24,000 bases of DNA from Terriglobia bacterium (lineage in GTDB: Bacteria; Acidobacteriota; Terriglobia; Versatilivoradales; Versatilivoraceae). The translations under genes and the position numbers were made by a program. Below, piece after piece: positions 1 to 24,000 of this stretch. The stretch is taken from positions 308,924 through 332,923 of the forward strand of contig JAKUNG010000001.1 of the NCBI GenBank assembly GCA_022452285.1, read 5' to 3'. The notes beneath the pieces were generated by a model. The model saw only the letters and a program-made list of their open reading frames with translations. It had not been told where the DNA came from and did no database searches. Position 1 is the first letter of the stretch. Each line of letters begins with the position of its first letter.

Positions 1-174
1 ATCTTTATTTTCCATATAAACTCCACCGAATTAAAACTATTTGGAGAAATTATAGCAGATGCTTTCTGCTTTACTAGTTGAATCAACAAAGATCTATTTG
101 CCTTAAGTTGAGGGAATAAGCTTCTGAAGAATTCTCACTTACCTATTCCCCGAACACAAACAACTAGTATTCCC

Positions 175-801
175 CTACCTTACATACTTTAGATAACGAC
201 TTTCAATACGCTCCCAGTTAAGGTTACCAAGAAAGTTATCAATATATTTAACCCTTCCTGGACCATCTTTATGATAGTAAGCATGTTCAAAAACGTCACA
301 TGAAATTAATGGAATACCTCCCCATATGGCTCCATATTGATGTTCGTCCACTAGGACATTAATTAAACGCTGTGAATAAAGAGAGTCATAAACCAGTAGG
401 CCCCAACCACTAAGTTTAGCAGCAAAGGCTGAAGCCTTAAAATCTGCTTTCCAGTTGTCCACTGATCCAAATTCTGAAGTTAACGCCTTAGACAGTTCAG
501 GAGCCTTGGAACTATCTCCATCTCCACCCATAACCTCCCAATAGACATCATGTAAAAGTGCTCCTGAATGATTCCAAGTAAAGCGACGTTTTAATTCGCC
601 AATTTGACTATAATTTCCATTCGCTTTAGCTGGATCTGCATCTTCGAGCTCTTTTTCTATATTATTTAAAAAAGTTACATACCCCTTATGATGAGTATTG
701 TAATGCCAATCAGTAGTTTCAGCCGAAACCACATCCTTCAATAAATCTTTGGCCTCATCATCAGAATAGGGCCTTGGATTAAATCTCCATTCATAAACCA
801 T
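175..801 (-). CDS. Fe/Mn-family superoxide dismutase
   Basis: 208-aa ORF with the family motifs HYNTHHKGYV (N-terminal metal-ligand His pair) and DVFEHAYY (D-x-W/F-E-H-A-Y-Y C-terminal metal ligands). GGAGG (revcomp of 808-812) lies 6 nt upstream of the ATG. Fe versus Mn specificity cannot be decided by eye. Confidence 0.9.
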   Translation of the reverse strand: MVYEWRFNPRPYSDDEAKDLLKDVVSAETTDWHYNTHHKGYVTFLNNIEKELEDADPAKANGNYSQIGELKRRFTWNHSGALLHDVYWEVMGGDGDSSKAPELSKALTSEFGSVDNWKADFKASAFAAKLSGWGLLVYDSLYSQRLINVLVDEHQYGAIWGGIPLISCDVFEHAYYHKDGPGRVKYIDNFLGNLNWERIESRYLKYVR

Positions 802-994
802 TAGAATCCTCCTGAGACAGAAACAAAGGGAACTATTAACTCTGAGTTCAAAAAAAAACTAAAAATACCTTTAGATCAAACGACTCTTTTGTAGGTACAT
901 GCCCAGTATTATTTCTCATACTGGTGAACTAATCATAATGAGATCGAATGCATCAGTCAATATCACATATATTAACAACCTCTTGTTAACAATG

Positions 995-1993
995 TTAATA
1001 GGCCCAACGGAGTAGTGTCGTTCCCACTGTAAACCCTGCACCCACAGAAGCTAGTAGGATGATATCCCCTTTTTGGAGTCTTGCTTCTAATAGAGCATCT
1101 TGCATTGCTAAAGGAATAGTTGCAGCCGTGGTATTCCCATAATTCCCAAGATTCAAGACAACCTGATCATTCCTCAAATTAAGACGTTCAGCAGTACCCC
1201 TAATAATGCGAGCATTTGCTTGGTGAGGAATCATTAATTTAAGCTCTGAAGGAGCAATTTTGTTCCTTTCTAAGATTCTTCTACTCGCCTCCTCCATTTT
1301 TCGGGTTGCAAACTTAAAAACCGTTGAACCGTCCTGCTTAACAAAATGTAAACGATCTTTGACGGTCTTAGCATTAGCAGGCTGCAAACTACCTCCTGCA
1401 GGCATACACAAACTATCTCCTCCAGAACCATCAATTTCATGAAAAGCATCGATGAAACAATTCTCTGGCTGAACTGCGGGTTCTATTAGAATGGCACCAG
1501 CCCCATCACCAAAAAGCACGCAAGTATTTCGATCTTTAGGATCAATAATACGTGACATAGCATCTGCTCCGACTACTACAACTTTCCGTCGCATACCTGA
1601 AGATACAAAAGCAACTCCAGTAGATAGTGCATAAACAAAACCACAACAAGCAGCTGAAAGATCGAATCCCCATGTACTTGGAATACCAAGTTTACTCTGC
1701 ACCAAACAAGCGGTCGAAGGAAAAAGCATATCGGGAGTAACGGAAGCTACAATTAATAAATCAATATCTGATGGATCTAGACTTGTCGAATCACAAAGAG
1801 ATCTAATTGCCTCTACTGCCATATCAGATGTAGCTCTGCCAGATTCCAGCACACGACGTTCAGAAATACCTGTTCGTTGGAGTATCCATTCGTCCGAAGT
1901 ATCAAGAGTTCTTTCTAGATCGTGATTGGTAAGACGTTGCTCAGGTAGATAAGAACCCACACCACTGATCTGGACAGGGCAAAGGGGTCTCAT
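995..1993 (-). CDS. fabH: 3-oxoacyl-ACP synthase III (KAS III, FabH)
   Basis: 332 aa. N-terminus ISGVGSYLPEQRLTNHDLE..DTSDEWILQRTGISERR is typical of FabH. Catalytic triad contexts are present: SAACCGF (Cys), IPHQANARI (His), YGNTTAATIP (Asn). AAGGAG lies 9 nt upstream of the ATG. Confidence 0.9.
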   Translation of the reverse strand: MRPLCPVQISGVGSYLPEQRLTNHDLERTLDTSDEWILQRTGISERRVLESGRATSDMAVEAIRSLCDSTSLDPSDIDLLIVASVTPDMLFPSTACLVQSKLGIPSTWGFDLSAACCGFVYALSTGVAFVSSGMRRKVVVVGADAMSRIIDPKDRNTCVLFGDGAGAILIEPAVQPENCFIDAFHEIDGSGGDSLCMPAGGSLQPANAKTVKDRLHFVKQDGSTVFKFATRKMEEASRRILERNKIAPSELKLMIPHQANARIIRGTAERLNLRNDQVVLNLGNYGNTTAATIPLAMQDALLEARLQKGDIILLASVGAGFTVGTTLLRWAY

Positions 1994-2289
1994 TTAGAAA
2001 ATCTCCTTACTTTTCATTGATAGTCTCCAATTTCTCCTCTGCCATAAATTCAATTTAGAACAACTCATCTTTTTCATCTTAGGTGAACTAAAAGCAAATG
2101 TAAACGACTTGAGAATTCTTTTAAAATCAGCAGTAGTTAACAATGTACCTCTTAAACAAACAGTTAACCAATTAATTAAAAACCTGTATAGAGATTCGAT
2201 TGACAGTAAGTAAATGACTATGTTACAGGTGTTAGAAGGAATCTTTAAACTGAAAGCAAACATTTTAAAAGGAGAACTAAACTTCAATA

Positions 2290-2664
2290 ATGGAAAAACA
2301 TTTCTCTCTAGAAGAAGCAAACGCACTATTACCTCAACTAAAAGAAATGCTAGGACAAGTTCAATTAGAGAAAAAACGTTTGATTTCAATGAAACCCGAT
2401 GTAGAAGCAGCAAAGGAGGGTCACATCTGTGACTGGGGCACTCCAATTGGTCCTACTTATGTAATGGTTTTAGAAGCCTTTCAAGAAAGTCTTCTAAGAA
2501 TTAAAGACTTAGGAGTTTTGGTTAAGGACTTTGATACAGGCTTATGTGACTTTCCTCACCAACGTGATGGTAAAGTAGTTTATCTATGCTGGAAATTAGG
2601 CGAGGAAAAGATAGCCTGGTGGCATGATGTCAATACAGGATTTTCCGGACGACAGCCGCTTTAA
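2290..2664 (+). CDS. DUF2203 family protein (function unknown)
   Basis: 124 aa. The pattern FSLEEANALLPQL ... GLCDFP ... YLCWKLGEEKIAWWH...GFSGRQP matches my recollection of the DUF2203 family. Divergent from fabH and convergent with murB. Confidence 0.65.
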   Translation: MEKHFSLEEANALLPQLKEMLGQVQLEKKRLISMKPDVEAAKEGHICDWGTPIGPTYVMVLEAFQESLLRIKDLGVLVKDFDTGLCDFPHQRDGKVVYLCWKLGEEKIAWWHDVNTGFSGRQPL

Positions 2665-2677
2665 ATTATTAGACTCC

Positions 2678-3598
2678 CTAAGAAATTAGATCTGCCTGAT
2701 CAAATCCTACTAATTCCTGTTCTAGTTCAAGGTTAATTCTAAAATTTTCTAAAACCGTAGAACGGATTAATTGGATTAATTCTAGGACATCAGTTGCGGT
2801 AGCTCCTCCTAAATTAATTATTATCCCTGCATGTTTACGAGAAATTTCAGCTCTACCAATTCTTTTTCCCTTTAATCCAGCTTTTTCAATTAGCTCTCCA
2901 GCATAATACCCAGGAGGTCTTTTGAAAACACTTCCTGCTGTTGGATACTGCCAAGGTTGGCGCTTTCTCCTCTGGTTTAAAATTTCTTCACGAACAATAA
3001 AAAGTGTCTCTTTCTTAGCACAAGGGAACTTAAATTTAGCTTCTAATATATACATATTTTGTAAATGAGGTGCTTTACGATACGAAAAGTTCACCTCTGA
3101 TCTCGACAAAACCTTAAAATTTCCCTGATAATCCATACATTTCACACTTATCAAATAATCAGAGATTTCTGCGCCAAAGGCTCCAGCATTCATCCGCAGA
3201 GCACCCCCTAAAGATCCCGGAATTCCAGACAAATTTTCTAAACCTCTATACCCATTCCTTAAACAAGTAACAATGAAGTCATCAAGGACTAAACCCGCAC
3301 CACCAACTACTGTTGAACCACTAAAGGAGAGCTGCACAAATTCTTTGAGATGAATAACGACTCCCCTAAAACCTCTGTCACTTATCAATACGTTAGCTCC
3401 ACCACCGAGAACAAAACGCGGTAGATCATTTTGGACTAAGTACGAATTGAGACATCGTAAATCTTCAGAGTTGTTAGGACAGACATACAAACTAGCCTCT
3501 CCACCAATTTGGTATGTTGTTTTCCTCTTGAGTATAATTTTTTCCAAGATTTCTCCCTGGAGAAGTTGTTTCAAATCTTTATAGATACTCTTATTCAA
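2678..3598 (-). CDS. murB: UDP-N-acetylenolpyruvoylglucosamine reductase (MurB)
   Basis: 306 aa. FAD-binding region TTYQIGGEA...VLGGGANVLISD, then GIPGSLGGALRMNAGAFG and the C-terminal MurB domain (AGSVFKRPPG..AGELIE.AGLKG.RIG.A.IS.KHAG.IIN). TTG start with GGAGGG (revcomp of 3606-3611) 7 nt upstream. Confidence 0.9.
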   Translation of the reverse strand: MNKSIYKDLKQLLQGEILEKIILKRKTTYQIGGEASLYVCPNNSEDLRCLNSYLVQNDLPRFVLGGGANVLISDRGFRGVVIHLKEFVQLSFSGSTVVGGAGLVLDDFIVTCLRNGYRGLENLSGIPGSLGGALRMNAGAFGAEISDYLISVKCMDYQGNFKVLSRSEVNFSYRKAPHLQNMYILEAKFKFPCAKKETLFIVREEILNQRRKRQPWQYPTAGSVFKRPPGYYAGELIEKAGLKGKRIGRAEISRKHAGIIINLGGATATDVLELIQLIRSTVLENFRINLELEQELVGFDQADLIS

Positions 3599-3996
3599 CT
3601 AAGATCCCTCCAAATTTAGAAGTATTCAAACTACGTTGTCATGATTTGGTTGTCAACTCTGAGTTTGTTCATCAAAAATAGGTTTGTCAAAAAATAAACG
3701 AAGAATTGCCTAGTTTGTTTATTTTCAAAGTACTCAGTGACACTCAATTAATTTTTTAAAAGTTTTCACTTTTCTAAAAAACCTAATAAAATTATTTAAT
3801 GTTTTATTCTGTTATTGTATGGTTGCTACTTAACTAGAATAGGGTCACTGACAATATTTCTAACAAAATTAAAATTTTTATACTTATATGTAACAAAAAT
3901 TAACAGTTTCTGTTGGTTAGCTGAAAATGTATTGAACCCGTCAAGAGAACTAAGATTTTTTCCCTTTGGGCCTAAATGTTTGGAGGAATATATCAA

Positions 3997-4275
3997 ATGG
4001 CAGAACGAGTCGTAAAGTGTGTCAAGCTTCAACGAGAATTACCGGGACTGGAACACCCTCCTTTTAGTGGGGAACTAGGACAGCGCATATTTGAAAACGT
4101 TTCTGCAGAAGCCTGGGGAATGTTTCGCGAGCATCTTAAAATGGTTATTAATGAATATCGTTTAACCATGGGTACTGAAGAAGCGAATGAAATTGTTGAA
4201 AAACAAACGGAAGATTACTTTTTTGGCCCTGGAGCAGCCTTACCTCCAGGATATGTTCCCCCAAAAACTAAATGA
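3997..4275 (+). CDS. yggX: Fe(2+)-trafficking / oxidative-damage protection protein YggX
   Basis: MAERVVKCVKLQRELPGLEHPPFSGELGQRIFENVSAEAWGMFREHLKMVINEYRL is the canonical YggX pattern. I chose ATG 3997 (GGAGGA at 3983-3988) rather than the track start at 3976. Confidence 0.85.
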   Translation: MAERVVKCVKLQRELPGLEHPPFSGELGQRIFENVSAEAWGMFREHLKMVINEYRLTMGTEEANEIVEKQTEDYFFGPGAALPPGYVPPKTK

Positions 4276-4425
4276 AAATTTTTGAATCAAAGTAACTAAA
4301 AAATGTTACTAATATTGTAAAAACTAGTTTGATTATCAATCTAAAGAAAAATTAAATTACCCTACCACATGAAAAGTGAACTAGCTAAAAAGTATAGGTA
4401 ATTTATTCCTCCAGATTTGAGCTTC

Positions 4426-5847
4426 ATGAATGTCGTCTTAATTTCTACATATGATTTAGGACACCAACCATTTGGATTGGCTTCTCCTGCAGCTTGGCTT
4501 AAACGTGTAGGAGCTTCAGTAAAATGTTTTGATTTAACAGTCCAAAAATTAGAACCTCCTGTAATAAAAAAAGCTTGTTTGATCGGTTTTTTTCTGCCCA
4601 TGCACACCGCAACACGCCAGGCTATTAAGATAATTCAGCTAGTAAAACAATTTAATTCAAAAGCCCATTTATGTGCATATGGATTGTATGCGCCACTTAA
4701 TAAAGAATTTCTAAGTGAATTAGGAATTCAAACATTCTTTGGAGGAGAATTTGAAGAAGGCTTGCTTCAGCTCGCCAATGTTATAAAACTAAACCCAAAC
4801 CAACTAGACAAAGTTACAATTAACCAACCGCCTTATATTTCAGTTGCTCGACAGGAGTTTTGTAAACCTGATCGAACAAACTTACCTAGCCTTAAAAATT
4901 ATGCACACCTTCTAACGGCAGGATCAAAAAAAGTTTCTGGTTACACTGAGGCTAGCCGAGGTTGTCAACATCACTGTAAACATTGTCCTATTGTACCGGT
5001 TTACCAAGGAAAGTTTAGAGTTGTCCAAAAAGAGATTGTATTACAAGATATTCAACAACAAATTAACGCTGGCGCAGAACATATTACCTTTGGAGATCCT
5101 GATTTTTTCAATGGAGTTAAACACTCGCTGGAAATTGTGCGTGACCTAAATAGGAGATACCCCCAGGTTAGTTATGATGTAACCATTAAAATTGAGCATC
5201 TTTTAAGATATGCTTCTCATCTACAGAGCTTGAAGGAAACAGGCTGTCTTTTTATTACTAGCGCAGTTGAATCCCTAGATGACCATGTATTAAAGCTTCT
5301 AAATAAAGGTCACACTCAGAATGACTTTTTGAAAGCTCTCGAACTACTATCTGCACTAGAATTGCCTCTTAATCCCACTTTTATTCCTTTTACTCCCTGG
5401 ACTAGCTGGAAAAATTATTGTGAACTGCTAGATATATTACTAGAAAAAAACCTAATGGAATGTATATCACCAGTCCAACTAGCTATTCGTCTTTTGATTC
5501 CATCAGAGTCACCTTTACTAGAATTGACCGAGATTCAGAAAGTAGTAAAAAGCTTTAACAAGAAAAAGTTGAGCTACTCATGGAAACACCCTGATCCTAG
5601 CATAGAAGGCCTATACTGCCAGATTCAACAACAGGTATACCAAGGCAATTCCCAAGGCCTTAGTCGCAGTCAGATTTTTGCTTCTATTTGGACTCTAGCC
5701 CACTCTAAAAATCCTTCAGAACAACATAATTCTATGACTTTTCCTGTACAACCCTCTCGAACAACCATCCCTTTTTTAGAGGAACCCTGGTACTGCTGAG
5801 CAGAGCCTCTAGATGAGCAGTCTGCTCCTTTTGAATCAGTTCTATGA
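4426..5847 (+). CDS. CUAEP/CCAEP-tail radical SAM (seleno)protein; the in-frame TGA at 5797-5799 is read as selenocysteine
   Basis: N-terminal B12-binding-like fold (VVLISTYDLGHQPFGLASPAAWL). Radical SAM CxxxCxxC motif (SRGCQHHCKHCPIV). The track ORF ends ...EEPWYC-TGA, and the same frame continues GCA GAG CCT = AEP, giving C-U-A-E-P, then 12 more codons to TGA 5845-5847. The start could instead be TTG 4417. Without recoding the CDS ends at 5799. Confidence 0.7.
5798..5827 (+). promoter_or_regulatory. candidate bacterial SECIS hairpin(s) downstream of, and overlapping, the UGA
   Basis: GAGCAGA 5798-5804 is the exact reverse complement of TCTGCTC 5821-5827 (7 bp; inner CUC 5807-5809 / GAG 5815-5817; apical loop UAGAU). 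Alternatively GAGCA 5815-5819 pairs with UGCUC 5823-5827 around a GUC triloop. The two folds are mutually exclusive. Folded by eye only. Confidence 0.35.
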
Positions 5848-5899
5848 GTTACTATTTGCCTCAAAAAAACCATAATAATCGTGTTAATGGAATTTGCTA

Positions 5900-7156
5900 A
5901 TGAAAAGGATTTTGTTGTTATTCACAACAACTGGCTATAATGCACAAGACTTCATTGAAGCTGCACGAAAACTAAATATTAAAGTGATACCTGGCACAGA
6001 TCGGTGTGACGTACTAGACGATCCTTGGAAAGATGGAGCACTTCCCCTACGTTTTACCCGTCCGAGTGAAGCAGCACAAAAAATCATGGATTATGCTCGT
6101 AATCATCCAATTGATGCCATTATTTCTGTCGGTGATTCAACAACAATAGCAGGAGCTCTCGCTACAAGAAAACTTAGATTAATAGGTAACTCACCAGAAT
6201 CTGTAAAAAGTTGTCACAGTAAACTTTTATCTAGAAAAATTCTTAAAAAAGCAGGAATACCAGTCCCAGATTTTCAAAACATCTTACTTTCTCAAGATGC
6301 TAAAAAATTATCTAAGTCAATCAAATTTCCGTGTGTATTAAAGCCACTTTCCCTTTCAACAAGCCAAGGAGTCATAAGAGCAAATGATTGTACTTCTTTC
6401 GTAAAAGCTTTTCATAGGGTGCAAAAACTCCTTCAACTACCTAGAATTCAAAAATATCAACCCTTTGACCTTGATCAAATTTTGGTAGAAGACTATTTGG
6501 ACGGTCAAGAATTCGCATTAGAGGGACTTTTAAACAATGGCAAACTAAAAACTCTAGCATTATTTGACAAACCAGATCCTTTACAGGGCCCTTTTTTTGA
6601 GGAAACTATATATACTACTCCATCTCGACTACCAACTAGACTGCAAAAGGAACTGTTGTCCTGCTGTCAAAAAGCTTCTCAGGCACTGGGACTAACTGAT
6701 GGTCCAATCCATGCAGAACTTAGACTCAACCGAGAAGGGCCTTGGATTATTGAAATTGCTCCAAGGACCATCGGTGGTCTTTGTTCTAGAGCACTTCGTT
6801 TTGGCATAGGCATGTCTTTAGAAGAAATACATATCCGACACAAATTTAAAATGCCTATTCCCTCATTGAAACTTAAAGATCGGTCTGCTGGTGTAATGAT
6901 GTTACCAATAAAGAGAAAGGGAATCCTACGCAGAGTCTCTGGATTGAAACAAGCTTTATCAATTCAAGGAATAGTTGATGTAACAGTAACGGCTAAAAAA
7001 GGCCAACTTCTTATCCCGCCACCGGAAGGTGACAGCTATCTTGGTTTTCTATTTGCTCGAGGCTCCTCTTCAGAAAAAGTAGAAAAAACCCTTAAGACTG
7101 CCCATCAGCAATTAAGCTTCGATGTTTATCCGGAAGTCCCAGTCTTGTCTAGCTAG
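5900..7156 (+). CDS. ATP-grasp domain protein (carboxylate-amine ligase-like), substrate unknown
   Basis: About 418 aa. Pre-ATP-grasp N-domain (KRILLLFTTTGYNAQDFIEAARKLNIKVI), then LSRKILKKAGIPVPDF, FPCVLKPLSLSTSQGV, ILVEDYLDGQEFALEGL and IHAELRLNREGPWIIEIAPRTIGG, which are typical ATP-grasp_4-type elements. It starts 52 nt after the extended radical SAM CDS on the same strand. An alternative TTG start is at 5894. Confidence 0.8.
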   Translation: MKRILLLFTTTGYNAQDFIEAARKLNIKVIPGTDRCDVLDDPWKDGALPLRFTRPSEAAQKIMDYARNHPIDAIISVGDSTTIAGALATRKLRLIGNSPESVKSCHSKLLSRKILKKAGIPVPDFQNILLSQDAKKLSKSIKFPCVLKPLSLSTSQGVIRANDCTSFVKAFHRVQKLLQLPRIQKYQPFDLDQILVEDYLDGQEFALEGLLNNGKLKTLALFDKPDPLQGPFFEETIYTTPSRLPTRLQKELLSCCQKASQALGLTDGPIHAELRLNREGPWIIEIAPRTIGGLCSRALRFGIGMSLEEIHIRHKFKMPIPSLKLKDRSAGVMMLPIKRKGILRRVSGLKQALSIQGIVDVTVTAKKGQLLIPPPEGDSYLGFLFARGSSSEKVEKTLKTAHQQLSFDVYPEVPVLSS

Positions 7157-7225
7157 TATTCAAAAGCCAACTAATTTTTTTAAATCTTATTATTCTATAC
7201 ACCTATCCGTTCAGGATTTACTTTC

Positions 7226-8239
7226 TCATCCACCCAGACTAATCATCTCTATTTTCTTGTGATCTTCAGCTCTGTAACCATTCTCTGAATAAAGAGCTTC
7301 CCATCTTTTTTCTGAATATCGATCGTTTCTTTCTTTCCAAATATTCTTTATTAGATCTTTCATTTCCTGAACAGATGCACCTTGGCGTAGAAACATCTTA
7401 AGATTTTCTCCAACTTCCGAAAAAAGACACGTAACTAACTTTCCATCGGCCGTCAACCTTGCTCGAGTGCACCCAGAGCAAAATGGTTCCGTTACTGAAG
7501 CAATAACTCCCAATCTTGTTGTAGTGCCACTTAATTGATAATCAACAGCAGGAGCTCGCCCTTGTTCACGGCCTAATTCTTCAAATGAAAACTTTTCTTC
7601 AATCTCTTTTAGAATCTCTTTCTTTGGGACCATCTTGTCAGATTTCCATTTATTAGCATTTCCTACATCCATAAATTCAATAAAGCGAATGTCAAATCCA
7701 TGCTTCATAGAAAATTCGACAAGTGGAATAATCTCTTCATCATTAACTCCTCTTTCAATTACTGCATTTATCTTTATAGGTTGGAACCCCTCACTCTTAG
7801 CCATAAAAAGCCCTTCTAATACTTTTGATAAACTTCCCCGCTTCACTATTTTTTTAAACTTTTCATGATCCAAGGTGTCTAAACTCAGGTTTATCCGTCT
7901 GAGTCCAGCACTCTTAAGTTCCGCAGCTTGCTTGGCTAGATAGGCACCATTGGTAGTAAGACAAAGATCTTTTAAACTATCAATTGACGATAAGCGACTG
8001 ATCAATTTATGGAGATCTTTTCTTAGTAGAGGTTCTCCTCCAGTTAAACGAATTCTTTCCACACCCAAATCAACAAACACTCTAGCCAGGAGTTCTATTT
8101 CTTCAAAAGTTAAAATTTCTTCTCTGTCAATCCATACATATTCATCAAAAGGCATACAGTACGAGCAACGGAAATTACATCGATCTGTAACCGAAATTCG
8201 CAAATCCTTTATAGGTCTCTGAAAAGTATCAATCAACAT
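7226..8239 (-). CDS. moaA: GTP 3',8-cyclase (molybdenum cofactor biosynthesis protein A)
   Basis: 337 aa. LRISVTDRCNFRCSYCMP radical SAM motif, C-terminal auxiliary cluster Cys residues (PFCSGCTRARLTADGKLVTCLF) and the conserved terminal Gly-Gly followed by a TGA stop. Confidence 0.92.
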   Translation of the reverse strand: MLIDTFQRPIKDLRISVTDRCNFRCSYCMPFDEYVWIDREEILTFEEIELLARVFVDLGVERIRLTGGEPLLRKDLHKLISRLSSIDSLKDLCLTTNGAYLAKQAAELKSAGLRRINLSLDTLDHEKFKKIVKRGSLSKVLEGLFMAKSEGFQPIKINAVIERGVNDEEIIPLVEFSMKHGFDIRFIEFMDVGNANKWKSDKMVPKKEILKEIEEKFSFEELGREQGRAPAVDYQLSGTTTRLGVIASVTEPFCSGCTRARLTADGKLVTCLFSEVGENLKMFLRQGASVQEMKDLIKNIWKERNDRYSEKRWEALYSENGYRAEDHKKIEMISLGG

Positions 8240-8342
8240 ATTGAAATTTAAACAACCCTATTCATTAGGTAGAATCAGACAATCTATATAAAATTCCATG
8301 CGATCTTCACTTCATGGAGCAAATAAATATGCTCCTTCAATA

Positions 8343-8380
8343 TACAAAAAGGCCATTTCCCCTTTCAGGAAAACGGCCTT
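8343..8380 (-). terminator. rho-independent terminator after the A-type Fe-S carrier gene
   Basis: Minus strand reads AAGGCC-GT-TTTCC-TGAAAGG-GGAAA-T-GGCCTT followed by TTTTGTAT: a bipartite 6+5 bp stem with a T-run, about 40 nt after the stop at 8420. Confidence 0.6.
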
Positions 8381-8419
8381 AATTATAACTGCTATCTCTA
8401 AATGAGACACATTACTTTT

Positions 8420-8743
8420 CTATACTTGGAATGATTCTCCACAACCACAGGTACTCTTAACATTAGGATTATGAAATTTGAACCCTGCCCCGGTCAGACT
8501 TTCTATATAGTCTATTTCGGTGCCATCCAAATAGATCATACTACCTTTATCAACAAAAACTTTGAAACCTGGCATCTCAAGGATCTCATCTCCTCCATTA
8601 CTCTGTTTTTCAAAGCCCATTTGATACTGAAACCCTGAGCACCCGCCTCCAACAATTTGAACCCTCAAACCGGCAAACCCATCTTCTTGGCTTTCGAGAA
8701 TTTCCTTCACCTTTCCTTGAGCTTTTTCAGTGATTTTCAACAT
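8420..8743 (-). CDS. erpA: iron-sulfur cluster insertion/assembly protein, A-type carrier (IscA/ErpA/HesB family)
   Basis: 107 aa. GLRVQIVGGGCSGFQY and the C-terminal CGCGESF give the three conserved cluster-ligand cysteines of A-type carriers. Confidence 0.85.
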   Translation of the reverse strand: MLKITEKAQGKVKEILESQEDGFAGLRVQIVGGGCSGFQYQMGFEKQSNGGDEILEMPGFKVFVDKGSMIYLDGTEIDYIESLTGAGFKFHNPNVKSTCGCGESFQV

Positions 8744-8825
8744 AGAGTTTTCTTATTCCTTTCTTCAAACGATTCCAGATTCTATTTAACAAGCCATAAT
8801 TATTTTAGCGTATTCTTTTAAAAAA

Positions 8826-9785
8826 TCAACTTTCAAAATTCAATACTCCATTCCAAGGTGGCACTGTAATTGATACTTTACCATAACACTTAGATTGACA
8901 AGCTAATCTTATTACTGGGTGTTCTTTAGCACTGTTTTCTAAATTTTTATAACCAAAATACTCTAGACGACTCTTTTCAAAATCCGTTACTTTCGATAAA
9001 TTCTTTTGGCCAGCCAAAACACCTATCCAGCAATAACCACATGCACCACTTCGACATTGTGCGGGTATAGGCCCTGCAACTTTTCTGGAATCTTCAGAAC
9101 GAAAATCTCGTTTGTCGCCATTACTAGCCATTGACAAATCTTGACCATCAGCTGCTTCAAAAAATACTCCGCTATTCTGTTCATCAAAAACCACTTGATG
9201 TGTTTTTGCTTTCCATCCCAGAATACTCTTAAGTCCTCTATTAACTTCACGACTTTTCAACACTTTATCAGGAGAGTCGGTACTTTCAATGTCAATTAAT
9301 TGATCTTCAACCTTCTTCAAGGATGCGAATCCTACTTGGCTGAGAATCATTAAACTTATAGCAACAATTCCCACCAACAGTTTAGTTTCGATATTTAATT
9401 GATTTCCTATTTGATGTGACAACTTAAGAATATGTTGCTCTAACCTTAATGCTTTTGGATCAAGATTTTCCTTTGAATAGGCCAGAACTGCTTTTTTAAC
9501 TGGAACCCAAAAGCGTGCACCAAAAAGAAATTTTACTGACTCATTAACTTGTTCTCTTAATTGAGGGTTACCATCTAACTGAAACTTTTTAAACGTATTC
9601 TCTAAATTTTTTTCTGTATCAAGGAGCTGAGCTAGTTTAAGGGGCCAAAAAGAAAACCAAATCTGGGTGGCGTCACGGTCAATCTGGTGAATGTCAGAAT
9701 GGATTAAATCAAGTGTTTTAACCCAAGTTTGCTCATCATGTTTTCCTAGATAGTCTTCGAAAGGGAGTTTGTCGGTAGCTTCCAT
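8826..9785 (-). CDS. fusion protein: unknown N-terminal domain + predicted TM helix + C-terminal plant-type 2Fe-2S ferredoxin domain
   Basis: The C-terminus has CRSGACGYC (C-x4-C-x2-C) plus VIRLACQ, the four-Cys pattern of plant-type [2Fe-2S] ferredoxins. A hydrophobic stretch LLVGIVAISLMILSQVGFASL sits mid-protein. I do not recognise the roughly 140-aa N-terminal part. Confidence 0.65.
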   Translation of the reverse strand: MEATDKLPFEDYLGKHDEQTWVKTLDLIHSDIHQIDRDATQIWFSFWPLKLAQLLDTEKNLENTFKKFQLDGNPQLREQVNESVKFLFGARFWVPVKKAVLAYSKENLDPKALRLEQHILKLSHQIGNQLNIETKLLVGIVAISLMILSQVGFASLKKVEDQLIDIESTDSPDKVLKSREVNRGLKSILGWKAKTHQVVFDEQNSGVFFEAADGQDLSMASNGDKRDFRSEDSRKVAGPIPAQCRSGACGYCWIGVLAGQKNLSKVTDFEKSRLEYFGYKNLENSAKEHPVIRLACQSKCYGKVSITVPPWNGVLNFES

Positions 9786-9808
9786 ACTTAAATAATCCTC
9801 TAAGTTTC

Positions 9809-9843
9809 CAAGAAAAATGGGCTACCCTTAAAGAGTAGCCCAT
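9809..9843 (-). terminator. rho-independent terminator after the large radical SAM gene
   Basis: ATGGGCTAC 9817-9825 pairs with GTAGCCCAT 9835-9843 (9 bp stem, 9-nt loop). On the minus strand it is followed by TTTTTCTT. It lies about 36 nt after the stop at 9879. Confidence 0.65.
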
Positions 9844-9878
9844 CATTATTTTTCCAGAAAAATTACCATATAATAAAA

Positions 9879-11930
9879 CTACTTAGAAGGAGTCCCAATT
9901 TGTACAAGATCCTGACCTTCCGGTTTTTTCTTTAGAACCATCTCTTCATATACCTTGCGAACCTCAGCTGCTTCTCTTGCTGCCTTACGTCGCAATTTAT
10001 CCTCCTGAGCTGCTGTCTGAGGACCATCATCAACAGTTCTTACTCTAGCTGCATCTTTTTCGTCGATTTTAAGCATGTGTTCATAGGAGCCCAAACCAAC
10101 TTCCTTACCCTTAGCAAAAACTTCGTGTTTGCCATTTTCTCGATACCACTGGGCCACCGTTGCATTTTTATGCATATTTTCAATAATCTTTCTCCAACCT
10201 ACCCCAGTGTTATAAGCACAAAATGAAATCTCACCCTCTTGGGTCCCATAGGGAATAATACACATTTCTGTTCGACGAAAGTCGTAGTTAAACAAATCTT
10301 GAAACCACATCCCTGCAATGAATAGAAAATTCCAAGGATCTGTCCGACGCTTTTTTATATCTTCCATAGTCCGTTCTGGACCTGAGCTTCCATATTTTTT
10401 ATCTGAATCCCCAGAAGCATCCCAAGTTTTATCAAATTTCCTAAGAATGGCACTAAGGGTAAGGCTCGGAGGGGCTTTGAATGGTGAAAAATTCTTCAAC
10501 AAAGCTAATGCCATCATAAAGTTGGAGAACTTTCTCCCGCGAGCAGCATCCGTTACCTTTTGCATATCTTTAACCAGTCCAGGTATATGTATAAATTGGG
10601 GAACAGGAGCCATTTCTTTATTTTCTTTATTAATCATAACAGCTGTTCCTACACCACAATTGGGATGACAACCACAACTAAAAGACCCCCACTGCTGCTC
10701 GGGTCCGTGCACTAAGTCCGAAAAATCAGCAAAGCTTGACATGAGTGAAATTGGAAACCAATCACGGGTTGGCTCTCCTATTCCTGCTTGTTCTTTTACA
10801 TCACTAGCCATGTGCGACAGAGTATAACGTTGCCGATGACGACGGTCTGGAGTAATCTCTTCATCCCTCCCGGTAAACGAAACTGGCTGGAAAGAAACAA
10901 AGGAAATTTTCTTAGGATTCTCAATTGCAAATTTAATAATTGGTCCGACCTGATCATTATTTAAATTGTTAACTAATGTTGTCACCAGAACAATTTCAAT
11001 TCCAGCTTCATGCATGTTATTAATTGCCCGGAGTTTCACATCAAAAAGGTTTCCAACTTGCCTATGCCCATTGGCATCGTTTCCAATACCATCGAACTGG
11101 AGATACGCATAGCGGAGACCAGCTTCAGCAGCTTCTCGTGCAAAAGCTTTGCTCTTAGCAAACTCAATACCATTTGTGGCTGCCTGAACACTGTTATAAC
11201 CCAATTCACGTGATAATCTAATAGCTTTCAGAAAATAAGGAGAAATCGTTGGTTCACCACCTGAGAATTGAATAGACATCTGTCGCTTTGGCTTGATTTC
11301 CATAGCATTCCGCATTATCTCTTCTATATCATCCCAGCTAAGTTCATGGACATATCCCACTTGATTTGCGTCCATAAAACATGGATCACACATCATGTTG
11401 CAACGGTTTGTTAAATCGACAGTCAAAACTGATCCTCGTCCGTATTTTACTGTACTGGTACCATGATTATGAAGCCGATCATCGTTGTGGGCTCTAATAT
11501 CCCTTCCAGGGAAATTACCTTCAATCCATTCCAAAAATTTAACATCACTAGCCATTAAATCTTCAAATTTACCATGTTCTGGACATTCCTTTACCATCCA
11601 TACTTGCCCATCACGCTCAATGATTTGGGCTTTGATTTCACCAACATGTTCGTCAATTAAAGAACGCCAGTCTTTTTCCCCGTTAATAATTTTTTCCCGG
11701 GCTTCCATGACACACTGAGGGCAAAGAGAATCCGTAGTTCTCGGAAACCCAAGTGTAGGTTTAGATTTCTCCCATGATTTTAATAGAGGCTTGTCAGACC
11801 ATTTTGGGGTAAATGAAGGATTGGGATTAAATTGATTAAAAAACTGGATGGAGTTAAAAAGACCCCTTGCTGTGGAACAGATAGCACTATCCACATATTT
11901 CATAACACGATGATTTTTGACGCTAGCCAT
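9879..11930 (-). CDS. large radical SAM protein, COG1964-like architecture (possible tetraether-lipid-synthase Tes/GDGT-MAS-like enzyme)
   Basis: N-terminal Cys/His ribbon (TDSLCPQC ... KECPEHGKF). DLTNRCNMMCDPCF (CxxxCxxC), IQFSGGEPT, ATNG, YLQFDG, FQPVSFTGR. C-terminal Cys cluster SCGCHPNCG. Charged K/E/R/A tail. I chose ATG 11930 (AGGAGG at 11935-11940 revcomp) over the track TTG at 11966. Confidence 0.75.
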   Translation of the reverse strand: MASVKNHRVMKYVDSAICSTARGLFNSIQFFNQFNPNPSFTPKWSDKPLLKSWEKSKPTLGFPRTTDSLCPQCVMEAREKIINGEKDWRSLIDEHVGEIKAQIIERDGQVWMVKECPEHGKFEDLMASDVKFLEWIEGNFPGRDIRAHNDDRLHNHGTSTVKYGRGSVLTVDLTNRCNMMCDPCFMDANQVGYVHELSWDDIEEIMRNAMEIKPKRQMSIQFSGGEPTISPYFLKAIRLSRELGYNSVQAATNGIEFAKSKAFAREAAEAGLRYAYLQFDGIGNDANGHRQVGNLFDVKLRAINNMHEAGIEIVLVTTLVNNLNNDQVGPIIKFAIENPKKISFVSFQPVSFTGRDEEITPDRRHRQRYTLSHMASDVKEQAGIGEPTRDWFPISLMSSFADFSDLVHGPEQQWGSFSCGCHPNCGVGTAVMINKENKEMAPVPQFIHIPGLVKDMQKVTDAARGRKFSNFMMALALLKNFSPFKAPPSLTLSAILRKFDKTWDASGDSDKKYGSSGPERTMEDIKKRRTDPWNFLFIAGMWFQDLFNYDFRRTEMCIIPYGTQEGEISFCAYNTGVGWRKIIENMHKNATVAQWYRENGKHEVFAKGKEVGLGSYEHMLKIDEKDAARVRTVDDGPQTAAQEDKLRRKAAREAAEVRKVYEEMVLKKKPEGQDLVQIGTPSK

Positions 11931-12161
11931 TTTTCCTCCTATTATTCCATCACCTAAGGCACTCAATGATAGAACATTTTGGAAATGGTTTGCCTTGCTG
12001 TATACAAACCCAAAATTAGAAATAAACTTTTAGTCTTTGCTTTATAAAACTCTCCTACTGAATTCATACTTAATCTTACTATTCTAAACTATAAACCTTT
12101 AAAATTATTACGGTTGGAATTTTATCATACTTAGTTAGTTATATTAGGAATACATTTCAGA

Positions 12162-12211
12162 AAATGGTCCTTTTTTGAGTTAAATGGTCCAAAAAGACAG
12201 TCTAAATGTCC
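12162..12211. repeat. phased direct repeats AAATGGTCC / AAATGGTCC / AAATGTCC in a long non-coding region
   Basis: AAATGGTCC occurs at 12162-12170 and 12182-12190 (20-nt spacing), and AAATGTCC at 12204-12211. A partial copy AAATGGT is at 11983-11989. GATTCT-ATA-GATTCT follows at 12221-12235. Confidence 0.5.
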
Positions 12212-12607
12212 TAAACTAAAGATTCTAATAGATTCTTTTACAAGGAAATACTATCTTACAATTAAAGCTTTTCTGAAATTTTGTAATCATAACATTAGAT
12301 CAATCAAAGATATTCTACCTAACCTTATAGGAATTATCTACAGATTCTAGCTAGGATCGAATCAATCATCAACCAAACTCTTACCCTTGTTTTTCCATAA
12401 ACACATCTAGATTGTTTCTGCTTTACTTATAGTCTTCTTACGTAACCCTACTTAATTATGTTATGGTGTGCATAATTTTACCCTAGATTTCATCATAATT
12501 GGTTAAAAATATCTGCCAGTCTAAACAATAAGAGTTTGAACCCTAACAACCTTTAAATTAGCTTTTAGTAACTTCAAGGTTTTGGAGTTCTCTCTGAGGT
12601 TAAAGCA

Positions 12608-13963
12608 TTGAAACAAAGAACCCACTGGGAATCCAGAGTTGGTTTTGTTCTAGCAGCTTCTGGCTCAGCTGTCGGTTTAGGAAACATATGGAAGTTCCCT
12701 TACGTGACAGGTGAAAATGGCGGTGGATTTTTTGTACTGGTCTATCTCATTTGCGTGGCTTTGGTTGGACTCCCTGTAATGATCGCTGAAATCTTGATTG
12801 GACGTTCCACCCAAAACTCTCCTGTCGGGGCATTCAAATCGCTGTCAGGCACTAAAAGTCCGTGGCTGTCGATAGGTTATCTAGGACTTTTTTCATCTTT
12901 TATTATCCTTTCTTTCTACAGTGTCGTCGCCGGCTGGTCAATGCACTATACTTGGCTCTCAGTCAGTGGCCAATTGGCAGACCTAAAGCCAGCTGAAGCA
13001 GAACCTATTTTTGATCAGCTTTTCCAGTCAACCAGAATGAATCTATTCTGGCATATGATCTTCATTGGCTTAACTGTTGGTGTTGTTTTTAAAGGAATTT
13101 CAAAGGGCGTGGAGCGCTGGTCTAGAATCTTGATGCCAGCATTATTCATTATGATGTTGATATTGCTCGGGAAGGCTATTTTTATGGATGGCTTTAGCCA
13201 AGCATTTCAATTTGTCTTTGGATTTAATGCACTTAAATTTTCTTCGACAGGAGCACTTAAAGCCCTAGGACAAGCTTTTTTCAGCCTCAGCCTTGGCATG
13301 GGTGCCATGCTTACCTACGGCAGTTATCTACGTAACCAAGATGGTATCGTAGAAGCATCCGTCACGATTTCGATCTTAGACACAGCCATCGCTCTGATTT
13401 CCTCTCTGATTCTTTTTCCTATTATTTTCAGCTACGGGATGGAACCAGCTGCAGGACCTGGATTAGTATTTATTAGTATTCCTATTGCTTTAAGCCAAAT
13501 GGGAAGCACCACGATTTTTGGAACTCTGTTCTTTGCCCTTCTGGTTTTTGCTGCACTCACCAGTGCTATATCTATGCTGGAAGTCTCTGCTTCTTATCTA
13601 ATCGATGAAAAAAAATGGACCAGGGTACGGGCTACGGTTGTGGCCGGATTGGCAGCTGGATTATTTGGAATACCCTCAGCTCTAAGTGGTGGAAACTGGA
13701 TCTTCGGATCAGGCTTAATTTCTTTGATAGGTAAAAATTGGTTTGATTCATTGGATTATTTAGCCTCAAACTGGATGCTTCCTTTAGGGGGACTTGGTAT
13801 TGCCATCTTTACAGCTTGGCGTATGAACGAAGCCCTACGCAGCAAAGGTTTTCTCTCAGGAAGCAACCTGCGAATTTTCTATAAAATTTGGTTATTGCTC
13901 CTTAAGTTTCTAGTTCCAATAGCTATCGTTTTAATCTTCCTACATGCCATCAACCTCATCTAA
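12608..13963 (+). CDS. sodium-dependent transporter, neurotransmitter:sodium symporter (SNF/NSS) family
   Basis: 451 aa, multi-TM. Signature N-terminus WESRVGFVLAASGSAVGLGNIWKFPY...NGGGFFVLVYL. TTG start with GAGG a few nt upstream. Confidence 0.9.
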   Translation: MKQRTHWESRVGFVLAASGSAVGLGNIWKFPYVTGENGGGFFVLVYLICVALVGLPVMIAEILIGRSTQNSPVGAFKSLSGTKSPWLSIGYLGLFSSFIILSFYSVVAGWSMHYTWLSVSGQLADLKPAEAEPIFDQLFQSTRMNLFWHMIFIGLTVGVVFKGISKGVERWSRILMPALFIMMLILLGKAIFMDGFSQAFQFVFGFNALKFSSTGALKALGQAFFSLSLGMGAMLTYGSYLRNQDGIVEASVTISILDTAIALISSLILFPIIFSYGMEPAAGPGLVFISIPIALSQMGSTTIFGTLFFALLVFAALTSAISMLEVSASYLIDEKKWTRVRATVVAGLAAGLFGIPSALSGGNWIFGSGLISLIGKNWFDSLDYLASNWMLPLGGLGIAIFTAWRMNEALRSKGFLSGSNLRIFYKIWLLLLKFLVPIAIVLIFLHAINLI

Positions 13964-14042
13964 AAAATGATCATTTCTTACAAAAAGAATTGGCAGTTAG
14001 ATTAAGATAGTTGGTAGCAATTTTTGAAATTTAGTTAGACTC

Positions 14043-14066
14043 AGCCCTAATTTAATTAGGGCTTTA
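14043..14066 (+). terminator. possible terminator hairpin after the SNF transporter gene
   Basis: AGCCCTAAT-TTA-ATTAGGGCT: a perfect 9-bp stem and 3-nt loop followed by only TT(A6). The T-run is weak, so it could equally be a palindromic protein-binding site. Confidence 0.4.
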
Positions 14067-14088
14067 AAAAATGTTTTGACTACCTCCA

Positions 14089-14496
14089 ATGATCTTATTC
14101 ATTTTGGCAATAATTGGCTTTCTGATTTCTAGCTACTTCACGGTCTTATCACTAAATTGGCTTGATCCAGCAGACAGTCGAATCCCCTCTTTATGTAGAC
14201 TTGGCCAGCAAACTTGCAACCGTGTCATTTTTTCTCCCAGAGCCCGAGTGTTTGGAGTTCCTAATTCACTATTAGGTCAACTTTTTTATGTAGCAATTTT
14301 AATCGGGACTGTAAGTAGATTACTTTTTGTGGAACCTTTTTATTTCTTATTTCTTTCTGCTAGTTTTTTAACGGTCCTCTTAGCAATTTACCTAAGTTAT
14401 TCATTACTTTTTCTAACCCGAATTCGATGTTTTTTGTGCTTTACATCGCATCTTATCAATCTAATTATCTTTATTCTCTTAATAAATGGAAAATGA
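14089..14496 (+). CDS. vitamin K epoxide reductase (VKOR) family membrane thiol oxidoreductase
   Basis: 135 aa and very hydrophobic. Loop motif C-x6-C-x2-V-x2-S...VFGVPNSLLGQLFY plus a CxxC (RCFLCF) in the last helix, which is the conserved VKOR Cys quartet arrangement. Confidence 0.75.
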   Translation: MILFILAIIGFLISSYFTVLSLNWLDPADSRIPSLCRLGQQTCNRVIFSPRARVFGVPNSLLGQLFYVAILIGTVSRLLFVEPFYFLFLSASFLTVLLAIYLSYSLLFLTRIRCFLCFTSHLINLIIFILLINGK

Positions 14497-14526
14497 CCGC
14501 CAGACTTATTTTAGGGGGATCTTTTA

Positions 14527-17367
14527 ATGAAACTAGCACCATTCCTCATCTGTCTGTTGCTACTCTTTGATAATACATTATTAACTACCAAAACTAATGA
14601 CACTCCTTTATTCAAATTAAAGCGTTCCATCGACAGTGCAATGCTCGGTGGAGTGCCTCATCCATCTTCCTCAGTGTTAAGAAAGATGCATCAATCAAAA
14701 TATATTTTGCATGCTCAAGATGGAAAGTTGAATAAGTTTCCAGTAGAAAAAAGTATCCTGCCACACGACCCAAAAGCACATCCTCAGGCTGTCGATGCTA
14801 TGGTGGATCCTGATGGCATAGTCTACGTTCCCTTAGCCAGTATCATCTGCAAATCATCAGATGGAGGGAAAACTTGGACAAGCAGACCTAAACATCCTTC
14901 TATAATCAATGCAAAGCTACAAATTCTGCCTGATGGCACCATGATTGCTTATAGCGGAGGAGAAAAAGTAGATGAACCTATAATCGTATCCGCTTCATCT
15001 GACCGGGGTTCCACTTGGGTTAAACGCTCAGAAATCCGCCCGCCCAAAGGTCATTGGGGGGGTATAAATTGGACCACAAATCTTCCAGGCGATGTATTAC
15101 TTGCTAGTGTAGGAGTAGTTAACCATGTGTTCCAAAAAAGACAAGATAACAGCTTGTCACTAGTCTCAGGTGGTGGTTTTCTAAGAACCCTTCGATCTAC
15201 TGACAAGGGAAAAACCTGGCATAATCCTGCAAAATTACACAACTGGGGAAGTGAAGGCGGAGCTGTTGTAACTGCCTCAGAAAAAATATTAGCCGTTGTA
15301 CGCTACCAGCGTCCAGTGTTCTCCAGTGATCCACCAAACATCGAAAAAAAAACTGGTAGCATTTCACCTGGATGGGCGTTTAAGCATGTTTTCTTGATGG
15401 ATTCATATGATCAGGGACACAGCTGGAAAAATTTTCGCCCACTTGCCACCGTATTTGGTCAAACTTATGGTTACCCTGCCGCTCTTAGCGATGGCACAGT
15501 AATCGTAGTTCATGACACAAGGTATGGTCCAGGCTTACCTGGCAGCAGAGCAATGATCAGTTTCGATGAAGGAAATACCTGGGAAGATCAAGTTTATTAT
15601 CTTGACCACACAACCTTTACTGGAAGTTATAACAGCAGTGTCGTTTTGAAAGATGATGTCATTCTAACGATTGTTGGATCTAGCCAGGCTGGAAATGATT
15701 GGAAGTCTGTCACCGGCAATTCAGAGTTTTTTGCTATCAGATGGACACCAAAAAGACCAGTAAAAAGGACAAAAGATGATGTTAGGTCAATTCCATGGTC
15801 GAAGTCTCAGACAAAAATTTCCCGTATAGATGTCCGGCGAAAATCTCGCCGACTGATATATAACGATGACGGAGAAGAATTGGCTCACTTAGGAGCCTCC
15901 ACCCCAAAAGGATTCCTAGCTCCTCGCCTGAAAGACCTAGCTGGAACTCAGGTGGATACAATAGCTTGGTCAATTTTAAGCAATTGGGGCGATGCACCCT
16001 CGTACAATAGTAAAGTGCAACCTATTCACGGGGATGCCTCAGGCGGTCCACCACCTAATTTTCAACCGTACGCCAAAAATCTTAAAACCCTTATCAAAAA
16101 TGGATATTGTCCACTCCAAATTGTTACCCGTTTTGCACACAAAAATAACATGGAATTGTTGGCTTCAGTAAGGATGAATGACGTGCATGATAGTTTTGTC
16201 AGGGGCTTGATGACCACCTGGAAAAAAGAACACCCTGAGTTTCTCGTCAACAAAACAAATAGTAAACCCAATATGTCGCTTTATAAAACAGCTCAGGACT
16301 ACTCTCATCCTGAAGTTCGACAGCGTAAGTTTGAAATTTTTGAGGAAGTTTGCCAGCGTTATAATATAGATGGCTTTGAGCTTGACTTCATTCGTCACCC
16401 AGTCTTCTTCAGTCCTACCATGGAAGGGAAAGAAGTTACAAGTGATCAGATGGAGATTATGACTTCATTTGTCCGTCGGATTCGATATTTAACTGAAAAA
16501 ACTGGAGCTCATCGCCACCGTCCTGTACTAATTGCAGTTCGAATTCCTGACACACTTGCTTTATCGAAAAGAATTGGTCTTGATGTTGAAACATGGATAG
16601 AAGAAGATCTAATAGACCTTATAATCGTCGGTGGAGGCTATGCACCCTTTACTCTTGACATCTCCAAAATAAAAAAGTTGGCTAAACACTACCAAATTCC
16701 TGTTTACCCCTGTCTTAACCAAAAACCACCAACCTATGAAGTTTTAACTAAAAACGCCACTTTGGCTAATCGAGGTTTAGCCTCCAATTGGTACAATCAA
16801 GGTGCTAATGGCATTTACTTGTGGAACTTAGGAGTACCATTAACTCATCCTCGCCCTCGTGATGGCAAAGACCTAACCGAAGCTCGAAAGCTCTGCTACG
16901 GAATTTTAACCCATCTGGGGAATATTAATTCCCTTCAAAAAAAAGATAAAATATTTAGTTTAGATGGTCCCGTCTTTAACTATTATTCTCATATTTCAGG
17001 GAAGACTTCATTACCTCAAACCCTAAGTCCTGGAGAAAATTTACCAATTAACCTTGAAATTGGAGACAACTTTGGAGTGGTTAGTAAGGCGACCAGTAAT
17101 GTAAAATTAAAGCTAGTTATTAAAGGCAAGATAAAAAAACAAGTTCTCCAGTTTAAGTTGAATGGCCATCCTTTAGTTAAAGGTCAATTTTTAAAAGTTG
17201 ATGTGAAAGAAAAAACCTCAGTAACTTTTAAACCAGACCTCTCGTTTTTTCAAAAAGGGAAAAATTCGATTCAAGTCTTTCTTGATTCTGCAGATATCTC
17301 AGAAAATATGGAATTACAATTAGTAAACATTGAATTAACGGTTAGATATCTAGAAGGGAATTTATAG
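14527..17367 (+). CDS. secreted fusion: BNR/Asp-box beta-propeller (sialidase-like fold) + glycoside-hydrolase-like TIM barrel + C-terminal beta-sandwich-like tail
   Basis: Sec-type signal MKLAPFLICLLLLF. Five Asp-boxes: SSDGGKTW, SSDRGSTW, STDKGKTW, SYDQGHSW, SFDEGNTW. There is no FRIP motif before the first box. The C-terminal half (from about RLIYNDDGEE; contains SVRMNDVHD and DGFELDFIRHP) is paralogous to the partial ORF at 23579. Confidence 0.75.
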   Translation: MKLAPFLICLLLLFDNTLLTTKTNDTPLFKLKRSIDSAMLGGVPHPSSSVLRKMHQSKYILHAQDGKLNKFPVEKSILPHDPKAHPQAVDAMVDPDGIVYVPLASIICKSSDGGKTWTSRPKHPSIINAKLQILPDGTMIAYSGGEKVDEPIIVSASSDRGSTWVKRSEIRPPKGHWGGINWTTNLPGDVLLASVGVVNHVFQKRQDNSLSLVSGGGFLRTLRSTDKGKTWHNPAKLHNWGSEGGAVVTASEKILAVVRYQRPVFSSDPPNIEKKTGSISPGWAFKHVFLMDSYDQGHSWKNFRPLATVFGQTYGYPAALSDGTVIVVHDTRYGPGLPGSRAMISFDEGNTWEDQVYYLDHTTFTGSYNSSVVLKDDVILTIVGSSQAGNDWKSVTGNSEFFAIRWTPKRPVKRTKDDVRSIPWSKSQTKISRIDVRRKSRRLIYNDDGEELAHLGASTPKGFLAPRLKDLAGTQVDTIAWSILSNWGDAPSYNSKVQPIHGDASGGPPPNFQPYAKNLKTLIKNGYCPLQIVTRFAHKNNMELLASVRMNDVHDSFVRGLMTTWKKEHPEFLVNKTNSKPNMSLYKTAQDYSHPEVRQRKFEIFEEVCQRYNIDGFELDFIRHPVFFSPTMEGKEVTSDQMEIMTSFVRRIRYLTEKTGAHRHRPVLIAVRIPDTLALSKRIGLDVETWIEEDLIDLIIVGGGYAPFTLDISKIKKLAKHYQIPVYPCLNQKPPTYEVLTKNATLANRGLASNWYNQGANGIYLWNLGVPLTHPRPRDGKDLTEARKLCYGILTHLGNINSLQKKDKIFSLDGPVFNYYSHISGKTSLPQTLSPGENLPINLEIGDNFGVVSKATSNVKLKLVIKGKIKKQVLQFKLNGHPLVKGQFLKVDVKEKTSVTFKPDLSFFQKGKNSIQVFLDSADISENMELQLVNIELTVRYLEGNL

Positions 17368-17368
17368 T

Positions 17369-18142
17369 ATGGATATGGCCAGAGCTCTCGATCAACTGGA
17401 AGTTCATGACAATATTTTGTCTAGGGAAGAAAAATCCTTTCTAGATGAAAAAGGTTACCTAGCCTTTCCAGATGTTCTTTCTCAAAACCAAGTCCAAAGG
17501 TTTAACGAAACTCTGGCAAGTCTGGCCAAAAAGGAGAGTGATAAAGCCTTCGTAAAGGAAGGATTTCACCACGGCACCATTGTTCTTCTCGACTTGGTTA
17601 ATAAAGATCCTATCTTTGACAAATGTATTACCGATCCTCGGATACTAGCTGCAGTCCACCACGTTTTGCCTAAAGATTTTCGACTTTCTTCCCTTTGTTC
17701 ACGGGAAGTGCTTCCAGGTGGAGGGCATCAGGAATTACATCCTGATTGGCACCCTACTTGGTGGAGAGATCGAAAAAAACCAAGCGATCATTTTTCTTGT
17801 AACACTATCTGGCTACTGAATGATTTCACTTCCGAAAATGGAGCTACCCGAATTGTACCAGGGTCTCATTTGGGACTAAGTTTTCCTGAAGATGAAATGA
17901 ATGATCTTTCAAAACCACATCCTAATGAAATTCGTCTGACTGGATCTGCTGGTACTGTCGTAGTTTTTACAGGTCATACCTGGCATAGTGGCGTTAAAAA
18001 CACCACAAAAAAATCTCGCGGATCAATAACAGCTTATTTTTGCCGAAGAGATCAGCCCCAACAGCTTAACCAGCGTGAGGCACTCCAGCCTGACACATCC
18101 AAAAGACTTAGTGCTGGAACACGTTTTCTTTTGGATGCTTAG
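17369..18142 (+). CDS. phytanoyl-CoA dioxygenase (PhyH) family Fe(II)/2-oxoglutarate dioxygenase
   Basis: 257 aa. H-x-D facial triad context (ELHPDWH), NGATRIVPGSH, distal His in HTWHSG and a conserved Arg (SRGSITAYF). The ATG lies 1 nt after the upstream stop, so it is translationally coupled. No signal peptide. Confidence 0.8.
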   Translation: MDMARALDQLEVHDNILSREEKSFLDEKGYLAFPDVLSQNQVQRFNETLASLAKKESDKAFVKEGFHHGTIVLLDLVNKDPIFDKCITDPRILAAVHHVLPKDFRLSSLCSREVLPGGGHQELHPDWHPTWWRDRKKPSDHFSCNTIWLLNDFTSENGATRIVPGSHLGLSFPEDEMNDLSKPHPNEIRLTGSAGTVVVFTGHTWHSGVKNTTKKSRGSITAYFCRRDQPQQLNQREALQPDTSKRLSAGTRFLLDA

Positions 18143-18168
18143 TTGTTTTGATCTTAGAGCCTTCTTCC

Positions 18169-19884
18169 ATGAAAACTAGACTGAACAGAAGACAGTTTTT
18201 AAAGCAAACTAGCTTGCTTTCTAGTAGTCTGATGACTGCTGTTGTTGCGTCCCACTGTAAAGGTTCATCACCCGATTTTTTGACCAGCAGCCCTGAACTT
18301 CAAGATAATGGTAGGCCAGAGATACTTTACAATGTCATTGAGTTAACTAAACCCTGGCCCCCTCAGTACTCAGCTGAAACCTCCCGGCAACCCATTACCA
18401 CTCCTTATTTAGTCGGGAGTCCTAAAATAATTTCAATAAACCAAGGGCGACAATTGTTTGTTGATGATTTTCTAATTTCTGATAGTAATTTGAATCGTTC
18501 TTTTCATCTTCCTAAATTATATTCAGAAAACCCAGTTCTAAAACCAGAAACAACTCTGGAAATGAACGGAGGGGTACGTCCAGTGGCCTGTCCATTTAAC
18601 GATGGAGTCTTTTACGATCCTGCAGATGGGTTGTTTAAGATGTGGTATCACGCAGGATGGTTTGATGGCATTGCGTACGCAACCAGTCGGGATGGAATCT
18701 CCTGGACCAGACCTAATCTAGATGTAGATCCAGGAACTAATCGGGTCTTAGTTAGAAGAAAAGGGTTTAAAAGAGACGGTGTGGGCGTCTGGCTCGACCA
18801 TGAATCCCCAAGAAAAGATCATCGCTTCAAGATGTTTGCCTATTTCAGAGGCCCAAACAATTATAGAGGTGGTGAAGTTCTTACCTCACCTGATGGTATT
18901 CACTGGAACCATCAGTCACCAACGGGACCATGTGGCGACAACAGTACTTTTTTCTACAATCCCTTCCGAAAAATGTGGGTTTTTAGTCTTCGTACTTTTG
19001 ACTCTAAATCAAATCGAATTCGAGGATACAGAGAGCATCCTGATTTTCTCGAGGGTGCAACTTGGAAAAAGGAGGACGTTTTCCATTGGGCTGGTGCAGA
19101 TGAATTAGACCTCCCAGCAAAAGATTTAGGATATCCTACACAGCTTTATAATATCGATGCAGTTGCCTATGAAAGTATGATGATAGGTCTCTTGGCAATT
19201 CATCGGGGCCCTCCAAACGAGATTTGTGCCAAAGAAGGTTTTCCAAAACTAACTGAAATAGTCTTGGGGTACAGTCGAGACGGTTTTCACTGGCACCGTC
19301 CTGATCGCAGATCTTTTATTGCTCCATCACGAAAAAAGAATACTTGGAACCAAGGTTACATTCATTCAGCAGGGGGGGGGTGTTTAGTTGTTGGGGACAA
19401 ACTTTACTTTTACTTTGGTGCATGGTCTGGTCAATCACCTCAATTAGGAAATGACATGTACGCTGGAGGTAATACAGGATTAGCCATTCTAAGACGAGAT
19501 GGATTTGCTTCCCTAGACGCCGATGAATCAAGTGGTTACATCACTACACATCCAGTCCGCTTTAAGGGGCATCACCTATTTGTAAACCTAGCAACCCCTA
19601 ATGGTAACCTAAGAACTGAAATTCTCAACGAAAAGGGAGTCCCCATTGAACCTTTTTCCAAAAATAACTGTATTCCTCTCCAACTAGATGGCACTTGCTG
19701 CCAAATTCATTGGAAGGGAATAGCTGATCTGAGTCGATTAGCCGGGCAATCTGTTAGATTTCGGTTTCATCTGACAAATGGGCAATTATACTCTTTTTGG
19801 GTCAGTCAAAAAAAATCAGGTGCTAGCTTCGGTTATGTAGCTGGAGGGGGACCAGGATTTGCTGGCCCTATCGATATTCTTTAG
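18169..19884 (+). CDS. Tat-exported beta-propeller glycoside-hydrolase-like protein (GH43/32/130-like fold, family uncertain)
   Basis: Twin-arginine signal MKTRLNRRQFLKQTSLLSS. Motifs NPVLKPE...DGVFYDPADGLFKMWYHAG...YATSRDGISWTRP and YSRDGFHWHRP resemble five-bladed propeller GH families. I chose ATG 18169 over the track start at 18148. Confidence 0.6.
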   Translation: MKTRLNRRQFLKQTSLLSSSLMTAVVASHCKGSSPDFLTSSPELQDNGRPEILYNVIELTKPWPPQYSAETSRQPITTPYLVGSPKIISINQGRQLFVDDFLISDSNLNRSFHLPKLYSENPVLKPETTLEMNGGVRPVACPFNDGVFYDPADGLFKMWYHAGWFDGIAYATSRDGISWTRPNLDVDPGTNRVLVRRKGFKRDGVGVWLDHESPRKDHRFKMFAYFRGPNNYRGGEVLTSPDGIHWNHQSPTGPCGDNSTFFYNPFRKMWVFSLRTFDSKSNRIRGYREHPDFLEGATWKKEDVFHWAGADELDLPAKDLGYPTQLYNIDAVAYESMMIGLLAIHRGPPNEICAKEGFPKLTEIVLGYSRDGFHWHRPDRRSFIAPSRKKNTWNQGYIHSAGGGCLVVGDKLYFYFGAWSGQSPQLGNDMYAGGNTGLAILRRDGFASLDADESSGYITTHPVRFKGHHLFVNLATPNGNLRTEILNEKGVPIEPFSKNNCIPLQLDGTCCQIHWKGIADLSRLAGQSVRFRFHLTNGQLYSFWVSQKKSGASFGYVAGGGPGFAGPIDIL

Positions 19885-19922
19885 GGTTAAAGATTAGTAA
19901 AAAGACAAAAAATGAGGCAACA

Positions 19923-20894
19923 ATGATTAAACCTGAAGACCATGATTTCTTTGAAAAAGAATTAGAATCATTTTTGCCTGACCAAATCTTTGACGCCCAT
20001 GCGCATGTTTGGTCACATCAAAACATGCTTAAAAACAGAACAATCAAAACATTACCGAGAAACGGAAATTTTGAGGAATTTTCCAAAATGCTTCAAGCAT
20101 TGCATCCCCAAAGAACTTGTGCTGCGAATGTTTTTCACCGTATATGCCCCGCTGAATACTTTGATTCAGCTAATAAATGGACTAGTCAACAAGTCAAATG
20201 TGACCCAAATTACCGAGGACTTTTTTTAATGTCTCCTGATACAGATCCTGAATGGTTACGTAAAGAAGTAAACCGTTTAGGTTTGAGCGGCCTCAAGTGT
20301 TACCACGTTTATTCTAAAGTTAATCCTACCTGGGAAGCAGAAATCCCTGATTACCTTCCAGAAAGATTAGTCCAAGTAGCGCATCAGGAAGGCTGGGTTA
20401 TCATGCTCCATATGGTTCGGCCAAGAGCCTGTGCAGACAAAGGTAATCTTTACTGGATTCGTCGCTATTGTGAAAAATATCCTAACATGAAATTAATTTT
20501 GGCACATTCGGCTCGTGGCTTTCAGCCAGCTCATAACCTAGAAGGACTGTCTCATTTAAGAGGATTATCAAATCTTTATTTTGATACTAGTGCAAATTGC
20601 GAGCCCATTGCTCACCAAGCCATCATACGAATTATCGGACATCAAAAACTGATGTATGGTACAGACATTCCAGTAAGCCATCTACGGGGAAAATCCGTAT
20701 CGGTAGGGGATACTTTTCTGTGGTTATATGAAAATTCTCCAGTTTGGGGAGAAAAACACCAGTCAATTAAACCCGTACTTATTGGGTTGGAACATTTGCG
20801 GTCACTGAAATGGGCCTGCTGGTCAGAAAAATTATCTGATAAACAAGTAGAGGATATTTTTTGGAATAATGCAGCGGAATTATTTGGAATTTAA
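19923..20894 (+). CDS. metal-dependent hydrolase, Amidohydro_2 (TIM-barrel) family, paralog 1
   Basis: 323 aa. FDAHAHVW (H-x-H metal ligands), MLHMVR, ILAHSARGF, YFDTSAN and YGTDIP (Asp) fit the amidohydrolase-2 (lactonase/decarboxylase) fold. No signal peptide. Confidence 0.75.
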   Translation: MIKPEDHDFFEKELESFLPDQIFDAHAHVWSHQNMLKNRTIKTLPRNGNFEEFSKMLQALHPQRTCAANVFHRICPAEYFDSANKWTSQQVKCDPNYRGLFLMSPDTDPEWLRKEVNRLGLSGLKCYHVYSKVNPTWEAEIPDYLPERLVQVAHQEGWVIMLHMVRPRACADKGNLYWIRRYCEKYPNMKLILAHSARGFQPAHNLEGLSHLRGLSNLYFDTSANCEPIAHQAIIRIIGHQKLMYGTDIPVSHLRGKSVSVGDTFLWLYENSPVWGEKHQSIKPVLIGLEHLRSLKWACWSEKLSDKQVEDIFWNNAAELFGI

Positions 20895-20918
20895 TCGATC
20901 AACTAAGGAGATTTAGAA

Positions 20919-21941
20919 ATGAAAACAGATACTCCTAGCTATATAGCACGCCCAGAAGACAAAGAATTCTATGAACGAGAACTGGCATCTTTTATTCCAG
21001 ACAAGGTTTTTGATGCTCATACCCATGTTTGGCATTCTAACCATTGTCAATTTCCTGAACAGTTTCCACCGGTTGTTGACTATCAGACCTATATAAAATT
21101 AATGGAAGATATCCATCCAGGAAGAATAACTAAGGCTCTTTTTATTCCAACTTTTAGAGATCCCCAATCCAGTAACCCCATAAGACCACGTCCATCTTTT
21201 ATTACCGATGCTAATCAGTGGACTAGTGATCAAACTGCCAAAGACCAAAATTGTCGGGGTCACTTTTTTATAAAACCGGATGATGACCCCGAATGGGTAC
21301 GTCAGGAAGTTAAACGTTTAGGACTTTGTGGACTGAAATGCTACCACTCACTATCCCTTAATCCAGAATCAACTTTTGAAGCACAAATTCCTGACTATTT
21401 GCCTGAAACTCTTATTAAGGTTGCCCATGAAGAGGAATGGACTATTACTCTACACATGGTGAGAGCCCGTGCCGCAGCTGACCCTGGAAACATTCATTGG
21501 ATTCGCCATTACTGTGAAAACTATCCAAAGATGCAATTGATTTTAGCGCACTCGGCCCGCGGCTTTCAGCCAGCTCATAATTTGGAAGGTTTACCTCAGT
21601 TAACTGGACTTGATAACCTGTGGTTTGATACCAGTGCTAACTGTGAAGCCATGGCTCATCAAGCAATCATACGCATAATTGGCCACGACAAACTTCTCTA
21701 TGGAGGCGATTTGCCGGTTACCCATGGGCGTGGGCGATCACTGGGGGTTCAAGATTCTTTTCTTTGGCTATATGAAGATTCTCCAGTTTGGGGAGAAAAA
21801 CACCAATCAATTAAACCCGTTTTTACTGGCTTGGAGCATCTACGGTCTATTAAATGGGCTTGTTGGTCAGAAAATCTTACTGATAACCAAATTGAAGATA
21901 TCTTTTGGAATAATGCGGCTAAATTATTTAGACTTTCTTAA
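20919..21941 (+). CDS. metal-dependent hydrolase, Amidohydro_2 (TIM-barrel) family, paralog 2
   Basis: 340 aa, roughly two-thirds identical to the upstream paralog by eye. FDAHTHVW, TLHMVR, ILAHSARGF, WFDTSAN, YGGDLP. AAGGAG at 20904-20909. Confidence 0.75.
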   Translation: MKTDTPSYIARPEDKEFYERELASFIPDKVFDAHTHVWHSNHCQFPEQFPPVVDYQTYIKLMEDIHPGRITKALFIPTFRDPQSSNPIRPRPSFITDANQWTSDQTAKDQNCRGHFFIKPDDDPEWVRQEVKRLGLCGLKCYHSLSLNPESTFEAQIPDYLPETLIKVAHEEEWTITLHMVRARAAADPGNIHWIRHYCENYPKMQLILAHSARGFQPAHNLEGLPQLTGLDNLWFDTSANCEAMAHQAIIRIIGHDKLLYGGDLPVTHGRGRSLGVQDSFLWLYEDSPVWGEKHQSIKPVFTGLEHLRSIKWACWSENLTDNQIEDIFWNNAAKLFRLS

Positions 21942-22039
21942 ACCTGATTTAACTGAATGTACAGGGAAACTTCTGCTAAAAAAATCAAGCCCCAAAATTA
22001 AACTGGTCAGTAATGACTTGAAAACTCTGATTAATTTCT

Positions 22040-23272
22040 TTATTTTTTTCCTGCAGCTTCCACAGCTGACTGTGGTCTGCCGGAGACATCTCCTCCAAGC
22101 CAACGATAAGGTCGAGGATAAAGTGCCATAGAACGATCTGCTAGAGGTAACTTAACCGGTTCACTCCCTAGCTTTGCAGATAATTTACAGGCAATTGCGA
22201 CTTCTAGCGCATGACGTTGCGTTTCTCCAGAAATTCTAGGGGGAATGCCTTTTGAAACTGCATCAATTAATGAGGTAATTGGTCCTAATACGTAATCTCT
22301 TTCAGATCCTCGCATGCCTAACTTGTACAAAAAAGGTTCTAATTCCTTCGCTACTGATTCCCATGACCAGGGCCGATAATTAGGATCAACCTCTTTTCGC
22401 CGTCCCTTAGAATCAAAACCATGAAAAATCTGTGTCAAAGGTTCTCCATGACGGTCCCATCTGACCAGGCCATTCTCTGTCCAAACCTCAACTCCTCGAT
22501 GTGGAGCAGTACTTTCATTTCCAAAAACCTGACACTCCAATCCCGAACTTAAACGGAAAAGACCATTAATACTTAGACCATAATCAGTGGCTTCATCACT
22601 CAAGGATTCAATCGGATTTCCCCAAGCAATAAGTTCATCAACTGTAGCTTCTGTAAAATGTTGAAGAACCAGTATACGAGCAGTACCTCCGGCAAGAATC
22701 TCACCGCGATAACTGTGAACAGCAGCACCCAAGCGCTGACCTAACTCTCCTGAAGCTAATCGCCTTCCAGCTTCTTCTACTTGCCAATTTGCTCGTTCCA
22801 GAGCCCCGCCAGCTAAAACCGTACCACGTTTTTTACAGGTCTCAATCATTTGATCAGCATCTGATAATTTGGCTGCAAAAGGCCGATCTGTTTGTACACC
22901 CTTTACCCCTGCCTCTGCACAAGCTATGACTCCATCTTTCATAAATTTTGTAGGAGTAATAATTGCAACTAAATCAGGAACCACCTCTTTTAGTAATGCC
23001 TCAGCATCTCTAAAGAGGGCCTTAACTCCAAAACGTTCACCCACAACTTTTCTCCGCTCTGGATTCCATTCTGCAATGGCCACTAACTCAGTTTGGTCCA
23101 ATGCCCTGTATATCTCTGCATATTGCTGGCCTAAGCGACCACATCCAATAATTGCCACCTTCAATTTAGATTGACCAGAAAAAGCAGAAAGCTGCTGTGG
23201 ATTAAGTCCACTTGCTATTGCTGCTGTTGCTACCGAGTGGGCAAGAAAGTCTCTTCTGTTTAAATTTTCCAT
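22040..23272 (-). CDS. Tat-exported Gfo/Idh/MocA family NAD(P)-dependent oxidoreductase
   Basis: Start set at MENLNRRDFLAHSVATAAIASG (ATG 23272, AAGGAG 10 nt upstream) rather than the track start at 23485. Rossmann motif KVAIIGCGRLGQQYAE, then the typical Gfo/Idh/MocA layout. Confidence 0.8.
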   Translation of the reverse strand: MENLNRRDFLAHSVATAAIASGLNPQQLSAFSGQSKLKVAIIGCGRLGQQYAEIYRALDQTELVAIAEWNPERRKVVGERFGVKALFRDAEALLKEVVPDLVAIITPTKFMKDGVIACAEAGVKGVQTDRPFAAKLSDADQMIETCKKRGTVLAGGALERANWQVEEAGRRLASGELGQRLGAAVHSYRGEILAGGTARILVLQHFTEATVDELIAWGNPIESLSDEATDYGLSINGLFRLSSGLECQVFGNESTAPHRGVEVWTENGLVRWDRHGEPLTQIFHGFDSKGRRKEVDPNYRPWSWESVAKELEPFLYKLGMRGSERDYVLGPITSLIDAVSKGIPPRISGETQRHALEVAIACKLSAKLGSEPVKLPLADRSMALYPRPYRWLGGDVSGRPQSAVEAAGKK

Positions 23273-23578
23273 CTGTTTATACTCCTTATAAAAGTCAACT
23301 TTCAAAATCCAAGAACTACTTTCCGTTAGACTGCCGGTCAAACTAGAATTTAAATATTCAATCCAAACAATATAATAACCCTCCCGGTGATTTTTCTCAT
23401 TCTTTTTTGGAAAATAAAAAATAAAACCAGATTGGAATTGTAAGTCTCCATGATATCCTAAAACCCTTCCACAACCCGTGTACACTGGAAAAACAAAATA
23501 GCATCGCTAATGTTTATTAATACTTGTACATAAAACATCAAATACCTTGTCATGGAAATACCTGTAAGGAGATTTTCT

Positions 23579-24000
23579 ATGTTTAGACGAAACTTTATGA
23601 AAACAGCCTTAGCTGCCAGCCTGACCTCGACAGCCGTTTCTAATCCAGTTACCACTAAAGCCAGTAGTGTTAAATCAAATAAAAAGCCCAGGATTATGTT
23701 CTATAACGATTGCAGACATCCAGGTATTTATATGTATGAACCCCCTATGGAAAAAGAAGAATTTGAGGCTGCTGTTGATGAATTGATTGGTACCCCAGTC
23801 GATGCTTTAGTATTTGGTTTGGGGGATGGAAGAACTGTTTTACATGGGACAAAAGTAGGAGAGTTGTGGGGAAGCCCTGTAAAAAAATGGGGGCATCTCA
23901 TTTTCCGTCGAGCTCACCAAAACGCCAAGATGATGTTGGAATCAGGAAAGGATCCATTACGCATAGTCTGTGATCATGCTCAAGGATCTGGCATGCTCAT
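23579..24000 (+). CDS. partial (3'-truncated by window) Tat-signal glycoside-hydrolase-like TIM-barrel protein, paralog of the C-terminal half of the 946-aa protein
   Basis: Not in the ORF track because it has no stop. ATG 23579 with AAGGAG at 23566-23571. Translates without stops to the window end: MFRRNFMKTALAASLTS...KPRIMFYNDCRHPGIYMYEPP...GTPVDALVFGLGDG...DPLRIVCDHAQGSGML. This parallels RLIYNDDGEE...GTQVDTIAWSI...CPLQIVTRFAHKNNMEL in the 14527 gene. Confidence 0.7.
   Translation, partial: MFRRNFMKTALAASLTSTAVSNPVTTKASSVKSNKKPRIMFYNDCRHPGIYMYEPPMEKEEFEAAVDELIGTPVDALVFGLGDGRTVLHGTKVGELWGSPVKKWGHLIFRRAHQNAKMMLESGKDPLRIVCDHAQGSGML

Follow-up and report, generated by a model that had tools for sequence, protein, structure and literature searches.

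A probable selenoprotein of the CUAEP/CCAEP-tail radical SAM family, its SECIS-type hairpin, and its kinship to ArsL

The in-frame TGA codon and the tail beyond it

Does the TGA triplet behind the open reading frame of a radical SAM protein in a Terriglobia bacterium terminate translation, or is it a selenocysteine codon, and what might a cysteine-selenocysteine tail be good for on such an enzyme? An earlier note on the 24,000-nucleotide stretch of DNA analyzed here (the window) had proposed recoding of this triplet. The gene is on the plus strand. It starts with ATG 4426, and its part up to Cys457 (4426 to 5796) ends with the residues EEPWYC, the TGC codon of Cys457 at 5794 to 5796 being directly followed by the TGA at 5797 to 5799. 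If this UGA is read as Sec458, a Cys457-Sec458 dyad results, and 15 further codons at 5800 to 5844 (GCA GAG CCT CTA GAT GAG CAG TCT GCT CCT TTT GAA TCA GTT CTA), which are translated only with UGA recoding, add the tail AEPLDEQSAPFESVL in agreement with a conserved tail consensus. The second TGA at 5845 to 5847 would be the true stop of the selenoprotein, giving an extended product of 473 amino acid residues; orthologous tails end 9 to 33 codons past the U/C position. The features noted before, namely, the TGA after EEPWYC, the A-E-P in frame, the second TGA, and the length of the extended protein, were all confirmed in the sequence. In the contig collection, 25 blocks list the identical protein, which was read on 23 contigs. 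This presence on many contigs indicates that the in-frame TGA is not an assembly error.

From its N to its C terminus, the protein comprises a Rossmann-like domain, a radical SAM core (Pfam PF04055, residues 177 to 321, 52 bits), and a helical region. The CX3CX2C motif C180/C184/C187 (CQHHCKHC, 4963 to 4986 on the plus strand), as read from the sequence, should coordinate the [4Fe-4S] cluster of the enzyme, and it was invariant in alignments of 32 and 43 homologues. The earlier note had placed this protein in a CUAEP/CCAEP family. Such a family is catalogued in NCBIfam under the name “CUAEP/CCAEP-tail radical SAM (seleno)protein” (NF040546, an equivalog), and the window protein is a member: with U entered as C for scoring, the extended protein reached 592.1 bits over profile positions 1 to 467 of 468, compared to a curated cut-off of 500 bits. 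The UGA-truncated form alone scored 571.3 bits over positions 1 to 457. A tail stretch of 10 residues corresponded to positions 458 to 467 and raised the family score by about 21 bits, with the UGA codon aligned to position 458. The motif C-[U/C]-A-E-P of the family is present in the window as ...EPWY-C457-UGA-A-E-P. The window protein shares with the family the CX3CX2C motif and the EPWYC-[U/C]-AEP tail, in which its U is opposite the Cys of other members, and nothing different in kind was found in this copy, which comes from an uncultured lineage of the Acidobacteriota with unusually low GC (38 to 39%). The tail is 15 residues long here, and the SECIS stem is weaker than those of the GC-rich members. 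Judged by these matches, the gene is a genuine member of a catalogued selenoprotein family, which has been listed as an uncharacterized CU selenoprotein (Haft 2022, bioRxiv 10.1101/2022.07.06.499078).

At E ≤ 1e-10, more than 8000 relatives were present in the databases, a number that is a lower bound, and the named ones were mostly from metagenome-assembled genomes of Acidobacteriota. The best 120 homologues either end at ...EPWYC, as most of them do, or run on as ...EPWYCCAEP..., and gene callers stop the protein at Cys457 in public assemblies. A set of 92 orthologous tails, which included a sister lineage (L103, 61% identical) and one contig binned to Caldilineaceae, was compared at the nucleotide level. 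The codon at the U position was TGA in 64, TGC in 21, and TGT in 7 of the 92 tails, so that the Cys homologues asked for in the earlier note do align at this position in 28 cases. All 92 tails possess EPW[YF]C upstream and A/S-E-P-x-x-[EDG]-Q downstream of it, in frame, which also settles the conservation of the AEP codons in orthologous loci. Sec and Cys orthologues alike maintain A-E-P-x-x-[EDG]-Q-h-[AV]-x-h in frame as the consensus of the tail, and at least 11 in-frame codons past the TGA are conserved in all 64 TGA loci, just as in the tails of the Cys orthologues. Homologues that terminate at WYC with an unconserved frame downstream, which had been named as an argument against recoding, were not seen; instead, 64 of the 92 loci carry TGA together with a conserved in-frame tail. 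Sec looks ancestral in the family, with repeated replacement of Sec by Cys.

A SECIS-type hairpin and the decoding of the UGA

A short hairpin is located downstream of the UGA at 5812 to 5830 on the plus strand and was recognized as SECIS-type by comparative pairing, by covariation, and by a covariance-model match at 5797 to 5836. Its core stem pairs 5815-5818 with 5824-5827 (GAGC/GCUC) around a loop at 5819-5823 (AGUCU), and the outer pairs A5813-U5829 and G5812.U5830 follow past a mismatch, U5814xC5828. Being composed of 4 bp, one mismatch, and 2 bp, this hairpin is weaker than those of the GC-rich orthologues. The motif GAGCAG occurs at 5798-5803 and at 5815-5820, and the complementary CTGCTC at 5822-5827, and both copies had been suggested to form hairpins with it. 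This is correct for the second copy, which is part of the conserved hairpin, but the first takes no part: its use as a stem arm was rejected, the pairing being unconserved in the orthologues and the copy representing the codons UGA-GCA-GAG (U-A-E).

The six stem pairs were present in 64, 64, 55, 64, 62, and 52 of the 64 Sec loci, and the stem displayed covariation of the types GC<->CG and GC/AU/CG/UA. The corresponding numbers in the Cys loci were 21, 13, 16, 23, 13, and 15 of 27, so the hairpin is largely lost there. The mean local folding energy was −10.3 kcal/mol for the Sec loci versus −4.4 kcal/mol for the Cys loci at equal G+C content (Mann-Whitney p ~1e-12), a p-value that overstates independence since related sequences were compared. 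In an alignment of 39 sequences, 94.9% of the cells were paired compared to 84.0% after shuffling, with none of 500 shuffles as high, and slid controls reached 40 to 52%. With the window left out, 39 orthologous Sec loci were used for a covariance model, whose only significant match in the 24 kb was to 5797-5836 (32.7 bits, E 3.7e-10). The RNA fold that had been proposed as a check for a SECIS gave a divided answer: the minimum-free-energy fold of the single sequence 5790-5860 was no better than those of shuffled sequences (z = 0.32), whereas the comparative analysis, which alone revealed the element, yielded the hairpin and the covariance-model match. In Rfam, neither a SECIS nor any other RNA family matched credibly, whether at the gathering threshold in the whole window or at E ≤ 10 between 5700 and 5950.

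The hairpin of this family and the fdhF-type bacterial SECIS are alike in being short and in their location inside the coding region, shortly 3′ of the UGA. The bases contacted by SelB in fdhF of Escherichia coli are reportedly G23 and U24, from the work of Böck and Fourmy. They correspond in the family to a loop G, present at nucleotide 24 in every one of the 64 Sec loci, and to a U at nucleotide 25 or 26 in 61 of them, with the U of UGA counted as 1. Different from the fdhF type, no bulged U is evident in the family hairpin, and its loop comprises 4 or 5 nucleotides in two alternative registers. A covarying hairpin at a specific position that is kept only in UGA loci is a hallmark of SelB/SECIS-dependent insertion. 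The UGA at 5797 to 5799 would be decoded as Sec by the standard bacterial route, with the hairpin inside the remaining coding sequence as the SECIS. Its 5′ arm would start 13 to 15 nucleotides past the UGA, the conserved loop G being placed 21 nucleotides past it, and the hairpin would recruit SelB with Sec-tRNA(Sec), allowing translation to continue up to the TGA at 5845 to 5847.

Elsewhere in the window, TGA is the ordinary stop of YggX, of MoaA (which ends with ...SLGG), of orf319, and of VKOR. The earlier statement that TGA functions as a normal stop in this DNA is valid for these four genes, and their stops exclude a genome-wide reassignment of UGA as far as the window is concerned. A scan of the window for UGA-split open reading frames yielded only the radical SAM gene; all other matches were antisense reading frames inside known genes. 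A Tes/TrsS-like reading frame (9879 to 11966) has a partial match to “radical SAM (seleno)protein TrsS.” It was considered as a carrier of a hidden Sec codon and rejected, the frame being closed on both sides with no sign of recoding. ARAGORN scans of the window and of 40 related loci gave no tRNA, and with it no tRNA-Sec. No selA, selB, or selD was among the 19 reading frames of the window in NCBIfam scans, and the flanks that were fetched contained none of these genes either, so that the decoding machinery of the organism is assumed. Selenoproteins have been reported in Acidobacteria (PMC1794560).

Two other ways of handling the UGA have to be considered. The TGA may be a genuine stop at ...EPWYC, with the hairpin as a terminator or attenuator in front of the following ATP-grasp gene and the AEP codons as a relic. 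The gene callers, for which Cys457 is the last residue in all public assemblies, would agree with this, as would the fold of the window region at the level of shuffled sequences and a terminator-like scan, which flagged the hairpin 5815-5827 followed by CTTTTGAATC. The terminator interpretation of the hairpin was discarded on the grounds that GC-rich orthologues possess the hairpin without a T-run and that 3 terminator-like sites were counted versus 3.2 in shuffles. The in-frame conservation past the TGA in each of the 64 loci, as in the Cys orthologues, and the contribution of the tail to the family score speak against termination, which we regard as extremely improbable. Alternatively, the UGA may not, or not only, be decoded as Sec, but a suppressor tRNA or a tRNA-Sec-like tRNA with a UCA anticodon may insert Cys or Ser at position 458. 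Acidobacteria with unusual allo-tRNAs that are possible nonsense suppressors have been described, and in deltaproteobacteria a selC*-tRNA(Cys)UCA is able to insert Cys at Sec codons (PMC5389517); moreover, Cys is functionally acceptable at the U position, as indicated by 28 of the 92 orthologues. General suppression would need no hairpin, however, and here a covarying, position-specific one is confined to the UGA loci. General opal suppression would also extend the four other genes of the window that end in TGA, and the NCBIfam curators regard the family as one of selenoproteins, so this decoding is highly unlikely. Recoding of the UGA to Sec, membership in NF040546, and the SECIS, taken jointly, lead to the assignment that the gene 4426 to 5847 very probably encodes a selenoprotein.

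Relatives, neighbors, and possible use of the Cys-Sec tail

The second-best family of the protein is ArsL (NF040542), with 292.6 to 292.8 bits over residues 4 to 407, which is below the cut-off of 450. The tail of the ArsL profile (positions 415 to 423) remained unaligned with the window protein, which carries C-U-A-E-P and not the R-C-C-L-K-C motif of ArsL. On the basis of these profile scores, ArsL is the closest characterized relative. ArsL generates a 3-amino-3-carboxypropyl species from SAM, and its CCxxC tail holds As(III) for formation of the C-As bond; this C-terminal tail binds As(III) and is required for the product but dispensable for SAM cleavage (bioRxiv 10.1101/2024.02.01.577332; 10.64898/2026.04.29.721666). 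Both proteins have a Rossmann-like domain at the N terminus, followed by a canonical CX3CX2C core and, at the C terminus, a tail with vicinal soft ligands. The tails differ in that R-C-C-L-K-C of ArsL offers three Cys residues, whereas C-U/C-A-E-P offers two chalcogen ligands and lies farther out from the core by about 50 residues. The gene also has no arsM or arsQ neighbors, unlike arsL, but an ATP-grasp enzyme of the L-amino-acid-ligase type and YggX instead, and no arsenic genes were found in the window or in the recurrent neighbor clusters of 91 loci.

A search of the PDB by sequence gave no close solved homologue, only MgmA with an E value of 0.007. For the Cys-form homologue P0022, an AF2 model (pLDDT 91.4) had AprD4, TsrM, and OxsB as its best structural matches in the PDB (Foldseek E 1e-17 to 1e-15, TM ~0.65 to 0.70). 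The sequence identity to these three proteins is 15 to 18%, and the Cys-Sec tail is absent from them. TsrM, OxsB, and AprD4, whose fold the model matches, are radical SAM enzymes with an N-terminal domain of the cobalamin-binding type, and the Rossmann-like domain of the window protein may be of this type; PF02310 was detected in only some homologues, weakly in one. AprD4 itself is not known to bind cobalamin. The CU-motif selenoproteins HgcA, the SAO-locus proteins, and MerT variants share the rare Cys-Sec dipeptide with the window protein, but their folds and contexts are unrelated, so this is a likeness of the motif only. CU motifs have been tied to metal and organometal chemistry by Haft for HgcA, MerT, and the SAO system (bioRxiv 10.1101/2022.07.06.499078).

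The gene of the ATP-grasp ligase (5900 to 7156, plus strand; Pfam ATP-grasp_4 and LAL_C2) starts 52 nucleotides past the true stop and is a probable operon partner. Its best matches by sequence in the PDB were the L-amino acid ligase BL00235 (3vot, 1.5e-35) and BacD. Of the 61 loci whose sequence extends 1.5 kb or more downstream, 44 have an orthologue directly behind the radical SAM gene; this neighbor is absent from about 28% of the loci and from the contig binned to Caldilineaceae. YggX, a protein for Fe(II) trafficking or protection against oxidative damage, is encoded 150 nucleotides upstream (3976 to 4275, plus strand; NF003817, 110.6 bits versus a cut-off of 74) and adjoins the pair of radical SAM and ATP-grasp genes in most loci, at a position and on a strand that vary with the lineage. 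The gene for MoaA (7226 to 8239, minus strand; TIGR02666, 396 bits) is loosely associated: it was near the radical SAM gene in 13 loci in varied arrangements, within about 1 to 3 kb and in a minority of lineages, and its proximity may be mere synteny. Clustering of the neighborhoods yielded as other recurrent neighbors housekeeping genes (aconitase, NadA, G6PDH, and Lgt) and antisense artifacts. Since most neighbors are of the housekeeping type, a part of the linkage could be synteny inherited within one phylum.

The homology to ArsL points to a substrate-holding soft-ligand tail rather than a redox tail. The Cys-Sec dyad may accordingly be pictured, by analogy, as a mobile soft-ligand arm for a thiophilic atom or substrate (metalloid or chalcogen species), which it would position at the cluster/SAM site for the attachment of a carbon fragment derived from SAM. 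This role is plausible, at odds somewhat short of even. The amino-acid-like product would be handed over to the presumably co-transcribed ligase-type ATP-grasp enzyme, a step that is possible but doubtful, and YggX would contribute to protecting the Fe-S cluster, which is sensitive to oxygen. An extension of this scheme is improbable: the radical SAM protein and the L-amino-acid ligase might form a conserved two-enzyme pathway, near-core in Acidobacteriota, in which ArsL-like cleavage of SAM puts 3-amino-3-carboxypropyl on Se, S, or As held by the arm, and the resulting unusual amino acid, (seleno)homocysteine-like or arsinothricin-like, is joined by the ligase into a dipeptide metabolite.

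Sec at position 458 may alternatively, as the earlier note suggested by analogy to thioredoxin reductase, be part of a redox-active selenenylsulfide, with the dyad shuttling electrons or H atoms at the radical SAM site, for instance, by resolving a product radical or reducing a disulfide, and not holding a substrate. Mammalian thioredoxin reductase has a vicinal Cys-Sec pair as its redox unit, and in both proteins the pair resides on a C-terminal, possibly flexible extension. In thioredoxin reductase, the Sec occupies the next-to-last position (GCUG-COOH) and cooperates with a flavin/dithiol center, whereas here the sequence is Y-C-U-A on a radical SAM enzyme with 15 residues beyond the Sec, and 9 to 33 conserved residues follow in the family. 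The genes for YggX and SOD are oxidative-stress genes in the vicinity, in one locus (L001) MutY and thioredoxin are encoded just upstream, and the EPWYCC segment is of moderate confidence in the AF2 model (pLDDT falling from 84 to 70) and may dock on the protein. The replacement of Sec by Cys in the 28 orthologues is likewise typical for redox selenoproteins (PMC1794560). On the other hand, no dedicated reductase is conserved among the neighbors, the Cys tail of ArsL, the sole characterized relative, binds the substrate and has no redox role, and Haft places the CU motifs with metal and organometal chemistry. A redox tail is therefore rather unlikely, with perhaps one chance in a few, and the substrate-holding arm is the reading followed here.

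Meaning for the enzyme family

As a recoding event, the UGA of this gene is routine. The protein is cut short by the gene callers in almost every public assembly, and the description of the SECIS could help to mend these annotations. New beyond the catalogue entry are the kinship to ArsL, the linkage to the ATP-grasp and YggX genes, and the direction of the exchange from Sec to Cys. They provide a testable lead on an abundant, uncharacterized enzyme family: ArsL, as its nearest characterized relative, has an unusual SAM chemistry and a substrate-holding Cys tail, the Sec/Cys dyad is in a place analogous to this tail, and the genes of an L-amino-acid ligase and of YggX stay close to the radical SAM gene. 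If the tail indeed is a selenolate substrate arm, carbon-heteroatom bond formation of the ArsL type would reach beyond arsenic, and selenium would take part in radical SAM catalysis in a new way.

The in-frame TGA and the sequence behind it

The radical SAM gene (4426-5847, + strand) carries the TGC codon of Cys457 at position 5794-5796, with an in-frame TGA directly 3' at 5797-5799. The codons that follow in frame, GCA GAG CCT to CTA, encode AEPLDEQSAPFESVL up to a second TGA at 5845-5847, and the read-through product from the ATG at 4426 contains 473 residues. The TGC-TGA junction, the downstream codons, the second TGA, and the GAGCAG (5798-5803 and 5815-5820) and CTGCTC (5822-5827) sites are all present, as the earlier note had given them. 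TGA terminates the genes for YggX, MoaA (...SLGG), orf319, and VKOR in the window, and none of the 18 other window genes contains an internal TGA. This excludes a reassigned genetic code for this stretch and bears out the argument that TGA is an ordinary stop elsewhere in it. A scan of the window for other ORFs split by a single TGA gave no further real candidate. The contig collection lists the identical protein in 25 blocks, and the protein was read on 23 contigs, which rules out a sequencing error as the source of the TGA.

With U entered as C, the protein matched the NCBIfam equivalog model NF040546, “CUAEP/CCAEP-tail radical SAM (seleno)protein,” with 592.1 bits (cut-off of 500) over profile positions 1 to 467 of 468, so that the family name given in the earlier note was correct. 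The form truncated at the UGA scored 571.3 bits and ended at profile position 457; therefore, the ten residues past the TGA align to the model and are worth about 21 bits. Pfam assigned only the generic Radical_SAM domain, and the CX3CX2C motif (C180, C184, and C187; nucleotides 4963-4986, + strand) showed no variation in two alignments, one with 32 and one with 43 homologues. The family has been described as an uncharacterised selenoprotein with a rare CU motif (Haft 2022 preprint, bioRxiv 10.1101/2022.07.06.499078).

A protein search with a search space of 5.8 billion yielded at least 8,000 scored candidates, all with E values of 1e-10 or lower. Among the best 120 of these, the majority terminate exactly at ...EPWYC, and the rest continue as ...EPWYCCAEPT.[ED]Q.... 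The DNA was read at 15 genome loci and 80 metagenome loci; with the window, 92 family tails were readable across the critical codon, which was TGA in 64, TGC in 21, and TGT in 7 tails. E-P-W-[Y/F]-C preceded it in all 64 TGA tails and in 26 of the 27 distinct Cys tails, the exception being L020 with E-A-W-Y-C, and an in-frame [A/S]-E-P-x-x-[E/D/G]-Q-hydrophobic-[A/V] followed in 92 of 92. The Cys homologues that were to be looked for at the U position thus account for 28 of the 92 tails, and the downstream frame is kept in the TGA and Cys forms alike. The tails end 9 to 33 codons past the critical codon, nearly always on V, L, I, or F. The nearest relatives of the window organism conform to this, with AEPIKEQSAPFESVL in L007 (92% identity to the window protein), AEPIEEQVALF in L103 (61% identity), and AEPTEEQLAPI in L102, a contig binned as Caldilineaceae. 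The metagenome contig Ga0209415_10004480 (L076) contains two 3' ends of the gene, at 11327 and 13145 and about 1.8 kb apart, both with TGA, an AEPTEEQVALV tail, and the hairpin described below; they stem either from tandem duplication or from an error of assembly.

A hairpin downstream of the UGA

A single-sequence fold of the window region was uninformative (z = 0.32). When orthologues were compared, with the U of UGA as nucleotide 1, nucleotides 17 to 22 paired with 28 to 33 around a five-base loop in 40 Sec sequences, and the 3' arm was moved by one base in 24, which leaves a four-base loop. The six pairs were occupied in 64, 64, 55, 64, 62, and 52 of the 64 Sec loci versus 21, 13, 16, 23, 13, and 15 of 27 Cys loci, and the Sec stem covaried, with GC<->CG and GC/AU/CG/UA exchanges. 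The loop started with A23 in 63 of 64 Sec sequences and G24 in all of them, the Gln codon giving C22-A23-G24 being CAG in 63 of 64 loci; nucleotide 25 was U or G except in the loop of L024, and U26 was found in 59. The mean local folding energy was −10.3 kcal/mol for Sec and −4.4 kcal/mol for Cys loci at equal G+C content (0.61 versus 0.63; Mann-Whitney p of about 1e-12, which overstates independence because the sequences are related). When 39 Sec sequences, with the window and L007 left out, were aligned without gaps, 94.9% of the cells were paired versus 84.0% after shuffling (none of 500 shuffles reached the observed level) and 40 to 52% with the partner columns slid, and double changes occurred at three of the six stem pairs. 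A covariance model built from this alignment, which also captures the conserved codons and is therefore not a purely structural test, had its sole significant match on either strand of the 24-kb window at 5797-5836 (32.7 bits, E value of 3.7e-10; runner-up, 0.8).

The core stem in the window (+ strand) consists of G5815-C5827, A5816-U5826, G5817-C5825, and C5818-G5824 with the loop AGUCU (5819-5823), followed outward by a U5814xC5828 mismatch and the pairs A5813-U5829 and G5812.U5830. Two GAGCAG hairpins had been proposed: the second copy (5815-5820) does form the stem, but the first (5798-5803) merely represents the U-A-E codons. The SECIS of Escherichia coli fdhF, in which SelB contacts the loop bases G23 and U24, has a similar geometry, the family loop having G at nucleotide 24 in all Sec loci and U at 25 or 26 in nearly all.

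A terminator-like scan flagged the same hairpin because of the CTTTT on its 3' side; the matched region 5815-5836 is the hairpin followed by CTTTTGAATC. A function as terminator was rejected because the GC-rich orthologues retain the hairpin without any T-run. It is conceivable that, in the AT-rich lineage, the SECIS hairpin additionally lowers transcription of the following ATP-grasp gene.

No selA, selB, selD, or tRNA-Sec gene was found in the window, in 5.5 kb further upstream (L001), or near the related loci. Selenoproteins have been reported from Acidobacteria (PMC1794560). As a minor alternative, Cys or Ser may be inserted at the UGA, since Acidobacteria have unusual allo-tRNAs, possible suppressors of stop codons, and deltaproteobacteria possess tRNA-Sec-like Cys tRNAs reading UGA (PMC5389517). 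The hairpin is site specific and confined to UGA loci, which speaks against such an insertion and argues for the SelB route.

In a rough neighbour-joining tree, the Sec forms were basal and found throughout, and the Cys forms occupied at least six derived clades. This suggests, with the tree being indicative only, that Sec is ancestral and was repeatedly replaced by Cys. In some Cys-form loci (L068, L083, L091, L100, L101, and similar; tail ...RDQLVSIG), part of a hairpin, GGGACC AGUU GGUCUC, is still encoded owing to the near-palindromic D-Q-L-V codons; it may be left over from a SECIS that was lost recently, or may simply follow from the encoded peptide.

Lineage and gene neighbourhood

The closest genome was an uncultured Acidobacteriota MAG (contig CAYWYX010000019.1; 92% identical, fully syntenic). 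The G+C content is 39% in the window, 37 to 39% for the window with its closest relatives (L001-L007 and L022), and 45% in the sister lineage L103, versus 58 to 66% in almost all other family loci (comparison with L008-L101; Terriglobia, Vicinamibacterales, Bryobacteraceae, and others). The window DNA thus belongs to an Acidobacteriota lineage that is unusually rich in A+T and may have a streamlined genome.

The genes for YggX (3976-4275), the radical SAM protein, and an ATP-grasp protein (5900-7156; Pfam ATP-grasp_4 and LAL_C2) lie on the + strand, followed on the − strand by those for MoaA, an IscA/ErpA-type protein, orf319, and a Tes/TrsS-like radical SAM protein. An ATP-grasp orthologue (42 to 55% identity) was directly downstream at 44 of the 61 loci whose sequence extends 1.5 kb or more past the gene; the Caldilineaceae-binned contig has no such neighbour. 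YggX adjoins in most loci, lying upstream in the same orientation, as in the window, or convergent past the ATP-grasp gene, and in one subgroup moaA is divergent about 1 kb upstream. Linkage that persists through rearrangement suggests a functional tie of the ATP-grasp gene and YggX to the radical SAM gene. De novo clustering of neighbour ORFs otherwise gave housekeeping genes (aconitase, NadA, G6PDH, and Lgt) and antisense artefacts only. The best solved relatives of the ATP-grasp protein are the L-amino acid ligases BL00235 (3vot, E value of 1.5e-35) and BacD; no curated NCBIfam model reached its cut-off.

Genes for oxidative stress and Fe-S maintenance also surround the locus: SOD, YggX, and IscA/ErpA-type (175-801, 3976-4275, and 8420-8743), MutY and thioredoxin just upstream (L001, 1-1599), and Fpg immediately upstream of the radical SAM gene in L102. 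This may be coincidence. The Tes/TrsS-like protein (9879-11966, − strand; 695 amino acids, zinc-ribbon N terminus) scored 330 bits against tetraether lipid synthase Tes NF045702 (cut-off of 450) and 223 bits against “radical SAM (seleno)protein TrsS” (cut-off of 490); no in-frame UGA extension of this ORF was seen. The protein, with 97% conservation in L007 and apparently present in L103, could be an acidobacterial Tes-like enzyme for membrane-spanning lipids. Two adjacent + strand ORFs of 323 and 340 amino acids (19923-20894 and 20919-21941), without an NCBIfam match at an E value of 1e-5 or lower, are probably tandem paralogues, judged by their similar C termini (...WNNAAELFGI and ...WNNAAKLFRLS).

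Possible function of the Cys-Sec tail

The second-best family was ArsL (NF040542; 292 bits over residues 4 to 407, cut-off of 450); score, tail motif, and ars neighbours all spoke against the gene being ArsL itself. ArsL, a canonical-motif radical SAM enzyme, cuts the C(gamma)-S bond of SAM to a 3-amino-3-carboxypropyl (ACP) species; the three cysteines of its C-terminal RCCLKC tail bind As(III), and without the tail, SAM cleavage is intact but C-As bond formation is lost (bioRxiv 10.1101/2024.02.01.577332 and 10.64898/2026.04.29.721666). A confident AlphaFold2 model of the Cys-form homologue P0022 (pLDDT of 91.4, pTM of 0.90), in which the EPWYCC segment drops from a pLDDT of about 84 to 70, was matched by Foldseek to AprD4, TsrM, OxsB, MgmA, and MiaB at 15 to 18% identity, all sharing a Rossmann-like N-domain and the radical SAM core. 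A PDB search found no close solved homologue.

The ArsL tail data together with this model and its fold matches lead to a tentative proposal, possible although not favored by even odds: the Cys457-Sec458 dyad may be a soft-ligand arm by which a thiophilic atom or substrate would be brought to the cluster/SAM site, with the product passing to the ligase. The selenenylsulfide redox tail considered in the earlier note is a live but less probable alternative; against it, Sec is not penultimate as it is in thioredoxin reductase, and the sole characterised relative, ArsL, uses its tail for substrate binding.

The recoding event and the family were already catalogued, and within that family the gene is a typical case, found in a new low-GC lineage. 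What is added is modest and amounts to leads, not discoveries: a comparative description of the SECIS with two registers and its loss in Cys forms, a Sec that looks ancestral, a recurrent cassette of radical SAM, L-amino-acid-ligase, and YggX genes, and an explicit ArsL-based hypothesis for the tail. Selenocysteine itself is no surprise to the specialist, and an abundant uncharacterised family, NF040546, is now open to experiment.

What the first reader, a model, noticed from the sequence alone, without database searches (positions are those of the whole stretch)
9879..11930. Bacterial 683-aa radical SAM with the architecture of archaeal tetraether lipid synthase (Tes/GDGT-MAS, COG1964-type)
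The protein combines an N-terminal Cys/His ribbon (SLCPQC ... ECPEHGKF), a radical SAM core and a C-terminal Cys cluster (SCGCHPNCG, later MCIIP...SFCAYN). The core motifs are DLTNRCNMMCDPCF, IQFSGGEPT, QAATNG, YLQFDG and FQPVSFTGR. From memory, this string of motifs matches the archaeal COG1964 radical SAM group. That group includes MJ0619/GDGT-MAS and Tes, the enzymes that couple lipid tails to make membrane-spanning tetraethers. A bacterial member would be a candidate for membrane-spanning or branched GDGT-like lipid synthesis, or for another C-C coupling on a hydrophobic substrate. The last 60 or so residues (about 9879-10070) form a highly charged K/E/R/A-rich tail that I do not recall in archaeal enzymes.
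Basis: partly seen in the sequence, partly recalled or inferred. Interest (0 to 1): 0.65.

Follow-up and report, generated by a model that had tools for sequence, protein, structure and literature searches.

The report
Acidobacterial Tes-like radical SAM enzyme
This gene encodes a bacterial relative of the archaeal enzyme that joins two lipid tails into a membrane-spanning lipid; it belongs to a conserved acidobacterial subfamily that lacks one of that enzyme's iron-sulfur clusters and has no proven function.

Summary
It is a true homologue of archaeal tetraether synthase Tes/GDGT-MAS. BLASTP gives 32% identity to MJ0619 (E 2e-67). The AlphaFold model (pLDDT 89) matches 7TOM at TM 0.88, and no other fold comes close.

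It is not a canonical Tes. It scores 330 bits on the NCBIfam Tes model, whose cutoff is 450. It lacks the loop carrying the three cysteines of the N-terminal auxiliary [4Fe-4S] cluster. It falls in a separate clade.

It keeps the rubredoxin-like Cys3His site, the radical SAM cluster, the SAM-binding loop, and the C-terminal cluster ligands (3 Cys plus Met) that GDGT-MAS uses for C-C coupling. The subfamily also has conserved N- and C-terminal extensions, so the charged tail is a family trait.

Homologues are 70-97% identical across Acidobacteriota. The window organism is related to Ca. Versatilivorator.

The literature already proposes bacterial Tes homologues as makers of iso-diabolic acid or brGDGT lipids, without experimental proof. 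This type matches the second, little-discussed homologue of Solibacter usitatus (Acid_2410). Lipid tail coupling is the best guess, at about 0.5. This is a candidate from an already proposed family.

The parts
9879..11930 (-). Complete CDS of the Tes/GDGT-MAS-like radical SAM protein (683 aa plus stop codon)
   Evidence: ORF. Pfam Zn_ribbon_HMPTM plus Radical_SAM. NCBIfam Tes 330 bits. 7TOL E 1.6e-62. AF2 pLDDT 89.3. Foldseek 7TOM TM 0.88.
11730..11930 (-). Residues 1-67: subfamily-specific N-terminal extension, made of an amphipathic helix (2-32) and a conserved Pro/Trp/Lys-rich linker
   Evidence: Conserved in all 15 clade members aligned and absent from MJ0619. Helix pLDDT is above 90. The hydrophobic moment (muH) is 0.61.
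11547..11729 (-). Residues 68-128: rubredoxin-like Cys3His ribbon (C70, C73, C116, H119) with a 22-residue insertion after the CxxC
   Evidence: Pfam PF23545 covers residues 62-128. The ligands are invariant and align with MJ0619 C9/C12/C33/H36.
11430..11546 (-). Residues 129-167: linker where GDGT-MAS carries the [Fe4S4]N loop (GCPYDCGLCP). That loop is deleted here and only the His (H156) is kept.
   Evidence: There is no Cys between C116 and C177. All clade members show a 10-column gap against MJ0619.
10851..11429 (-). Residues 168-360: radical SAM core with CX3CX2C (C177/C181/C184), the GGEPT motif and the 5'-dA-binding loop FQPVSFTGR (Q348/S351/R355)
   Evidence: Pfam PF04055 covers residues 173-335. 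FQPVSFTGR is identical to MJ0619 267-275, which contains Q268/S271/R275.
10203..10850 (-). Residues 361-576: C-terminal auxiliary-cluster and lipid-pocket domain. It holds C425, C557, C571 and M541, plus the clade-specific C419 and C421.
   Evidence: These align with MJ0619 C338/C456/C470/M439. They are invariant in 35/35 clade-B sequences.
9882..10202 (-). Residues 577-683: conserved C-terminal extension ending in a charged helix (640-666), the 'K/E/R/A-rich tail'
   Evidence: Conserved across the clade. AF2 predicts helix 640-666 with pLDDT about 72-82. Composition is given.
11935..11940 (-). Shine-Dalgarno AGGAGG five bases upstream of the ATG
   Evidence: Sequence read.
9816..9844 (-). Terminator-like hairpin (13 pairs followed by a T-rich tail) 35 nt after the stop codon. 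It suggests the gene is its own transcription unit.
   Evidence: Consensus scan. This is a pattern match only; 4 sites were found in the region against 3.4 expected by chance.
8826..9785 (-). Downstream 319-aa protein with a C-terminal plant-type [2Fe-2S] ferredoxin motif. It may be an electron donor. Linkage is seen only in the closest relatives.
   Evidence: Pfam Fer2 21.5 bits against a cutoff of 21. It neighbours the gene in L001 and L002 only and in the near-identical contigs.
8420..8743 (-). IscA/HesB-type Fe-S cluster carrier, co-directional. Fe-S carrier genes recur near the gene in some other loci.
   Evidence: Pfam Fe-S_biosyn 2.1e-21. IscA-like tblastn matches occur in 8 loci, and a NifU-like fusion cluster occurs in 9 loci.

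Best explanation
The gene encodes a peripheral, soluble-type radical SAM enzyme built on the GDGT-MAS/Tes scaffold. It belongs to a distinct bacterial subfamily, called type B here.

Inferred mechanism, by analogy to GDGT-MAS:
1. The radical SAM [4Fe-4S] cluster (C177/C181/C184) reductively cleaves SAM.
2. The 5'-deoxyadenosyl radical abstracts a hydrogen from the terminal carbon of a lipid alkyl chain held in a hydrophobic tunnel.
3. The substrate radical is parked on a sulfide of the C-terminal auxiliary [4Fe-4S] cluster (C425/C557/C571, with M541 as a labile ligand).
4. A second SAM turnover on a second chain forms a C(sp3)-C(sp3) bond.

In an acidobacterium the most likely substrates are iso-C15 chains of glycerolipids. 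The product would be iso-diabolic-acid-type membrane-spanning lipids, the skeleton of brGDGTs.

What is shown here: homology, fold, the cofactor-ligand pattern and strong conservation. What is inferred: the substrate, the reaction, and the electron path. The electron path must differ from GDGT-MAS because the N-terminal [4Fe-4S] cluster is missing.
For: - **Sequence.** GDGT-MAS is the only close solved relative: E 1.6e-62 against 6e-06 for MoaA, the next hit. BLASTP gives 32% identity over 497 columns.
- **Fold.** The AF2 model has pLDDT 89.3 and pTM 0.88. It superposes on 7TOM at TM 0.88, E 3.8e-37. The next hit covers the radical SAM core only.
- **Family models.** Tes is the best NCBIfam model, covering positions 2-483 of 486.
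- **Ligands.** The ligands of the rubredoxin-like site, the radical SAM cluster and the catalytic C-terminal cluster, including Met, are invariant in 35/35 clade members. They align with those listed for GDGT-MAS in PMC9433317. The 5'-dA-binding loop FQPVSFTGR is identical.
- **Distribution.** At least 592 GTDB species representatives carry a relative, mostly Acidobacteriota: Terriglobia, Blastocatellia/Pyrinomonadaceae, Solibacteraceae and Chloracidobacterium. According to PMC13159169 and PMC13274423, acidobacterial subdivisions 1, 3, 4 and 6 make iso-diabolic acid yet lack Mss.
- **Link to a brGDGT producer.** S. usitatus has a 714-aa second Tes homologue, Acid_2410 (30.1% identity, 4e-62 to MA_1486). 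That fits this type.
Against: - No experiment on any bacterial Tes homologue was found (PMC11868695, PMC13459092).
- The protein fails the curated Tes cutoff (330 against 450) and lacks the [Fe4S4]N cluster.
- Acidobacteria also possess canonical type A Tes: 44-45% identity to MJ0619, about 1e-150, named Tes by NCBI. Type A matches the Solibacter Acid_5929 and Koribacter homologues that the literature actually links to brGDGT and tetraester production. Type B could therefore be a paralogue with another role.
- No lipid or ether-lipid gene is conserved next to it in 80 loci, and none lies in the 24-kb window apart from a distant FabH.
- A sister clade (type C, Terriglobus roseus) has lost both auxiliary clusters. 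Function in this branch is therefore not uniform.
Confidence: 0.5

Rival explanations
1. Type B is a lipid-modifying paralogue that does not make the primary tail-to-tail bond. Canonical type A Tes, or another enzyme, does the coupling. Type B would perform a different radical C-C or C-H reaction on membrane lipids, such as cross-linking, ring closure, or coupling of ester-bound rather than ether-bound chains.
For: Two paralogues coexist in S. usitatus. Type A is much closer to validated enzymes: about 1e-150 against about 1e-65 for type B. Type B has an altered cofactor set and two extra conserved Cys (C419, C421) beside the catalytic cluster. It forms a separate clade.
Against: The catalytic C-terminal cluster ligands, the labile Met and the SAM loop are kept exactly as in GDGT-MAS. 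Archaeal ring formation and cross-linking are done by other radical SAM families, Grs and Gms (PMC11214058, PMC11186832). Type B is far more widespread in Acidobacteriota than a niche modification would suggest.
Confidence: 0.27
2. The substrate is not a lipid. The scaffold has been reused for a cofactor, peptide or small-molecule reaction.
For: No conserved lipid-gene neighbourhood was found. In the window and its closest relatives the neighbours are a 2Fe-2S protein, IscA and MoaA. The sister type C has lost both auxiliary clusters. The second-best NCBIfam hit is TrsS, a non-lipid-annotated radical SAM family, at 223 bits. MJ0619 itself was once assigned to methanopterin methylation, and many JGI names still say so.
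Against: The methanopterin assignment could not be reproduced by the authors of PMC9433317. The TrsS cutoff of 490 is missed by a wide margin. The whole C-terminal lipid-pocket domain superposes on 7TOM. The MoaA and IscA linkage holds only in a minority of loci, and a terminator-like hairpin separates the gene from them.
Confidence: 0.18
3. The gene is a decaying or non-functional relic.
For: One of the four metal sites of the archetype has been lost.
Against: Identity is 70-97% across classes of Acidobacteriota. All remaining ligands are invariant, the ORF is intact and it has a strong SD sequence. The identical protein occurs on 20 contigs from different samples.
Confidence: 0.01

Closest known systems
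GDGT-MAS / Tes of Methanocaldococcus jannaschii (MJ0619, PDB 7TOL/7TOM; NCBIfam NF045702)
   Same: It shares the overall four-domain scaffold (TM 0.88) and the rubredoxin-like Cys3His site. It also shares the CX3CX2C radical SAM cluster, an identical FQPVSFTGR SAM loop, and the C-terminal [4Fe-4S] ligands with the labile Met.
   Different: The [Fe4S4]N loop (C73/C77/C80) is deleted. There is a 22-residue insertion in the ribbon, a 67-residue N-terminal extension and a roughly 105-residue C-terminal extension. Two extra Cys precede the first C-cluster ligand. Identity is 32%. The HMM score is 330, below the 450 cutoff. The host is bacterial, so the substrate would be fatty-acyl or alkyl rather than phytanyl.
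Canonical bacterial Tes homologues (type A), e.g. Bryobacteraceae 'tetraether lipid synthase Tes' (P0486). By score match these include S. usitatus Acid_5929 and the K. versatilis homologue, both proposed to make brGDGT or iso-diabolic tetraesters.
   Same: They come from the same phylum and the same superfamily, and the same reaction has been proposed for them (PMC8941075, PMC10087280).
   Different: Type A keeps the CPxxCGxC N-cluster motif, passes the Tes cutoff (504-593 bits) and is about 545 aa without the extensions. It is 44-45% identical to MJ0619 but only 34-36% identical to the window protein.
S. usitatus Acid_2410 (Q025C7), the 'second Tes homologue' listed in Halamka et al. 2023, Table S5
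   Same: Its length (714 aa), its identity to archaeal Tes (30.1%) and its E-value (4e-62) match type B. A Solibacteraceae MAG carries a copy 71% identical to the window protein.
   Different: Orthology is inferred, because the Acid_2410 sequence itself could not be retrieved here. No function has been assigned to it either.
Terriglobus roseus WP_014786616.1 clade (type C)
   Same: It is the sister branch, at 40-42% identity, and also lacks the N-terminal cluster.
   Different: Type C has also lost the C-terminal cluster cysteines (C425 to S/A/W/H, C557 to S). It cannot use the GDGT-MAS C-S intermediate chemistry. The window protein keeps these residues.
Mss, the bacterial membrane-spanning lipid synthase of Thermotoga and Thermoanaerobacter (PMC13159169)
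   Same: It is a radical SAM enzyme shown to couple two fatty-acyl tails. This is the reaction proposed here.
   Different: Its authors describe it as only remotely related to Tes, restricted to anaerobes, and not detected in Acidobacteria. No sequence comparison could be made here.

Membership tests
Tes / GDGT-MAS (NF045702; 7TOL) | Radical SAM CX3CX2C cluster and SAM/5'-dA binding loop | tested here: met
   C177/C181/C184 are present. GGEPT is present. FQPVSFTGR is identical to MJ0619 267-275.
Tes / GDGT-MAS (NF045702; 7TOL) | N-terminal rubredoxin-like C-X2-C...C-X2-H iron site | tested here: met
   C70, C73, C116 and H119 are invariant. Pfam PF23545 scores 60 bits. A 22-residue insertion is tolerated.
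Tes / GDGT-MAS (NF045702; 7TOL) | N-terminal auxiliary [Fe4S4]N cluster (C73, C77, C80 plus His) | tested here: not met
   There is no Cys between residues 116 and 177. The loop is deleted in the whole clade and only H156 is retained.
Tes / GDGT-MAS (NF045702; 7TOL) | C-terminal auxiliary [Fe4S4]C cluster with three Cys and a labile Met | tested here: met
   C425/C557/C571/M541 align with C338/C456/C470/M439 and are invariant in 35/35 sequences. Metal binding itself was not tested.
Tes / GDGT-MAS (NF045702; 7TOL) | Overall fold, including the C-terminal lipid-pocket domain | tested here: met
   Foldseek against 7TOM gives E 3.8e-37, TM(target) 0.88, 559 aligned columns.
Tes / GDGT-MAS (NF045702; 7TOL) | Score at or above the curated equivalog cutoff (450 bits) | tested here: not met
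   The score is 330.1 bits. Canonical representatives score 504-593.
Tes / GDGT-MAS (NF045702; 7TOL) | Phylogenetic placement among validated enzymes | tested here: not met
   The NJ tree puts the window clade in the branch without the N-cluster, apart from MJ0619 and all representatives carrying the motif. The tree is distance-based with no bootstrap.
Tes / GDGT-MAS (NF045702; 7TOL) | Tail-to-tail C-C coupling of two lipid chains | not testable with these tools
   This needs lipidomics or an enzyme assay. The literature says it is unconfirmed for bacterial homologues (PMC11868695).
TrsS radical SAM (seleno)protein (NF045646) | Score at or above the curated cutoff (490 bits) | tested here: not met
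   The score is 223.5 bits, covering the N-terminal two thirds only.
Mss (bacterial membrane-spanning lipid synthase) | Sequence homology to T. maritima or T. ethanolicus Mss | not tested
   No Mss sequence or model was available in the tools. PMC13159169 reports no mss homologues in Acidobacteria.

The most novel reading that the evidence does not exclude
Type B, and not only the canonical type A, is the widespread oxygen-tolerant acidobacterial enzyme that makes iso-diabolic-acid membrane-spanning lipids, the carbon skeleton of the brGDGT palaeothermometer lipids. It would do so with a reduced cofactor set: rubredoxin-like Fe, the radical SAM cluster and one auxiliary cluster. This would show that the N-terminal cluster of GDGT-MAS is dispensable for sp3-sp3 coupling. 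It would also give a gene marker for brGDGT source organisms in soils.
Probability: 0.35. Interest if true: 0.8.

Novelty: new variant of a known kind. Interest (0 to 1): 0.42.

Why it matters
brGDGTs are among the most widely used terrestrial temperature and pH proxies. The enzyme that builds their membrane-spanning skeleton in aerobic Acidobacteria is still unproven. Published surveys use one BLAST threshold for 'Tes homologues'. This analysis shows that acidobacterial hits split into three types with different metal-cluster sets.
- **Type A** has the full set.
- **Type B**, the window type, lacks the N-terminal cluster.
- **Type C** lacks both auxiliary clusters.

That split tells experimenters which genes to express. 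It also warns that gene-based maps of 'brGDGT potential' may mix non-equivalent enzymes. The gene itself is one ordinary member of a very large, already noticed family, so its individual value is modest.

Tried and rejected
1. **Conserved operon.** I ran tblastn with all window proteins against 80 related loci and clustered the flanking ORFs. Only the two closest loci share the 2Fe-2S/IscA/MoaA neighbours. The commonest neighbour elsewhere is an unannotated upstream protein of about 384 aa, in 32 of 80 loci. No lipid gene is linked, so context gives no functional support.
2. **RNA elements.** An Rfam scan of the whole window, including the 640-nt upstream intergenic region, found nothing.
3. 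**Transmembrane segments.** None were found; the maximum Kyte-Doolittle 19-residue score is 1.06.
4. **Supplementary table S21 of PMC13159169.** This table says which acidobacteria have Tes hits, but it is not held.
5. **Chen et al. 2025 (Geochim Cosmochim Acta).** This paper links Tes to iso-diabolic tetraesters. It is not in the library and is cited only second-hand via PMC13023045.
6. **Organism labels for the representatives.** Most carry no name.
7. **TrsS, MoaA, NirJ and SPASM-type families.** All were rejected as far below their cutoffs.
8. **Alternative start.** The TTG at 11966 was rejected in favour of the ATG at 11930, on the SD sequence, the homologue alignment and public gene calls.
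9. **E. aggregans.** I could not decide whether its single homologue (32% identity, 4e-61) is type B or type C, because their score ranges touch.
Full report
**Observation**

The - strand ORF at 9879-11966 contains an ATG at 11930. An AGGAGG sequence lies five bases upstream of it. Translation from this ATG gives 683 aa. Public gene callers chose the same start on 20 metagenome contigs that encode the identical protein. Homologues align from that point. Pfam finds the HMPTM-type zinc ribbon (residues 62-128, 1.2e-16) and the Radical_SAM domain (173-335, 7.2e-18).

**Relationship to Tes/GDGT-MAS**

- Among 177,635 PDB sequences the only strong match is GDGT-MAS of M. jannaschii (7TOL, E 1.6e-62). 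MoaA is next at 6e-06.
- BLASTP against the MJ0619 sequence gives 32% identity over 497 columns, E 2e-67.
- The best NCBIfam model is the Tes equivalog NF045702. It is covered almost end to end (positions 2-483 of 486), but at 330 bits, below the curated 450-bit cutoff. TrsS is second at 223 bits against a cutoff of 490.
- An AlphaFold2 model built on an 80-sequence alignment is confident: mean pLDDT 89.3, pTM 0.88.
- Foldseek places 7TOM and 7TOL far ahead of everything else (E 3.8e-37, TM 0.88 normalised to the target). All later hits match only the radical SAM core, with TM normalised to the query of about 0.26.

**Cofactor anatomy**

The GDGT-MAS structure paper (PMC9433317) defines four metal sites.

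| Site | MJ0619 ligands | Window protein |
|---|---|---|
| Rubredoxin-like Fe | C9, C12, C33, H36 | C70, C73, C116, H119; 22-residue insertion after the CxxC |
| N-terminal [Fe4S4]N | C73, C77, C80 plus a His | Loop deleted; only H156 remains |
| Radical SAM cluster | CX3CX2C | C177, C181, C184 |
| C-terminal [Fe4S4]C | Three Cys plus labile M439 | C425, C557, C571, M541 |

- The 5'-dA-binding loop FQPVSFTGR is identical in the two proteins. Q348/S351/R355 correspond to Q268/S271/R275.
- The window's C-terminal ligands align with C338, C456, C470 and M439 of MJ0619.
- The GCPYDCGLCP loop that carries the [Fe4S4]N cysteines is simply absent. There is no cysteine at all between residues 116 and 177.
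- Two additional cysteines, C419 and C421, sit just before C425 and are conserved in the clade.
- The 67-residue N-terminal extension includes an amphipathic helix at 2-32 with pLDDT above 90.
- The C-terminal extension of about 105 residues includes the charged helix at 640-666. Both extensions are conserved in all clade members aligned, so the tail is a family feature and not noise.
- No transmembrane segment is predicted.

**Family structure**

The protein has more than 8000 homologues at E<=1e-10. The nearest are 97% and 94% identical (metagenomes). The next is 82% identical (Ca. Versatilivorator, Acidobacteriota, Terriglobia). Identity is then 70-76% across Terriglobia, Acidoferrales, Pyrinomonadaceae/Blastocatellia, Chloracidobacterium, Solibacteraceae and some Gemmatimonadota MAGs. 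At least 592 GTDB species representatives carry a relative.

An exhaustive HMMER search of 50%-identity representatives found 586 clusters at E<=1e-30. Representatives that are at least 39% identical to the window protein lack the CPxxCGxC N-cluster motif and score 170-414 bits on the Tes model. Those at 38% identity or less carry the motif and score 504-593 bits. A midpoint-rooted NJ tree separates the two groups, and MJ0619 falls in the motif-bearing group.

A third clade is headed by Terriglobus roseus WP_014786616.1, at 40-42% identity. It lacks the N-terminal cluster and has also replaced the C-terminal cluster cysteines (C425 to S/A/W/H, C557 to S).

Acidobacteria therefore hold three types:
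- **Type A**, canonical. It includes a Bryobacteraceae protein that NCBI names 'tetraether lipid synthase Tes'. It is 44-45% identical to MJ0619, at about 1e-150.
- **Type B**, the window type. It is 30-32% identical to MJ0619, at 1e-62 to 1e-70.
- **Type C**. It is 27-30% identical to MJ0619, at 1e-50 to 1e-59.

**Literature**

- Zeng et al. 2022 (PMC8941075) reported 456 bacterial Tes homologues and proposed that they make brGDGTs. They cited Koribacter (42% identity, 1e-149), Solibacter (40%, 1e-139) and E. aggregans (32%, 4e-61).
- Halamka et al. 2023 list two homologues in S. usitatus: Acid_5929 (545 aa, 40.2%, 1.4e-139) and Acid_2410 (714 aa, 30.1%, 4.2e-62).
- By length and score these correspond to type A and type B. 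This is an inference, because the sequences themselves were not retrievable.
- Sahonero-Canavesi et al. 2022 (PMC13159169) proved a different radical SAM enzyme, Mss, in anaerobes. They found no Mss in Acidobacteria. Under strict thresholds they found Tes hits in only 3 of 14 iso-diabolic-acid producers. Type B would sit right on those thresholds (30% identity).
- Papers from 2025-2026 still state that the activity of bacterial Tes homologues is unconfirmed (PMC11868695; PMC13459092). A 2025 study that I could only see cited second-hand links the Koribacter homologue to iso-diabolic tetraesters.

**Context**

The gene appears to be its own transcription unit. It has a strong SD sequence. A 13-pair hairpin with a T-rich tail lies 35 nt after the stop codon.

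Downstream on the same strand lie three genes:
- a 319-aa protein with a C-terminal 2Fe-2S motif,
- IscA,
- MoaA.

This arrangement recurs only in the two closest genomes and in near-identical contigs. Elsewhere the neighbourhood varies. Fe-S carrier genes occur occasionally, and no lipid genes are linked. The window contains no ether-lipid genes. No Rfam family matches.

**Interpretation**

Type B keeps exactly those elements that GDGT-MAS uses for catalysis: the radical SAM cluster, the SAM loop, and the C-terminal cluster with its labile Met. It also keeps the lipid-pocket domain fold. The most likely activity is therefore the same kind of radical sp3-sp3 coupling on lipid tails. In Acidobacteria that points to iso-C15 chains and iso-diabolic-acid-type membrane-spanning lipids.

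The loss of the surface N-terminal cluster implies a different electron entry route. Electrons might enter through the rubredoxin-like site or through an external ferredoxin. The neighbouring 2Fe-2S protein is a speculative candidate.

Type A coexists in at least one brGDGT producer and is closer to the validated enzymes. A paralogue with a different lipid reaction is therefore a serious rival. A non-lipid substrate cannot be excluded.

I put lipid tail coupling at about 0.5, another lipid reaction at about 0.27, a non-lipid role at about 0.18, and a non-functional relic at about 0.01.

**Verdict**

The functional idea is already in the literature and unproven. The specific protein is not a canonical Tes. 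It is a member of a cofactor-reduced, extension-bearing bacterial subfamily. I rate it a new variant of a known kind, of moderate interest.

Noticed in passing
window 4417-5848 (+): The 460-aa radical SAM ORF matches NCBIfam 'CUAEP/CCAEP-tail radical SAM (seleno)protein' (571 bits, cutoff 500). Its 'stop' at 5797-5799 is a TGA in the context ...Y-C-TGA-A-E-P. Read as selenocysteine, the frame continues as AEPLDEQSAPFESVL to a TGA at about 5846-5848. A hairpin (GAGCAGA / TCTGCTC) starts at the TGA, as a bacterial SECIS element would. This is probably an unannotated selenoprotein C-terminus. An ATP-grasp / L-amino-acid-ligase-like gene follows at 5894-7156.
   Followed up: partly
window 8826-9785 (-): This 319-aa protein has an unrecognised N-terminal region of about 230 residues. 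Its C-terminus carries a plant-type 2Fe-2S motif (C-X4-C-X2-C ... C; Pfam Fer2 just at threshold). It sits between the Tes-like gene and IscA, and is conserved there only in Ca. Versatilivorator-like genomes (52% and 40% identity).
   Followed up: partly
loci L003-L051 and others (e.g. L038 6660-7670): In 32 of 80 related loci a protein of about 384 aa lies about 370 nt upstream of the type B gene on the same strand. Its middle is low-complexity and its C-terminal domain is conserved (…VWVLTDSDLTTYYYVE…). It has no annotation. It is absent from the window.
   Followed up: no
P0162 clade (Terriglobus roseus WP_014786616.1 and about 776 relatives): This is a sister subfamily of Tes-like radical SAM proteins in Acidobacteriaceae. 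It has lost the cysteines of both auxiliary clusters and keeps only the rubredoxin-like site and the radical SAM cluster. It cannot work like GDGT-MAS, yet homology-based surveys would count it as a 'Tes homologue'.
   Followed up: partly
loci L035, L040, L045, L059, L060 (Gemmatimonadota MAGs): Type B genes at 70-71% identity occur in several independent Gemmatimonadota MAGs, with a shared local arrangement of MoaA-like and IscA-like genes. This suggests real presence outside Acidobacteriota and not a binning error. Single hits in Saccharimonadales, Xenobia and similar MAGs may be mis-binned.
   Followed up: no
window 1-24000: G+C is only about 39%, although the closest named relatives are Acidobacteriota (Ca. 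Versatilivorator, 82% identity for this protein, with syntenic SNF transporter and VKOR genes). That is low compared with the G+C I recall for cultured members of the phylum; this comparison is from memory and was not measured here.
   Followed up: no
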